64,000 nt of DNA from a virus: the IMG/VR virus record IMGVR_UViG_3300027963_000041, positions 32,001 through 96,000 of that record. One strand, given 5' to 3'. Made by a program: the position numbers and the translations under genes. Below are positions 1-64,000 of the stretch, piece by piece. The notes below the pieces were generated by a model. It searched no databases and was not told the origin of the DNA. It saw only the letters and a program-made list of their open reading frames with translations. Each line of letters opens with the position of its first letter. Position 1 is the first letter of the stretch.

Positions 1-291
1 ACCGCAGAAGCAGTTTTGACAATCATCAAGTCTGGTGTGCAGAATGAAATTTACAATATCAACGGAAATTGTGAGTATCAAAACATCGAAGTGATTAAGA
101 AAATCATTCGTTGGATGAATTCTGATTTTGATTACGAAAAATATCTTACCTATTACACACGACCTGGACATGATGTGCGCTATGCACTAGACGATACAAA
201 ACTCAAAGCACTCGGATGGCAACCGAAAGCAGTATTTGACGATGAGTTGAAGAAAATCATTGAGCATTCGAAAAATAACTTCATATGGTAA
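1..291 (+). CDS. dTDP-glucose 4,6-dehydratase / NAD-dependent epimerase, C-terminal part (5' end outside window)
   Basis: EIYNI and RPGHDVRYALD motifs typical of the RfbB/RmlB C-terminus; frame open to the window edge. Confidence 0.85.
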   Translation, partial: TAEAVLTIIKSGVQNEIYNINGNCEYQNIEVIKKIIRWMNSDFDYEKYLTYYTRPGHDVRYALDDTKLKALGWQPKAVFDDELKKIIEHSKNNFIW

Positions 292-1013
292 ATACATTTT
301 TACATTCGGGCAAACTAGGTGACATTATTTGGGCATTGCCTGCTATCAAACATCTTGGTGGCGGCATTCTTTATCTTAGAACTGGTGTAGTTGATTCGGG
401 TCCGAATGAGGTGATGTTGACAAATGAAGGCGCAGAGAGTATAATATCTCTATTGAAGACTCAGGAGTACATTCATGATGTAAAAATTTACAATGGTGAA
501 GAAATAAAGCACAATTTAGACTTGTTTCGTAGATTTATCTTTGCTGTACCAAAAATTACTATTGCAGAAAGCGTGTTTTTAGGGCTTGGCATTAGAGGTA
601 ATCATGAAGAAAAACTTGATGAACCATGGGTTACAGTAGATAAAGATATGAGGGTGCTAAATAAAATAGTTATCTCACGGACCGGAAGGTATCAAGCAGG
701 TAATGATCAGATGAATCCTTTTTATCTGAAACTAAAAGAACGTAACATTTCCAAGCATGGAATATTTGTAGGTTCTTTAAACGAGTATGAGAAATTTGAA
801 GAAGTATATCGTACTGGTATAGAATACTATCCCACCCCCACGATACTTGATTTGGCTAGAGCAATATCCGCATGTAAGTTTTATGTCGGAAATGAAAACT
901 TAGCCAATGCATTAAATGAAAGCATGAAAAAAACTTCTTTTCTAGAAAATAACAAAAGTTCATTAGGACAATTCTTTTGCTACTTTAATAGACCGGATTT
1001 GTTTCTCATATAG
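285..1013 (+). CDS. Glycosyltransferase, GT9 (heptosyltransferase)-like
   Basis: HSGKLGDIIWALPAIK N-terminus and ILDLARAISACKFYVGNE resemble GT9-like motifs; next to the dehydratase. Confidence 0.6.
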   Translation: MVNTFLHSGKLGDIIWALPAIKHLGGGILYLRTGVVDSGPNEVMLTNEGAESIISLLKTQEYIHDVKIYNGEEIKHNLDLFRRFIFAVPKITIAESVFLGLGIRGNHEEKLDEPWVTVDKDMRVLNKIVISRTGRYQAGNDQMNPFYLKLKERNISKHGIFVGSLNEYEKFEEVYRTGIEYYPTPTILDLARAISACKFYVGNENLANALNESMKKTSFLENNKSSLGQFFCYFNRPDLFLI

Positions 1014-1042
1014 TTGTGTTAACTAAAACAGAAGGAGGAGAT

Positions 1043-1612
1043 ATGAAAACCTTAACCAATAAGGTCCAAGTATTGTTTCTCATATGTTTGACGATGATGA
1101 CAATGTGGCATTATAACAAAATAAGTCAAACAACGAGGCCAAATTTGAATTTGCAAATTTCGCAATTCACAAAAGAGGCTAGAGGAGAGATTTATTGCCT
1201 AGCAGAAAACATTTACTTTGAAGCAGGACATGAGCCAACTCTTGGCAAATACGCCGTTGCGTTTGTTACACAAAACAGAGTTAATAGTGGTAAATTCGCG
1301 GACTCTATTTGTGGTGTAGTAAAACAGAAGATAGGTAGTACATGTCAATTTTCTTGGTGGTGTGAAGATAAATCCAAATTCATTTCAACCAATAATCTCT
1401 TGACAAATAGTATGAATCCAGTGTATAATGAAGCATTGAGACTAGCAATTTATTTTTACACAAATCATGACAATCTAAAGGACCCAACAAACGGTGCGTT
1501 ATTCTATCATGCAGACTATGTTAACCCGAATTGGTCTTTCGCTAAGAAAGAAATTACCATCGGTAAACATATTTTCTACAACTACAAAAGGAATCCGAAT
1601 GAAAGAACCTAA
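1043..1612 (+). CDS. Cell wall hydrolase, SleB/Hydrolase_2 family, with N-terminal hydrophobic segment
   Basis: CLAENIYFEA, VAFVTQNRV, CQFSW, GALFYHADYVNPNW and IGKHIFY motifs; GGAGG RBS before ATG 1043. Confidence 0.9.
   Translation: MKTLTNKVQVLFLICLTMMTMWHYNKISQTTRPNLNLQISQFTKEARGEIYCLAENIYFEAGHEPTLGKYAVAFVTQNRVNSGKFADSICGVVKQKIGSTCQFSWWCEDKSKFISTNNLLTNSMNPVYNEALRLAIYFYTNHDNLKDPTNGALFYHADYVNPNWSFAKKEITIGKHIFYNYKRNPNERT
1400..1429 (+). promoter_or_regulatory. sigma70-type (early) promoter inside the hydrolase gene
   Basis: TTGACA(1400-1405)-18 nt-TATAAT(1424-1429), upstream of gp33-gp59-gp32. Confidence 0.7.
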
Positions 1613-1871
1613 TACTTCAAACAATGGGCTATACATTGCGCTATGCGTTATGGTAGCCACAGCATGTGCAACATTGTTCTTTATGTTTCTCACAGAAAAG
1701 GAACTCATGTCAAAAAATATTGAACGTGCTATTGAAAAAGGTATTGATCCTATTGCAGTACGTTGTTCTTATGCTGATGCAAGTGACAGAGTTTGTCTTG
1801 CGTATTCAATTACGCACGGAACTGTTGATGCGCCAGGTGCCCGTAACATTCCGAATCAACTTAAAAAATGA
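1599..1871 (+). CDS. Small membrane-anchored hypothetical protein
   Basis: ATG 1599 after AAAGGA; one transmembrane-like segment and two C-terminal Cys. Confidence 0.7.
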   Translation: MKEPNTSNNGLYIALCVMVATACATLFFMFLTEKELMSKNIERAIEKGIDPIAVRCSYADASDRVCLAYSITHGTVDAPGARNIPNQLKK

Positions 1872-2107
1872 ATGGTAAATTAAATATATTGACTCCAAAA
1901 GAATTTGAGAATCACATCAAAGAACTTATGAAGATTAAATCACCAATCACTATGATTGATGCGGTTCTCTTATTCTGTGAGCAAAACAATTTGGAAGTTG
2001 AAACTGCGGCTTCACTCATCTCTAGCAAAATGAAAAATGTTATGGAAAGTGAAGCCATCAAAGGTAAAATGATTGCCACTAAACATGCAAAGTTACCGAT
2101 GCTATGA
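1868..2107 (+). CDS. gp33: Late transcription coactivator gp33
   Basis: IDAVLLFCEQNNLEVETAASLIS..K..E pattern; directly before gp59. Confidence 0.85.
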   Translation: MNGKLNILTPKEFENHIKELMKIKSPITMIDAVLLFCEQNNLEVETAASLISSKMKNVMESEAIKGKMIATKHAKLPML

Positions 2108-2703
2108 AAATGGATGCCTTTGACGCATACAAAATTTATACCGCATTGAAGAATCATTTCGTACTTGACAACTACGATTACTTCAAGTATAATAAGAAGA
2201 TCAAGGTAAGCCACGATGCTTTCTTGAATCGAAGAGATAAAATATTTTTTGCAAAACTAGGCAATCGCAAAGACGCTTACCTAGAAGACTTTTTGGTATC
2301 GAATTTTCTGCACGACACAAAGACATGGGTAGGTGAACTACTCTCTGATCAAGCAGAAGAAAGATACAAAGATTGGAAACGAAAGCAAGAATCTATAACG
2401 TATCATTTTAAGAATGAGATAGAATTTCTTGCAGAGTATGAACAGAATGACTTTAATCAATTATTTGAAAGTGTAAACGGAGATCATCCAAAGATTATAA
2501 AAATGTACATGAGAAAAGAGATTAGCATCGAAACTCTCGCAGTACTCAATATGATTTTAAAGTTTATATCTAGAACTGATAAAGTAATTCATGATCCGAT
2601 CTACAAAGAGGTAAGTAAATTATGCAAAAAGTACCAGCCCTTCTTAAAGTGCGATGTACCCAAAATGAAAAAAGCATTGAAGGAAGTGGTAATGCAGGGG
2701 TAA
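2104..2703 (+). CDS. gp59: Helicase loader gp59
   Basis: FDAYKIYTALKNHF..YDYFKY, RRDKIFF motifs; gp33-59-32 order. Confidence 0.92.
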   Translation: MKMDAFDAYKIYTALKNHFVLDNYDYFKYNKKIKVSHDAFLNRRDKIFFAKLGNRKDAYLEDFLVSNFLHDTKTWVGELLSDQAEERYKDWKRKQESITYHFKNEIEFLAEYEQNDFNQLFESVNGDHPKIIKMYMRKEISIETLAVLNMILKFISRTDKVIHDPIYKEVSKLCKKYQPFLKCDVPKMKKALKEVVMQG

Positions 2704-2843
2704 AAGTGCGGAAAAAATCACAAATTTGTGTTCTTCTTCAGCCTAAAAAGAATCTTGAGCAACTATATAATACTGTAGTTGAGCATGATATATGTGGACA
2801 AGCAAATAATACAATCAATACATTTTAATACAAAGGAAATACG

Positions 2844-3749
2844 ATGGCAAATACATTCGCAGAACTCCGTAAATCTCGCACAAAAGATTTGGAGAAGTTG
2901 ACTGAACAAGTCAATAAACTAAACGATAAGTCTAGTGAAAAGAAATCCTACGAGGACACTCGATTCTGGAAACCAACAGTAGATAAAGCAGGCAATGGCA
3001 TGGCAGTCGTTCGCTTTCTACCTGCGGCTGAAGGTGAAGACATGCCTTGGGTTCAATTGTTCTCCCACTCATTTCAAGGTCCTACAGGCCAGTGGTACAT
3101 TGAAAACTCTCTAACAACTCTCAATAAAAAAGACCCTGTTTCTGAACACAACACCATGTTGTGGAACTCTGGTGTTGAATCAGATAAAGAAACTGCGCGT
3201 AAACAAAAGCGTAAACTTCAATACATCGCTAACGTGTATATTGTCAAGGACCCATCTAATCCTGACAATGATGGTAAGGTCTTCTTGTTTAAATTTGGTA
3301 AGAAAATTTTCGACAAGTTGAATGATTTGATGAATCCTGAGTTTGAAGATGAAACACCTGTTAACCCATTTGATCTATGGGAAGGTGCTAACTTCAAGTT
3401 GAAGATTCGCAAAGTAGAAGGCTATCAAAATTATGATAAGTCTGAGTTTGATTCACCCGCGGCTCTCTCTGAAGATGATGATGAACTTGAAAGAATTTGG
3501 AAAGCACAAAACAAACTTTCCGAATTTATTACTGAGGGCAACTTCAAATCTTATGACGAATTGAAAGCAAGACTAAACAAGGTCTTGAATCTAGAAGATG
3601 ATGTGGTTACTGAAAAACCTTCTGCGCCTGTAACCAAGAAGGCTGAGAAGCCTGCTGAAGTTAAAAAGGCAAAAACTGTAGAAGATAGCCCACCTTGGAA
3701 TGATGAAGATGGTGATCTGAGTTATTTCGAAAAGTTGGCTGAAGACTGA
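2844..3749 (+). CDS. gp32: Single-stranded DNA-binding protein gp32
   Basis: DTRFWKP.VDKAGNG.AVVRFLPA, WYIENSLTT, NPFDLWEGANFKLKIR motifs; acidic tail. Confidence 0.97.
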   Translation: MANTFAELRKSRTKDLEKLTEQVNKLNDKSSEKKSYEDTRFWKPTVDKAGNGMAVVRFLPAAEGEDMPWVQLFSHSFQGPTGQWYIENSLTTLNKKDPVSEHNTMLWNSGVESDKETARKQKRKLQYIANVYIVKDPSNPDNDGKVFLFKFGKKIFDKLNDLMNPEFEDETPVNPFDLWEGANFKLKIRKVEGYQNYDKSEFDSPAALSEDDDELERIWKAQNKLSEFITEGNFKSYDELKARLNKVLNLEDDVVTEKPSAPVTKKAEKPAEVKKAKTVEDSPPWNDEDGDLSYFEKLAED

Positions 3750-3778
3750 TTCATTATTTTTCTCCGATGTGCAGTTTT

Positions 3779-3805
3779 AGCCCCTCTTGCGAGGGGCTTT
3801 TTTTA
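3779..3805 (+). terminator. Rho-independent terminator after gp32
   Basis: AGCCCCTC-TTGC-GAGGGGCT followed by a T run, between convergent genes. Confidence 0.9.
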
Positions 3806-6800
3806 TCTCATCGCGAGAGTGTATGCTCTTAATGATGATCGTTCAGTATTGCGTAGAATTGGATGGAAGTCTCTTACCTTGTCATCTTTCATAACGAATG
3901 TTGTGATTGGTGATGACACTTGACGTACTGAGTTATCAACAACTGTATTCACATTTGTTCCGGCTTCAAATGATTTAATCAATGCGTTACCTTGTTCTCT
4001 TAGAAATTGTTGAGAACCAGCACCCAATGTTTCAGTAGCAATGATACCACCAGCAGGTGTATTAGACAATGTAGTTGAAATGTAGTCTAGGCTACTTGTT
4101 ACACCACTTACTGTATTTGCAAATGAGCCATCAAACGCACCACTACCAATTGATCCAGCGGCTTGCATAAATGTACCTGTAAGTACAGTACCTTCTGCTA
4201 TCAACTCTTCTCTTGTCTTTTTCTTTTTTTGCACCTGATTTAATTGAACAAATTGCTGTGCGCCTTCAAAGAACAAAGGACCTGCCTGAATCAACTTAGC
4301 ATAAATTGCTCTTGATTCGTCTGTTGCCAAACCAGTAGACTTAACAAAGTTATCCACAAACTCGCGGTATGCGATTCTGCTTTCTTCGACTGTGCCTTTG
4401 AATTCAGGAATGTCAAAGCCTTCCAAACCTGGAATATTAATCTTAGTTTTAATTTCTGTTTCGATGGCTTCAAATTCTTTCTTTTTCTGATTCAAACTAA
4501 AAGTTAATTGCTCTTCTTGTGTATAGAAATTTCTATAGTAATCGCCAACAAATTTATTGAAATTGTCTTGTTGTTCTCGAAGGTCTTTACCTCCGAACAT
4601 TGTCATAATATCGTATTTCAAATCAGCAAGAGCAAGTCCTGTTGTGCCACCAATTGTTTTAGCAAGATCGTCTGCGGTGTATTTCAACATCTCAAACGCA
4701 TTGTTCATGAAGAGTGTAGATTCTACAAGTCTACTGAATGTTGTTGTTATGCTTTCTAATGCATCACCAACTTTAATCTGATAATTTACAATGTCTGCAT
4801 ATGCAGTCTTGATCATATCATCGCTGAAACCAAGAAGGCTTTCTTGTAGTCTCTTTGCTTGATCAGCCTGTGAAAGACCCATCAAGTTTACTTCAATTGC
4901 TTTTGTGAATCCTGTAATAGCGTTTGGATCAATACCTAGAATGTTTGCGCCTTCGCGAACACCAGTAAAGATATTATTAACCGCACCTTGCATGTACTTA
5001 ACAAGTTCTGGATCGGCATCTGAATAATTTCGACCACTACTACCGCCACTAAATTTACCTCCTGATCGACTCCAATTTTCATACTGACGAATACTGGTTC
5101 CACTTCCCTCTGCAAGAGTGCCCGTAATACCAGCGGCAGTAGTTCTTCTTGGTCCTGAACCAAAAAAAGAATCGGCAATACCACCAAGAACACCACCAAC
5201 AAGACCACCAATACCAGGCATAATAAAGTTACCAATCATCGAACCAATTGTAGATGTACTGATACCGTCAATTATTTGCTTATCGCCTGCAATTGCGCTA
5301 CCGATAAATGAACCCGCCATACCGCCTGCAAGACCCTGTAGTGCCGAACCGGCATATACACCACTTGTCATACCAACAGGAACCTCCATACCGGCTTGTG
5401 CGTATGAAGCGGCTAACTGTGCGGAAGTCATACCTGCATTGGCGGCTTGCATACCACCAGAAAAATTCAACAGAGTTGTTCCCATGCCTGTTGCACCCAT
5501 ATTTACTAAGCCCATACCAGCACTAGCGGCAAGACTAGCGCCACTGGCAAGTAAACTTCCTGTTGCTAATGCATTATAGATTTGATATCCGGCTAAAACA
5601 GTATTGATAAGACCGCCTGGTGTTTTTATGTCAGCATTCTTTAATGCATATAAATTAAATAGTGTTCCGCCAAGGCCAATACCACCGGCGCCACCTTTTA
5701 GAATATCTCCTGCGCCTTCAAATCCTTTTCCTGATACAAAGTTTTTTCCAAGGGCATTCATTGCAAATGTTGCTGGACCAAAACCTAGACCAAGTTTCTG
5801 TGCGGCATAAATCGTACCAAAATCAACAAGAGCATTACCCATTGAGAATCCGCCACCCACAGGTGTGCCTTTACCAGTTACACCTGATATAGTTCCTCCT
5901 GCACCAGTAGCACTAGGCGCTGATGGCGAGAAAATTCCGCTAATTGCATCACCAATTGACTTGGTGCCTGAGAATACATCTCCTACTGCGGAACCGACAC
6001 TCTTAACGCCTTCCCATATGCTTCCAATAGAACTGAAGAAACCTCCGCCACCGCCAGCCATTCCGCTGTACATTTGCATTTGTGCAGATCGTTGTTGCAT
6101 TTGTGCAATCTGTGCTTGAGATTGTAATGAGTATTGGGTGATGTTCGACATACCTTGCAAGTGATTACCTAACACTTGACTCATACCTTGATTATGATAA
6201 TCACCCGCATACACCATACCATCGCGGATTTGTAGGGCGCCTTGTTCCATGTAGCGACCTTGTGAGTCTACGCCAAGTTTCATTTGACGTTCTACATTAC
6301 GCTGATATTCTTCGTAGCCACCAGCACCGCCAAACATTGGGCTAAATGGTTGACCAATCATCAATGCCATTTGTTGACTGAAATTTTGAATGCCTTCTTC
6401 GTAACCAAAAAAACTTCTCATGCCAGTTGGAATACCTGTCATAGCAAAGATCAAGTCTTCAGTCACCATTTTCTTGTTCTGACTGACTGCGGCTTTTGCT
6501 TGCGCTACTTGTGCGCCTTTCTGTCCAAGAAGACCTTCTAATTGATCAACCTTTTGAATCATTTGCAACTTGTCTGCGCCTATCTTACCTGTGATAGGAT
6601 TCATTGCATTCAAGCGATCAACAAGAGTTACTTGTGAAGAAAGTTTATCAAACTCTACTTTTGTTTGATCATAATCTGCTTTGAGTACATCGTATTGTTT
6701 TCTAACTGACGCGCCCTGTGCATAGTTATTGATTGCACGATTAAAGCCTGTTGCGGCATTTGGTCCAAACATAGGACCAAGAACAGTATTTACAAACTGA

Positions 6801-9800
6801 TCTGTATAACTTGCGGCTAACTTCGAGAAGATATTGCCGTAAATAGGACCCATATCTTTGCCAAGAATTTTTGTGGCAAAGTTTTGAAATGAGTTTTGAT
6901 ACAGTTGATCGATAGAACCAAACGCACTATTTTGTTGTCCCGTGACACCAAAACCTTGTGATCCACCAATCGCTTTATAAATGCTACGACTAACATCACC
7001 CTGAATCTGCCCCAAGAATTGCATCTCAAGGCTCTTACGTTGGTTACCATATTGATTGTTTAAGTTTTGAATGCCTGTTGCAATCTGTCGTTGATAAACA
7101 AGATTCTGAGACTCCATCTCATTTGATTTGGCATTTAGACCAATCAATCTTGAATCTGCATCTTGTCCTGTGTATGCAGTTGTTGATGGTCTTCTAGATT
7201 CAATGCCATCAATTATATCTTGTTGAAGCCTAGTTACATTACGAACATATGTTTGTTCAGGTCCGCTAAGTGTTCCATTAAATGATCCCTCAAAATCATC
7301 TCCGCCACCGCCATCATCAAAAATACCAAGCGCGCGCGCACGAGCAGTATCATATGTTTGTTCGGCTCCGCTAAGTGTTCCGCCAAATGATCCTGTAAAA
7401 TCACCTTGACCAAAAGTGCCTCGGGCGGCTTCCATGATACGACCAGTATCGTATGCACCACCGCCACGTGATCCACCGCCATACTGACCAGACATACCTA
7501 CAGTCATTAATGATGGCGGTCTAAGTGCAAATGCTGAACCACCAGAACCAGGCTGTACACCAGAATAATAATTAGATGCGGCTGGTCCACCCTCTTGGCG
7601 AATCATCGCCGCTTGCAATTGAGGAATTAGATGTGAAGGAATTCTGTCATTAGGTCCAATGCCCAATGAACGAGACATGTTTGCAACGTATGCACCAGTA
7701 TCATTATTATCACCAGGAGGTGCATACTTACTAATGAACTGATTAAGCGTCATTCCTCTGGATTGTGTATCCAGTTGAAGTTGCTTTTGCATAGCCGCCA
7801 TACCCATTTCTGGTGATGGGAACTGCGCGAACGATCCATCCGGACCAGGAATCGCACCTTCTAAGACGCCACCAGGACCTGCGTATCTTGAATAGTATCT
7901 TAGGTTACCTGGATTGTTATTGCGTACAGATACAGGTGCATTGTTTGATAAGTTTGTTGGTGTGTAAGTAGGAGAAGACTGGCTAGGCAATGTTGCTGGT
8001 GCCGCTGGCGCAGGCGCTACAGGCGCAGGCGCGGGAGTAGTTAATCCTCTGGTCTCTCTTTTTCTTTCGTTTGCGCTATCTCTGTCTCTTCTTTGTTTAT
8101 CGGAAACAACTGCGTCACGGTCTCTTACATAATTTTCATCTGTTTTAGTGAAAGTTGTTTTCTTATAACTTTCCTTCTCCATCTTAGCGGCTTCTTTTGT
8201 CAGGCCGCTTTGATATGGTTCATACTTAGTTTCTTGTATTTGAAGGCCTTTACCAAACTCTTGTAGTTTTTTCGCCAGTTCGGCGCCACCAGGAATGTAA
8301 TTAAGAAAAGCCGCAACTTTATCAACAACATAAGAGGTAATTGCGTTAACGCCTCTTGAGATTGCATTGAACATACTTGTAATAGAAGGTCCAATAAAGT
8401 TTATGCTTGCATCAATTGCTTTACCCACTACACCGAATACGAACTTCTTGGCGTTGAACCAGCCTTCACCAATTGAATTTGATAAATCATTCCAAAACTC
8501 CCCAATCACATTACCTATACGAATGAATAGTCCACGAATTCCAATTCGATCAAGTATCTCCACAGCAAAGTTGACGATGTTAACAACAAAATCGTCAAAG
8601 ATTAAATACAATTCACTAAAAGCATTCTTAATGCCTTCGCCGTCAAAGGTAAACAATGCGCCAATTAATCTGGCTGTTTCTTTTACAAAATCAAATATGT
8701 TGCTGAATATGCGAGTTACATAAACTGTACCTACTTCTTGCAGACCAGTGTTATAACTTTCTGCCCATGTTGCACCATCTCCAAAAATGTTGCTAATTGC
8801 ATAGTTAAGTACTTGAGATGCAATGTCAATAAAGCCTAAGAAGAACGAAGAAAGACCGCCGCCTAAAAACGCGGCAACACGATCCATAAAGGTAACTTCA
8901 ATTGCATTCTTATCAATGATTGAACCAATTTTGTCCTCATCAAATGCAACTAATAGACCATCAAATATAGAAAGAATAATATCAAGAGGAATTAAAAACT
9001 TCAATAGTTTTTTGCCAATGTCACCAAGAATTTTTACCACTTCAGAATTCTTGATTGCTTCAATGGCATTACCCATTGCTTTCAGTCCTTTTTGAACTGT
9101 TTCTACAATGTATGTCTGATAAAAGTATCCTAGTTTGGCAGCAATAGATTCAAGGAAGCCACCAGTGCCACCAAGAATTTCAGGCATAATTTTGCCTAAG
9201 TCATCTAGGCTTAGTGCTAAACGACCATCTGAGAATGCGGCTGTAACTTTGCTAAACGATTCAAGTGCGCTAGTTCTAAGGCTATCAAATTTTATAGCCA
9301 AGTCATCAAAGTAACTTCCTACTTTACCAAAAGAATCTAAGAATGTTGCTTTGAATGTGTCAAATTTTGCGCCAATGTTTGCTTTTACTTCATCAAGCAA
9401 GTCGGCAAGAATTGCTACGTTAATAAGTGTGGCGTTTCTTAATCGACCAAAACTTGCTGGTAGCGCACTAAAGATTCCTTCAATTGCACGAACTACATCA
9501 TCAAAGTTAGGTAGTCTGATTCTGGCTTTAAAATCATCAAACGCTTTGATAATGTCATCAAAGTTAGGTAGTCTAAATCGTAATTTAAAGTCATCAAACG
9601 ATTTAATAATGTCATCAAAGTTGGGTAGTCTAAATCGTGATTTAAAGTCATCGAATGCAGTTCTAAATGTATCAAGAAGACCTGTAAACACGCCTATAAA
9701 ACGTCTTGGTAAATCCGAAAAGAATTTAACCAAATCATCAATGAAAGGAAGTTTCTTAAATCTATCAAATAGGTTTGTGAAAAAATCACCAAAGCGTCTT

Positions 9801-10621
9801 GGTAAATCCGAAAAGAATTTGATTAGATCATCGATGAAAGGAAGTTTCTTAAATCTATCAAATAAATTTTTGAAAAAATCACCAAAGCGTCTTGGTAAAT
9901 CCGAAAAGAATTTAACCAAATCATCAATGAAAGAAAGTTTCTTAAATCTATCAAATAGGTTTCTGAAAAAATCGCCAAAACGTCTTGGCAAGTCTTCAAA
10001 GAATTTGGCTAGATTGTCTAACGAAGGAAACTTTACTCTTAGATTCTTTAAAAAGTCTAAGAATCGTAGAAGCCCATTGCCAAGACCACGGAGTACGTCT
10101 GTAATAAAGTTTACTATTTTTCCTAGACGAGCAAGCCCGTCTTCAAGGAATTTCAATATCCTTCTAAATCTTGCAAGAATGTCATCAAACTTTGTATTGA
10201 GTGCATCCAAGAAACCTTTAAAAAGTTTTAGAAGTTTATCAAAACCTTTTGCAAATGCGCCAGCAATTGCAAGCGCAAGGTTTTTTAAGAAGTTTAGAAA
10301 ACTGTTTTCATCACCTTTACCAAGCCCTAATAAAGCCTTTAGAATGTCTGATAGTGTTTGATTAGTTTTCTTTTGTTCACCGAGAATATCGGTAAAAAGT
10401 TTTTTCTGCTCTAAAGATTTTTCTTCTTCAAATGCCCTATCGCGCTGGCGCTGAGTTTGATCAACCTTCATCATTTTAGCAAGGCTTGCAAATGCAGGTG
10501 CAAATGCCGCAGGGTTACCCGCCATGGCAGCCCCTTTCAGGCCTGCTCCGAAGCCTGAAAGGGATTGACTGATTGAACCAGCAATCGTTTTACCTATGTC
10601 GCCTACTAAATTTGTTGCCAT
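3803..10621 (-). CDS. Large tape-measure/baseplate-hub (gp29-position) protein with internal repeats and a putative lytic (RNNNPGNL) domain
   Basis: 2272 aa directly downstream of gp51/gp26; amphipathic helical repeats, Gly-rich hydrophobic stretches, RNNNPGNLR...KYAPP..NNDT..Y motif. Confidence 0.7.
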   Translation of the reverse strand: MATNLVGDIGKTIAGSISQSLSGFGAGLKGAAMAGNPAAFAPAFASLAKMMKVDQTQRQRDRAFEEEKSLEQKKLFTDILGEQKKTNQTLSDILKALLGLGKGDENSFLNFLKNLALAIAGAFAKGFDKLLKLFKGFLDALNTKFDDILARFRRILKFLEDGLARLGKIVNFITDVLRGLGNGLLRFLDFLKNLRVKFPSLDNLAKFFEDLPRRFGDFFRNLFDRFKKLSFIDDLVKFFSDLPRRFGDFFKNLFDRFKKLPFIDDLIKFFSDLPRRFGDFFTNLFDRFKKLPFIDDLVKFFSDLPRRFIGVFTGLLDTFRTAFDDFKSRFRLPNFDDIIKSFDDFKLRFRLPNFDDIIKAFDDFKARIRLPNFDDVVRAIEGIFSALPASFGRLRNATLINVAILADLLDEVKANIGAKFDTFKATFLDSFGKVGSYFDDLAIKFDSLRTSALESFSKVTAAFSDGRLALSLDDLGKIMPEILGGTGGFLESIAAKLGYFYQTYIVETVQKGLKAMGNAIEAIKNSEVVKILGDIGKKLLKFLIPLDIILSIFDGLLVAFDEDKIGSIIDKNAIEVTFMDRVAAFLGGGLSSFFLGFIDIASQVLNYAISNIFGDGATWAESYNTGLQEVGTVYVTRIFSNIFDFVKETARLIGALFTFDGEGIKNAFSELYLIFDDFVVNIVNFAVEILDRIGIRGLFIRIGNVIGEFWNDLSNSIGEGWFNAKKFVFGVVGKAIDASINFIGPSITSMFNAISRGVNAITSYVVDKVAAFLNYIPGGAELAKKLQEFGKGLQIQETKYEPYQSGLTKEAAKMEKESYKKTTFTKTDENYVRDRDAVVSDKQRRDRDSANERKRETRGLTTPAPAPVAPAPAAPATLPSQSSPTYTPTNLSNNAPVSVRNNNPGNLRYYSRYAGPGGVLEGAIPGPDGSFAQFPSPEMGMAAMQKQLQLDTQSRGMTLNQFISKYAPPGDNNDTGAYVANMSRSLGIGPNDRIPSHLIPQLQAAMIRQEGGPAASNYYSGVQPGSGGSAFALRPPSLMTVGMSGQYGGGSRGGGAYDTGRIMEAARGTFGQGDFTGSFGGTLSGAEQTYDTARARALGIFDDGGGGDDFEGSFNGTLSGPEQTYVRNVTRLQQDIIDGIESRRPSTTAYTGQDADSRLIGLNAKSNEMESQNLVYQRQIATGIQNLNNQYGNQRKSLEMQFLGQIQGDVSRSIYKAIGGSQGFGVTGQQNSAFGSIDQLYQNSFQNFATKILGKDMGPIYGNIFSKLAASYTDQFVNTVLGPMFGPNAATGFNRAINNYAQGASVRKQYDVLKADYDQTKVEFDKLSSQVTLVDRLNAMNPITGKIGADKLQMIQKVDQLEGLLGQKGAQVAQAKAAVSQNKKMVTEDLIFAMTGIPTGMRSFFGYEEGIQNFSQQMALMIGQPFSPMFGGAGGYEEYQRNVERQMKLGVDSQGRYMEQGALQIRDGMVYAGDYHNQGMSQVLGNHLQGMSNITQYSLQSQAQIAQMQQRSAQMQMYSGMAGGGGGFFSSIGSIWEGVKSVGSAVGDVFSGTKSIGDAISGIFSPSAPSATGAGGTISGVTGKGTPVGGGFSMGNALVDFGTIYAAQKLGLGFGPATFAMNALGKNFVSGKGFEGAGDILKGGAGGIGLGGTLFNLYALKNADIKTPGGLINTVLAGYQIYNALATGSLLASGASLAASAGMGLVNMGATGMGTTLLNFSGGMQAANAGMTSAQLAASYAQAGMEVPVGMTSGVYAGSALQGLAGGMAGSFIGSAIAGDKQIIDGISTSTIGSMIGNFIMPGIGGLVGGVLGGIADSFFGSGPRRTTAAGITGTLAEGSGTSIRQYENWSRSGGKFSGGSSGRNYSDADPELVKYMQGAVNNIFTGVREGANILGIDPNAITGFTKAIEVNLMGLSQADQAKRLQESLLGFSDDMIKTAYADIVNYQIKVGDALESITTTFSRLVESTLFMNNAFEMLKYTADDLAKTIGGTTGLALADLKYDIMTMFGGKDLREQQDNFNKFVGDYYRNFYTQEEQLTFSLNQKKKEFEAIETEIKTKINIPGLEGFDIPEFKGTVEESRIAYREFVDNFVKSTGLATDESRAIYAKLIQAGPLFFEGAQQFVQLNQVQKKKKTREELIAEGTVLTGTFMQAAGSIGSGAFDGSFANTVSGVTSSLDYISTTLSNTPAGGIIATETLGAGSQQFLREQGNALIKSFEAGTNVNTVVDNSVRQVSSPITTFVMKDDKVRDFHPILRNTERSSLRAYTLAMR
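9490..10010 (-). repeat. Intragenic tandem repeats: about 4 x 93 nt (31 aa) and 3 x 57 nt (19 aa)
   Basis: CGTCTTGG at 9702, 9795, 9888, 9981 (period 93; FFSDLPRRFGDFFKNLFDRFKKLPFIDDLIK); RLPNFDDIIKxFDDFK x3. Confidence 0.9.
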
Positions 10622-10819
10622 TTATTTTCTTCTTGACTTTGATTGCGCTTGTTGTTCTCTTTGTCTCTGATTTTCTTCTTTTATGAATTCGCCCAATAAA
10701 GTTATATAAATGTCACGCTCGAAAGGCATCATCTCCTCAAGTTCAGTTAAACTATATTTATGGTGTTGTACCATAGCAAAGTTTGTTTTGTAATAATTTA
10801 GAAGATTTTCATTCGACAT
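10622..10819 (-). CDS. gp51: Baseplate hub assembly protein gp51-like
   Basis: YYKTNFAMVQHHKYSLTELEEMMPFERDIY motif; follows gp26. Confidence 0.85.
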   Translation of the reverse strand: MSNENLLNYYKTNFAMVQHHKYSLTELEEMMPFERDIYITLLGEFIKEENQRQREQQAQSKSRRK

Positions 10820-10821
10820 TG

Positions 10822-11562
10822 TTACCCGAAAAAACTTGTCATACCCTCCAACTCAACCTTGTCATCGCAACCGCAATGAGAGCAAGTCCATGCAATTGTT
10901 TTTCTGAGTTTAGGCATTGTATTAAAGAATTCAGTTATTTTTGCAAACTGTTCTTGTGAAAGTCCGTTGATAAATTCAATCAATTCAGCCTTTGTAGATT
11001 CGCTTGCAGGATATGTGTTTTCGTTATCGAAAATATAGTCAATACTTTCAACCACAACGCCTTGAATCACATCGAATTGATTTTGTTTATCGTTTGCTTG
11101 TAACTTATCTGCCATAGACATGGTTGGATATTTCAATACAACACCAACACCAGACTCTTCATCTAAAAGAATCTTGTTAGTATGAGTATCTCCTACTTCT
11201 ACTTCAACATCCATAATGTTGAACTTGTATGGTGTATTGAATTCACACATTTCACCCTTAGAGTTTAGCCCTGTAGGGTGTGTAAGTTTGAGTTCAATCT
11301 CTTCACCAATTGACTTGCCACGAAGACGTAGGAAGAAATATTCCAAATCGAACATTGGAAGTTTATCCACATCAATTTCGTCTACAGAGCAATTGGTAAT
11401 GATCTGTTTAATTGCACGAAGCATCTCTTTTGGATCTTGAGATTCAAGAGCCATTAAAAGAATCTTTTGTTCTTTAACTAAGAACGGTCTGTACTTGTAA
11501 CTTTGTTTGGTTGAGTGTAATGTCAACTCATAAATCGGTGATTTGATTTTTGGTAAAGCCAT
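10822..11562 (-). CDS. gp26: Baseplate hub subunit/chaperone gp26
   Basis: MALPKI..P.YEL, YRPFLVKEQKILL, FDLEYFFLRLRGKSIGE, FFNTMPKL, CxxC..LEG..SFF. Confidence 0.92.
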   Translation of the reverse strand: MALPKIKSPIYELTLHSTKQSYKYRPFLVKEQKILLMALESQDPKEMLRAIKQIITNCSVDEIDVDKLPMFDLEYFFLRLRGKSIGEEIELKLTHPTGLNSKGEMCEFNTPYKFNIMDVEVEVGDTHTNKILLDEESGVGVVLKYPTMSMADKLQANDKQNQFDVIQGVVVESIDYIFDNENTYPASESTKAELIEFINGLSQEQFAKITEFFNTMPKLRKTIAWTCSHCGCDDKVELEGMTSFFG

Positions 11563-11591
11563 GATATTTCTCCTTTAGTATAAAAAAATGA

Positions 11592-12350
11592 TTACGCAGT
11601 TTGTACTGGACGTCCAGTAACTCGACCATCAAGATCAAAATTTGGATCCACTACTCTTGCCTGGTCTCCAGGCAAATTAATGTAACCCTGCGTAAAGTCC
11701 ACAGTATGAAAACGATATGTCATTGTTACTGAAAATCGTTGATATGTGTTCGGTTCTTCCCAAGTCAAGTTCATTGGGCTAAGTTGAATTGGATATGCAT
11801 TGTAAAGTGTGTATCTTGCAAGTTGTCTTCTATCACCACTCACTTGAATAATTCTCACTTGTCCTGATGCATATTGATTGTAATATTTTGCGAGTCCTGC
11901 TCGACTTGCATTTCCGTTTTTAAGGTCTGTTTGATTGATAATGTTTTCTACCCAAACCTCAAACATTGCTCTTTCTCTAAAGTCTTCAGAGCAAATAATT
12001 TGTAAAGGCACATCTGCGTAAGAAGTTTCATATGCGTATTTTGTTGTTGGACCATATGCTTGATCGTCACTTGTAGACACACTTCTTCCTGGCAATTCAG
12101 TTGCTTCACAACGAAAGCGAAAAGTTGAGTTAATGTCTTTTCCGTCAAATGAATTCCACCAGTTTGTTTCGGAAATATTTACGCTACCTTCAACATTAAA
12201 AGTTTGTCCTGGACGACCAGGATTTGTAAGTCCTGTTCGTGCCTTACTTAAAAACGCACTTCTTAATTCTGGAGGCAAGTCGACCTCCACATAAAACATG
12301 TTAGGTCTTACGACCGAGAAGTTTGTTCTGAATTGGCTGATACTAAACAT
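11592..12350 (-). CDS. gp54: Tail tube initiator gp54-like (gp19 fold)
   Basis: RPNMFYV, FRCEATELPG, LYNAYPIQLSPMNLTW, FSVTMTY; located between gp2 and gp26. Confidence 0.7.
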   Translation of the reverse strand: MFSISQFRTNFSVVRPNMFYVEVDLPPELRSAFLSKARTGLTNPGRPGQTFNVEGSVNISETNWWNSFDGKDINSTFRFRCEATELPGRSVSTSDDQAYGPTTKYAYETSYADVPLQIICSEDFRERAMFEVWVENIINQTDLKNGNASRAGLAKYYNQYASGQVRIIQVSGDRRQLARYTLYNAYPIQLSPMNLTWEEPNTYQRFSVTMTYRFHTVDFTQGYINLPGDQARVVDPNFDLDGRVTGRPVQTA

Positions 12351-12362
12351 TTATGTTTTTCC

Positions 12363-12959
12363 TTAGATCATTGATCGACTGTCTGCCCAAATGCTTGCTT
12401 TATCTGATTTTTTAAATCTTTCAAGCGGCATGAACAATGCCATGTCCCATTCTGGTGCCCTAATTTCTAAAAACTGGGAGCGAATGTGATTGTTTAAGTA
12501 TCGCTTAACAGTTGGTTTGAACGCACTATATTTAGATGCACTTTTCAGAATACGATAGGTTGCTAGAATCTTTGTTTTCTCATTGTACTTTTTATCAGTA
12601 GTGATACTGTATAATGCATCCATTAATTTTGCGCGAAGCATATATGGCAAGTAGTGAAAGTTGATGCCTAGAAAGCCATCGTTATAAGTCTCAATCGGAA
12701 AGATAAGTGGAAATGTGTCGTAGTATGGTAGATCAAGTTTGCCTTTTGGATCATACTTAAACAAGTACATATATCCAGGCTTCATCTCTACAACTTTACG
12801 CTTTGGTTCAAACGAACGAATAATTTTGGATGGGGTAAGCGAAGCAACGCCTTCCGCTTGGGCTGCGGCATCTCTGTACCATTCTCTTGCGACTTTGGTT
12901 CTGGCGGGTGTCATACCTGCTAAAACGCCGCGATAGATGAGTTCTTTAAATAATAGCAT
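12363..12959 (-). CDS. gp2: DNA end protector gp2
   Basis: YDPKGKLDLPYYDTFPL, GFLGINFHYLP..R motifs. Confidence 0.93.
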   Translation of the reverse strand: MLLFKELIYRGVLAGMTPARTKVAREWYRDAAAQAEGVASLTPSKIIRSFEPKRKVVEMKPGYMYLFKYDPKGKLDLPYYDTFPLIFPIETYNDGFLGINFHYLPYMLRAKLMDALYSITTDKKYNEKTKILATYRILKSASKYSAFKPTVKRYLNNHIRSQFLEIRAPEWDMALFMPLERFKKSDKASIWADSRSMI

Positions 12960-12985
12960 AAATTCCTACTGATCTGCGATACATA

Positions 12986-12993
12986 TATTTATG
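12986..12993 (-). promoter_or_regulatory. Late promoter variant (CATAAATA) upstream of gp2
   Basis: One mismatch to TATAAATA, about 27 nt upstream of the gp2 start. Confidence 0.55.
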
Positions 12994-13423
12994 TCAATTG
13001 CTTCTCAGTAAGTAACTTAAATTCCCAATTTCTGTCTAAACAATACTCAGTTGCCGCTTTCCATTTTGCTTGATTGACGCCCCATGTCATTACTTCATTG
13101 AGGTATCTGCGCGTTGGTTTGCCAACAAGTCTTGAAGGTTCTCGCGTTTGTTTGTCAGGCTTTACTTCAATCAACGATGCGCGAATTGTGCCGTTTCTAT
13201 CTTTGTAACGAATCCAAAAATCAACAAAATATCGATGCCAACGATTGTCAAGCGGAGACCTATAGGGCACGACTACTTCTTCAGAATTCCATTCTAAGAT
13301 TGCTGAATTAGTATCGCAATACACCATGAATCTACGTTCAAGTAGACTGCGATATATGATACCCGTTGGATCACCCTTATATTTTTGAGGGTTTTTTGGT
13401 TTGAATCTACCTTTGTATGCCAT
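12989..13423 (-). CDS. gp4: Head completion nuclease gp4
   Basis: YKGRFKPKNPQKYKGD, YRSLLERRFM, W.SEE, HRYFVDF, LIEVKP, NQAKWKAA. Confidence 0.95.
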   Translation of the reverse strand: MAYKGRFKPKNPQKYKGDPTGIIYRSLLERRFMVYCDTNSAILEWNSEEVVVPYRSPLDNRWHRYFVDFWIRYKDRNGTIRASLIEVKPDKQTREPSRLVGKPTRRYLNEVMTWGVNQAKWKAATEYCLDRNWEFKLLTEKQLT

Positions 13424-13431
13424 TTTTAGAT

Positions 13432-13439
13432 TATAAATA
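13432..13439 (+). promoter_or_regulatory. T4 late promoter for the gp48 operon
   Basis: Exact TATAAATA in the gp4/gp48 intergenic region. Confidence 0.85.
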
Positions 13440-13464
13440 AGAGAGTTAATCTATAGGGATTTAT

Positions 13465-14487
13465 ATGGCAAGAACATCTTTCACACCAACCGCTGACGGG
13501 CAGACTGCTCTGTATCCTGAGGCTGGTTCGGGAATACAGGAAGCGTCTACCGAAGTAAGCGGGCATGACCGTTATAGTGCGGCTGGTTTAGTGCAAGGAA
13601 CTGGAGTATGGCAATTTCCTATTGAGAATGATGCTTTTAACGTGCCTTTTCTACAATTCAAATTTCTTGATGCCTTTGGTAATCTTTTCAATAATCAAAG
13701 GGCACCTACTATTTATCTGCGAATGCCTAATCAATTTAACATTTCTGGCTTCTCAGAGTACGCAAGAACAGATAATGTTTTTGGTGCAGGCAATCAACTA
13801 CTTCAAAATGAAAATGCTTTAGCAATTGGCAAAGCAAAACAAGAAGAAGGATTTGATTCTAGTTTAATTGCAAAGTATGGATTAAGTGCGGCTGAAGCAT
13901 TTCAAACAGGTGTTGCTAGGGCATTGGCTGGCGTTGAAGGCTTTCTTGCATCTGGTGGTATGAACAACATTTCACAATTTGAGTTTACTCAAAGACAAGC
14001 AATTAATCCATTTGCTCAGTTGTTGTATAAAGGTCCGCAACATCGCAAGTATCAAATACCTGTTATCATGCGCCCGAGAACAAAACAAGAAGCAGACAAC
14101 ATCAAAAAAATTATTCATACTTTTAGGGTTGCTTCGTCACCCTCAGTTCCTAACGTAAGTGGTAATCTAAGATACTCTTCAATCAGCAAAGGTACGCAAA
14201 CAATTGAAACCGGCATTGGTGAAGGTAGCACATTTACATTTGGCTATCCTCACCTCACACAGTTTGACGTAATATTTAAGACTGTAGAACAAGACATTAA
14301 AGTTTTTAGAAGCAAGCCTTGTGTAATTGATTCTGTTGCAGTTGATTATGGTGGTCAAAAACTTACATTCTTTGAAGATGGCAACGTAACAGAAGCACAA
14401 TTAACAATTCAGTTGACAGAGATTATTCCAAGAACACTTGGTGATGGTATGTCAGAAGCAAAAAATACTAACTTCTCAATGATATAA
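13465..14487 (+). CDS. gp48: Baseplate tail tube cap gp48
   Basis: INPFAQLLYKGP..R, P...EA..I..II..FR, F.YP, PCVIDSVAVDY; precedes gp53. Confidence 0.8.
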   Translation: MARTSFTPTADGQTALYPEAGSGIQEASTEVSGHDRYSAAGLVQGTGVWQFPIENDAFNVPFLQFKFLDAFGNLFNNQRAPTIYLRMPNQFNISGFSEYARTDNVFGAGNQLLQNENALAIGKAKQEEGFDSSLIAKYGLSAAEAFQTGVARALAGVEGFLASGGMNNISQFEFTQRQAINPFAQLLYKGPQHRKYQIPVIMRPRTKQEADNIKKIIHTFRVASSPSVPNVSGNLRYSSISKGTQTIETGIGEGSTFTFGYPHLTQFDVIFKTVEQDIKVFRSKPCVIDSVAVDYGGQKLTFFEDGNVTEAQLTIQLTEIIPRTLGDGMSEAKNTNFSMI

Positions 14488-14488
14488 A

Positions 14489-15010
14489 ATGTTTCAATTT
14501 TTTCCTAAAATACTTTATCTCATTAACGACTTTGATTATCAAAAAGTTGTTGATTTAAACGTGTCCGCACAAATCACAGAGTATGTAAAGAAGTTTAAAA
14601 CCTCTCCTTCTGCTCGACAATTTATTGTTCGTGATGGCGAACGTCCTGAAGCAGTTTCGCAAAGATTGTACGGCACACCAAAATACGATTATCTTATCAT
14701 GTTAATAAATGATATTGAAAGCATCTACGATGACTGGCCTCGAAATTCAGTAGCACTCAATAATTATATTGCAAGTAAATATGGAAGTATTGGTGCGGCC
14801 TCGGTACCAGGATATTGGTACACAGGTGATGGCGATCAAGTAGCAGAAGCGTATTGGAACACATTAACTGATGATCCTAAAAAATATGTTCGAACATTTT
14901 TCGAACATGAAGTAGAATTAAATGATGAAAAAGCAAAGATCGACATATTCGATATTCAAATTGCTATAAAATTTGAAACTGGTTTGCAAGAATTATTTGA
15001 TAATCTATAA
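14489..15010 (+). CDS. gp53: Baseplate wedge gp53
   Basis: VRDGERPE.VS..LYG...Y..LI..INDI...YDDWP, LN.YI..KYG. Confidence 0.9.
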   Translation: MFQFFPKILYLINDFDYQKVVDLNVSAQITEYVKKFKTSPSARQFIVRDGERPEAVSQRLYGTPKYDYLIMLINDIESIYDDWPRNSVALNNYIASKYGSIGAASVPGYWYTGDGDQVAEAYWNTLTDDPKKYVRTFFEHEVELNDEKAKIDIFDIQIAIKFETGLQELFDNL

Positions 15011-16395
15011 TGGCATACACATTTCCCAAACTTAATGTACCGCGCGATCAATTTGGCTTTCAAATAGAGTCAGAGTCAACTACGCCGGATCACATTAAAG
15101 ATACCTATATCTTATCTGCGCTCTTTATTAAAATTAAAAACGGAAAAACTATTTCACTAGGCAACTCTTTCAATCGTCTTGAAATATACGAAGACATTTT
15201 TAGTCCGTCAATTACAGGTAAGATAAGCGTTTATGATTATGTTGGTGGTATTGAAAAGTTTATGTTTACTGGCGGCGAAACAATCACGTTGCGAGTAACC
15301 AAGCCAGGCGGCTCAAACGAAACTCTTATTTCGCGTGACGATTTAATTGTTTATGAAATAGGTAAAATTCAATACGATAATGAAAATGCTATGACGTATG
15401 AATTGAGTTTTACGTCAAAGTCTGCAATCGCATCACAAAAGAAAAGACTGTACAAAAGTTTTGGTACAGACAAAGGACTGAGAAGTGTATTCTCTAAAAT
15501 TTATTCTGACGTAAATGAAGTATCAAACTTAAACGTCAATACAATTGATCCTGACATTAGAATGCAAAATTCATTTGTATGTCCTGGATATACTCCACTT
15601 GAAGCATTGTCTCAGTTGGCAAGACGTTCATGTGCATTGGGAGATTACTTTGTATTCTATGAAAAACTAAACGGAAGAAATGCCTCAGATTTTAAACATG
15701 TGTTCATCTCATTGGGATCACTCAAAGAGTTTTGGAACAATGCAGACAAGTTGCAAAAACTTGTATATCAACCATCTCAAGATTATATAAATCGCGAAAC
15801 AAACACATTCATTCAAATTAAAAGTTTTTTGATTGAGAACAACTTTCAACATTTAGAACGAATGCAAACTGGATTCTACAATTCAAACATTCGCCAGATC
15901 GATCCATATAGCCGAAATTATACCGATTCAAAAATCAGTTACAAAGACATGGCACTTGATACAGATTTTTATACCAATCGCATTTTAGAAAACAATAACG
16001 AATTTTTAAAATATGATGATACTTACCCAGAATTTCCTGGCGAAAGATTGATTGTGAAGCCAAAAAATGATATAGTATTAGATAAGGCGAATTGGATCAA
16101 ATATGACACTTATGGTGGGCTTCTAAATAGTGGGTTACGAGTACTTGCAGATATACCAGGCGCGGATAATCGGATTAGCGTTGGCTATGCAGTTGAATTA
16201 GCATTACCAAGTAAGGTAGCAAAAGCGCAAAACTTAGAGCAAAGTTTTGTTGCTGAAGATGAATTTTACTCAGGAAAATATCTAGTAACAGCAGTACGTC
16301 ACATATTTACTAAAGATACTTATATCAAGAAAATAGAACTAAGCCGCGGCTCACTCAAGATCAATCTTGATAGACGCATCGAACAAACGAGTTAA
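15010..16395 (+). CDS. Baseplate hub protein, gp27-like
   Basis: IYEDIFSPSITG, GGETI, FYE and YSGKYLVTAVRHIF motifs; between gp53 and gp5. Confidence 0.7.
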   Translation: MAYTFPKLNVPRDQFGFQIESESTTPDHIKDTYILSALFIKIKNGKTISLGNSFNRLEIYEDIFSPSITGKISVYDYVGGIEKFMFTGGETITLRVTKPGGSNETLISRDDLIVYEIGKIQYDNENAMTYELSFTSKSAIASQKKRLYKSFGTDKGLRSVFSKIYSDVNEVSNLNVNTIDPDIRMQNSFVCPGYTPLEALSQLARRSCALGDYFVFYEKLNGRNASDFKHVFISLGSLKEFWNNADKLQKLVYQPSQDYINRETNTFIQIKSFLIENNFQHLERMQTGFYNSNIRQIDPYSRNYTDSKISYKDMALDTDFYTNRILENNNEFLKYDDTYPEFPGERLIVKPKNDIVLDKANWIKYDTYGGLLNSGLRVLADIPGADNRISVGYAVELALPSKVAKAQNLEQSFVAEDEFYSGKYLVTAVRHIFTKDTYIKKIELSRGSLKINLDRRIEQTS

Positions 16396-16397
16396 AA

Positions 16398-17351
16398 ATG
16401 AAACTATCATTCTCAGAATACGTTTATAAAAAAGAATATGAGTCAAGAGTACCTCTTGAAGAAAAACTCATTCTTTACAACAATGGCGCAAAATATGGGC
16501 AAGTTGTATTCCTTGCTGGCGGTGCTGGTTCGGGTAAAGGTTTTGCCATTAGCAATTTTATGCAAGGCGAAGACTTTAAGATTCGTGATGTAGATGAATT
16601 AAAGATTGCATTTCAAAAACTTGATGATTTAGGTAAATTCACTATGGATGCATTACTGAAAAAATACAGTAATAACATTAGCGAACGTGATATGGACTTG
16701 ATTCAAAAGAATGTTATCGATAAAGGTTACTCTCTTAAAGATTTAAACCTCAAGACACCAGAACACGTTTACGCACTACACGTTATGGTTCGTGCAAGCG
16801 GTGTAAAAAATAAAACACTTGATCTATTGCTTGATGGCGCGGCACAAAATACATTACCTAACATTCTCATTGACTCCACTTTTGCAGACATGGATGATAT
16901 GACAGGTTACATTCCCAAGTTGCTCAAAGCAGGTTATGGAACTCGAAACATTCATGTGACTTGGGTGCTAACTAATTATGAGATTGCAATTCAGAACAAC
17001 AAGAAACGTGCGCGAGTAGTGCCAGAAGATATTCTACTGAAGACACACAGAGGTGCGGCACAAACTGTATTTGCATTAGTCAAAAAAGGTTTTCCAAAAG
17101 AAGTAGATGGTGGTGTTTATGTGGTACTAAACAATCCACAAAATACAATGTTCATTGTTGATCCTAAAACTGGTCAGCACTATAAAGATATTAAAGGCAA
17201 CAAAGTTGTCGGTAAATTCATGTATCTTACATTGAAGAAGCCAGGTAAGTCAATGACAAACGATGCCGGCGTTCGTAAAGAACTATACAATTGGATTGTA
17301 GATAACGTACCACCAGATTCACTAGATACGAAAGAACTAGACGATCTATGA
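16398..17351 (+). CDS. P-loop kinase, zeta-toxin/AAA_33-like
   Basis: Walker A VFLAGGAGSGKG, ILIDST, AIQNNKKRARVVPE..L..H. Confidence 0.7.
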   Translation: MKLSFSEYVYKKEYESRVPLEEKLILYNNGAKYGQVVFLAGGAGSGKGFAISNFMQGEDFKIRDVDELKIAFQKLDDLGKFTMDALLKKYSNNISERDMDLIQKNVIDKGYSLKDLNLKTPEHVYALHVMVRASGVKNKTLDLLLDGAAQNTLPNILIDSTFADMDDMTGYIPKLLKAGYGTRNIHVTWVLTNYEIAIQNNKKRARVVPEDILLKTHRGAAQTVFALVKKGFPKEVDGGVYVVLNNPQNTMFIVDPKTGQHYKDIKGNKVVGKFMYLTLKKPGKSMTNDAGVRKELYNWIVDNVPPDSLDTKELDDL

Positions 17352-17578
17352 AAACATTTAAACAGTTTATAAGCACACCTGCAACACAAGAAGAGTGGGA
17401 AGAGGATGTGTATGGTCCAGAACTTGTTGAAGTACTCAAACAAGTAGATGGTAAGTGGGCGTTAGTTTCAAAGAATACAGGTAAACCTCTTGCATACTAT
17501 AAAGGTGAGGGCAAGCCATCTGACGATTGGGTAGCGAAGCAAGAAAGACGCATTCAGTATTTTAAAAGTATGAGGTAA
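17348..17578 (+). CDS. Small hypothetical protein, possible internal head protein
   Basis: ATGA overlap with the upstream gene; MKTFKQFIS N-terminus; GKWALVSK..GKPL, ERRIQYFK. Confidence 0.7.
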   Translation: MKTFKQFISTPATQEEWEEDVYGPELVEVLKQVDGKWALVSKNTGKPLAYYKGEGKPSDDWVAKQERRIQYFKSMR

Positions 17579-17580
17579 TT

Positions 17581-18732
17581 ATGTTTCTTGGTCGCGAAGG
17601 TTTTTATTGGTGGATTGGTATTGTTGAGGATAATGTAGACCCTCTTTTGTTAGGGCGCGTTAAAGTACGCATCTTTGGATATCACTCATCGTATGCAGAA
17701 AGAGCAAGAGGAATTCCTACTGCGGATTTACCTTGGGCAACAATTGTTGTGCCACCTAATGGACAGAACACTTATTCTAGAATTGGACTAGGTGAATGGG
17801 TTGTAGGTTTCTTCATGGATGGCGCAGACGCACAAGAGCCAATTGTGTTGGGTATTATGCCTACACCTCTTTCAGAAGGTGCGGTAACAAGTGGCTTTGG
17901 TCAATACGGAACACCTACTAGATCGTTTCCTCAGATTACTACATCAAAAGATAATTATCCTCCAAACGGAAGTGCAGATAACGATTATTCTAGACTAGCA
18001 CAAAGAATGTCTATAATGTCTGAAGGTGGCCACCAGATCAATCTTATAGATCATAGTGATACTGACAATCCTTCTATATTAGAAATTAAACATAAAAACG
18101 GAAGTTCTTTTGTGGAACTTAGAAGTAACGGACTCACAATTAGCAATCAAGGTAAGACTAAAATTACATTTGATGATGAGCGTATCTATGCTGTAGGTCC
18201 ACACGGCACAAACGAACTATCTGTGCCGCCACCTCCATCAGGTGGGGGCGGCGGTAAAATCATATGTACCAAACTTTATGAATTGGGTTATTTGTCAAAA
18301 GAAATTTATGAGTTAGACCAAGAGTTTGGTCAACTTTTAGTTGAGAAAAGTCCTGACACCTACTACGGATATATCGCATGGGCGCAAACTGTTGTAGATT
18401 GGATGGAAGGTAACGGACCTCAATGTATGTTCTGGATTCGTGATTCAGAAGAAAGAAAGCAAGCCCAAGTATATCTAAGTACTAAGTGGGCTAGAGAGAT
18501 TGCAACACCATGGGCAAGTCATATGGCTTATCTAATGGGAAATGAAAATGAAAAGAATGTTACTGGCAGAGTCTTAATGTCTGTCGGCAAGCCAATCTGC
18601 AAAGTGATTGGTGTATGGCAAAGATGGTTTGGCAAATCAGATCAGCCAACAGGGTTATTCAAAGGTTTCTTACTGTGGGGAATCTTTGCAATTCTACGAT
18701 TTATTGTATGGTTTTATAGGAACGTAAAATGA
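17581..18732 (+). CDS. gp5: Short gp5-like baseplate spike protein (OB fold) with unusual C-terminal domain
   Basis: WWIGIVED..DPLLLGRVKVRIFGYH, LPWA, GEWVVGFFMDG..AQEP; no T4 lysozyme domain seen. Confidence 0.85.
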   Translation: MFLGREGFYWWIGIVEDNVDPLLLGRVKVRIFGYHSSYAERARGIPTADLPWATIVVPPNGQNTYSRIGLGEWVVGFFMDGADAQEPIVLGIMPTPLSEGAVTSGFGQYGTPTRSFPQITTSKDNYPPNGSADNDYSRLAQRMSIMSEGGHQINLIDHSDTDNPSILEIKHKNGSSFVELRSNGLTISNQGKTKITFDDERIYAVGPHGTNELSVPPPPSGGGGGKIICTKLYELGYLSKEIYELDQEFGQLLVEKSPDTYYGYIAWAQTVVDWMEGNGPQCMFWIRDSEERKQAQVYLSTKWAREIATPWASHMAYLMGNENEKNVTGRVLMSVGKPICKVIGVWQRWFGKSDQPTGLFKGFLLWGIFAILRFIVWFYRNVK

Positions 18733-18887
18733 AAAATGAAGAACTTAAAGATGCACTCGACAAACTTACTGAAATTGAGAGACAGATTCTTATTGATAAT
18801 ATCAACTACCATACTGTGTTGATTTTATTGAAGATGTTTCCTGATAATGACATTATTAAAGACTTGGTAAATAGTAAAAGGACCTAA
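18729..18887 (+). CDS. Small hypothetical protein (52 aa, MKNEELKDALDKL...)
   Basis: ATGA overlap with the gp5 stop; ORF below the track cutoff, translated by hand. Confidence 0.55.
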   Translation: MKNEELKDALDKLTEIERQILIDNINYHTVLILLKMFPDNDIIKDLVNSKRT

Positions 18888-18893
18888 AACCTT

Positions 18894-18901
18894 TATAAAT
18901 A
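18894..18901 (+). promoter_or_regulatory. T4 late promoter
   Basis: Exact TATAAATA upstream of the Hc1-like gene, gp25 and gp6. Confidence 0.8.
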
Positions 18902-18925
18902 CTCTTAAATCACAGGGGACACCCT

Positions 18926-18954
18926 ATTTTAGTTGCTTGTCAAGCATTTGTCAA
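18926..18954 (-). promoter_or_regulatory. sigma70-type promoter, antisense to the baseplate operon
   Basis: Minus strand TTGACA-17 nt-TAAAAT. Confidence 0.6.
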
Positions 18955-18989
18955 GTAATTTTCGCATATTAACCATTGAGGAACATATT

Positions 18990-19166
18990 ATGTCCAATCA
19001 CGAAACACTTGTCAATCTTTTCGAAACTTATGTAAAAGAGAACGAAAAATTTGCAGAAAAAGGCGTAAAAGCCGCCGGAACAAGAGCAAGAAAAGCATTA
19101 GCCGAATTCACTAAAGCGGCAAAAGAACGCAGAAAAGAAATTCAGGATCAAAAGACAGCAGAATAA
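18990..19166 (+). CDS. Histone H1-like (Hc1-type) small basic protein
   Basis: EKF.EKGVKAAGTRARKAL.E..K..KE.R motif; GAGG RBS before ATG 18990. Confidence 0.75.
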   Translation: MSNHETLVNLFETYVKENEKFAEKGVKAAGTRARKALAEFTKAAKERRKEIQDQKTAE

Positions 19167-19169
19167 TAT

Positions 19170-19547
19170 ATGGCATCCGCATTTTCCGACTTACCTCTAA
19201 GTTTTAAGATTAATCCTATTACAGGAGATGTACCGCCTGCGCGTAATGAAAGCGCAGTAAAAAAGGCGCTGATTAATCTAATCAAAACACCAGTCGGAAC
19301 GCGCCCATTTGCTCCAGAGTACGGATCAAGAGTTTATGACTATTTGTTTGAACCCGCAGATTCGCAAACAGAATTACGTTTGAACGATGACATAGCACAA
19401 TGCATTGAACGATTTGAACCTAGGGCACAAGTGGTTGCAATTGAATCAAGTATTACAGACAATGGTATTGAATTAAAAGTAGAATATTATGTGGTGAATG
19501 TAGCAACTTTACAACAACTAGAAACAGTAATCACAAGAACGGCATAA
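19170..19547 (+). CDS. gp25: Baseplate wedge gp25
   Basis: FSDL.LSF..NP.TGD, AVK..L.NL..T..G.RPF.P.YGS, FEPR. Confidence 0.93.
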   Translation: MASAFSDLPLSFKINPITGDVPPARNESAVKKALINLIKTPVGTRPFAPEYGSRVYDYLFEPADSQTELRLNDDIAQCIERFEPRAQVVAIESSITDNGIELKVEYYVVNVATLQQLETVITRTA

Positions 19548-19551
19548 ACAA

Positions 19552-21369
19552 ATGGCTACACCTACAAATTTAAAAATTGATGGCGTAAATTTTCTACAAA
19601 TTCGTGAAAACTTCAAAAACTATTTGAAGAATCAAGATCAGTTTAGAGATTATAACTTTGATGCTTCTGGTATCTCCACTCTACTTGACATTTTAACTTT
19701 TAACACATATTACAATTCGTTCTATGTGAACATGGTTGCGACTGAAACAAATTTAAATACAGCACAGCGTAGAAATTCAATTGTCAATCTTGCTGGTAGT
19801 TTGAACTATGTACCAAGATCAACTACTGCGGCAAGAATTAAAGGTACAATTAAATTAACTGCAACTGGTTCTCCCTCTTCAATTACACTTCCACAGTACA
19901 CTCGCTTTGATGCAGTTTATGAGGGGGTGACGTATTCGTTCGTAACGCAAGAGCCTTTAACATTTACATCAGCCACAAGTTACACGTTAAGCAACATTGA
20001 ATTAATTCAAGGGCGTTATATTCAAGAAAGATATACGGTCAATCTTGACGATGGCACACAAAGATTTTTAATCAATAACGCATTAGTAGACACCGCAACT
20101 TTATTGGTTCGTGTTCAAACTTCTTCGACAATTGGTACACTTAGAGTTTTTGAAAATCCAACCAACCTTGTTGAAGTTTCTGGAACTACTCGCGCATACT
20201 TCATTAAAGAAGTTGAAGATGGTAAATATGAAGTAACTTTCGGTGATGATGTTATTGGTGAAGCACTTGACAATGATAACATTGTTATTATGGATTACAT
20301 CGTAACTGAAGGTGCATCTGCCAATCAAATTCGCGAGATAACTTTAACATCTACTATCGCAAATGTTCAAGACGCACTATTTACTGCGAATGATGTTTCA
20401 TTGGGTGGTGAAGACAGAGAAACGCCAGAAAGAATTAAATTTGCCGCACCAAAGTTTTACACCGCACAGAATCGTGCAGTTACAGTAGAAGACTATCGCG
20501 CTATTCTTTTAAATGCACCGAACGTAGGTTCAGTATCAGTATGGGGCGGAGAGGATAATGATCCACCATTTTATGGTAAAGTTTTTATTGCTGTAAAACC
20601 TACAGTAGGTGAACAATTAACTACTACAGAAAAAGATAGTATTGTCAGAACCATTCTTAAAGGTAAAAAGATTTTAACTGTTCAAAACGAAATAGTTGAT
20701 CCTGAATTTATTTTCATTTCTATTGTTGCTGACGTAAAATATGATCCAGAACAAACTGTTGCAACACAAGACAGCGTAAATTCAAAAATACTTGATACCA
20801 TTAAATTGTATAACGATACAGACATTAATCAATTTTCAAAATATCTACGCTATTCAAAACTATCGCGTTTGATTGATACATGTGAGCGTTCAATTTTAAG
20901 TTCCGAACTGACATTATCGATGTACAAAGAATTTGATTTGCAGTTAGGACAAGCATCACGTTATGTAATTAACTTCTCAAATAGCATTTCAAAACAAACT
21001 GTTGGTCGTTTGTCGAGTTTTGGCTATGGTCAAGGCGGCGCAATTACTTCAGGCGCATTTACATTTCAAGGATTTCCAAATTGTATCTTAGAAGATAACA
21101 ACGGAATTCTTCGCGTATTTCGTAGAGTAGAACAAAATATTTTTGGTGTCGCACAAAACGTAGGCACTATAAATTATGACACAGGACAACTTATTCTAAA
21201 CGATTTTAATCCTACTGCGATTGCCGAAGGTGGTGTTACTCTCAAGATTTTTGCTATTCCTTCAGGTAATGATATTTTACCACTTAGAGGACAAATCGTT
21301 AGTATTCGTGACGAAGACATTACGATCAATCTAACAAACGATAAAACAATTAGCCTAGTAAGAAGATAA
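19552..21369 (+). CDS. gp6: Baseplate wedge gp6
   Basis: F.DYNFDASG...LLD.L..NTYYN, LNYVPRS, AQNRAVT..DY, WGGEDNDPP.YGKVFI. Confidence 0.95.
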   Translation: MATPTNLKIDGVNFLQIRENFKNYLKNQDQFRDYNFDASGISTLLDILTFNTYYNSFYVNMVATETNLNTAQRRNSIVNLAGSLNYVPRSTTAARIKGTIKLTATGSPSSITLPQYTRFDAVYEGVTYSFVTQEPLTFTSATSYTLSNIELIQGRYIQERYTVNLDDGTQRFLINNALVDTATLLVRVQTSSTIGTLRVFENPTNLVEVSGTTRAYFIKEVEDGKYEVTFGDDVIGEALDNDNIVIMDYIVTEGASANQIREITLTSTIANVQDALFTANDVSLGGEDRETPERIKFAAPKFYTAQNRAVTVEDYRAILLNAPNVGSVSVWGGEDNDPPFYGKVFIAVKPTVGEQLTTTEKDSIVRTILKGKKILTVQNEIVDPEFIFISIVADVKYDPEQTVATQDSVNSKILDTIKLYNDTDINQFSKYLRYSKLSRLIDTCERSILSSELTLSMYKEFDLQLGQASRYVINFSNSISKQTVGRLSSFGYGQGGAITSGAFTFQGFPNCILEDNNGILRVFRRVEQNIFGVAQNVGTINYDTGQLILNDFNPTAIAEGGVTLKIFAIPSGNDILPLRGQIVSIRDEDITINLTNDKTISLVRR

Positions 21370-21370
21370 A

Positions 21371-24300
21371 ATGGCTGATACAGTCTATTACAATCCAACT
21401 CTTGGACTCCAAAACATCACGCCTGCGCTTGATGATGAAACCTTTTTGTTTTTCCTCAGCGCATACTATGATTGGATGCAGACAACCGATATTACCTTTA
21501 ATGGTGCGTCTGGTGCATTCTCAAATGGCGAAATAATTACAGGGCAAGATTCAAGAGCAACCGCAACAATTCGTTATGTAGGATCAAATACAATTACTGT
21601 CTCAATGAAGACGGAAATTCCATTTGACCTTGGAGAAGAATTTGTTGGTGGCACAAGCGCAAACTCAGCATTTGTTTTAGAACTATCAGACAATGTATTG
21701 CGTAAAGCATCTCACATTCGCGAAAATAAAAATAACGACAAAGCCCAAGGGCAATTTTTAGAATATCTTAAAGGCGAACTGAACAAAGGCATACCAGTTA
21801 AAACTTCTGCTGATAGAAGAAGATTGATTGCACAACTAAAAGATTTTTTTAGATCAAAGTCTACTGAAGAAGCATATACGTTTCTTTTCAGAGCATTGTT
21901 TAATGAAACAATTGAGATTCGTTATCCTGGTGATGATTTGCTACGAGTTTCAGATGGTAACTTTTTAAAGCAAAGTACTATTCGTATTAATGACAGAGGC
22001 GTGTCTCAACTTGGCGGTGAAGCAAGTGTAGTTTCAGGTAATGCTCTTGTAATTGGAAGCAATACAGATTTTACAGATTTTTCTACATCAGATTATTTTA
22101 AAATTGGTACTCAACAAGCAGTCGTGTCAAATGTTATTAATGCGACACACATGCTTGCGACAACAAATTTTACAACAACCGCAAATAATCAATTTGTTTA
22201 CGAGTTAATACCAACAGATATTTTTGAATTAAAAAACAAAACCATTCGAGGTAGAACTTCAGGTTCTATTGGCGTTGTTGCAGACGTTCGCGCATCTACT
22301 CTTGGTGGTAAATCTTATGCTGACGTTATTCTTCGATTAATTTCTGGCTCATTTGCAGAAAACGAAATTATTGAAGATATTGAGAATCCATCATCTAACG
22401 TCATTGTGTATGGTGTTGTAAATGGTATTAATATTAACGATGGTGGTACAGGTTATGCAGTTGACGATGTAGTTATCATTACAGGTGATGGCTCAGAAGC
22501 CGCCGCAAAAGTTACCTCTGTTTCTGAAGCGCCAATTACAAAAATTGTTTTGGCCAACACCGGTATTGGTTATCAGAACAATTTAAGTGCAGTAATTAAT
22601 AACACAGGAACTGGCGGTACAGGATTTGCAGTTAAAATTTCTGAAATTGCAAACACATATACTGTAGGCGCAAACAATCAATATACAGTTGGTGATACAG
22701 TATCATTAAGAATTGTAAATCGCGGTTCTGGTTACGTTGCACTTCCTACAATTACATTACAAGACACCGCCGTTGCATCACTAGGTCTTCTACATGATAA
22801 ATTAATTCGTATCAATAATGCAGGTACGTTGTATCAAGTAGGCGATGCACTTGTCTTTACAAATCCAATAGGATTTAGTGGCAACACGGCGGTTGGTCGC
22901 GTTGCGGCAGTTACAGAACGATGGGCAGAAACTCCAGTAATTTTAGTTGCGACTGAAATTGTTGAGCCATACAAAAATGAAAGTCTATTAGATGACTTTG
23001 GATCAAATACAGTTAGCGTTGATGGCGCAGGCGATGAAGAAGTTGGTATTCTCATCGAAGGTAGTTACTACGACAGACTGAAAACAGAAGATTGGCGCGC
23101 CGTTGGTCCGATTGAACGTCTAGAACTTACACATTCCGCAAACGGAAATTATGCATTTGGTAGCGGATACTCTACAACCAGTTTGCCAACTGTAGCAGTT
23201 ACATCTGCAAATGGTGTTGGTGCAAGTTTACAAGTATTTAATATTCAAGGTAAGAGTGCAGTTATTAATATTGATGCAAGCAACAACATTGCAGGTATCG
23301 GTTCAATTCGTGAAGTTACAATTCTTAACCAAGGTATTGATTACACCACAGCAACCATTGATGCGTCTGCTAAAGGTGATGGCAATGCAAATCTAACCGC
23401 AGAAATTGGTGGCTTGTTTGTTGATTCTGGTCGCTTTACGAATGATGATGGTAAAATAAACTTTAAGATTCTTCAAGACTCATTATTCTATCAAGATTTT
23501 TCATATGTTATTCGAAGCGGTTTATCATTTGATCGATATAAAGAAATTGTTAAAGAAGTAGTTCACCCTGCTGGCTTAGAATTTTTTGGTGAAATTGTTA
23601 TTACAAGCACCATTTCTTTGACAGCCAACTTCTCTTCACAATTTGCGGCCGCATCCGCGCCAAGATTTGCTTCTATATTCTCTTTCTTGTCATTGTTCGA
23701 AGGTATTGGATTGCCTCCTCCAGTACAATCTTCAATTATCGTCAAAATTAAACCAGTTGTTTCTTATGTTGATCAAGCAATACTTGACTTACCTGAACAA
23801 GATGGCGGAACAATTCAAGTTGAAATTAATCCTACGATTAATGTTGGTGCAATAACCCATACTGAGTATCGTCCAATTCTTTCACCAGTTATTGATGTTG
23901 GTATTTTTGGTGCCGCAAATGTTACAGTTATTCCTGTATCTTTAGGTACAAGCGAATACGATGTTATTCTTGCTGGTGCATCTCTACCTGCTACATTTGA
24001 CCCGTCTGGTGCAGTTAGAGAAATTAATATTGAGCCGATTGTTATCAATCAAGGCATAACTGTTATTGAGTCTACCGATCCAGGTCTTAAAGGACCACTA
24101 CAATTTTGGCTCGGTCCAGTTGTTGTTTCCGCAGAGTTTATTTTCTCATCGGTGGCACCAAGAACAGAAGTTTCTGGTGGCGTAGGAATAATCGTATCAA
24201 CATCTACATTTACGGATTCAGAATATAACGTAGAAATTCCTATTTTTGTTGGTATGACGCCAACAATTATACCGACAGATCAAATTGCTACACCTAAGTT

Positions 24301-26023
24301 TTTCAAGACAGAAATTAACACCGCACCTCAGCCTAGTACTTTGTATAAGGTTGAAATTAATTCTATCTTCACAAGACTTCCACCGCTCACATATGGCGAT
24401 TTGATTATTGGTGATTATGCTCAAGATATAATTTTTTACGAAGCAGACACCAAGTTCAATACTACATTGTACAATGTTGGTGCCGCTAGAAACGAATACA
24501 ACATTGAGATTCCATCGTATGTTGATGTTACGATGGGATTCTATAGTGCTATCACTACAATGCAAGCTGATATTAAATCAGTTGAAATTGATATTGAGTT
24601 GCTACAAAGCGTTTCATCAAGCATCAGAGCAAGTTATAAGATAGATATTCTTTCTGGAGAAGGAATTACAAAAGGACAATTCCTTTTCAAGAATCTTCCT
24701 TTAGATGCATATGCACTAGAACAAATTCAAGAGGTTGCAACCTTAACATTTAATTCTGTTTCTCCAATAACATATCCGAATGCGAGAGCAAGAGTTAATA
24801 GTATTTTTGAAATTGACTTGCCAACAGTTACGCTTACACAACCATTAAATGTTGTGCCAAGTGACTTTTTCCCTGATATAAAATACATTCAGCCACAACT
24901 AAACATTGGTGCCTTAGATTATAGCGAAATTGAAGTTAATGTTGAGACATTTGTAGACGCTACAATGGCATTCTACAGCAATATTGTTACAGTTGAAACC
25001 GACATTAAATCAGTTGAAATTGATATTGAATTGTTTAATTCTGTGGCTTCGTCAGCAAGAACAAAGTATACGATAGAACCGTCTGCAACTAATTTGGTCA
25101 TTCAAAGCACTCCGTTGGCTTCTATTAAGATTGAAATTCTTTCACCAACAGATAGATACAAAGACCAATTCATCAGTAGATTCGCAAATAATTCTATTGC
25201 AAGTTTCGACACCGAGCCTATAGAAGATAGAATTGCTCTTGCGGCCGCAGGTTTTGTAAATGGTAAATATGATTATTACTATCAAAATGCGCGTCTAAAA
25301 CAATTTAGCAATACCGAAATTTCTGTATTAGAAAATCTTTCATTCTTGGATGCATTTGGTAATGATACAGTACGCAAAAATATACCAATCTCAGGTGCAG
25401 TAAATGTTCCGACTGTTATATACGACAATGTTACTTTACAAGTCATCAATGGACAACAAATAAATACTTACGCAAATGCATTATTCTCAGATAGTAGCGG
25501 ATTCCGTCCTGTGGTATTTGGTTCAGAAAATAACGGCACTCAAAACGGCACTATCACTTTCACAGTTCCAGCGGATGCTCCTAGTACGTTATATTACATT
25601 TGTCAATTCCACCACTTGATGCAAGGTGTGCTTTCAATTGTATCAGGATCAGGCTCAGGAGGAGCCAACAATCTTACTACATTTAATGTAACAAACGCTG
25701 GTGCAGGCGCCTATGTAATTGATGGTAACAGTAATCCAACACTAACATTAGTGCGAGGAAATACATACTACTTTGCAGTTTCAGCACCAGGTCATCCGTT
25801 CTGGATTAAAACAAATCCAAATACCGGTACAAGTAATGCATATAACAATGGACTAGCAACCGGCACTAACTTTACCGAAGATTTTAAAGTTCGAGATTAC
25901 ATTATCATTGGAAACGAAAAATTCATTATTACAGATATTGCAAACTCAAATTACATGGAGATTAACGTCTCCGCATCACAAAATTACACCAATGTTCCCG
26001 CTTATAGAGAAATTTTTGTATAA
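21371..26023 (+). CDS. gp7: Baseplate wedge initiator gp7-like, enlarged
   Basis: FL.AYY.W, FFRSKST..AY.FLFR.LF, LQDSLFYQDFSYVIRS, VVHPAGLEFFGE; between gp6 and gp8. Confidence 0.8.
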   Translation: MADTVYYNPTLGLQNITPALDDETFLFFLSAYYDWMQTTDITFNGASGAFSNGEIITGQDSRATATIRYVGSNTITVSMKTEIPFDLGEEFVGGTSANSAFVLELSDNVLRKASHIRENKNNDKAQGQFLEYLKGELNKGIPVKTSADRRRLIAQLKDFFRSKSTEEAYTFLFRALFNETIEIRYPGDDLLRVSDGNFLKQSTIRINDRGVSQLGGEASVVSGNALVIGSNTDFTDFSTSDYFKIGTQQAVVSNVINATHMLATTNFTTTANNQFVYELIPTDIFELKNKTIRGRTSGSIGVVADVRASTLGGKSYADVILRLISGSFAENEIIEDIENPSSNVIVYGVVNGININDGGTGYAVDDVVIITGDGSEAAAKVTSVSEAPITKIVLANTGIGYQNNLSAVINNTGTGGTGFAVKISEIANTYTVGANNQYTVGDTVSLRIVNRGSGYVALPTITLQDTAVASLGLLHDKLIRINNAGTLYQVGDALVFTNPIGFSGNTAVGRVAAVTERWAETPVILVATEIVEPYKNESLLDDFGSNTVSVDGAGDEEVGILIEGSYYDRLKTEDWRAVGPIERLELTHSANGNYAFGSGYSTTSLPTVAVTSANGVGASLQVFNIQGKSAVINIDASNNIAGIGSIREVTILNQGIDYTTATIDASAKGDGNANLTAEIGGLFVDSGRFTNDDGKINFKILQDSLFYQDFSYVIRSGLSFDRYKEIVKEVVHPAGLEFFGEIVITSTISLTANFSSQFAAASAPRFASIFSFLSLFEGIGLPPPVQSSIIVKIKPVVSYVDQAILDLPEQDGGTIQVEINPTINVGAITHTEYRPILSPVIDVGIFGAANVTVIPVSLGTSEYDVILAGASLPATFDPSGAVREINIEPIVINQGITVIESTDPGLKGPLQFWLGPVVVSAEFIFSSVAPRTEVSGGVGIIVSTSTFTDSEYNVEIPIFVGMTPTIIPTDQIATPKFFKTEINTAPQPSTLYKVEINSIFTRLPPLTYGDLIIGDYAQDIIFYEADTKFNTTLYNVGAARNEYNIEIPSYVDVTMGFYSAITTMQADIKSVEIDIELLQSVSSSIRASYKIDILSGEGITKGQFLFKNLPLDAYALEQIQEVATLTFNSVSPITYPNARARVNSIFEIDLPTVTLTQPLNVVPSDFFPDIKYIQPQLNIGALDYSEIEVNVETFVDATMAFYSNIVTVETDIKSVEIDIELFNSVASSARTKYTIEPSATNLVIQSTPLASIKIEILSPTDRYKDQFISRFANNSIASFDTEPIEDRIALAAAGFVNGKYDYYYQNARLKQFSNTEISVLENLSFLDAFGNDTVRKNIPISGAVNVPTVIYDNVTLQVINGQQINTYANALFSDSSGFRPVVFGSENNGTQNGTITFTVPADAPSTLYYICQFHHLMQGVLSIVSGSGSGGANNLTTFNVTNAGAGAYVIDGNSNPTLTLVRGNTYYFAVSAPGHPFWIKTNPNTGTSNAYNNGLATGTNFTEDFKVRDYIIIGNEKFIITDIANSNYMEINVSASQNYTNVPAYREIFV

Positions 26024-26026
26024 ATA
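26019..26026 (+). promoter_or_regulatory. T4 late promoter for gp8
   Basis: Exact TATAAATA overlapping the gp7 stop. Confidence 0.8.
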
Positions 26027-26101
26027 AGAGAGACTTTTATGAGTGGATTTTTTACCATAAACGATAAAATAGCCAGAATTGGCTCAACAAGGAGATAAAA
26101 C

Positions 26102-27367
26102 ATGCCAGCAATTGCAACCAGTAAATTCAGAGTGCATAATGCAGAGCAGTTTCTAGAATCATTTTCAGAAGCCTCTAACACCATTATGTACCTTTTCGTA
26201 GGCGGACCAAGCGCATTCGTAGATGACGCTAACCCACCAACACCAACCAACTCAACCGCAAACATTGAATATGTGCCATGGCGCGATACTTTCGGCGCAA
26301 AACGTATTCAGACAACTGACGTTGTTCACGTTGTTGATCGTTATGACTGGGCTTCAGGCACAGTTTATGATCAGTATGATGATCAAGATACAAATATTTT
26401 AGATGATGACTTTTATGTTGTCACAGATGATTATAACGTCTACAAATGCTTGTTCAACAACGGCGGTGGTGCTTCAACAACAAAACCATCTGGCACATCT
26501 ACAAGCCCATTTAATACCGCAGACGGATACAAATGGAAATACATGTACACAATTACTACATCCGATGCGTTGAAGTTTTTGACAAACGACTACATGCCAG
26601 TTCGTACAGACGCAACAGTATCCGCTGCCGCCGTGGGTGGTGCGATTCACGTTATTCAAGTTACAGCAGGTGGTTCAGCATACGCTTCAGCACCAACAGT
26701 AACTATTACAGGTGACGGATCAAGTGCCGCCGCAACAGCAACTGTGGCTGCTGGTGCAGTTACCGCAATTACAGTTGGCACAATCGGTTCTGGATACTCA
26801 AACGCAACAGTATCATTCTCTGGTGGTGGCGGTTCAGGCGCGGCCGCAAGAGCAATCATTTCACCTAAGTACGGTCACGGCAATAATGCAGTTGAAGAAC
26901 TTGGTGGTAAGTTTGTTATGATTAACGTCCGTCTTGACGGTTCTGAAGCAAACACAATTTCTACTGCTAACGACTTCCGTAAGATTGCATTGGTTCGTGA
27001 TCCATTTGAATTTGGTACAGCAACTCGCGCCATTTCTACGAACTATCGTCAGACATATCGTTTCACAATTCCAGCACCAAACACAAACTACGTTGTTGAC
27101 GAAGTAGTAACTTCAGGTTCTAACACCGCGGTTGTTGTTGAATGGGATAGCACCAACAAGTACTTGTACACAACAAAACCAATGCCACAAACATTTGCAA
27201 ATACTGCATCTGTTGTTGGTGCAACTGGTACAACTGGCACAATTACTGCTATTGCTAACTCTCAATTGGAACCATATTCTGGTGACGTTCTTTATATTGA
27301 AAACCGTAGCCCAATTTCTCGCGCGGCTGATCAGATTGAAGACGTTAAACTAGTCATTGAATTTTAA
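26102..27367 (+). CDS. gp8: Baseplate wedge gp8
   Basis: FRVHNAEQF, R.DW.SGT.YD.Y, VYKCL.N, DGYKWKYMY, YIENR.PI.RA.DQ.ED.KLVIEF. Confidence 0.93.
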   Translation: MPAIATSKFRVHNAEQFLESFSEASNTIMYLFVGGPSAFVDDANPPTPTNSTANIEYVPWRDTFGAKRIQTTDVVHVVDRYDWASGTVYDQYDDQDTNILDDDFYVVTDDYNVYKCLFNNGGGASTTKPSGTSTSPFNTADGYKWKYMYTITTSDALKFLTNDYMPVRTDATVSAAAVGGAIHVIQVTAGGSAYASAPTVTITGDGSSAAATATVAAGAVTAITVGTIGSGYSNATVSFSGGGGSGAAARAIISPKYGHGNNAVEELGGKFVMINVRLDGSEANTISTANDFRKIALVRDPFEFGTATRAISTNYRQTYRFTIPAPNTNYVVDEVVTSGSNTAVVVEWDSTNKYLYTTKPMPQTFANTASVVGATGTTGTITAIANSQLEPYSGDVLYIENRSPISRAADQIEDVKLVIEF

Positions 27368-27403
27368 TCGTTATTATAATTAAACTTATTGTAGAAAAAA
27401 ACT

Positions 27404-30400
27404 ATGGCTTCTAATCCAGGTGGTGTAAATCTAAACATCAGCCCGTATTTCGATGATTATGATGAAGATAAGAAGTTTGTAAGAGTTCTCTATCGTCCTG
27501 GACGTGCAGTTCAGGCTAGAGAACTTTCACAATCTCAAACATATCAGCAAAAGCAAATTCAACGCTTTGCTGATTACTTCTTCAAGCAAGGATCAATCGT
27601 AAACGGGTGCGAACAAAACTTAGACTTGCGTATGGAGTATGTAAAACTTCAATCAAGTTTTGGTGTTGGCACCGGTGCGGCAACAGTCAATGTAGCATCA
27701 TTTTTGAATGAAACAGTTGTTGGTGCTAACACTGGCGTTCGCGCATACGTTGGTCTTGTTTCAGATATTGAGGGCGATGATCCAAAAACATTGTTCATCA
27801 ATTATACATCATCTGGTTCGATTCTTGTATACAGCAATACTTTACCATCGTTATTGACGGTTGGAAATACAATTTTCTTCCAACCTGTCAATGCGGCCGA
27901 TGCCGCAAATAATTCAAGTACTGGCGGGCTTGCGTCTGCTATTATTAATGGATTTTATGACGACCCTATTACCGGTCAACTAGCCGTTCTCTGTAACGGT
28001 CTTGTGGGCACGCCAAATACTTCAACAACGATTATTGCAAACACTATCACATCCGATGGTGGTAACAATATCATGCTTGTTACTGGTTTCAGCGATAAGA
28101 GAACCTCTATCAAGTTTGAAAATAATGAAAAACTTTACACATACAAACGCTTTGTTTCCGATTTTGGTGATGCAGTTTTTGCAAATACTGCAACAAGTGA
28201 CGCTATTCAATACGTTGAAAATCGCGGTGCGGCAAATGAAGTAGTGTACAAGTATGGTTCTAAATTTACACTAGGTGATGGAACTATTTACCTTTCCGAT
28301 CACTTTATAAAGAATGATTCTCAGACAATTATTCTTGACAAATATAAGAACACTCCATCATATAAAATTGGTGTTGTTCCATCTAAATCTTTTATTGATA
28401 CTGTTGATGATCAATCATTGCTTGACAATGCACAGGGCACACCTAACTTTCAAGCACTTGGCGCAGATCGTCTTAAAATTGACACAGTTCTTACCAAACT
28501 CACTCTATCAGCAAATACTGATGAGACAGAATTTATTAGCGTTACAGAAGTTGAGAATGGTTTGCTTAAACGCAAATTTACTCCTGACGTAGAGAGCAAG
28601 TTAGAAGAAGCAATCGCAAAACGCACCTTTGAAGAATCAGGAAATTATACACTTTCTGATCCAAAGATTTTTGTGCGTGAACACTTAAAACAAACAGACA
28701 ATACAGGTAAATTTACTGCCGCTGAAGGTGGTAACAATGAGTTGCTTGTAATTGAAACTGATCCATTTATTTCATACGTTAAAGGTTTTAGAAATGAATT
28801 GCTTGTAAAAGCATTCACACCTTTGCGTAAGGGTACTGATGAACAGTTTATTGAACAAACAAAAACAACATTGGTTTCAGGTTCTTACATTCCAGTCAAA
28901 GAGTTGGTTGGTGCGTGGGACATTATGGAAAACACAACTGTTGATTTGTACGACACAGTACAACAAGCAATTTCAAATGCAAGTTTTAGTTCAACTACTG
29001 TAAAAGGAACTAAAATAGGTGAAGCACGAATCCGTGCCATTGAATATGCATCAGGCGTTGCTGGTAAATCAGACACAACTTACAACTTGTATCTCTATGA
29101 TATTTCAATGAATCCTGGTAAAAAGTTCCAGGACGTTCGTTCTCTTTACGATGACGTAAGCGGTCTACCTGATCGTTATGCGGATGTTGTGGTTGACGCA
29201 TTTGGTAACGCAACATTGCGCGATGCCGCATTTGAACCTGCAATTTTTAGATTGCCATATACTGGTACCAAAACAATTCGAGACCTTGACAATAACGTAG
29301 AGGCAGGTTTTGGATTCAAAAAAGAATTCTCAGTATTCTTTAACGCTACTGGTATTATTACACTTATTACAACAGACTTGAATGAAACATTCGCGTCTGG
29401 TGCGTCTGATGCACTTAAAAATCAAAACTATCTTGCTGTTCCTACAATTACAGCAAACACTGGCGCTTATACTGGAACTGTAACTACTACATCAGGCAAC
29501 GCCTTAGTTGTTGGTACAAGCACAGCATTTACTACACAATGGGAAATTGGTGACGTAATTCGTGTTGGTGGACAAGATCGAATTATATCAAGCGTTGTGA
29601 ATACAACACACCTACTTGTGTCGTCAAACTTTACTACAACATTTTCAGCAAACACTTATTCAAAAGTATTTCCTGCTGGTTTGCCAGTTCGCTTGTATGG
29701 CCAAGCCGCAAACGGCACAAGAAGCGTAGCACTAGGTTCTGCTGGCGCACAGACCGTTGAAGTAGATTTGAAAGAAAGTAATATTGTTTCTTCAGCAGGT
29801 TCTGGTTTTACTGCGCGAGTAATTGCAACAATGAATCGCGCCAATGCGCGTGAGACAAGAAAAATTCTTGCTAATAACGAAACTGTTATTATTAATGCAA
29901 ATACACATCCAAATGGATTTCAAGGTCCTTACGGACTCGGTTATGGTGATGTTTATCAAATTCGTGCAATCTATCAATCAACTAATTTTAGCACTACACC
30001 AACAACATCAAATACTGTTGTGACAGATAACTATACTTTTGACAATGGTCAAAGAGATACATCATATGAACATGGAAGTATTTCTCCTAAGATTGGTGTC
30101 GTACCATCAGGACAATTGCTTGTAGTTTTTGATCACTTTAACCACGACACATCACAAGGTCTTGGGTATTTGTCAATTGATTCGTATCCAATTAACGATG
30201 CAACTTCATCTAATACATCAATTAGAACAGATCAAATTCCAATCTACAGATCAAGAACTGGTACGTCATTTGATTTGCGCGACTGTTTAGATTTCCGTGC
30301 AATTAAAGCGGCTAACACTACACCAACAAATCCATTACCATCTATCGCTACAGTTTTGACTGGTACAGCGAACGTAGCATTTGGTAGTGCAAATGTAATT

Positions 30401-33400
30401 GGTACTGGAACAACATTCACAACAACAGTTATTGCTGGTGACACTCTTCGTATTTCAAATCAAGAAAGAATTGTTGCGTCTGTTACGAATAACACATTCT
30501 TAACATGTACTACACAATTCTCAAAAACTGCAACAGCACAAACTGTTAATAGCATAAACCCTAATGAATACGTTATCCCTGGCGGCGGTTTACACTTTCC
30601 AGTTCCATCATCTGACTATACCGCAGACTTAATTGTTTACAAAGGTAGAAAAGCAAAACTCTATGTTGATGAAAACGGTGAACTTGGTATCAATGATGGT
30701 TCACCAGGTTACCCATATTCATCACCACCTCCAACAATTCCTGATACACTTGAAATTGCAGAATTGACTATTCCTGTGTATCCTTCTCTTGCAAGAGATA
30801 TTCAGATCGAATCTTATAACAACCGCCGATTCACCATGCGTGATATTGGTAAGTTAAAGACTCGCGTTGAACAGTTAGAGTACTATGCTACACTCAACGA
30901 AACTGAACGTAAAGCAAGTGAGAAAGTTATTCTTGACGATGCTGGTTTAGACAAATACAAAAACGGTGTTCTTGTTGATACTTTCGATGGACATAACATT
31001 GGTGACGTAAACTCAGCAGACTATAAAGTTTCTATTGATAGAACATTCCGCTATGCGACTGCTTATGCAAACAATCAAATTCAAATTGCTTTGAAATATA
31101 ACACAACCGGTTCTTCTGGTGTGTATCGCACACCTGGCAATAAATTGATGTTGGATTATAATGAAGAAACATTCATTGATCAGCCATATGCATCTCAGAC
31201 AATTAATCTAGCACAAGAACTTACATTCACTTGGACTGGTGATTTGGAAGTAGTGCCAGCAACAGATAACTGGATGGATACAAATTATCCACCAGACGCA
31301 AATACAGTTGTTGACTTGACTGGTTTTGCTGATAACTTCAGAACACTTGTCGATGCATGGAACACAGAAGTGGCTCCAATGACACGTTTTTGGACAGGCG
31401 AACCTCCAGTTACTTCACAAACAAACGTGGGTAGTGCGTTCCGCAGTTTCCAACGCGCAACTACATGGGGTCTTGCGGTTCTGCAAGCACAAAGAACACT
31501 TACTACACAAGATCAAATTCAATTTGAAAATCGTGGACAGATTGACATTGCCGCGGCTGACGTAAACAGAGTTACCGAACGTGTTTCTGACGTTTCTATT
31601 AAGCAATGGATGCGTCCACGCGACTTTATTTTCCAAGCACAGTCCATGAAAGACGGTGCAAGAGTTTATGCATTCTTTGATGATATTAACGTAACTGCTA
31701 ACTGCACACAAATTCGTTTGGTTGGTAGCACAACAGTAGATGATTTACTCGACTTGTTTGACACAAATGGTATTCTTGCAACAGATAACACAAAGTATGT
31801 TCGTTTGCCTGCTGGTACATTGCGTACAGAAAGAAATAGAATCTTCGGTCTCTTCAGAGTACCTGAGAATCGTTACTATACCGGTCAACGCACATTCCGT
31901 TTGACTGACGATATAGACAATCGCGTATCTACTGCCACAACAATTGCAAGTACATCAATCTTCTCACAAGGCCTTGCAATCTCTAAGGGGCTTGATATTG
32001 TTAATACTCGCCCGTTTAACTTTAGAGGATTTGCAGACCAGCGAGTTATTGGAACTGCTGGAACTCGACAAGTTGTTATATCAGACACAACTTCTAACGT
32101 GCAAGTTGGACAATGGGATCCATTGTCTCAATCATTCTATGTTGATGAAAACGTATACAAACAAGGTCTCTTTGTTTCATCTTTAGATTTGTTCTTTAGA
32201 AATAAAACGGACGAACCTAATCTTGGTGTGACTGTAGAAATTCGCGAAATGCAAAATGGTTTTCCAACCCGTAGAGCGGTTGGTGATGTATCAAGAAGAG
32301 AAAACGCAGAGATTAATGTAAGCACATCTGGTACAGTTGCAACCACGTTTGAGTTTAAGAGTCCAATCTATCTTGCGCCTGGCGTAGAGTATTGCTTTGT
32401 TGTAAAACCAGATGGTAACTCTACAGGCTTTGATGTGTTCGTTGCAGAACTTGGACAATTTGACATTACCAATCCAGAAATTAATCTGCGTATTGATAAA
32501 CAAGCCGCTGCCGGTATTCTATTCACCTCTGCTAACGACTTTACTTGGTCTGCAAGACAAAATCAAGACGTTAAGTTTAAGTTGAAGGTTGCCAAATTCC
32601 TAACTACAGCGCCTGGCGTTGCAGTACTTCAGAATATGAACTTGACGGCTAACAGCGACTTTGAATTTAACTCTTACATTTTGAATATTGAAAACCTTAC
32701 AATCCCAAAAACAGACGTAACATTGGAATCAAGAGTTTCTGATGCATCATATGCTATTGCAGATTTTAAACCAGTTCGTAATCTAGAACGTGTTCAAGAA
32801 ACTGCCGTTCGTATTATTGCAAATACAGTTAATGAAGCGACAGAACTTTCAACAACAAAATCAATGACTGTTCGCGCAACTCTGACTACAGAGAATGCAT
32901 ATATTACACCATACATTGATTTGCAACGTATGAATGCCGCGCTTGAGCAAACTCAGATTAATAACTTGTCCTATCGTGAATTAGATGGTGGAGTTACATG
33001 GTCAGCAAATAGCACCATTGTAACTGGCGCAGGCACATCATTTAATACTGAATTAAGTGCTGGTGAATTTGTTCTCTTTGGAGAAGAATATCGTCAAATT
33101 GCTTCCATTACAAATTCAAGTTACATGGAAGTTAAGAATGCATTCACCACATCCGGTTCTGGCGCAACAGTATTCCAAGAAAATGAAGAAAATCCAACTG
33201 GACCATATGCTTCAGAGTCGCGCTATATCACTCGCGTAGTTAAGTTGAATGACGGATTTGAATCTTCAGACCTTGCGGTTTACGTTTCAGTTAACAAGCA
33301 ACAATCAACAGGCATCAAAGTTTACTATAAAGTACTTAGCCCTGAAGATACTGATCCATTTGAGTCTAAATTCTGGAACGAGATGGTAATTGAAGGTGGT

Positions 33401-33835
33401 TCAACAACCAACCAAAACTCAATTACCTACAATGAAGAAAAGTATGTTGTACCACCCGCAAAGAAAACTGGTGGTTCTCAGTTATTGAGAGGCACAGTTT
33501 CTACAACAAATGGCGACACAATTGTTTCAGGTTCAAACACAGTCTTCTTGGAAGCATTGACTGTGGGTTCAACCATTGCGATTGGCACATCAAGATTGCA
33601 AAGAACAATTACCGCTATTTCGAACAATACTTTCCTTGCTGTAGATAGCGCATTTACCGCTAACACTACAGGACAAGAGGCTTATAAGGTTCTAAATAAC
33701 TCTATTGGCTACACAACACCTGAAGGCAAATCGTTTGATGGATTTAAATTCTTTGCAATTAAGGTAGTATTTTTATCTACCAATCGTGCATATGCACCAA
33801 AAATCAAAGAATTAAGAGCGGTTGCTTTGGCTTAA
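27404..33835 (+). CDS. Large baseplate/fibre-attachment virion protein (VrlC/DUF4815-like)
   Basis: LN.SPYFDDYD..K.F..VL..PG.AVQARELSQ.Q, A.RT.EESGNY, N.RFTMRDIGKL..R...LEYY, DPL.QSF. Confidence 0.85.
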   Translation: MASNPGGVNLNISPYFDDYDEDKKFVRVLYRPGRAVQARELSQSQTYQQKQIQRFADYFFKQGSIVNGCEQNLDLRMEYVKLQSSFGVGTGAATVNVASFLNETVVGANTGVRAYVGLVSDIEGDDPKTLFINYTSSGSILVYSNTLPSLLTVGNTIFFQPVNAADAANNSSTGGLASAIINGFYDDPITGQLAVLCNGLVGTPNTSTTIIANTITSDGGNNIMLVTGFSDKRTSIKFENNEKLYTYKRFVSDFGDAVFANTATSDAIQYVENRGAANEVVYKYGSKFTLGDGTIYLSDHFIKNDSQTIILDKYKNTPSYKIGVVPSKSFIDTVDDQSLLDNAQGTPNFQALGADRLKIDTVLTKLTLSANTDETEFISVTEVENGLLKRKFTPDVESKLEEAIAKRTFEESGNYTLSDPKIFVREHLKQTDNTGKFTAAEGGNNELLVIETDPFISYVKGFRNELLVKAFTPLRKGTDEQFIEQTKTTLVSGSYIPVKELVGAWDIMENTTVDLYDTVQQAISNASFSSTTVKGTKIGEARIRAIEYASGVAGKSDTTYNLYLYDISMNPGKKFQDVRSLYDDVSGLPDRYADVVVDAFGNATLRDAAFEPAIFRLPYTGTKTIRDLDNNVEAGFGFKKEFSVFFNATGIITLITTDLNETFASGASDALKNQNYLAVPTITANTGAYTGTVTTTSGNALVVGTSTAFTTQWEIGDVIRVGGQDRIISSVVNTTHLLVSSNFTTTFSANTYSKVFPAGLPVRLYGQAANGTRSVALGSAGAQTVEVDLKESNIVSSAGSGFTARVIATMNRANARETRKILANNETVIINANTHPNGFQGPYGLGYGDVYQIRAIYQSTNFSTTPTTSNTVVTDNYTFDNGQRDTSYEHGSISPKIGVVPSGQLLVVFDHFNHDTSQGLGYLSIDSYPINDATSSNTSIRTDQIPIYRSRTGTSFDLRDCLDFRAIKAANTTPTNPLPSIATVLTGTANVAFGSANVIGTGTTFTTTVIAGDTLRISNQERIVASVTNNTFLTCTTQFSKTATAQTVNSINPNEYVIPGGGLHFPVPSSDYTADLIVYKGRKAKLYVDENGELGINDGSPGYPYSSPPPTIPDTLEIAELTIPVYPSLARDIQIESYNNRRFTMRDIGKLKTRVEQLEYYATLNETERKASEKVILDDAGLDKYKNGVLVDTFDGHNIGDVNSADYKVSIDRTFRYATAYANNQIQIALKYNTTGSSGVYRTPGNKLMLDYNEETFIDQPYASQTINLAQELTFTWTGDLEVVPATDNWMDTNYPPDANTVVDLTGFADNFRTLVDAWNTEVAPMTRFWTGEPPVTSQTNVGSAFRSFQRATTWGLAVLQAQRTLTTQDQIQFENRGQIDIAAADVNRVTERVSDVSIKQWMRPRDFIFQAQSMKDGARVYAFFDDINVTANCTQIRLVGSTTVDDLLDLFDTNGILATDNTKYVRLPAGTLRTERNRIFGLFRVPENRYYTGQRTFRLTDDIDNRVSTATTIASTSIFSQGLAISKGLDIVNTRPFNFRGFADQRVIGTAGTRQVVISDTTSNVQVGQWDPLSQSFYVDENVYKQGLFVSSLDLFFRNKTDEPNLGVTVEIREMQNGFPTRRAVGDVSRRENAEINVSTSGTVATTFEFKSPIYLAPGVEYCFVVKPDGNSTGFDVFVAELGQFDITNPEINLRIDKQAAAGILFTSANDFTWSARQNQDVKFKLKVAKFLTTAPGVAVLQNMNLTANSDFEFNSYILNIENLTIPKTDVTLESRVSDASYAIADFKPVRNLERVQETAVRIIANTVNEATELSTTKSMTVRATLTTENAYITPYIDLQRMNAALEQTQINNLSYRELDGGVTWSANSTIVTGAGTSFNTELSAGEFVLFGEEYRQIASITNSSYMEVKNAFTTSGSGATVFQENEENPTGPYASESRYITRVVKLNDGFESSDLAVYVSVNKQQSTGIKVYYKVLSPEDTDPFESKFWNEMVIEGGSTTNQNSITYNEEKYVVPPAKKTGGSQLLRGTVSTTNGDTIVSGSNTVFLEALTVGSTIAIGTSRLQRTITAISNNTFLAVDSAFTANTTGQEAYKVLNNSIGYTTPEGKSFDGFKFFAIKVVFLSTNRAYAPKIKELRAVALA

Positions 33836-33856
33836 AGATAAAAGGCGCATAAATAA

Positions 33857-34090
33857 ATGGAACACAAAATTGAACTTTCCGAACCTATTCACGGATTTAC
33901 TCATAGAGATGCACACTCTAAAGCCTTATTGAATACAGATTTAAGCGGGCTGATGAAGTACAAGTTGCAAAGAGAGAGACACTTTCAAGGCATCCAAGAA
34001 ATGAATAGGGTCAGGTCGGATATTTCGTTCTTAAAAGGCGAAATGAAAGAAATTAAACAATTACTTTTAGTTCTATTACAGAATAAATAA
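33857..34090 (+). CDS. Small conserved coiled-coil hypothetical protein
   Basis: RD..SKALLNTD...Y, LK.EM.EIK.LL; usual position after VrlC-like genes. Confidence 0.75.
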   Translation: MEHKIELSEPIHGFTHRDAHSKALLNTDLSGLMKYKLQRERHFQGIQEMNRVRSDISFLKGEMKEIKQLLLVLLQNK

Positions 34091-34119
34091 CCTAAATTAA
34101 CAGAAGAGAGAGAGAAAAG

Positions 34120-36639
34120 ATGGCACAGACTCAAATTCAGTTAGCAAATACATTCAATGAATTTCGCGCGGCATACAATGCGGCCGCGAATACCGTTGAT
34201 TCGCTAGAAACTTCACTTAACGCGATTACTGGAGGCGGAGGGTCTGGCATCAATGTTGGAACCGTAACTGCTAACAACTTCGTCAACACTACTTTAACCA
34301 GCGGAAGATTACTATTTGGTAATGCCGCAGGTCATATTGTTGGAGATGCCGGGCTGGCTTTTGCCACATCTAACAATCATTTGCTTGCCACAAACGTAAT
34401 AACTGGTAATGGTTATTTCTCAACTTCTCTTCGTGCCGCAACTGTTCAAGCAAACAATCTCACATCTGGTCGTCTTACTTTTGCAACGACAAATGGTCAA
34501 TTAACAGACGATGGTGATTTGGTTTGGGATACAAGTACAAATAGATTGACTGTAACAAATGGTCAGTTAAATCTCGCCGGTACTACATCACTAGACAGCG
34601 CAGGTAAAATTGATGTAAACAATACTCTTCGTGCCGCAAACGTAACTGCAAACAATCTTACATCTGGTCGCGTTCTAATCGCAGGCACATCTGGTCTGAT
34701 CACAGACGATAGCGGATTGACATACAATTCCGGAACAGACTCTCTCACCGCAAGTGGTAACATTACTGCAACTGCATGGGCTAATGCCGCAAACATGAAC
34801 ATTACAACCAATTTAAGTGTTGGTGCTAACGTAAATGTCTCAGGTACAGTAAATGCCGCATCCGACTTACATGTTGGTGGTGCGGCACAATGGATTATCG
34901 ATAAAGACGAAGATCAAGACGTTCACTTGGTTACAGCGGTCGGTCAAAGTGATGGCTCGCACGATATTGCTATTATTAACCGCAGTAATAGTGCAAACGC
35001 ATATGCCGAATTGATTGCAATGAACAACGCAGGTAATACCGATAACGGTTGGGTATCAATTGGTATTAATTCAACAAACTACAATCAAGGTGCGTTCGCT
35101 ATTACAAAAGGCGAAGACGCATACATTCTTTATAATCAACCAGTAGGTTCAACAAAGTCTGGTGACTTAATTATCGGTACTGGTGGTAACGGTACAGGCA
35201 ACAAGATCATCTTCTCAGCGAATGGCTTTGATGATCCAGCAAATAACACTCAGTTGACTATTGTTCCTGGTGTTAGTATTCACGTTGAAGTTCCTACACA
35301 GTCTATTTCGACCACAACTGGTGCATTGACAGTCGCAGGTGGTCTAGGCGTTGTTGGTAACATGAACGTAGGTGGTAACGTAACCATCACAGGTACTATT
35401 TCTCTACTTGGTGCAGGTAACACAGTTTCAACAGATACACTTTCTGTTGCAAACGCGATGTTGTTCCTTGCGAATGGTAACTCCGCAGACACAATCGACA
35501 TTGGTGTTATTGGTGAATACACAGCAGGTACAAAGAAGTATCTTGGCTTTGTTCGCGATGCATCAGATGGTGTCTTTAAACTATTTATTGATGGTAGCGC
35601 CAAACCTTCAAACACAGTAAACTTTGGTCTAGCAGGATTGAAGTATGGTTCAGTACAAATTGGTGAATTGTATACATCAAATACTACTGCAACTTCAAGC
35701 ACTACTACAGGTTCACTCAGAGTTGCGGGTGGTGCAGGTATCGCAGGTGGTGTATGGGCTGGCGGTGCAATTCGCACAGACTCAAATACTGTATCTACAT
35801 CTATATCAACTGGTGCATTGATTATTGCTGGTGGCGCAGGTGTCGCAGGCGCAATCAACGCTGGCGGTGCAATTAAAACAACAGATAGTACAGCATCCAC
35901 AACCACAGCAACTGGTTCTATCATCGCAGGTGGTGGTCTAGGCGTTGGTGGTCAAGTTACCGCTGGTGGCGCACTCAAGACTACAGATAGCACGGCATCA
36001 ACTACAACCGCGACAGGTTCTATCATCGCAGGTGGTGGTGCAGGTATCGCAGGCGCAATCAACGCTGGTGGTGCAATTAAAACAACAGACGCTACAGCAT
36101 CAACTACAACCGCGACAGGTTCTATCATTGCGGGTGGCGGCCTAGGTGTTGCCGGAGCCGCTTATATTGGTGGTATTATCTCCACTAGTGACGCCACAGA
36201 CACTACATCAGGAACATCGGGTGCTGTTCGAGTTGCTGGTGGTATCGGTGTTGTAAAAGGTGTTCACGTTGGTGGAACACTTATCACAACAAAAGTATCA
36301 GAGAAAACATCAGATGTATCGGCAAGTGGTGTTACAACATTCGATACAACAAACGGTCATGTATTCGCAGTTACACCAAGTGCTGACTTTACTGCAAACT
36401 TTACAAACGTAGACACAACATCAAGCCGTGTTCAAGTAATGACACTTATCATCACACAAGGCGGAACGCCACGTGCCTTGTCCGCAGTTCAGATTGCTGG
36501 TGTCGGACAAACAATTAAATACGCTGGTAACGTGACTCCAACATTTACTGCAAATAAAACAGAACTTGTTGTTATTACACTCATTAGAACTAGCGGCGGC
36601 TCATGGACTGTTACAGGTCAACTATCACAATACGGTTAA
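34120..36639 (+). CDS. Tail fibre-like protein with STTTG(A/S)xxxxGGxG repeats
   Basis: NTFNEFR N-terminus; repeated NNLTSGR and GAIKTTDSTASTTTATGSIIAGGG units; GG.P.A, PTFTANKTE C-terminal tip. Confidence 0.75.
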   Translation: MAQTQIQLANTFNEFRAAYNAAANTVDSLETSLNAITGGGGSGINVGTVTANNFVNTTLTSGRLLFGNAAGHIVGDAGLAFATSNNHLLATNVITGNGYFSTSLRAATVQANNLTSGRLTFATTNGQLTDDGDLVWDTSTNRLTVTNGQLNLAGTTSLDSAGKIDVNNTLRAANVTANNLTSGRVLIAGTSGLITDDSGLTYNSGTDSLTASGNITATAWANAANMNITTNLSVGANVNVSGTVNAASDLHVGGAAQWIIDKDEDQDVHLVTAVGQSDGSHDIAIINRSNSANAYAELIAMNNAGNTDNGWVSIGINSTNYNQGAFAITKGEDAYILYNQPVGSTKSGDLIIGTGGNGTGNKIIFSANGFDDPANNTQLTIVPGVSIHVEVPTQSISTTTGALTVAGGLGVVGNMNVGGNVTITGTISLLGAGNTVSTDTLSVANAMLFLANGNSADTIDIGVIGEYTAGTKKYLGFVRDASDGVFKLFIDGSAKPSNTVNFGLAGLKYGSVQIGELYTSNTTATSSTTTGSLRVAGGAGIAGGVWAGGAIRTDSNTVSTSISTGALIIAGGAGVAGAINAGGAIKTTDSTASTTTATGSIIAGGGLGVGGQVTAGGALKTTDSTASTTTATGSIIAGGGAGIAGAINAGGAIKTTDATASTTTATGSIIAGGGLGVAGAAYIGGIISTSDATDTTSGTSGAVRVAGGIGVVKGVHVGGTLITTKVSEKTSDVSASGVTTFDTTNGHVFAVTPSADFTANFTNVDTTSSRVQVMTLIITQGGTPRALSAVQIAGVGQTIKYAGNVTPTFTANKTELVVITLIRTSGGSWTVTGQLSQYG

Positions 36640-36656
36640 TTAGAGAGGTTGCTTAA

Positions 36657-37994
36657 ATGCCATTTTTTAATTCGGCAGGCGCCGCCGCGGTAGCAACAGG
36701 TCGTGGAGGATATCATCCGAGTGTTTCGGGAACCGATGCGCCTGGCTCTTCAGCCGCGGGTTCCTTAGGAACATCAACGCTAAGTGGCAATGGTCAAACC
36801 ATTGCTTCTACTTCAGCATCGACTGTTACTGGTCAACGAGATATTATTGACCCGTGGTTCACTGGCGCAGAAGCATATTCAATTACTTCAGGTTCTTTAC
36901 CTCCAGGATTTGCACTCAACCCATCAACCGGTCAAGTAACCGGAGCATATACGATAGCAGGCTGGAACGAAGACGGTACTTATAATTTTACTGTTCGCTC
37001 AAATACTGGTGACGGGCTTCATCAAAGCGACAGGGCATATTCGATTGCGGTTTCAGTTCCTTTTCTTTACAAACAGATCATCACAATTGGTTATGTAGTC
37101 GGCGGTTACATTAGTTCAACTCCATACAGAAATGTGCATGGAATGAATAATGCAACGGACACCACCACAAACAAAGGCGATTTGATTGGTAATGCCGCCC
37201 AATATACTGATGGTTTCCCATCTAAAGACAACTCATATATAATGGGTACAAGCGATAGCGCAAGTACCGGTTCAGCAAGAACTGATAAATTCAATATGAG
37301 AACTGAGACTGCTATTGCACATGATGCTAGTAGAAACATGCCAGGTTCTAAAGATGACCTAACAATAGCATCAACATTGTCACCAGCCGCAATTGGTTAT
37401 ATTTTTGGTGGCGGGTCAGCATCAGTTTTTAAATTTACTTCAAGTAATGATACTTGCGCGACAATTCCTGCTACGTCAACTGCTGGATCGGCTAGCACAG
37501 CAACAGGTACTGGCTCTATTCAAGGAGAACTTAACGCAGTTATAACTCCTGGTGCAAATAAATTTGTTTACGCAACAGAAACAAATACAGGCATCGCGCC
37601 AGCATATCCTGATGTAGACGGACAGCAAAAAGGCTTGTCCACAAAATTAGGTAAAGGCTATATGGGCAACGAAGGTGGTTATGCTAGAGGTTATAACTTC
37701 CGCGTTTGGAATTTTAGTAGCGAAACATATACTACAGTATCAAAGCCAGCAATTCCATTACACCCATTGGGTTATGGTGAAGAAAATATGATCATGGGTC
37801 AACATTGGGGATATATTATGGGACTTTACAACGAATCAACTGGACAAATTACAGATTGCATCAAACATGTTTATCCAACAAATAGTGGATATTATCTGGG
37901 TTTCGGTGCTGATTCTGCGCCTGGTGGATTTAATGTGCCGGCTCCAGGTTCTCTTGGGGGAAGAAGTTCCGGAGCAAAGTCTTGGAGAGATTAA
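36657..37994 (+). CDS. Putative-Ig domain plus repeat (propeller-like) virion-associated protein, paralogue A
   Basis: YSITSGSLPPG..LN.STG..TG (He_PIG-like); GYVVGG, GYIFGG, GYMG, GYIMG repeats. Confidence 0.7.
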   Translation: MPFFNSAGAAAVATGRGGYHPSVSGTDAPGSSAAGSLGTSTLSGNGQTIASTSASTVTGQRDIIDPWFTGAEAYSITSGSLPPGFALNPSTGQVTGAYTIAGWNEDGTYNFTVRSNTGDGLHQSDRAYSIAVSVPFLYKQIITIGYVVGGYISSTPYRNVHGMNNATDTTTNKGDLIGNAAQYTDGFPSKDNSYIMGTSDSASTGSARTDKFNMRTETAIAHDASRNMPGSKDDLTIASTLSPAAIGYIFGGGSASVFKFTSSNDTCATIPATSTAGSASTATGTGSIQGELNAVITPGANKFVYATETNTGIAPAYPDVDGQQKGLSTKLGKGYMGNEGGYARGYNFRVWNFSSETYTTVSKPAIPLHPLGYGEENMIMGQHWGYIMGLYNESTGQITDCIKHVYPTNSGYYLGFGADSAPGGFNVPAPGSLGGRSSGAKSWRD

Positions 37995-39344
37995 ATGCCA
38001 TTTTTTAATTCGGCAGGCGCGTCCGCTGTAGCAACAGGTCGTGGGGGATTTCACCCAAATGTTTCTGGAACAGAGGCTCCAGGTTCTTCAGCCGCAGGTT
38101 CTTTAGGTACTTCAACGCTAAGTGGTAACGGACAGACCATTGCCGCCACTTCAGCATCGACTGTTACTGGTCAGAGAGATATTATTGATCCATGGTTTAC
38201 AGGAAGCGAATCTTACTCAATTACTTCAGGTTCTTTACCTCCAGGTTTTACACTTAATTCATCAACGGGTCAAGTCACAGGTGCATATACTGTAGCAGGT
38301 TGGAATGAAAGCGGATCATATAACTTTACTGTTCGTGCAAATACTGGTGATGGGCTTCATCAAAGCGACAGAGCATACTCAATCGCAATAACTGTACCAT
38401 TTTTCTATAAGCAAATCATTACAACTGGTTATGTAGTCGGCGGTTATTTAAACTCAGTACCGTGGCGAAACGTACATGCAATGAACAATGCGACGGACAC
38501 CACCTCAAACAAAGGCGATTTGATTGGTAATGCCGCACAATATACTGATGGATTTCCATCTAAAAATTCTTCATATTCAATGGGTACAAGTGATAGTGCG
38601 TCTACTGGTTCATCAAGAACTGATAAATGGAATATGAGAACAGAAACGTCTATTGCACATGATGCTGGTAGAAACATGCCAGGTTCTAAAGATGACTTAA
38701 CTATAATGAGTACACTGGCACCAGAAGCAGTAGGATATATTTTTGGTGGTGGTTCAACATCTATTTTTAAATTTCTTTCGAGTACTGACGTTGCCTCAAC
38801 AATTCCTGCAACCGGTCCAGCAGGCGGTACAGGAAGCGGATGTGGATCAATTCAAGATGAATTGGTCGGGCATGTTTGGGGAGATGGTAATACTGGACAA
38901 ACATTTACATATTCAACTGAGACTTTAGCCGCAGTCGGCGCAAACTCGGGCGGATTCAATGGACAGCAAAAAGGCTTATCTACAAAGTTAGGTAAAGGCT
39001 ATGGTGGTAATGAAGGCAGTTACGGAGGCGGTTATAACTTCCGCGTTTGGAATTTTAGTTCATCTACATATACTACAGTAGCAAAGCCAGCGATTCCTAG
39101 ATATCCAGCAGGTTATGGTGAAGAAAATATGATCATGGGTCAACATTGGGGATATATTATGGGACTTTATGTAAATTTAGAACCAGTAACATCACAAACT
39201 TCTGATTGTATTAAACACGTTTATCCAACAGATACCGGATATTATATGGGTTTTGCTGCCGATAGCGCGCCTGGTGGATTTAATGTGCCGGGTGCAGGAA
39301 TTATGGGTGGTCGTAGTTCTGGAGTAAAATCTTGGAGAGATTAA
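37995..39344 (+). CDS. Putative-Ig domain plus repeat (propeller-like) virion-associated protein, paralogue B
   Basis: Colinear close paralogue of 36657-37994 (same N-terminus MPFFNSAGA, same C-terminus GRSSGxKSWRD). Confidence 0.7.
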   Translation: MPFFNSAGASAVATGRGGFHPNVSGTEAPGSSAAGSLGTSTLSGNGQTIAATSASTVTGQRDIIDPWFTGSESYSITSGSLPPGFTLNSSTGQVTGAYTVAGWNESGSYNFTVRANTGDGLHQSDRAYSIAITVPFFYKQIITTGYVVGGYLNSVPWRNVHAMNNATDTTSNKGDLIGNAAQYTDGFPSKNSSYSMGTSDSASTGSSRTDKWNMRTETSIAHDAGRNMPGSKDDLTIMSTLAPEAVGYIFGGGSTSIFKFLSSTDVASTIPATGPAGGTGSGCGSIQDELVGHVWGDGNTGQTFTYSTETLAAVGANSGGFNGQQKGLSTKLGKGYGGNEGSYGGGYNFRVWNFSSSTYTTVAKPAIPRYPAGYGEENMIMGQHWGYIMGLYVNLEPVTSQTSDCIKHVYPTDTGYYMGFAADSAPGGFNVPGAGIMGGRSSGVKSWRD

Positions 39345-39354
39345 TTTTTTTGAC

Positions 39355-40251
39355 TTGGAGAAAGTAAACATGACTGAATTGGTAACTAAAGAACATTTTG
39401 AAACATTAACAAAGAGATATTCAAAAAATTCTATTTCAACGCACACTCAACACGAATCAAATTTGGTTCCTTTGAGCAATAGTGAGAAGCATTTTTTGAG
39501 AGAAGATCAAAAAGAACTTCTAGAGTATGCAGTAAACCGAGAATGGCAAACATCAAAATTTAAGATGCGTCACTTTGTTGGTGATGCACAAGTAACGCCA
39601 TATGCAAAATTAAAACAATATATTGTTGAAGCAAGAGAAAGAGAAGAAGCAATTGCTTCTATGGAATTTGAGAAAAGAAAACAAGAAGTTGAAGTAAAAA
39701 TTCTCAAGAAAAAAATTGAACAAGAACAAGATGAACTTCAAAAAGAACTTCATCAAATTGAACTTGAGAAAAAAGAAAGAGGACAATCTTTAGGTATCAA
39801 ACGAATTGAAGACCTATACAAAGAGCGTCAACAATTCTTAGAATTAATTGATGAATTCAATAACTCTTCAGAAGGAAGATTGCCAGATGGAACTTTGTTA
39901 TTAGAATGTTTAAGCGATCCAATTAAAGAAGAAATTCTTGAAAGAGAATTGTGGACTGCAAGACTAGCAAAGCAAGCGGCTATGGAAATCGCAACTGCTG
40001 GAAGAATTGGTTCAGGCAATTTAGATGCTATCGCAATGCTTGATAAAAATCATCAAGCAGAAGTTTTATTTCTTGCAACAGACTATGGTACTAGACTTGA
40101 AAGCGCAATGGGCTTTTTAAGAAACGAAGCGGTTGGTCAACTCAATCTAACATACAAAGACAAAGATGTTAAACTTACAGAGATTTTGTCTTTTACCGCA
40201 CACGAAAAAAATTACAACAATCTATTAGCGCACGAAAAGGTTAAAGAATGA
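39355..40251 (+). CDS. Conserved coiled-coil hypothetical protein
   Basis: SKFKMRHFVG..Q.TPY..LKQ..E...RE and W..RLAKQAA.E....GRIG.GNLDAI; start may be ATG 39370. Confidence 0.75.
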   Translation: MEKVNMTELVTKEHFETLTKRYSKNSISTHTQHESNLVPLSNSEKHFLREDQKELLEYAVNREWQTSKFKMRHFVGDAQVTPYAKLKQYIVEAREREEAIASMEFEKRKQEVEVKILKKKIEQEQDELQKELHQIELEKKERGQSLGIKRIEDLYKERQQFLELIDEFNNSSEGRLPDGTLLLECLSDPIKEEILERELWTARLAKQAAMEIATAGRIGSGNLDAIAMLDKNHQAEVLFLATDYGTRLESAMGFLRNEAVGQLNLTYKDKDVKLTEILSFTAHEKNYNNLLAHEKVKE

Positions 40252-40820
40252 AAATCGTTTTTGTTCCAAAAGAAAGAACCTTCAATTATGAAGACCCTAA
40301 CATTAGATATACAGGATCAAGAATTCCACTATCGTTTATGATGGGGTTTGTCGCAGATGTGGATACTTCTTTTGACTTTTCTGCGGTTGACTATAAAGAA
40401 CTTACTGAAGAAGAATCATCAAGAACGATTAAGTTTTTTATGAATCCTAATGGGTATGTCAAAGTTACGCAAGGTACCGAAAATTCTACACTAGAAATTA
40501 CTGCATCAAAAGAAGATATTGCTGGAATGCTTACCAGAGTTAAATATTATCTCACCGATGAAGATAAAACAAAAGCATTTACCTTTACTAAAGAAAATAT
40601 TCTTTGGATGTTTGACTTGAGAGTTGATAGAGTTAAAAAAATACTTGATGACTTTAATAAAAGCGAATATGAAAGTAGTGCTAATCTTGTTAGAACTAAA
40701 ATTGTTAATTCTACAGAAATGAAAGATATTTTTGTAATTGCACATAAATATTTTGGTATGGAGGCGCCTCCTGCAATTGTAGAAGAATTTAATTTAACAA
40801 AAACAACATTGGTAATATAA
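40248..40820 (+). CDS. Hypothetical protein, paralogue 1
   Basis: Overlaps the upstream stop; shares FVPK, GYVKV.GTEN.TL, Y..TDE, AH..FG with the next gene. Confidence 0.75.
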   Translation: MKIVFVPKERTFNYEDPNIRYTGSRIPLSFMMGFVADVDTSFDFSAVDYKELTEEESSRTIKFFMNPNGYVKVTQGTENSTLEITASKEDIAGMLTRVKYYLTDEDKTKAFTFTKENILWMFDLRVDRVKKILDDFNKSEYESSANLVRTKIVNSTEMKDIFVIAHKYFGMEAPPAIVEEFNLTKTTLVI

Positions 40821-40821
40821 A

Positions 40822-41409
40822 ATGATTATTTTATTTGTGCCTAAAACTCTTCCATTTGATTGGGAAAACTCAGCGTTCACTTATCTGCCATTTAAATTTT
40901 CTATGCCATTTATGGCCGCTGACGGCGTAAGAGTATTGGACCCAACATCTACACAAGGCACAGAATTTTTACAGAGCGTGTATTATATGATTCTTAATGA
41001 AACTGAATACACAAGAAGTTATAAATTTTATTTAAATGTTCGTGGTTACATCAAAGTAATCAAAGGTACTGAAAACACAACCTTACAATCACCGCCTGGA
41101 AGTAGAGACTATGATAATGTTGAAAAATTCAACTACTATCCTACCGATGAAGAAAATGAATTAGGATTTCAGTACACAAAAAAAGTTTGGCGTTGGGCAA
41201 TCAATGTTAGAAAAACTGAAAGATTGAAAAATTTAAGTGAACAATTCGCTGAAGAATACACTTCAATTGTAAATTCAGTATTATCTGAAATTGAATCTGC
41301 AACAACTGTAGCAGAATTAGGAAAGATTGCTCACACTAAATTCGGTGCTCAAACTACCGATTCGATAATTGAACAATACAATTTATCAACACCAACATTA
41401 TTAATTTGA
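40822..41409 (+). CDS. Hypothetical protein, paralogue 2
   Basis: Colinear similarity to 40248-40820. Confidence 0.75.
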   Translation: MIILFVPKTLPFDWENSAFTYLPFKFSMPFMAADGVRVLDPTSTQGTEFLQSVYYMILNETEYTRSYKFYLNVRGYIKVIKGTENTTLQSPPGSRDYDNVEKFNYYPTDEENELGFQYTKKVWRWAINVRKTERLKNLSEQFAEEYTSIVNSVLSEIESATTVAELGKIAHTKFGAQTTDSIIEQYNLSTPTLLI

Positions 41410-41425
41410 TTTTTAGGGAGTCATC

Positions 41426-42004
41426 ATGATTGAGACAATGTTTACTGTGAATTTTTTTCGCAAAAATTTAAACACTAAAGTTGATCCGCTTTTAATTTCA
41501 GAACTATCTACTGAAGTTACCGGAGAAACATATAATATTGACGATGGTGGATCATCATCTCACCCAAGTAATGTGCTATATCAAACCGATGCGAGACTTG
41601 AATCTTTAGTAGATGAAATTAAAATTTCAACACAAGAAGCATGGAATGAATTAGAGTTTAGAAATGATTTAACACCAGTGATTACTGAAATGTGGATGAA
41701 TGTTGTTTACCCTAAAGGTAAAATGACAGACCAAGCACATCATTCTAAGTATTCAATGTATGGAGTTTATTATCTTCAAGCAGATGAAAATTGTGGTGAT
41801 TTAATTTTACATCACCCATTAGATGGCATGACAAGAAACTTGCCGTATCAACCAAAGCCAAACCTAGACAGATATAAGATTAAGCCAAAAACAGGCGAAC
41901 TAATTATTTTTCCATCATCATTTGTCTTTAACACAAAAGAAAACAAGAGTGAGTCTAATCGAATCACTCTTGAATTTGGAATCAATTACAAACTTAAAGT
42001 TTAA
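41426..42004 (+). CDS. TIGR02466-like 2OG-Fe(II) oxygenase-fold protein, metal ligands degenerate
   Basis: MWMN, GVYYL, PKTGELIIFPS, N.SE..RI...F; distal His absent. Confidence 0.65.
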   Translation: MIETMFTVNFFRKNLNTKVDPLLISELSTEVTGETYNIDDGGSSSHPSNVLYQTDARLESLVDEIKISTQEAWNELEFRNDLTPVITEMWMNVVYPKGKMTDQAHHSKYSMYGVYYLQADENCGDLILHHPLDGMTRNLPYQPKPNLDRYKIKPKTGELIIFPSSFVFNTKENKSESNRITLEFGINYKLKV

Positions 42005-42618
42005 TCTTCAAATTTTTTATTTGTCATTTGCTGTGTTTTTGGAAACCACAAAGAACGTCTTTCATCCCATTTGTGTTTAGGACTAAATTCTCCTTGAGCA
42101 TCAATGTAGTGTAAGAACATTTGATAATGGCGTTTGCCTGTATAAGGCTTGCGCCAGTGTGGCAAAATACATCCACTATACACAGCCAAGTCTCCAGGTT
42201 CTAATTCAACCTCAACTTCTTCTCCATTTTCTTTCTGAAAATAAATTGGCCAGTCAACTTCTTTCTTAACACATAGCGTAGCAGAGAATTGACAACTCGG
42301 TCTATCAATATGCTTTTCTAGCGTTCCTCCATTATAGTATATTCTCATATAACTATAAGTCTCAACAAGTTTTTTATTTACAGTTTGTTCTAACATATCT
42401 CTGAGATATACTAGAAGACTATCGCCATAGAGCGGTGAGTAAAATGCAAAACTGTTTGGCGATTGTGGATCACCATACGGATATCTTTGCGAAGAGTTAG
42501 GTGGATTGTGAGTATATCCAGCGTATTCGTGAATGTCAAAATTTAATTGAATGAAGCGAATAACTTCAGGATGAACTGCGTTTCGAATAATTTCGTATTT
42601 GTCTTCTTTGAATGCCAT
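42001..42618 (-). CDS. 2OG-Fe(II) oxygenase
   Basis: TYSY.RIY..G..L.KH.DRPSCQFSATL, L.PGD..VY.GC...HWR, Q.FLHY; start ATG 42618. Confidence 0.85.
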   Translation of the reverse strand: MAFKEDKYEIIRNAVHPEVIRFIQLNFDIHEYAGYTHNPPNSSQRYPYGDPQSPNSFAFYSPLYGDSLLVYLRDMLEQTVNKKLVETYSYMRIYYNGGTLEKHIDRPSCQFSATLCVKKEVDWPIYFQKENGEEVEVELEPGDLAVYSGCILPHWRKPYTGKRHYQMFLHYIDAQGEFSPKHKWDERRSLWFPKTQQMTNKKFED

Positions 42619-42625
42619 TTTTACC

Positions 42626-43252
42626 TCATCTAAATTTTGGACCAGTAACCCAACCAACTAAAGACTTTCTTTTTCCTTCAGTAACTTCTGCAACTCTATG
42701 CAACAAAAATGATGGAAAAAACATAATTGATCCTCTTTTCATAATTGGTACTGCTGGTCCTGTATGACTAACTAGAATTTCCATTCGACCACCTTGGTAA
42801 TCAACTTCTGGTTCAGATAGTAGAAAAGTAAAAGACAATTTTCTAAATTCAATCATAGTGGGTGGAGGATTTGCACCTAAAAACGAATCAAGGTGATAAT
42901 CATATTTACCTTCGTACTTTGCATTGTATTCAGTATATTGAAGACTATCATAACCATTTAACACAAAATTAAAATGATTGTTGTTTACGTCTTCAATTAC
43001 TTTATTCAATCTTTTAAAAATCCAAACTGTTTCTTCGTCAGGAGAAACCCAAGCGATATTAGATTTTCTAGAATTTTTTAAAATATCTTCATCTTGTTCA
43101 ATTGCCACTTGTCCCATGAACAATTCTTTTTTTGACATAATCTCACATATCTTATCCAATTCGTCTGGAGTAAATACATCATTTGCAGTTATGAATGTTT
43201 CTAACGCCCTTGCCCTATAATTCGTAAAGTTTGTTATTCCTGTGTATTCCAT
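42626..43252 (-). CDS. 2OG-Fe(II) oxygenase, PKHD/prolyl-hydroxylase-like
   Basis: QYTEY, YDYHLD, RKLS, YQGG, FPSFLLHRV..VTEG.RKSLVGW..GP. Confidence 0.9.
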   Translation of the reverse strand: MEYTGITNFTNYRARALETFITANDVFTPDELDKICEIMSKKELFMGQVAIEQDEDILKNSRKSNIAWVSPDEETVWIFKRLNKVIEDVNNNHFNFVLNGYDSLQYTEYNAKYEGKYDYHLDSFLGANPPPTMIEFRKLSFTFLLSEPEVDYQGGRMEILVSHTGPAVPIMKRGSIMFFPSFLLHRVAEVTEGKRKSLVGWVTGPKFR

Positions 43253-43261
43253 AATAATTCC

Positions 43262-44014
43262 TTAAAAATATTTTCTTAGAGTCTTCATAAAAAGATTTTT
43301 GTAAGTAGCAGTTCTATCAAACGAATAAGAATTGATATAGTTTTTCTTTTCTAGCCACTCTTTATCTTTTTGATTTGCATCTCTCACAACCAATTCTAAT
43401 TTTCTTTCTGTAATTGGTATGATATGGACCAAAGGATATCCTGCTGGAAACAATATATTCCCATGAGGTACATTCCACCAACCTTGAATGTTTACCTCAG
43501 TCGATTCATCGGTATCTAGCAATCCGATTGACGCATCAAATAGCGCATTGTCTGGATAAGAAATTGGATTAAAAAGAAGTTTAATTCCTTGTGGGGCAAC
43601 GACATTCCAAGGAGTGTTAATCTTCATAAAGTTTTTAGATTGATTCCATGTTCTAGGCAACTGTTCTAAAATATGATCTGGTTGACTTTCAAATAATGCT
43701 TTGCTAGTAAACACATCTTTAATCAATGCTTCAGTTGGAATAGTCCACTCAAACCCTCTGCCTTTTGTAGAGTCAACTTCAATAACTGCATCATGCCAAA
43801 GCGGAACAATATATCCGCTTGACATTAACTTTACAATTCCTGGACACTTAGCAATATGTGATTTACGAACTATTGATGGGTCATTTTCTCTTGTATCTTT
43901 ATAATTTTTAAATGCATTTGTCATCCAAATTGGCATCATTTTCGATGCAGGAACAATCGGAAATGATTCAGCAAGACCAGGAACACTTGAAAAGAAAACT
44001 ATTTCGTCTTTCAT
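43262..44014 (-). CDS. Conserved phage hypothetical protein often found in oxygenase clusters
   Basis: KCPGI..LM.SGY..PLW.D, KI.TPW, G..DTD, G.PL...IP pattern; ATGA overlap with the upstream gene. Confidence 0.65.
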   Translation of the reverse strand: MKDEIVFFSSVPGLAESFPIVPASKMMPIWMTNAFKNYKDTRENDPSIVRKSHIAKCPGIVKLMSSGYIVPLWHDAVIEVDSTKGRGFEWTIPTEALIKDVFTSKALFESQPDHILEQLPRTWNQSKNFMKINTPWNVVAPQGIKLLFNPISYPDNALFDASIGLLDTDESTEVNIQGWWNVPHGNILFPAGYPLVHIIPITERKLELVVRDANQKDKEWLEKKNYINSYSFDRTATYKNLFMKTLRKYF

Positions 44015-45675
44015 TTTCTCACCACAACAATATATAATCCATTCCACCAATCTTTAGAACTTTCAATTCCATTGAGAATCTTCTTATGATACAGAATTTC
44101 TAGTCCAGCCTTTTTAATGCCTTCGTCAGCACCAGAAACAATACCATCCCAATTAGCGTCATCGAAAATAAGAATGGCTTCTTTATCAAGTTTATCTGCA
44201 TAATATAATACTGCATTTCTTGTTGACTCATGATCGTGCGGACCGTCATAGAACATAAACTTTACAGGCTCATCAATCAAATCTTTATTGACTTGAAGAA
44301 AATCAGCATCGATAGCGTGAACATGATTCTCTTGTACATATGGTTCAATTGCACTAGCAAACTTTTCGTATTTGTTTTCAGGCATCTCAAAGTTACCATT
44401 TTCAGGATGCGTAGTCTGCGACCAGTTATCGATTGCCCATGCTTTAATTGTGTTACCTCTCAATGCAGATGCAAGTGTCGCACCCATTGCGGTACCAATC
44501 TCAAGATAATTGCCTGCAAATTTTGCAGTATGATTAATAATCTTTTGCACTCTAGGACTTGTTAAGCCTTTGATATTGATAATGATATTATCTGTAGCAG
44601 ACTTTTCGACAATATCTGCCATCGCAGAAACCATTGGTGTAAGAAATTGCGTTGCTTTCTTGTCATAGATTTTATCGCAGTAGTGACAATCCCAGCAATC
44701 AAATTTGCAAGTTTTAATTTTATTGCGCCAAATATCAATAGGCTTTTCTTCTAAATTATTGTCGGCAATATAGTCATCGAATTGATCAAAAAGAACTTCA
44801 TCACCATTCGCAAAGCGTTTGATGATATCCATTGTTTCAAGCAATCTAGATGAGGCTTCGCGCCCATGCATCTTGATTACATCAATGCCTAATTCTTCAA
44901 CAAACTCAACCCAATCTTCACGCCATGGCGGAAAGTTAGCCGTCTTCAATGATAATGCGTTGTCTTGATATTCCCACTTGGTGCAACTTACTCGGCTTGA
45001 TGGTGCGTTAAAATACTGTGGCGCATCATTGCCTCTTGTATTATTGTATTCAAAATGTTCTACCATGAATGAGCATTGACCTAAACAGCCTTCATTTGCA
45101 AGAAGGCTAAGTTTAATTGGCATACCATTTTTGTGGCAGTAATCTTTTGCTTCTTTAATTCTCAACAATGCATCTCTGTCTCGCATAAGATCACGATCCA
45201 AATTGATATAATGAAATCCTATCTGTGCAAGGTTCACTACTTCAGTTGCAGTATGAACATCTCTAAGGATCGTATTTTTGATCATTAACTTAGGAAATGC
45301 TTCTTGAATTTGACCTGTAGCAACCCAATGGGTGTGAGGTATTGTGGCAATATGAATGCCAGCATCATAATATGGCTTGAAGTTTTCAATCCATAAATCT
45401 AGATTTTCTTGCGTTGGAGGAACCTGAATGTTATTGAATGTTGCGCTGATTGGTATGCCAAGCGCGTCTTGAATATTTCTAGCGGCTAAAATGGCTTGTT
45501 CATAATCACCAGCATTTTTAAACACATCTCCCATTGCATCTTGGTGAAAAGGCGCAATTCGGGAGGTAAAATATACATCATAAATCCAGTCTTTATATTT
45601 TTGCAGAAACTCTAAAAAGTGAAAATATTCCTTCTCAGACAGTTTTGGATTCAATGGCACACTAAAAATTTTCAT
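44011..45675 (-). CDS. U32-peptidase-family (Fe-S) domain fused to a class I SAM methyltransferase
   Basis: I.LDRDLMRD, LLANEGCLGQC...EH...SC, KMHGRE, CKFDCWDCHYC; C-terminal YLEIGTAMGAT, FYDGPH, IFDD; start ATG 45675 after GAAGG. Confidence 0.75.
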   Translation of the reverse strand: MKIFSVPLNPKLSEKEYFHFLEFLQKYKDWIYDVYFTSRIAPFHQDAMGDVFKNAGDYEQAILAARNIQDALGIPISATFNNIQVPPTQENLDLWIENFKPYYDAGIHIATIPHTHWVATGQIQEAFPKLMIKNTILRDVHTATEVVNLAQIGFHYINLDRDLMRDRDALLRIKEAKDYCHKNGMPIKLSLLANEGCLGQCSFMVEHFEYNNTRGNDAPQYFNAPSSRVSCTKWEYQDNALSLKTANFPPWREDWVEFVEELGIDVIKMHGREASSRLLETMDIIKRFANGDEVLFDQFDDYIADNNLEEKPIDIWRNKIKTCKFDCWDCHYCDKIYDKKATQFLTPMVSAMADIVEKSATDNIIINIKGLTSPRVQKIINHTAKFAGNYLEIGTAMGATLASALRGNTIKAWAIDNWSQTTHPENGNFEMPENKYEKFASAIEPYVQENHVHAIDADFLQVNKDLIDEPVKFMFYDGPHDHESTRNAVLYYADKLDKEAILIFDDANWDGIVSGADEGIKKAGLEILYHKKILNGIESSKDWWNGLYIVVVRK

Positions 45676-45746
45676 TACTTCACCTTCATTTTCAAAGTTG
45701 TTTATATTATATAGGCCCGGCGGGTTGCTATGTAGATTCAAAAAAG

Positions 45747-45754
45747 CATAAATA
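45747..45754 (+). promoter_or_regulatory. Late promoter variant (CATAAATA) upstream of gp13
   Basis: One mismatch to TATAAATA, about 30 nt before ATG 45786. Confidence 0.6.
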
Positions 45755-45785
45755 GATGGTAGATATTAACCTTATAGGGGCACAA

Positions 45786-46535
45786 ATGAGTACGCACAAA
45801 CCAGCAACCAGAGAAGAATTTAAAGACTACTGCCTCCGTCAACTTGGCGCACCGGTTCTGGAAATCAACATCGATGATTTACAGGTCGAAGATTGCGTGG
45901 AAGCCGCTCTTCAAGTTTACCATGACTATCACTACGATGGTACCGAAAAAGTTTACCTAGCACACAAAGTAACCGAAACTGACATTGCAAACAAGTATTT
46001 AGATATACCTGAGAACGTCATTTCAGTTATCAATATCCTTGACATTGGTAATTCATACTCTACCAACAATCTTTTCAACATTCGCTATCAGATGGCGCTG
46101 AACGATTTATTTGCTTTTAACTACGGTCCGTTCGCACCATACTACATGGCTTTGCAAAACGTAGCACTTGCCGAAGAGATGTTCGTAGGCAAGCAAGGCT
46201 TACGTTTCAATCGTCATGTCAACAAACTTTACATTGATATGGCATGGGGTGAAAAGATTCTTAAAGATGAGTATATCATAATTGAAGGCTACCGTCTACT
46301 AGATCCAGACACTTATACCGATGTATGGAATGATCGTTGGCTCAAAAAGTATGCTACCGCAATGATTAAAAAACAATGGGGTAATAATCTGAAGAAGTTT
46401 GAAGGTTTACAAATGCCAGGCGGCGTTACGTTCAATGGGCAGAAAATCTACGATGAAGCAGAGGATGAATTAAAAGCACTGGACGAGGATTTGATTCGTT
46501 CTTATTCTCTACCGGTAACAGATATGGTTGGATAA
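45786..46535 (+). CDS. gp13: Neck protein gp13
   Basis: YCLRQLGAPVLEIN.D..Q..D, WLKKYATA..K.QWG.NL.KF.G...PGGVT.NG. Confidence 0.95.
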   Translation: MSTHKPATREEFKDYCLRQLGAPVLEINIDDLQVEDCVEAALQVYHDYHYDGTEKVYLAHKVTETDIANKYLDIPENVISVINILDIGNSYSTNNLFNIRYQMALNDLFAFNYGPFAPYYMALQNVALAEEMFVGKQGLRFNRHVNKLYIDMAWGEKILKDEYIIIEGYRLLDPDTYTDVWNDRWLKKYATAMIKKQWGNNLKKFEGLQMPGGVTFNGQKIYDEAEDELKALDEDLIRSYSLPVTDMVG

Positions 46536-46536
46536 T

Positions 46537-47349
46537 ATGCGTAATCGCTACTTTAATCAGTATGGTACTGCAAGCGAACAGAACGTACTCGAAGATTTAA
46601 TCATTGAGTCGATGAAGATGTATGGCATTAATGCCTACTATCTACCGCGCACCCATGTAAATTTAGACATGCTCTTTAAAGAAGACGCATCAATGAAGTT
46701 TGACGATGCAATTGAAATTGAAATGTATCTCAAGACATACGATGGCTACATGGGGCAAAACGATTTTATTTCTAAGTTTGGTTTGCAAGTTGATGAATCA
46801 TTGACATTCACAGTTGCAAAGAAACGATTCTCTCAGATTCTTCAACCTAAGTTGATGACTGAGTACTCATACAATTTTAAACTTGAAGATAACGATTTAC
46901 TGCGCCAAGAAGTAAATTTCGATCAAGACTATACTGGATACATTCGCCCTAAAGAGGGTGATCTAATTTGGTTTCCATTTACAAGAGATTTGTTCGAAAT
47001 TAAGTTTGTCGAAACCATTGAAACACTCTTTCAATTAGGTAAACTTTATACCTATGAATTGCGCTGTGACAAATACGAATACTCTAGCGAAGTTCTTAAT
47101 ACAGATATTGTAGACATTGATCAACTTGAAACAGATTACAGTTTGTCTACAAGCAATGTTCCTAGAACACTTACTGAAGATGGTGATGCCTTACTTGCTG
47201 AAGAAGGTGGGTACTTGATGGAAGAGAGCAATATGGTAGAAGAAAAAGACGATACCGCACAGAATGATTATATCACAGGGCGTATCAATGACGATGACAT
47301 TTTGGATTTCTCAGAGAAGAATCCATTTGCTGAAACGAGGGTGTGGTAA
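46537..47349 (+). CDS. gp14: Neck protein gp14
   Basis: EQ...EDLI.ES...YG....YLPR, SKFGL, RP.EGDL, FQLGK.Y.Y.L.C, DFSE.NPF. Confidence 0.95.
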   Translation: MRNRYFNQYGTASEQNVLEDLIIESMKMYGINAYYLPRTHVNLDMLFKEDASMKFDDAIEIEMYLKTYDGYMGQNDFISKFGLQVDESLTFTVAKKRFSQILQPKLMTEYSYNFKLEDNDLLRQEVNFDQDYTGYIRPKEGDLIWFPFTRDLFEIKFVETIETLFQLGKLYTYELRCDKYEYSSEVLNTDIVDIDQLETDYSLSTSNVPRTLTEDGDALLAEEGGYLMEESNMVEEKDDTAQNDYITGRINDDDILDFSEKNPFAETRVW

Positions 47350-48080
47350 TGTTTGGACACGATTTTTATCACGGTACGTTAAGACGCCATGTAATTATGT
47401 TTGGCAATCTCTTCAATGATATGCAGATTAAGCGTTTTGACCAGAACAATAATACTATTCAAACAGTCAATGTGCCGATTGCATATGGACCAAAACAGCG
47501 TTATATTGAACGTGAACTAGGCGACCCAACAGGTCTGCGTAGCGTATCGATTGTGCTACCACGCATGTCGTTTGTAATGTCTTCAATGTCATATGCACCA
47601 ATTCGCAAGTTGAATAGCACACTCAAATACAAGAGTAATTTTAACGCAACAAACAAAGAGTTTTCTTCAGTCTATGCGCCTGTGCCATACGACATGAACT
47701 TCACGTTATCAATCATGACAAAGAATGCTGAAGATGGCATTCAATTGTGCGAAAAAATTGTTCCGTTCTTTACACCAGACTTTACAGTTACGGTGAAAGC
47801 ATTGCCAGAACTAGGAGTTAATCTTGACGTTCCAATCGAACTTACGAATGTTTCGTCAGATGATAGTTATGAGGGGCAATATGAAGACCCACGCATTATG
47901 ACATGGGATTTAGATTTTATTGTCAAAGGCTATCTGTTTGGACCTGTCACAAAAACAAAATACATTTCAAGTCTTGAAGTTAATACATTCAATGATGATG
48001 GTAATGATAACTTTGACTTAGACGCAACTCAACTTTTCACAGGAAATTCGAACTTTGAAACTTCGAATACTATATCATGA
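47349..48080 (+). CDS. gp15: Tail sheath stabiliser/terminator gp15
   Basis: FYH...R.....FG.LFND, VPIAYGPK, LPRMSF, PVPY. Confidence 0.95.
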   Translation: MFGHDFYHGTLRRHVIMFGNLFNDMQIKRFDQNNNTIQTVNVPIAYGPKQRYIERELGDPTGLRSVSIVLPRMSFVMSSMSYAPIRKLNSTLKYKSNFNATNKEFSSVYAPVPYDMNFTLSIMTKNAEDGIQLCEKIVPFFTPDFTVTVKALPELGVNLDVPIELTNVSSDDSYEGQYEDPRIMTWDLDFIVKGYLFGPVTKTKYISSLEVNTFNDDGNDNFDLDATQLFTGNSNFETSNTIS

Positions 48081-48475
48081 AACAAACAATAGATCAAAAG
48101 ATAGAAACTGTTTTAGACATTGCGCCTGTCGCATCTAACATCGTACCAAAAAAGAATACGGTTGTGATTGAAAATACTACAGTTGATGATGACTATGAGT
48201 ACGCAAGAAAGAATTTGCGAACTTTAATTGACAATGGTAAAAATGCAATGGAAGATTTAGCATATCTCGCAAGAGAAGGTGAGTCACCACGCACATATGA
48301 AGTACTAGGACAATTGATTAAAACCATTGCCGAAACAAATAAAGACTTGTTGGACATTGCAAAGAAAAAGAAAGATATTCAACAAGAAAAAGGTAGCGAA
48401 CAACCAACGCATGTTACAAATGCACTATTTGTTGGAAGTACCGCAGAATTACAAAAATTAATAAAGGGAACTTAA
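48077..48475 (+). CDS. gp16: Terminase small subunit gp16
   Basis: DDYEYAR.NL, PR.YEV.GQLIK, NALFVGST.ELQK. Confidence 0.92.
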   Translation: MKQTIDQKIETVLDIAPVASNIVPKKNTVVIENTTVDDDYEYARKNLRTLIDNGKNAMEDLAYLAREGESPRTYEVLGQLIKTIAETNKDLLDIAKKKKDIQQEKGSEQPTHVTNALFVGSTAELQKLIKGT

Positions 48476-48476
48476 C

Positions 48477-48905
48477 ATGTATCAGTACAGAGCAAAAATT
48501 TTAAAAGTACTTGACGGCGACACAGTAGAAATTGATTTAGATTTAGGATTTAAAATTGTTCTATCGAATCAAAAAGTGCGCTTGGCTGGCATCGATACGC
48601 CAGAATCTAGAACTGCAAATACTGAAGAGAAACCAAGAGGGGTATTGTCAAAGAAAAAATTGCAAGAAAAACTACCAGTTGGTTCATGGGCTATAATTGA
48701 AACAATGCGCCCTGATAGCAATGACGATAAATTTGGTCGTATTCTAGGCGTATTCATTACTGAAGACGGCACAAGAGTTAATCAATGGATGATTGACAAT
48801 AATTATGCAGTTTTGTACATGGGCGAGAATAAAGAATTAGTGCAAGAAGCACATCAACAAAACAAAAAGATTCTCATTGAAAGAGGCGAACTGCCAAACA
48901 AATAA
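48477..48905 (+). CDS. Thermonuclease (SNase-like)
   Basis: V.DGDT, VRLAGIDTPE, DKFGRILG, N.WMI...YA..Y.G. Confidence 0.88.
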   Translation: MYQYRAKILKVLDGDTVEIDLDLGFKIVLSNQKVRLAGIDTPESRTANTEEKPRGVLSKKKLQEKLPVGSWAIIETMRPDSNDDKFGRILGVFITEDGTRVNQWMIDNNYAVLYMGENKELVQEAHQQNKKILIERGELPNK

Positions 48906-48908
48906 TTT

Positions 48909-50531
48909 ATGGCAACTAAAACATATCTTGGCAACGCGAATTTAAAAGCGATTGGTGTAGACCTTGAATTTACTGAAGATCAAATTCAAGAATACCTCAA
49001 GTGCGCCAAAGACCCAATTTACTTCATTGAATCTTACTGTAAAATTGTAACGCTGGACCACGGGCTTCAGCCTTTCAAACTTTACGATTGTCAAAAGAAT
49101 AAAGTCAATATCATTCACAACAATCGCAAAATAATTTTGATGGAAGGGCGTCAGCAAGGTAAGACTACTACATCTGCGGCATACATTCTTTGGTATACTC
49201 TTTTTCAAGAAAGCAAAACAGTTGCAATTCTTGCAAACAAAGCATCAGCGGCGCGAGAGGTTTTATATCGTTATCAGTTGATGTATGAGAATCTTCCAAT
49301 CTGGTTGCAACAAGGTGTGTCAACATGGAACAAAGGTGACATTGCACTAGAGAATGGCTCTATTGTCTTCACAGCCGCAACAAGCCGTCAAGGTATTCGT
49401 GGTAAATCCGTAAACATGTTGTACGTTGACGAAACTGCAATCATTCCAAACAATCTTGCTGAAGAATTCTTTACCGCAGTTTATCCTACAATTTCTGCTG
49501 GTGAAACTACAAAGATTCTTCTTTCATCTACGCCACTTGGTTACAATCACTTTTGGAAATTCTGGAACGATGCAAAGAATGATCGTAATGGTTTTGTGCC
49601 GTTGTTTATTCCGTATTGGGAGATTCCTGGTCGAGATGAGAAATGGGCAGAGACCCAAAGAAAACTTCTTGGTGAATTAAAATATAATCAAGAGGTTCTC
49701 TGTAATTTTCTTGGTTCAAGTCTCACACTCATTGCCGCAGATACAATCGCGCAGTTGTCAGCAGATCAACCAATTCACAGCAAAGACGGATTGGATGTAT
49801 ACGAAAGAGCAGAAAAGAATAAAACTTATGTCATTGTTGCTGATACAGCAAAAGGTGTTGAGGGTGATTATTCAGCATTTCAAATCATTGATGTTACTGA
49901 GATGCCATACAAACAAGTTGGTAAGTATAGAGACAACAAAATTAGTCCATTGCTTTATCCATCCGTTATTTACAAACTAGCAAAAGAATTCAATGATGCA
50001 TATGTTCTGGTAGAAATAAATGTTTCTGAGCAAGTTGCAGACATTCTCTACAATGAGTACGAATATGAAAACATCATTTTTGTAAATAGAAATACAAACG
50101 GGCAAGTTGTTTCAGGCGGCTTCGGTGGTGGTAAAACACAACTTGGCGTAATCACGGATAAGAAGGTCAAAAGAATTGGGTGCTCTAACTTTAAGTCAAT
50201 GGCTGAAGAGAAGAAACTGCTTATTCGTGATGCAGATACTATTTCAGAAATTTCAACATTCATTCAAAAAAGAAACAGTTATCAAGCCGATGAAGGCTAT
50301 CATGATGATCTTGTCATGCCTTTTGTTTTATTTTCATGGCTCACGACTAACCCATATTTCAAAGACCTAACAAACATAAATATACGAAAAGAATTATATG
50401 AAAAGCGTATTCACGACATTGAACAAGAATTGACTCCATTTGGAATTATCAATGACGGACAAGATGAAGGCGCTTTTGTAGATTCAACAGGTCAAATGTG
50501 GCAAAGTGAAAATTCATTTTTTTATAAATAA
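48909..50531 (+). CDS. gp17: Terminase large subunit gp17
   Basis: RQQGKTT, WNKG.I.LENG, YVDE.A, STPLG.NHF, HDDLVM; no intein or intron seen. Confidence 0.97.
   Translation: MATKTYLGNANLKAIGVDLEFTEDQIQEYLKCAKDPIYFIESYCKIVTLDHGLQPFKLYDCQKNKVNIIHNNRKIILMEGRQQGKTTTSAAYILWYTLFQESKTVAILANKASAAREVLYRYQLMYENLPIWLQQGVSTWNKGDIALENGSIVFTAATSRQGIRGKSVNMLYVDETAIIPNNLAEEFFTAVYPTISAGETTKILLSSTPLGYNHFWKFWNDAKNDRNGFVPLFIPYWEIPGRDEKWAETQRKLLGELKYNQEVLCNFLGSSLTLIAADTIAQLSADQPIHSKDGLDVYERAEKNKTYVIVADTAKGVEGDYSAFQIIDVTEMPYKQVGKYRDNKISPLLYPSVIYKLAKEFNDAYVLVEINVSEQVADILYNEYEYENIIFVNRNTNGQVVSGGFGGGKTQLGVITDKKVKRIGCSNFKSMAEEKKLLIRDADTISEISTFIQKRNSYQADEGYHDDLVMPFVLFSWLTTNPYFKDLTNINIRKELYEKRIHDIEQELTPFGIINDGQDEGAFVDSTGQMWQSENSFFYK
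50523..50530 (+). promoter_or_regulatory. T4 late promoter for gp18
   Basis: Exact TATAAATA at the end of gp17. Confidence 0.85.
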
Positions 50532-50603
50532 AACAAGAATAATGAATGAATACCCTTTAAGTGAACGAAAAGATATAACATCTTACAATCAAGGAGAAAA
50601 AGA

Positions 50604-52502
50604 ATGGCAATCAATTTAATCTCACCAGGAATTAAGATTACCGAACAAGATCAGGTAGCGACAATTCCCGCTTCCGGCGCATCTGTAGGTGCAGTAGTCG
50701 GTATGCACAGATGGGGTCCAGTTGAGAAAGCAACACTGGTAACAAGCGAAACAGAATTGGTCGCCCGATTCGGTGCGCCAAATGCAACCAACGCTGTTGA
50801 CTTCCTAACCGGAGCAAACTATCTATCATACGCAGGCGCATTGTACGTTTCCCGTGCAAATACTACAGGTTTGCTTAACGCAACCGCAGAATCAAGCACA
50901 GGTTCAGGTAATACAGGTACAGGTCTTCTAATTAAGAACGAAGATGTATATCTTAACACATATACAGATGGTTCTGGTAACGTAGGACCATGGGTTGCTC
51001 AGTACGCTGGCGCACTTGGTAACTCTCTAAAAGTTTCTACATGCCCTTCAGCAACGGCATGGCAGTCAACTTTGACTGGTACTTTCACCGTAGCCGCAGG
51101 CGCAACAACCGTTGTCGGTACTGGCTCAACCGCGAATACTCAAATTACTGTAGGTGACATTCTAGTAATTGGCGGTCGTTCAATTCAAGTTGCGGCAGTT
51201 ACAAACGCAACTCACCTAACACTTGAGTCAGCACACTTGACTGGCGCAACAGCCGCAACAGTAGTTCGCCGTTGGGAATATTTCGATTCATTCGATCTAG
51301 CACCAGGCACATCAACATATGCGGCCGCAAAAGGTGGCGCAAACGATGAAATGCACATTGCAATTGTTGACGAAGACGGATTGATCACTGGCACATCAGG
51401 CACATTGCTTGAAAAATTTGCCGCTGTCTCAAAAGGTAGCGATGCAAAAGGCGAACAAGGTGGTAACAACTTCTACAGAGATGTAGTGAACAATGGTTCT
51501 AAATATGTTTATTGGATGGACAAAGATGCCGCTGGTGTAAACTGGGACACAACTGTAGTAAACAAGACTTTCACAGCAGTTACAGCACCAAAGAACTACT
51601 CACTCGCTGGTGGCGCTGATGGTTCAACACCAACCGATGCACAAAAGATTACAGCATTTGACGTATTCAAGAACAAAGCAACAGTCAAGATTGACTTGAT
51701 TGCAATGGGTGCCGCATCTGCTACAGTAATTAACACAGTTATTGCAGACATTGCTGAAAAACGTAAAGATTGCGTAGTTGTATTCTCTCCAGAACAAGCA
51801 GACGTTGTTAACAACGTAGGCAATGAAACAACAGACGTAAATGCATTTGCCGATACAATAACACGTTCAACATATGCGTTCATGGATGGTAACTTCAAGT
51901 ACCAGTACGACAAGTACAACGATACATATCGTTGGGTACCTGCAAACGGCGACACCGCTGGTTGCATGGCTAGAACAGACAGCGAAAGCGCACCATGGTT
52001 CTCACCAGCAGGTTTCGCAAGAGGTAGAATCCTCAACGTAACAAAACTTGCTTGGAATCCAAACGAAGCAGAGCGCGATCTTCTTTACAAGAATGCAGTT
52101 AACCCAATCTTCTCACAGCCAGGTCGCGGTGTAGTATTGTTTGGTGACAAGACATTCACAACAAAGACTGGTTCATTCAGCCGTATCAATGTTCGTAGAT
52201 TGTTTATCACAATCCAGCGTTCAATTGGAACATTTGCTGAAGACGTATTGTTCGAACAGAACGATGCCGCAACCCGTTCATTGTTCCTAAATACTGTAGA
52301 GCCATACCTAAGAAGTGTGCAAGCACAGCGCGGTATGACCGACTTCCGTGTAATCTGCGATGACACAAACAATCCAGATGACGTTGTAAATGCAAATGAA
52401 TTTGTGGCAGACATTTATGTTCGCCCAATCGCATCTATCAACTTCATTCAGTTGAACTTTGTTTCTGTGCGTGGAGCGGCGGCGTTCGCAGAATTGGGTT
52501 AA
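50604..52502 (+). CDS. gp18: Tail sheath gp18
   Basis: SPGI...E.D, WGP, KYQYDKYND..RW.P, PW.SPAG..RG, GDKT, RINVRRLF. Confidence 0.97.
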   Translation: MAINLISPGIKITEQDQVATIPASGASVGAVVGMHRWGPVEKATLVTSETELVARFGAPNATNAVDFLTGANYLSYAGALYVSRANTTGLLNATAESSTGSGNTGTGLLIKNEDVYLNTYTDGSGNVGPWVAQYAGALGNSLKVSTCPSATAWQSTLTGTFTVAAGATTVVGTGSTANTQITVGDILVIGGRSIQVAAVTNATHLTLESAHLTGATAATVVRRWEYFDSFDLAPGTSTYAAAKGGANDEMHIAIVDEDGLITGTSGTLLEKFAAVSKGSDAKGEQGGNNFYRDVVNNGSKYVYWMDKDAAGVNWDTTVVNKTFTAVTAPKNYSLAGGADGSTPTDAQKITAFDVFKNKATVKIDLIAMGAASATVINTVIADIAEKRKDCVVVFSPEQADVVNNVGNETTDVNAFADTITRSTYAFMDGNFKYQYDKYNDTYRWVPANGDTAGCMARTDSESAPWFSPAGFARGRILNVTKLAWNPNEAERDLLYKNAVNPIFSQPGRGVVLFGDKTFTTKTGSFSRINVRRLFITIQRSIGTFAEDVLFEQNDAATRSLFLNTVEPYLRSVQAQRGMTDFRVICDDTNNPDDVVNANEFVADIYVRPIASINFIQLNFVSVRGAAAFAELG

Positions 52503-52539
52503 ACTCGGATAAATAGATAAAAGAATCTAAGGAGATAAA

Positions 52540-53073
52540 ATGGCCGTTAATACACTATCACAAATTAAGACTGCGATTGGAGTTGGTGCGCGCCCTAATC
52601 TCTTCCGAGTTTCATTCTCAGGTGGGTTTGCTCAAGGTTTTGATTCAGCAACATATTCAATTCTTTGCAAAGCAGCCCAAATCCCTGGTTCGACTCACGG
52701 AACGATTGAGGTGCCAACCGGCGGTGGACGTAGATATAAAATTGCAGGCGACAGAACTTTTGCAGAGTGGACCACAACAGTTATCAATGATTCAAATATG
52801 AATGCACGAAGACTCATTGAAGCATATCAAACATCTTTCGTGTACGCAGATTTTGAAACATTCACATCAGTTAGTGCTGGCGGTAGAAGCACAGACAGTC
52901 AATTAACTACTGTTACAGTACAACATTTAGACCAGTCTGGCTCACCAGTTAGAACTTACACATTGAGCAACTGTTTCGTAAGCGATATTTCTGCAATCGA
53001 CCTATCATATGACAGTACAGATGCAATCTCTGAGTTTACTGTCACATGGGTTTACGATTACTTTACCGTTTAA
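52540..53073 (+). CDS. gp19: Tail tube protein gp19 paralogue 1
   Basis: GARPNLF.V, CKAA..P.S..G.IEVP, K.AGDRTF..W..TVIND, I.LSYD..D.I.EF.VT. Confidence 0.85.
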   Translation: MAVNTLSQIKTAIGVGARPNLFRVSFSGGFAQGFDSATYSILCKAAQIPGSTHGTIEVPTGGGRRYKIAGDRTFAEWTTTVINDSNMNARRLIEAYQTSFVYADFETFTSVSAGGRSTDSQLTTVTVQHLDQSGSPVRTYTLSNCFVSDISAIDLSYDSTDAISEFTVTWVYDYFTV

Positions 53074-53099
53074 CGCATAACGAAATAGGAGATTAATAA

Positions 53100-53618
53100 A
53101 TGTCAGTTTTTTCAATTACCGCTTTCAGAAGTGCGTTAGCAGGTGGCGCAAGACCTAACCTGTTCAAGTTTACATTTGGTGCATTGCCATCGGGTGTAAG
53201 TTTGACAGGTGCAGATGTTCTTATAAAAGCAGGTGCAATTCCTGGTTACACCTTGGGTGTTATTGAAGTTCCGTTCAGAAGCCGTAGAATTAAAGTTCCA
53301 GGCGACAGAACATTTGCGGAATGGACAGTAACAGTAATCAATAATGAATCACAGTCAATTCGCAAGGGCTTTGAAGATTGGATGTCCTACATTGCAGACA
53401 ACAATTTTGCAAACTCAAACTTGAGAAGAGCAGGTGCTGGTATTGATTACACCACACAGATTACTGTAGATCAGTTAAAAGATGATAACAGCGTATCTAA
53501 GTCAACCAAATTGTTCCATGCTTTCCCAACTGATGTAAGCACTATCGACTTGTCTTACGACACAACAGACGCGGTGGAAGAGTTTACAGTAACCTTCCAA
53601 TACGTCTATTCTGCTTAA
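53100..53618 (+). CDS. gp19: Tail tube protein gp19 paralogue 2
   Basis: GGARPNLF, IEVPFR.R.IK.PGDRTF.EWTVTVIN, FP..VS.IDLSYD..D.VEEF.VTF.Y. Confidence 0.9.
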   Translation: MSVFSITAFRSALAGGARPNLFKFTFGALPSGVSLTGADVLIKAGAIPGYTLGVIEVPFRSRRIKVPGDRTFAEWTVTVINNESQSIRKGFEDWMSYIADNNFANSNLRRAGAGIDYTTQITVDQLKDDNSVSKSTKLFHAFPTDVSTIDLSYDTTDAVEEFTVTFQYVYSA

Positions 53619-53639
53619 TTGACGAAACCTTTTCGCGAC

Positions 53640-53647
53640 TATAAATA
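53640..53647 (+). promoter_or_regulatory. T4 late promoter upstream of gp20
   Basis: Exact TATAAATA. Confidence 0.8.
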
Positions 53648-53666
53648 GTTGCGTAATAGTTTTAAT

Positions 53667-53690
53667 GGGGGCTATTACGCCCCCTTTTCT
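53667..53690 (+). terminator. Terminator-like hairpin between gp19 and gp20, with an alternative pairing partner upstream
   Basis: GGGGGC-TATTAC-GCCCCC-TTTTCT. Confidence 0.65.
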
Positions 53691-53709
53691 TATGGAAAGA
53701 GAATAAAAT

Positions 53710-55374
53710 ATGGCAATCAAACTGTTCGGTTTTAAAATCGGTAAGGATGAACCTGCAAGTGAACAGGTAAGATCATTCGTACCACCAAATGATGATGATA
53801 ATGCAGTCAACATTGTCGGTGGCGGAGTATATGGAACTTATGTTGATCTTGAAGGTACAGTCAAGAACGACTCAGAACTAATCCGCAAGTATCGTGAAAT
53901 GTCGCTTCAAGCAGAGTGCGACACAGCGATTGATGATATTGTAAACGAAGCAATCGTCTATCAACCTGATGAGTATCCAGTACAAATTGTATTGGACAAA
54001 TTAGAGCAACCAGAATCAATCAAAAAGAAAATTCGCGATGAGTTTAAGCACATTCTTAAACTTCTTGATTTTGGTAATCAAGGATATGATATATTTCGTA
54101 GATGGTACGTTGATGGACGTTTATACTATCACCTAATCATTGATGAAAAACAACCTCGCGCTGGATTGAAAGAGGTTCGTTATATTGACCCTCGCAAAAT
54201 TCGCAAAGTACGCGAGACACAAAAATCAAGAGCAGTAGCAGGTCAAACAGAATTATATGTTAGACCTATTGAATACTTTGTTTTTTCAGAAAAAGGATTT
54301 GCTAAAGATGCAAATCAAGGTTTAAAAATTGCACCAGACTCTATCTGCTATGTTCATTCGGGCATTTCAGATAAAGATGGTAAAGTAATTATTTCACATT
54401 TAAACAAAGCAATTCGCCCACTTAATCAGTTGCGTATGCTTGAAGATGCAACAGTTATCTATCGTATCTCTCGCGCACCCGAACGTAGAATTTTCTACAT
54501 TGACGTTGGTAATTTGCCAAAGATTAAAGCGGAACAATATCTCCGTGATATTATGCAAAAGTACAAGAACAAACTTGTATACGATGCAACCACAGGAGAG
54601 ATTCGTGATGACAGACGCTTTCAAACAATGCTTGAAGACTTTTGGTTGCCTCGCCGCGAAGGTGGCAGAGGTACAGAAATTACTACACTTCAAGGCGGTC
54701 AGAATTTGGGTGAGATTGAAGACGTTTTATATTTTCAAAAGAAACTCTACAAATCACTTGGCGTTCCAATTTCACGCTTAGAATCTGATAACGGATTCTC
54801 TCTCGGTCGCGCATCCGAGATTACACGCGATGAATTAAAATTCTCAAAATTTATTGCAAGACTACGCAATAGATTTACACATCTATTTGACCGTATGCTT
54901 GAAACTCAATTAGTTCTCAAGGGCATTTGTACTAAGGCAGAATGGAATCAAATTAAAGAAGAAATTTATTTCGACTTTATTACCGATGCACATTTTGCTG
55001 AACTAAAAGATGCTGAAATTCTCAAAGAACGTCTAACACTTCTTTCAGATATTGATCAACACGTTGGTAAATACTTTTCCGTTGCTTATGTTCGTACTAA
55101 AATTCTACAACAGACTGAAGACGATATTAAGCAAATGGATAAAGAAATGGCAGAAGAAGAAGCAACAATGCCAGATGAAGAACCAGCACCCCCTCCAATG
55201 CCTGTAATGCCTCCTGCACCACCACCGCAACAAGTTGTAGTGAAGGTAAAGAAAGAGGAGGCAGAGCCTCATATTATTGATGATACGGATCAAAAAGAAT
55301 TAGCCAAATCAATGACTAAGTTTTTTGATACACTAGTTGAACAAGAGGCAAGAGGTGACAAAGAAAACGAATGA
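53710..55374 (+). CDS. gp20: Portal protein gp20 with Pro-rich C-terminal extension
   Basis: [56 protein letters not shown]. Confidence 0.97.
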
Positions 55375-58300
55375 TAGCATAATCAACGATGCACTTTCAG
55401 TCGCTACCTCAATAGCGTACACTAAGAAAGAGATTGCAAAACTAAAAGAAGAGTTGCAATCGCAAGTCGTTGAACAAGGTCCTACTGGTCCAGTAGGTCC
55501 GCGCGGTGCTATTGGCGCAAAAGGTGAACAAGGCGCACAAGGTCTTAAAGGCGACAAAGGCGATGTGGGTCCTCGCGGTCCAGTTGGTGATACAGGACCG
55601 CAAGGTCCAAAAGGCGATGTAGGCGAAGTTGGTCCGCAAGGTCCGCAAGGTCCGCAAGGCGAACAAGGTTCAATTGGACCACAAGGCGCACAGGGCGAAC
55701 GTGGTTTGCAAGGAGAGCAAGGACCAAAAGGCGACAAAGGCGATAAGGGAGACAAAGGTGAATCTGGTAAAAACGGAGTGGACGGCAGAGATGGATCGCA
55801 GGGCGCAATGGGTCCCGCTGGCACAACAGGCCCTCAGGGAATTCAAGGTGAACGAGGTCCTAAAGGTGAGCCAGGAAGAGTTGGATCCCAAGGCATTCAA
55901 GGTGAACGAGGTCCTCAAGGCGAATCCGGACCACAGGGTGTTCAAGGACTGCCTGGTAAGGATGGTAGAGACGGAGACACAAAGCCAATTGAACAACAGT
56001 TCACAAAGTTCACAAAAAATCTCAACGACAACTTTGCAGAATACAGAACAAAGTTAAACGCACTCATTAGTAAATCACTAGCCAACGATGCATGGAAAGC
56101 AACTGGTTCTGGTGAAGTAAATCTACGCTATCTTGATGACGTAGATCGTAATAGTATTCAAGATGGTTATGTATTATCATACAATTCAACCACAAAAAAA
56201 TTCACATTCGTAGAGCAAACCGGTGGTGCAGGTGGTAGTGCAAATCTAATTGGTTATGCAGTTAACACTACAACTGATCTAATTTGGACTACCGCAAACT
56301 CAGCATGGGCAACCGCAAATTCTGCGCTCAACCAACAAAGTGGTGATCTTGATCAATTTGCAAGAGATAGAGCAAATGGTGCATATGGTCAAGCCAATTC
56401 ATCATTCAATCAAGCCAATCTTTCTTACACGGTTGCCAACAACTCTTGGGCGGCCGCAAACGCATCTTACATTCAAGCAAACTCCGCATTCAACAAGGCT
56501 AACAATGCACTTGATGTTGGACAAGCCGCTTGGAATTACGCAAACACAATTGTTGTTTCAAGTCTTTCTGGATACGCAGTTAACACAACCACAGATTTAA
56601 TTTGGTCTACTTCAAATTCAGCGTGGCAAAGTGCAAATTCTGCACAATCGTTAGCGCAAGCCGCGTACAATTATGCAAACACAATTGTTTCTGATACTCA
56701 GATTGATCCGTTTGCAAGGTCTACTGCCAATGGTGCTTTTGCTAAGGCTAACAATGCTTATGATGTAGCCAATGCCGCATACAATTATGCAAACACAATT
56801 GTATCAGATACACAAATTGACCCTCTTGCGCGTAGTACAGCAAATGGTGCTTTTGCAAAGGCAAATAACGCTTACGATGTAGGCAACTCTGCGTGGGCAA
56901 CTGCTAATGCCGCTTATAATGCCGCAAACAATGTTGTACTGTACAATCAAAATTTAAATACATCAAACTCAGTTTCTTTTGCAGGGCTAACTGTTACAGG
57001 TAACACTACAGTTCAGGACGTTATACCTTCAGCAAATATTACATACAATCTTGGTTCGTCAACTGCAAGATTTAGAGATTTATATTTAAGCGGAAACACA
57101 ATATATCTTGGTGCAATAACTTTAACTGCCGATAAAATTACAACAACTGCCGCAGTTGCCAATGCATCTTACGCACAAGCAAATACTGCAACTACTAATG
57201 CCGCTACTGCAAACACTTTAGCAGGTTCAGCATTTGCAAAGGCTAACAATTCTTATGACGTAGCAAATGCGGCTTACAATAAAGCAAATACTGGCACTAG
57301 TCAATTAGTTAACGGTGCTAGTACAGTTAGCCTTAGTGCAAATGGTAACTTAACAGTACCAGGACCAATTATTGGATTAGGAAATTCTAAACTAGACTTT
57401 ACCACTTACGGTTCTAACACAGCATATCTAACAACTACTGATGATGATGCTACTGCATTGTTTATGGGATTGACAGATTTAAACTTATACGCTCATACAA
57501 CTGTTCAAATTAGGACCAATACCACAGGAGTATCGAACAACTGGACATTTGGTGCAGATGGCACATTAACATTCCCAGATAACACAGTACAAACAACAGC
57601 ATTCACTGGTACTGTAATTGATTCTTTAGCAAGAAGCATTGCAAACTCTGCTTTCGATAAAGCAAATACTTCAGTAACATATAATCAAAGTCTTAATACA
57701 TCAAACTCAGTTTCTTTTGCAGGAGTAACAGTAACAGGAAATACAACAGTTCAACATGTTATTCCTAGCGCAAACATCACATATGATTTAGGAACGCCAA
57801 CTGCTAGATTCAGAGATTTATATTTAAGTGGAAATACTATTAATTTAGGTGGTGCTACAATTAAAACAGATGTTGGTACCGGAGCGATTGCACTAATTCC
57901 GGTACCAACTGTAGCAAATCCAAACCCAACAGGTATTGTTGTGTCGCCGACCGGAACTATAAGTACGGTATCTACCATCGGTGGCACCTTAACTGCAAAT
58001 GCAGTTAGCAATTCGTCTAATAATACAGCAATTACTGTAACTGAATATGGCGGTATTTTATTAGCAGAAGATTCAGGCACTTCAATTTTAGAAAGAAGAA
58101 TCTACAAAAATAGGCCGCTATCAGATTTACAAAATACTACAATTTCTACAGCGCAGTCAGCAACATTTAATGACCAAATTGGATCATTAGTTCCTGTTAG
58201 CAAACATTTTGTATGCAACAATGCAACAGAATCATTGTTTGTTTTGCCATCAGCAAATGGTGTAAGCCAAGGATTCAATTTAACATTCGATATAGTAAAT

Positions 58301-58552
58301 AGTGGCAATTTAATTTTCGAAGTAGCATCATCAAATACAGAGGTTATTAGGTTTGGACCAAATCGTGCAACGCAAGTTAAAATCGTTAATATAAATTCTA
58401 TAGACGCAGACACTATTGGTAATAAACAATTCAATTCGTCTACGGCAGGCATTTCATTCTCAAATTCAATTCTTACATTCAGCGGGCAACAAAACATATA
58501 TACACTAAAATTTGTACGCATAAATTCTACTGATTATATGTTGTCAAGATAG
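55355..58552 (+). CDS. Collagen-like fibre protein (56 Gly-X-Y triplets plus Ala/Asn-rich coiled repeats)
   Basis: Gly-X-Y run at 55478-55981; [14 protein letters not shown] motif; ANAAYNxAN repeats; LGS....RDLYLSG twice; GTG start at 55355 inferred. Confidence 0.8.
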
Positions 58553-58569
58553 CCAAAAATACCGAATTT

Positions 58570-58577
58570 TATAAATA
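58570..58577 (+). promoter_or_regulatory. T4 late promoter
   Basis: Exact TATAAATA before the prohead core genes. Confidence 0.8.
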
Positions 58578-58596
58578 CTAACAAAGAGGAGTTATT

Positions 58597-58815
58597 ATGA
58601 GTGAACACATTCAAGCGGCAATAGATGCCGCATTAAACGCGAAACCTACAGATTTTAAAGACAGCATTTACAATGCAATTCAGCAAAAAGTAGATGACGT
58701 AATGTTCTTGAAAAAAATGCAGGTTGCTAACCAGATTTTCAATAACCAAGAAGAATCATCAACAAACGATTCGGAATTAAGTCCAGAAGAGGAAAATATA
58801 GATGAAGACCTTTAA
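58597..58815 (+). CDS. Prohead core protein, gp67-like
   Basis: Small, acidic-tailed, positioned between the portal and gp21. Confidence 0.55.
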   Translation: MSEHIQAAIDAALNAKPTDFKDSIYNAIQQKVDDVMFLKKMQVANQIFNNQEESSTNDSELSPEEENIDEDL

Positions 58816-59182
58816 AAGTTTTCTTTTTAGTCTAGACGAAGTTAAGACCGTTGGTCTTAAAAATAAACTCGCTAAGACTACTTACATGGCACAAATGAAG
58901 GACCCTGGAGACCTTGAGGATGTAGGTCCTGAAGAGGTTGGTCCAGCGAGCGTTAAATCTGGTAGCGGTAAAAGACCTGCGGACAGACTTGACAACAAGC
59001 AAGCATTTGGCGAAGAAGCATACGCAACTATCAAAGCAAAAGTAAAAGAAGAAAAAGATCAAGACGCTTTGATTGCATTGTACGATTCACTTACAGAAGA
59101 AAATCAAAAAATCTTTTTAGAAAATTTTCAAAAAGATTCAGATAAAATTCTTCAGTTTGCTCTCTCATTAGTCGAGGAGTAA
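58802..59182 (+). CDS. Prohead core/internal protein (gp68-position hypothetical)
   Basis: MKTFKSF..SLDE N-terminus; LYDSL.EENQ.IF. Confidence 0.55.
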   Translation: MKTFKSFLFSLDEVKTVGLKNKLAKTTYMAQMKDPGDLEDVGPEEVGPASVKSGSGKRPADRLDNKQAFGEEAYATIKAKVKEEKDQDALIALYDSLTEENQKIFLENFQKDSDKILQFALSLVEE

Positions 59183-59186
59183 TTAA

Positions 59187-59636
59187 ATGGCTGATACAGT
59201 AACCTCACAAAAATTAAAAGACCATGCAACAGCATGGGCGTACAAGTTTACAAATGAATCTGATGGTACAGGTGAGACTAATGTTCTCAAGGTTGATGTA
59301 TCAGGTTTAACTGCCGCGGCAAATAGCGCACTTACTAATCAGAGAGTAAACATTAATAAAATTACTTGGTCGATTGCAGGCGCAAATACCAAAGTAAAAC
59401 TCATGTGGTCTGGCGATGCACCAAACACAATTGTCTATCTATCAGGCACAGGTACAATGGACCTTGCAACAAACTTAAATGCACCAATTACAAATAATAT
59501 TGCAAACACAATCGGCGATATTTACTTGTCAACATTTGGACATGTTGCAGGTGCTGGTTATACAGTCATTGTCGAAGGCAAGAAAACCGCAGGCTTCACA
59601 AGCCGCGAGACAACAGACGATGGAGAGTCCCCATGA
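59187..59636 (+). CDS. Conserved head-cluster hypothetical protein
   Basis: MAD.VTSQ.L.D, K.TN.SDGTGE..V.KVD.S.L pattern, found before gp21 in non-enteric T4-likes. Confidence 0.65.
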   Translation: MADTVTSQKLKDHATAWAYKFTNESDGTGETNVLKVDVSGLTAAANSALTNQRVNINKITWSIAGANTKVKLMWSGDAPNTIVYLSGTGTMDLATNLNAPITNNIANTIGDIYLSTFGHVAGAGYTVIVEGKKTAGFTSRETTDDGESP

Positions 59637-60283
59637 GATTAATTTCAGAAATTAACGAAGAAGTTAAATTCATTACCGAGGCTACAGAAGCCGGTAAGAA
59701 AGAACTTTTTATTGAAGGTATCTTCATGATGGCTGAAGAGCCAAATCGTAACAAACGAATCTATCCAATGGAAATTTTGAAGCGCGAAGCAAATCGTTAC
59801 ATTAACGAGTATGTTAATAAAAGTCGTGCATATGGTGAACTAGGACATCCAGAAGGTCCTACAATCAATTTAGAACGTGTCTCACACATGATTAAAGAGT
59901 TGCGCCAAGATGGTAATAATTTTATCGGCAAAGCAAAGATCATGGACACACCATATGGTAACATCGTAAAAAATCTAGTTGGTGAAGGTGCATCACTTGG
60001 TGTATCTACAAGAGGACTTGGTTCTCTCACACAAACTAAAGAGGGTTACAATGTTGTGCAAGACGATTTTTATCTTGCAACAGCCGCAGATATTGTAGCG
60101 GACCCATCAGCACCGAACGCATTTGTACATGGTATCATGGAAAACAAAGAATGGGTATTTGTAAACGGTCGCTGGACAGAACAACATATTGAAGAATCAA
60201 AAACAGCAATTAAGAAGGCTAGTTCGAAAGATTTAGATAAAATCAAAATCAAAATTTTCGAAAACTTCATTAATAAACTGTAA
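59633..60283 (+). CDS. gp21: Prohead protease gp21
   Basis: IEGIF, NRN.R.YP, GELGHP.GP..NL.RVSH, GVS.RG.GSL, DIVADPSAP.AFV. Confidence 0.96.
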   Translation: MRLISEINEEVKFITEATEAGKKELFIEGIFMMAEEPNRNKRIYPMEILKREANRYINEYVNKSRAYGELGHPEGPTINLERVSHMIKELRQDGNNFIGKAKIMDTPYGNIVKNLVGEGASLGVSTRGLGSLTQTKEGYNVVQDDFYLATAADIVADPSAPNAFVHGIMENKEWVFVNGRWTEQHIEESKTAIKKASSKDLDKIKIKIFENFINKL

Positions 60284-60289
60284 AAATAT

Positions 60290-60297
60290 TATAAATA
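60290..60297 (+). promoter_or_regulatory. T4 late promoter for gp22
   Basis: Exact TATAAATA. Confidence 0.85.
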
Positions 60298-60336
60298 GAT
60301 ACTAGAAACCTCAAATACTCAAAAGGAGAGAGCATC

Positions 60337-61251
60337 ATGACAGAACAAGTAAAAGACAAGGTCGAAGACCTTGAAAAGAAAAACTTAGAAGAAGGTGAGA
60401 TGCCTGCCGCTCTGAAAGCCTATATCGATAAAAAAGGTAAAAAAGGCGAAAAAGAGAAAGAAGATGACGCAGAGGACGATGATGGCGAAGACAACAAGGA
60501 AGTAAAAGAAAAAAAAGCAAAAATGAAAGAAGACATTGACGCTATTTTTTCTGGTGAAGAACTTTCTGAAGAATTCAAAACCAACGCCAAAGCAATCTTT
60601 GAAGCAGCCGTAGCATCCCGCATTTCAGAAATTGAAACAGACCTTCAGGAACAATTTGATACCAAACTTAACGAACAGGTAGGCGAAATTGTTTCAGGTA
60701 TCGTTGACAAAGTTGACGAATATTTGGAATATGTTGTTGCTGAGTGGACAGAAGAACACAAAGTTGGTATTGAGAAAAATCTAAAAGCAGAAGTTACCGA
60801 AGACTTTATGGTAGGTCTAAAGAATCTATTCGTTGAAAACTACATTGACATTCCAGAAGACAAAGTAGACTTAGTAGACGAAATGACAAAGAAACTGCAA
60901 GACGCAGAAACCGATTTAGATAAAAAAATCACAGAAAATGCTGATTTAGTTGCAGAATTGAATTCTTATAAGAAAGACCAGGCTATTCACACAGTAACAG
61001 AAGGATTGTCTGAAATTCAAATTGCAAAATTAAAATCACTTGCAGAAAATATTGAATTCATTTCTGAACAAGATTACAAAAACAAACTTACTCTTACAAA
61101 GAAAAAGTACTTTGAATCTAAAGAAACTGAAAAAACCGCTGTTTCTGAGTCAAAGAAAGATTTAGATTCTGCTGATTCTGAATTGGAAGAATCGTTTACC
61201 CCTATCATGGAACACTATGTGAAGAATATTTCCAAGATAGTGAAAAGATAA
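60337..61251 (+). CDS. gp22: Prohead scaffold gp22
   Basis: LSEEFK..A..IFEAAV, VD.YL.YV..EW, GLK.LF.E.YID.PE.K. Confidence 0.93.
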   Translation: MTEQVKDKVEDLEKKNLEEGEMPAALKAYIDKKGKKGEKEKEDDAEDDDGEDNKEVKEKKAKMKEDIDAIFSGEELSEEFKTNAKAIFEAAVASRISEIETDLQEQFDTKLNEQVGEIVSGIVDKVDEYLEYVVAEWTEEHKVGIEKNLKAEVTEDFMVGLKNLFVENYIDIPEDKVDLVDEMTKKLQDAETDLDKKITENADLVAELNSYKKDQAIHTVTEGLSEIQIAKLKSLAENIEFISEQDYKNKLTLTKKKYFESKETEKTAVSESKKDLDSADSELEESFTPIMEHYVKNISKIVKR

Positions 61252-61256
61252 GAAAT

Positions 61257-61264
61257 TATAAATA
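61257..61264 (+). promoter_or_regulatory. T4 late promoter for gp23
   Basis: Exact TATAAATA. Confidence 0.85.
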
Positions 61265-61300
61265 ACATCAGAGTTTATCAAATACTCAAAGGAGAAAAAT

Positions 61301-62623
61301 ATGTCAGACGCATTACTTAAAAAATGGGCACCCGTTCTTGATCACTCAGAACTTCCAGCGATCAAGGATTCCCACAGACGCGCAGTTGTAGCACAACTTC
61401 TTGAGAACCAAGAATTAGATGGTCGCTCGAATTCCTCAGCAGGCTATCGTAATCCTACTAGCCTTCTTAACGAAGATGCACCAACTAACGCAATGGGCGC
61501 TTCATCTTCAACCGCAGGCGATGGTAACATCGACCTTTACGATCCAGTACTTATCAGCCTAGTACGCCGTGCGGCACCTAATCTTATCGCTTACGATATT
61601 TGCGGTGTTCAGCCAATGACAGGACCAACTGGTCTTATTTTTGCTATGCGCTCACGTTACTCAGGTCAGAACGGTACTGAAGCGTTGTTCAACGAAGCAA
61701 ACACTGGCTTCTCTGGCACCGTAGGCGATCAAACCGGCGCAACAGCCGCACTTGCAAACGCAACCAACTACACAGTTCAGACTGGTATGACTACAGCGAT
61801 CGCTGAAGGTCTTGGCGGTGGCGGTTCAAACGCGGATTTCAACGAGATGGCATTCAGCATCGAAAAGATTTCCGTTGTTGCTAAGAGCCGTGCGCTAAAA
61901 GCAGAATACACAATGGAACTTGCACAAGACTTGAAAGCAGTTCATGGTCTTGATGCAGAGCAAGAACTTGCTAACATTCTTTCAACAGAAATTCTTGCAG
62001 AAATTAACCGCGAAGTAGTTCGTCAAGTTAACATCTCTGCAACAGTAGGCGCACAAGAAAACGTGGCAACTGCTGGTACTTTCGACCTTGACGTTGACGC
62101 TAACGGTCGTTGGTCAGTTGAAAAATTCAAAGGCTTGATGTTCCAATTGGAGCGTGAGTCTAACGCAATTGCTAAGGCAACTCGCCGTGGTAAAGGCAAT
62201 GTGATGATCTGTTCTTCAGACGTTGCATCAGCACTTCAAATGGCTGGCGTTCTAGATTACACACCAGCACTTGCATCTAACAACCTACAAGTTGATGACA
62301 CAGGCAACACATTCGCAGGTGTTCTAAACGGTCGTATCAAGGTTTACATTGACCCATACTTCGCATCTTCATCTGGCGTACACTACGCAACTATCGGCTA
62401 CAAGGGCACTTCAGCATTTGACGCTGGCTTGTTCTACTGCCCATACGTTCCTCTACAGATGGTTCGTGCAGTTGGTCAAGATTCATTCCAGCCACGTATC
62501 GGATTTAAGACCCGTTACGGCATGGTAGCGAACCCATTCGCAACTTCTGCGGCTGACGGTGTAATCAACTTTACAAACAAGAACATCTACTATCGTAGAT
62601 TCGCGATCACAAACTTGATGTAA
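61301..62623 (+). CDS. gp23: Major capsid protein gp23
   Basis: KW.PVL, LLENQE, DICGVQPMTGPTGLIFAMR, SRALKAEY..ELAQDLKA.HGLDAE, FYCPYVPL. Confidence 0.98.
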   Translation: MSDALLKKWAPVLDHSELPAIKDSHRRAVVAQLLENQELDGRSNSSAGYRNPTSLLNEDAPTNAMGASSSTAGDGNIDLYDPVLISLVRRAAPNLIAYDICGVQPMTGPTGLIFAMRSRYSGQNGTEALFNEANTGFSGTVGDQTGATAALANATNYTVQTGMTTAIAEGLGGGGSNADFNEMAFSIEKISVVAKSRALKAEYTMELAQDLKAVHGLDAEQELANILSTEILAEINREVVRQVNISATVGAQENVATAGTFDLDVDANGRWSVEKFKGLMFQLERESNAIAKATRRGKGNVMICSSDVASALQMAGVLDYTPALASNNLQVDDTGNTFAGVLNGRIKVYIDPYFASSSGVHYATIGYKGTSAFDAGLFYCPYVPLQMVRAVGQDSFQPRIGFKTRYGMVANPFATSAADGVINFTNKNIYYRRFAITNLM

Positions 62624-62650
62624 TCATTAAGCCGGCACAGATCGGATTTG

Positions 62651-62678
62651 AGAGGGACCTTCGGGTCCCTCTTTTTTT
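62651..62678 (+). terminator. Rho-independent terminator after gp23 (cUUCGg tetraloop)
   Basis: AGAGGGACC-TTCG-GGTCCCTCT followed by a T run. Confidence 0.93.
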
Positions 62679-62682
62679 GTCT

Positions 62683-62690
62683 TATAAATA
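62683..62690 (+). promoter_or_regulatory. T4 late promoter for gp3
   Basis: Exact TATAAATA just after the terminator. Confidence 0.85.
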
Positions 62691-62713
62691 TATGATGACA
62701 ATAAGGCACAAAT

Positions 62714-63229
62714 ATGGCAACGTATAATCAAACACCTACCAACAAAAGTTTTCTTTCGAATAACAAGTATGAATTTGTTATTCAAAGACTGCCTCACGTT
62801 ACATTTTTTATACAGTCTGTTGTAATACCGGACGTATCACTTGTTGGAACACAGGTTCCATCTCCATATGTTTCTGTACCAATTCCAGGTAACATTCTAA
62901 CCTATGGTGAATTGCAAGTCACTTACATCATGGATGAAGACATGCAATCATGGCGTGAAATATATGACTGGATGTACAATCTAGGTAATCCAGAATCAAA
63001 AAATAAAATAGGTGATCTTACGCAAACTCCAGGTAGACGCAATAGCGTTACCTCTGATGCATCATTGTTAGTTAAATCAAACTCAAACAACCCTCGCGTA
63101 AAATTTACCTTTAAAGATATGTTTCCTACCACTCTTGGTGGAGTTACATTGTCTAGCGCAGAAGGGCAAGAATTTATTACATCAACTATTTCTTTTATAT
63201 ACAGTCATTACACAGTAGATTCGATTTGA
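62714..63229 (+). CDS. gp3: Tail tube terminator gp3
   Basis: N.SFLS...F...RLP.V.FF.Q...IP, PG....Y..L......DED...W.EIY.W, F...FP..L. Confidence 0.88.
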   Translation: MATYNQTPTNKSFLSNNKYEFVIQRLPHVTFFIQSVVIPDVSLVGTQVPSPYVSVPIPGNILTYGELQVTYIMDEDMQSWREIYDWMYNLGNPESKNKIGDLTQTPGRRNSVTSDASLLVKSNSNNPRVKFTFKDMFPTTLGGVTLSSAEGQEFITSTISFIYSHYTVDSI

Positions 63230-63254
63230 CATTTATATCAGTTTGTGTTATTAT
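63226..63254 (+). promoter_or_regulatory. sigma70-type promoter for uvsY-uvsW
   Basis: TTGACA-17 nt-TATTAT with TGn extension. Confidence 0.65.
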
Positions 63255-63283
63255 GATATGTAATTGGATCCATATGGAGGAGT

Positions 63284-63724
63284 GTGATGACGTTAGATCA
63301 ATTGATGGAAGAATGGAAGAAAGATGCGCCAGTAGATTCTACTGAGTTAGCCATTGCTTCACTTAAAATACCAGAACTGCATAGTAAGTACCTCAAAATT
63401 TATTTTGAAGAAAGACGCAAACTCAAAGGTTTAGAGTTTCAGTCTAAGGAATTGTTTTTGAAGAAATATGAATATTATAACGGACGTATATCTGAAGAAG
63501 AGTTAGAACAACTTGGTTGGGAACCTTTTATGAAACGTCTAATGAAAAATGAAATTGACATGTATATTGATTCTGACAAGGAAATTATTGAGAAGAATAT
63601 GAGAATCGTCATGCAAAAGGAAAAACTAGATTTCCTTGAAGAGGTGATCAAGAATCTCAATCAAAGAAACTTTCAAATTAAGAATGCAATTGAATGGAGA
63701 AAGTTTACTCAAGGTGTCGCATAA
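63284..63724 (+). CDS. uvsY: Recombination mediator UvsY
   Basis: W.KD...D...L...SL.IP.LHSKY, YY.G, YI..D, R.FQIKNAIEW.KF. Confidence 0.93.
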   Translation: MMTLDQLMEEWKKDAPVDSTELAIASLKIPELHSKYLKIYFEERRKLKGLEFQSKELFLKKYEYYNGRISEEELEQLGWEPFMKRLMKNEIDMYIDSDKEIIEKNMRIVMQKEKLDFLEEVIKNLNQRNFQIKNAIEWRKFTQGVA

Positions 63725-64000
63725 CTCTATCACTATATCTAAGGTAAATGAAGTATATGCTAAGATACATTGCGAACGTGGAGAAGCAATGGAACTTAGC
63801 GAGTACTTCACCTTTTACGTTCCCGGTTATAAATTTATGCCTGCATTCAGGAATAAAATCTGGGACGGAAAGATTCGCCTATTCAATACACAAAACCATA
63901 CCATCTATTATGGCTTAATGCCGTACATAGAAAAGTTTTGTCATGAACGCGAGTACCTTATAGAATATGATGCATCAGTTGATCTTGCAGATGAATTTTC
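63714..64000 (+). CDS. uvsW: DNA helicase UvsW, N-terminal part (runs off the window)
   Basis: GTG 63714 gives KVNEVY...ELSEYFTFYVPGYKFMPAFRNKIWDGKIRLF, translated by hand. Confidence 0.92.
   Translation, partial: MSHNSITISKVNEVYAKIHCERGEAMELSEYFTFYVPGYKFMPAFRNKIWDGKIRLFNTQNHTIYYGLMPYIEKFCHEREYLIEYDASVDLADEF

Follow-up and report, generated by a model that had tools for sequence, protein, structure and literature searches.

A widespread phage protein family joining a remote U32-like barrel to a SAM methyltransferase, a candidate protein- or peptide-tailoring enzyme

A gene fusing a U32-like domain to a SAM methyltransferase is present in an uncultured, T4-like phage, within the 64,000-nucleotide stretch of DNA analyzed here (the window). 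We infer that its product would be a metal-binding, bifunctional tailoring enzyme in which the N-terminal barrel oxidizes (hydroxylates) a substrate carbon, the fused methyltransferase then O-methylates the resulting hydroxyl, and the co-inherited phrog_1409 protein acts together with both. The likeliest substrate would be a protein or peptide side chain, and we assign this reading a probability of roughly 45%. The family is widespread and unstudied, and many of its carriers are model cyanophages; a literature search pairing U32 with cyanophage, phage, or RiPP returned no description of it.

The Fusion Gene and Its Genomic Setting

The fusion gene lies on the minus strand at positions 44011–45675, stop codon included, with 44014–45675 encoding 554 amino acids. 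The surrounding open reading frame spans 44011–45741, and the gene starts at an internal ATG at 45675, which has a GAAGGTG ribosome-binding site upstream and coincides with the start position of homologues (M-x-KIFSVP). All of the motifs reported in the initial annotation were located in the translation, namely NEGCLGQC (residues 194–201), EH (206–207), SC (230–231), KMHGRE (268–273), CKFDCWDCHYC (323–333), YLEIGTAMG (390–398), FYDGPH (475–480), and IFDD (503–506). A predicted model of the full-length protein scored a pLDDT of 88.8 and a pTM of 0.83. The gene is real and under selection, as evidenced by more than 1,900 homologues in metagenomes, its occurrence in 126 phage records, and a match to phrog_1458 at E = 1.5e-176. 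The nearest cultured relatives infect oxygenic cyanobacteria; an enzyme that works without oxygen and is sensitive to it would be unexpected should the host, too, be such a cyanobacterium.

The minus-strand operon continues with a gene for a 250-residue protein (43262–44014, from an ATG at 44014; phrog_7084, E = 1.7e-40), the start of which overlaps the stop codon of the fusion gene as ATGA. This gene order recurs in an 84% relative, and the nearest atlas clusters of the 250-residue protein contain DUF6065 in 13–17% of their members. An identification of this protein with the phrog_1409 partner was rejected, as an alignment revealed no similarity. A 2OG-Fe(II) oxygenase gene follows (42626–43252; Pfam 2OG-FeII_Oxy_3, E = 2.6e-11), and the operon ends with a gene of unknown function (42001–42618; phrog_2954, E = 9e-53; no Pfam match).

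Two tandem fibre-like paralogues (36657–39344; phrog_1417, E = 1e-36 and 8e-31) reside on the plus strand, with an Ig domain (Pfam He_PIG) and Gly/Tyr-rich repeats. Next to them is the gene for the phrog_1409 partner (39355–40251, plus strand; E = 4.5e-43), a helical protein with no known fold, for which the ATG at 39370 is the probable true start. In phage S-RIM2, phrog_1417 precedes phrog_1409 and the fusion gene; phrog_1604 of S-RIM2 has no match in the genome studied here. The partner was found in 120 phage records and the fusion gene in 126. Their taxon profiles are the same, and in most of the partner's records it is immediately upstream of the fusion gene. The two genes adjoin in S-RIM2, P-SSM4, Syn33, P-RSM1, P-SSM3, Syn19, and Ralstonia phage RP31. 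The T4 late promoter TATAAATA occurs in nine copies, all on the plus strand, and only a TATATAATATAAA-like string lies upstream of the fusion gene; a scan for sigma-70 promoters and terminators gave counts at chance level.

A Barrel Distantly Related to U32 Proteins

The N-terminal domain (residues 1–345; 44641–45675) is predicted to fold as a (β/α)8 barrel followed by a helical tail. Conservation was assessed across 68 distant homologues sharing 22–49% identity. The sole invariant columns of this alignment are C323, C327, C330, and C333, which form a CX3CX2CX2C motif in the C-terminal helical tail (44677–44709). A cysteine triad in the barrel itself, C197, C201, and C231, is located after strand β7 together with E206/H207 (44983–45087); for these five residues, as for E195, K268, G271, and R272, conservation is 90% or higher. 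Conservation of the seven cysteines, on which the initial annotation had staked its interpretation, is thus borne out. Approximately 20 polar residues on the catalytic face of the barrel are retained down to 25% identity, and the domain also occurs alone, without any methyltransferase. In the predicted barrel, the conserved polar residues and the three cysteines lie where the strands end C-terminally; there, C197, C201, and C231 may hold an Fe–S cluster with a fourth ligand that is either distal or not a cysteine. A second metal site would occupy the CX3CX2CX2C motif.

Assignment of this domain to U32 (Peptidase_U32, PF01136), as first proposed, is supported at the level of fold and is not borne out by the family signatures. 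On the supporting side, the closest solved fold to the predicted barrel is the U32 fold, with PDB entry 5d88 aligning to residues 1–278 and leaving the CX3CX2CX2C motif outside the aligned part. All 30 of the nearest named clusters in a protein-language-model atlas are either U32-labelled or contain PF01136 in 20% of their members (scores of 0.96–0.97). Comparison by hhalign with a profile built from four E. coli U32 proteins (UbiU, UbiV, TrhP, and RlhA) returned a 112-column alignment at 67% probability (E = 5e-5), which is in register over strands 3–6. A greedy full-length alignment dropped to 33% probability; at this low confidence, C197, C201, and C231 fall on C169, C176, and C193 of UbiU, and KMHGR, which contains the conserved K268-x-x-G271-R272, pairs with KIEGR of strand β8.

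On the opposing side, PF01136 did not match the fusion protein at E values up to 1, and none of the 68 homologues matched at E = 0.01, with a single sequence reaching about E = 0.03 (0.033). A profile search of the whole phage record likewise returned no PF01136 match, while eight control genomes did match. The canonical U32 [4Fe-4S] motif is CX6CX15CX3/4C (PMC6747719); the phage domain instead displays C197-X3-C201-X29-C231 with no conserved fourth cysteine nearby, and the PROSITE-type U32 signature is missing. The essential Glu of TrhP, E162 on strand β7 (PMC6599085), pairs with the variable S190 at low confidence, and the at least 90% conserved E195 lies two residues before C197. Single-sequence searches of Pfam, NCBIfam, and the PDB with the domain gave no useful match, and the 68-sequence profile retrieved only de novo TIM barrels from the PDB, at E = 0.07 or weaker. 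In our reading, the domain is a remotely related branch of the U32 superfamily that bears an additional, invariant CX3CX2CX2C site.

Candidate Chemistry, Substrate, and Alternatives

The C-terminal domain (about residues 362–554; 44014–44592) is a class I SAM methyltransferase. The Methyltransf_24-like assignment made earlier was confirmed by a Pfam match at residues 391–506 (PF13578, E = 3.6e-11), with a score of 44.3 bits against a gathering cut-off of 26.3. Among 20 full-length homologues, the SAM motif residues E392, G394, G398, and D416 are invariant, as are the acidic residues D477, D505, and D506 together with N508, and the predicted fold is of the Rossmann type. The domain would be an intact SAM-dependent enzyme of the structural group that includes catechol, caffeoyl-CoA, TrmR, and sugar O-methyltransferases. 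Of the eight solved folds nearest to it, seven are O-methyltransferases, with non-O-methyltransferases nearly tied, so that this fold comparison suggests rather than establishes methylation of oxygen.

Gene contexts of the relatives bear on the substrate. In one bacterial cluster, a stand-alone relative of the N-terminal domain is accompanied by PqqD, two radical-SAM/SPASM enzymes, NTP_transf_5, an ABC exporter, and small ORFs, and six loci place stand-alone relatives beside radical-SAM enzymes. Others adjoin secretion genes of the bacteriocin or RTX type I kind, with OEP, a C39-ABC exporter, an HlyD type I secretion protein, and RTX repeat proteins among the neighbours. At Smithella-type loci, the domain accompanies CysD and CysN/C (PAPS synthesis), a context that fits O-sulfation in place of O-methylation and thus a hydroxyl that becomes capped. 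These contexts are heterogeneous and speak through neighbourhood alone; because the bacterial relatives occur in gene clusters for secreted peptides and proteins, they probably favour a protein or peptide target, or a secreted product, over tRNA or quinones, and the tRNA and quinone analogies of the initial annotation are accordingly not the ones to which the neighbourhoods point. In the phage cassette, the Gly/Tyr-rich phrog_1417 proteins would be the obvious candidate substrates.

Pyrimidines in RNA are the targets of the characterized U32 proteins TrhP and RlhA, and the U32 genes trhP1 and trhP2 of Bacillus subtilis lie in one operon with trmR, which encodes an O-methyltransferase (PMC6599085). 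TrmR is also the best PDB match of the family profile (E = 0.009), and homologues carry the JGI label 'predicted O-methyltransferase YrrM'. The phage protein could accordingly be a single-chain TrhP plus TrmR pathway, hydroxylating C5 of a tRNA or rRNA pyrimidine to yield a 5-methoxy base and retune decoding during infection, which we regard as improbable. Modification of the phage's own DNA, in which a pyrimidine would be hydroxylated and then methylated as an anti-restriction hypermodification, is far more doubtful still: phrog_2675, labelled a DNA methyltransferase, weakly matches the methyltransferase domain (E = 3e-9), but the nearest folds are O-methyltransferases rather than DNA methyltransferases, and the gene belongs to a structural module located well away from replication and nucleotide genes. 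That same placement, with tight linkage to a helical protein and fibre-like genes, weighs against an auxiliary metabolic role with a small aromatic compound or sugar as substrate, as does the lack of a lipid-carrier (UbiT-like) partner. In that role, the enzyme might act on a quinone, by comparison with UbiU/V plus UbiG, on the precursor of a pigment, or on a glycan sugar destined for O-methylation. Hydroxylation of ubiquinone precursors by UbiU/V (PMC6747719, PMC10990095) offers a precedent, and the nearest folds include those of the sugar O-methyltransferases MeT1 and SpnH. Single relatives have suggestive neighbours: a viral one shares its cluster with transketolase halves, epimerases, a glycosyltransferase, and UDP-glucose dehydrogenase; another adjoins heme oxygenase and bilin reductase; and the 3′ end of a 58% relative is overlapped by a Trp-halogenase-type gene. 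The halogenase linkage was set aside, as it holds for one relative only and the gene is usually unlinked in other phages. On balance, a small-molecule role appears rather unlikely.

A separate question is whether the barrel hydroxylates at all. It might instead serve as an Fe–S redox or radical module of a different chemistry, or dock the substrate for the methyltransferase, as the TIM barrel of PRMT5 does. The missing canonical U32 signature, cysteine spacing, and essential Glu lean this way, the Cys4 motif includes a CX3CX2C string, and the radical-SAM enzymes adjoining many relatives could perform the oxidative step. A classical radical-SAM enzyme (PF04055) was nevertheless rejected: the string (residues 323–330) lies after the barrel and is followed by a fourth invariant cysteine, leaving no open iron site, PF04055 matched neither the fusion protein nor the 68 homologues, and no radical-SAM chain appeared among the 50 best folds. 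PRMT5, a TIM barrel joined to a methyltransferase, is among the full-length Foldseek matches, but these are poor (rmsd around 24 Å, TM 0.2–0.26) and the likeness is domain-wise only, so a PRMT5-like architecture was likewise discarded. A docking or non-hydroxylating barrel would also have to be squared with some 20 conserved catalytic-face residues and with the occurrence of the domain without a methyltransferase; we consider it unlikely.

A bolder form of the hydroxylation–methylation reading, which we offer as speculation with the odds against it, is that the family constitutes the first U32-type group to act on proteins or peptides. It would be an O2-independent hydroxylase with two metal sites, which in phages would be fused to an O-methyltransferase and directed by phrog_1409 to install methoxy groups on side chains, aromatic or otherwise, of fibre-like proteins that the phage itself encodes. 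In bacteria, the stand-alone versions would modify RiPP peptides and secreted proteins of the RTX type. Were a virion fibre protein the target, the modification would represent a novel form of protein tailoring in phages, possibly affecting host recognition.

Relation to Known Systems

Only recently were U32 proteins recognized as hydroxylation factors that do without oxygen and are linked to prephenate, and their known targets are limited to RNA pyrimidines and ubiquinone precursors. Hydroxylation in vitro has yet to be demonstrated for any member (PMC10990095), and the hydroxylation analogy drawn here accordingly rests on genetics. The present family extends the U32 fold with a very large unannotated group that bears a further putative metal site of invariant cysteines, is fused to a capping enzyme, and has a constant partner, and its bacterial members fall in RiPP-like, RTX/type I secretion, and sulfation clusters. 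Since hydroxylase and capping enzyme would be combined in one chain, the phage protein would give a tractable system for U32 chemistry.

Among the nearest functional parallels is B. subtilis TrhP1/TrhP2 (YrrO/YrrN, U32) with TrmR (YrrM), which convert tRNA U34 to ho5U34 and then mo5U34. The phage N-terminal domain differs in falling below the PF01136 threshold, in its CX3CX29C rather than CX6CX15CX3/4C spacing, and in the extra Cys4 motif. The enzyme is moreover tied to an unrelated helical partner among virion genes, with no RNA link found. E. coli UbiU/UbiV, U32 proteins that bind [4Fe-4S] and support prephenate-dependent, O2-independent hydroxylation of ubiquinone precursors, share with the phage domain a TIM barrel and cysteines after strand β7, three of which align at low confidence to UbiU ligands. 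O-Methylation also follows hydroxylation in the ubiquinone pathway, as proposed for the phage enzyme. The latter, however, possesses no conserved fourth ligand and no SCP2 (UbiT-like) partner, the profile similarity reaches only the 67% given above, and its methyltransferase is fused and not of the UbiG type. The U32 fold has been solved for a single protein, the U32 peptidase Mk0906 of Methanopyrus kandleri (5d88); it is 10% identical to the phage domain, which carries approximately 70 additional C-terminal residues with the Cys4 motif as well as the fused methyltransferase. The C-terminal domain, for its part, lies near the metal-dependent class I O-methyltransferases Rv0187 (5x7f), MeT1 (6g7d), Anaplasma OMT (4oa5), SpnH (4cdz), and CCoAOMT (5kva).

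A conserved cysteine-rich barrel fused to a methyltransferase

The fusion gene lies at 44011-45675 on the minus strand, within an open frame of 44011-45741, in a source record of 143 kb that is estimated to be 80% complete. Translation likely begins at the ATG of 45675: a GAAGGTG ribosome-binding site lies a few bases upstream, and homologues begin there. The motifs quoted in the initial annotation are all present in the 554-aa product (residues 194-201, 206-207, 230-231, 268-273, 323-333, 390-398, 475-480, and 503-506). The Methyltransf_24-like domain proposed there is borne out by a Pfam match at residues 391-506 (E 3.6e-11). Among 20 full-length homologues, the SAM-motif positions E392, G394, G398, and D416 and the acidic residues D477, D505, D506, and N508 are invariant, and TrmR/YrrM is the sole PDB sequence match below E 0.01 for the family profile (E 0.009). 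An O-methyltransferase is therefore the best, if unproven, reading of this domain.

Sequence methods (Pfam, NCBIfam, and PDB searched with the single sequence, and PDB with a 68-sequence profile) assign no family to the N-terminal domain (residues 1-345). Its AlphaFold model, built from the 68-sequence alignment, is confident (pLDDT 94.9, pTM 0.92) and displays an eight-stranded β/α barrel from residue 1 to ∼290, followed by a helical tail. Foldseek retrieved many TIM barrels with similar E-values; the best superposition by far was with the U32 peptidase Mk0906 (5d88; target-length-normalized TM 0.71, rmsd 3.9). Profile–profile comparison with the Escherichia coli U32 proteins UbiU, UbiV, TrhP, and RlhA gave a probability of 67% (E 5e-5), with strands 3-6 aligned in register. 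A low-confidence greedy extension pairs C169, C176, and C193 of UbiU with C197, C201, and C231, and KIEGR with KMHGR. In protein language model searches, the nearest clusters (scores 0.96-0.97) are named Peptidase U32 or carry PF01136 in 20% of members. However, a Pfam search returned no PF01136 match in the domain, its cysteines follow CX3CX29C in this family whereas U32 proteins possess CX6CX15CX3/4C (PMC6747719), and the glutamate essential in TrhP (PMC6599085) aligns with a variable serine. The U32 assignment of the initial annotation is partly supported; we read the domain as a remote U32-superfamily branch that lies outside the curated family.

Conservation was assessed in 68 homologues that share 22-49% identity with the fusion protein. 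The sole invariant columns are C323, C327, C330, and C333, while C197, C201, C231, E195, E206, H207, K268, G271, R272, D33, N81, K133, T135, D160, R161, and R165 are at least 90% conserved. Cysteine conservation, one of the two points on which the initial annotation had staked its proposal, extends to seven residues. In the model's secondary structure, the at least 90% conserved residues lie at or just past the C-terminal strand ends, where TIM barrels usually have their catalytic face. The seven cysteines suggest two metal sites, and we infer that both would hold Fe–S clusters. These analyses establish the architecture, the relationship of the folds, and the conservation of the cysteines. Given U32 precedent and the fusion to a methyltransferase, hydroxylation followed by O-methylation would, by analogy, be a reasonable mechanism.

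Distribution and a linked partner gene in phages

The fusion protein matches phrog_1458 (E 1.5e-176), which has no function assigned in PHROG, and the N-terminal domain by itself matches phrog_36869; a literature search found no published description of the family. A tblastn search of 50,697 phage records detected the fusion family in 126. Almost all of these are T4-like cyanophages (S-RIM2, S-RIM12, Syn19, Syn33, P-SSM4, S-ShM2, and others), which match over full length at 42-46% identity. Three records from Ralstonia jumbo phages also match, and the one examined, RP31, encodes the N-terminal domain only. Metagenomes contributed >1,900 homologues, and an exhaustive search with the N-terminal domain yielded 284 cluster representatives; many of these stand alone and are 330-450 aa long. 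A stand-alone member of 446 aa immediately precedes heme oxygenase and ferredoxin-dependent bilin reductase genes, typical cyanophage auxiliary genes, on a 58-kb contig of a probable cyanophage (L017:10001-12526). On another phage contig, a Trp_halogenase-family gene set among giant fibre genes (Peptidase_S74, Gly_rich_2, PA14) overlaps the 3′ end of a 58% relative of the fusion gene by ∼40 bases (L042:8632-10182, plus strand); such halogenase-type genes occur in 78 phage records, usually far from the family gene or in phages without it. A further relative resides in a sugar-modification cluster of a large virus; this setting and the bilin reductase one are unlike the recurrent bacterial settings described below.

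The phage is T4-like and uncultured, and the window is its structural module, with divergent gp13 and gp14 neck genes upstream of the fusion gene. A scan of neighbors against PHROG placed phrog_1409 directly upstream of the family gene in both S-RIM2 and RP31, and the two genes also adjoin in P-SSM4, P-RSM1, Syn33, P-SSM3, and Syn19. In the window, the phrog_1409 gene (39355-40251, plus strand) lies 5.4 kb from the fusion gene; its product has no Pfam family. Its 120 phage records (tblastn) display the taxon profile of the fusion gene (Synechococcus 71 vs 77, Cyanophage 38 vs 38, Prochlorococcus 8 vs 8, Ralstonia 3 vs 3). A fibre-like phrog_1417 gene precedes this pair in S-RIM2, and the window carries two abutting phrog_1417 paralogues (445 and 449 aa; 36657-39344, plus strand). 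Each combines a He_PIG Ig domain with Gly/Ser/Thr/Tyr-rich repeats containing recurring G-Y-x-x-G-G strings; their N-terminal halves are near-identical and their C-terminal loops divergent. Two small tandem plus-strand genes (190 and 195 aa; 40248-41409), without PHROG or Pfam family, separate the partner gene from a 2OG-FeII_Oxy_5 gene (Pfam; 41426-42004). They stand where S-RIM2 has phrog_1604, which has no match in the genome that contains the window. Also in S-RIM2, SWTG_00018 (L002:7701-8201, 166 aa), recorded as a "tail fiber protein", matches the PHROG DNA endonuclease V family (E 5e-60), annotated denV in Syn19, Syn33, and P-SSM4.

The fusion gene ends in an ATGA junction, its stop codon overlapping the start of the gene that follows. 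That gene encodes a 250-aa phrog_7084 protein whose nearest clusters bear DUF6065; next come a 2OG-FeII_Oxy_3 oxygenase gene and a phrog_2954 gene. The four-gene order is the same in a relative at 84% identity. Nine exact TATAAATA strings, resembling T4 late promoters, occur in the window, all on the plus strand; several fall in gaps immediately ahead of ORFs on that strand (e.g., 13432, 53640, 60290, 61257, and 62683). The total exceeds chance only weakly, with at least nine in 8 of 100 shuffles. The exact-string scan found none in the minus-strand tailoring operon.

Bacterial settings and the likely substrate

Pattern scanning across species, with one genome for each, identified 19 loci, in MAGs of Smithella/Syntrophaceae, Campylobacterales, Desulfocapsa, Bacillota, Cloacimonadota, and Victivallales; the Campylobacterales genomes include one complete Halarcobacter chromosome. 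A further two loci contain the cassette of phrog_1409 and phrog_1417 and so probably belong to phage contigs that were binned with other organisms. Neighbor clustering and annotation revealed three recurrent settings. At six loci, radical-SAM or radical-SAM/SPASM enzymes are encoded beside the N-terminal domain gene; a gut-bacterial cluster with PqqD, two SPASM enzymes, a P-loop protein, NTP_transf_5, an S9 peptidase, an ABC exporter, and ORFs of 47-52 aa has a RiPP-like layout. The second setting comprises type I secretion genes (OEP, an ABC transporter with a Peptidase_C39 domain, and HlyD). Here, RTX-type calcium-binding repeat proteins adjoin the N-terminal domain gene at two loci: a 2,221-aa protein, incomplete as it runs off the locus end, in a Bacillota MAG (L032:10347-17011), and the C-terminal end of one in a Desulfocapsa MAG (L026:265-789).

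The initial annotation had drawn its analogies from tRNA and quinone modification. The partner linkage, the structural-module position, and the bacterial contexts make a protein or peptide substrate, or else a secreted product, more likely than either tRNA or a quinone.

The third setting, sulfate activation, is found in four Smithella/Syntrophaceae MAGs as a conserved six-gene row (L024:7589-13804; also L025, L027, and L028): the N-terminal domain homologue, a short divergent paralogue, a GNAT, a TauE-type exporter, CysD, and a CysN/CysC fusion. These genes may together make a sulfated product, and the PAPS-synthesis genes among them fit a product hydroxyl that would be sulfated in these loci and methylated in phages. 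The short paralogue (258 aa) contains ANAGCxxxC and scores 77% against the N-terminal domain in hhalign; such tandem pairs recall UbiU/UbiV and TrhP1/TrhP2.
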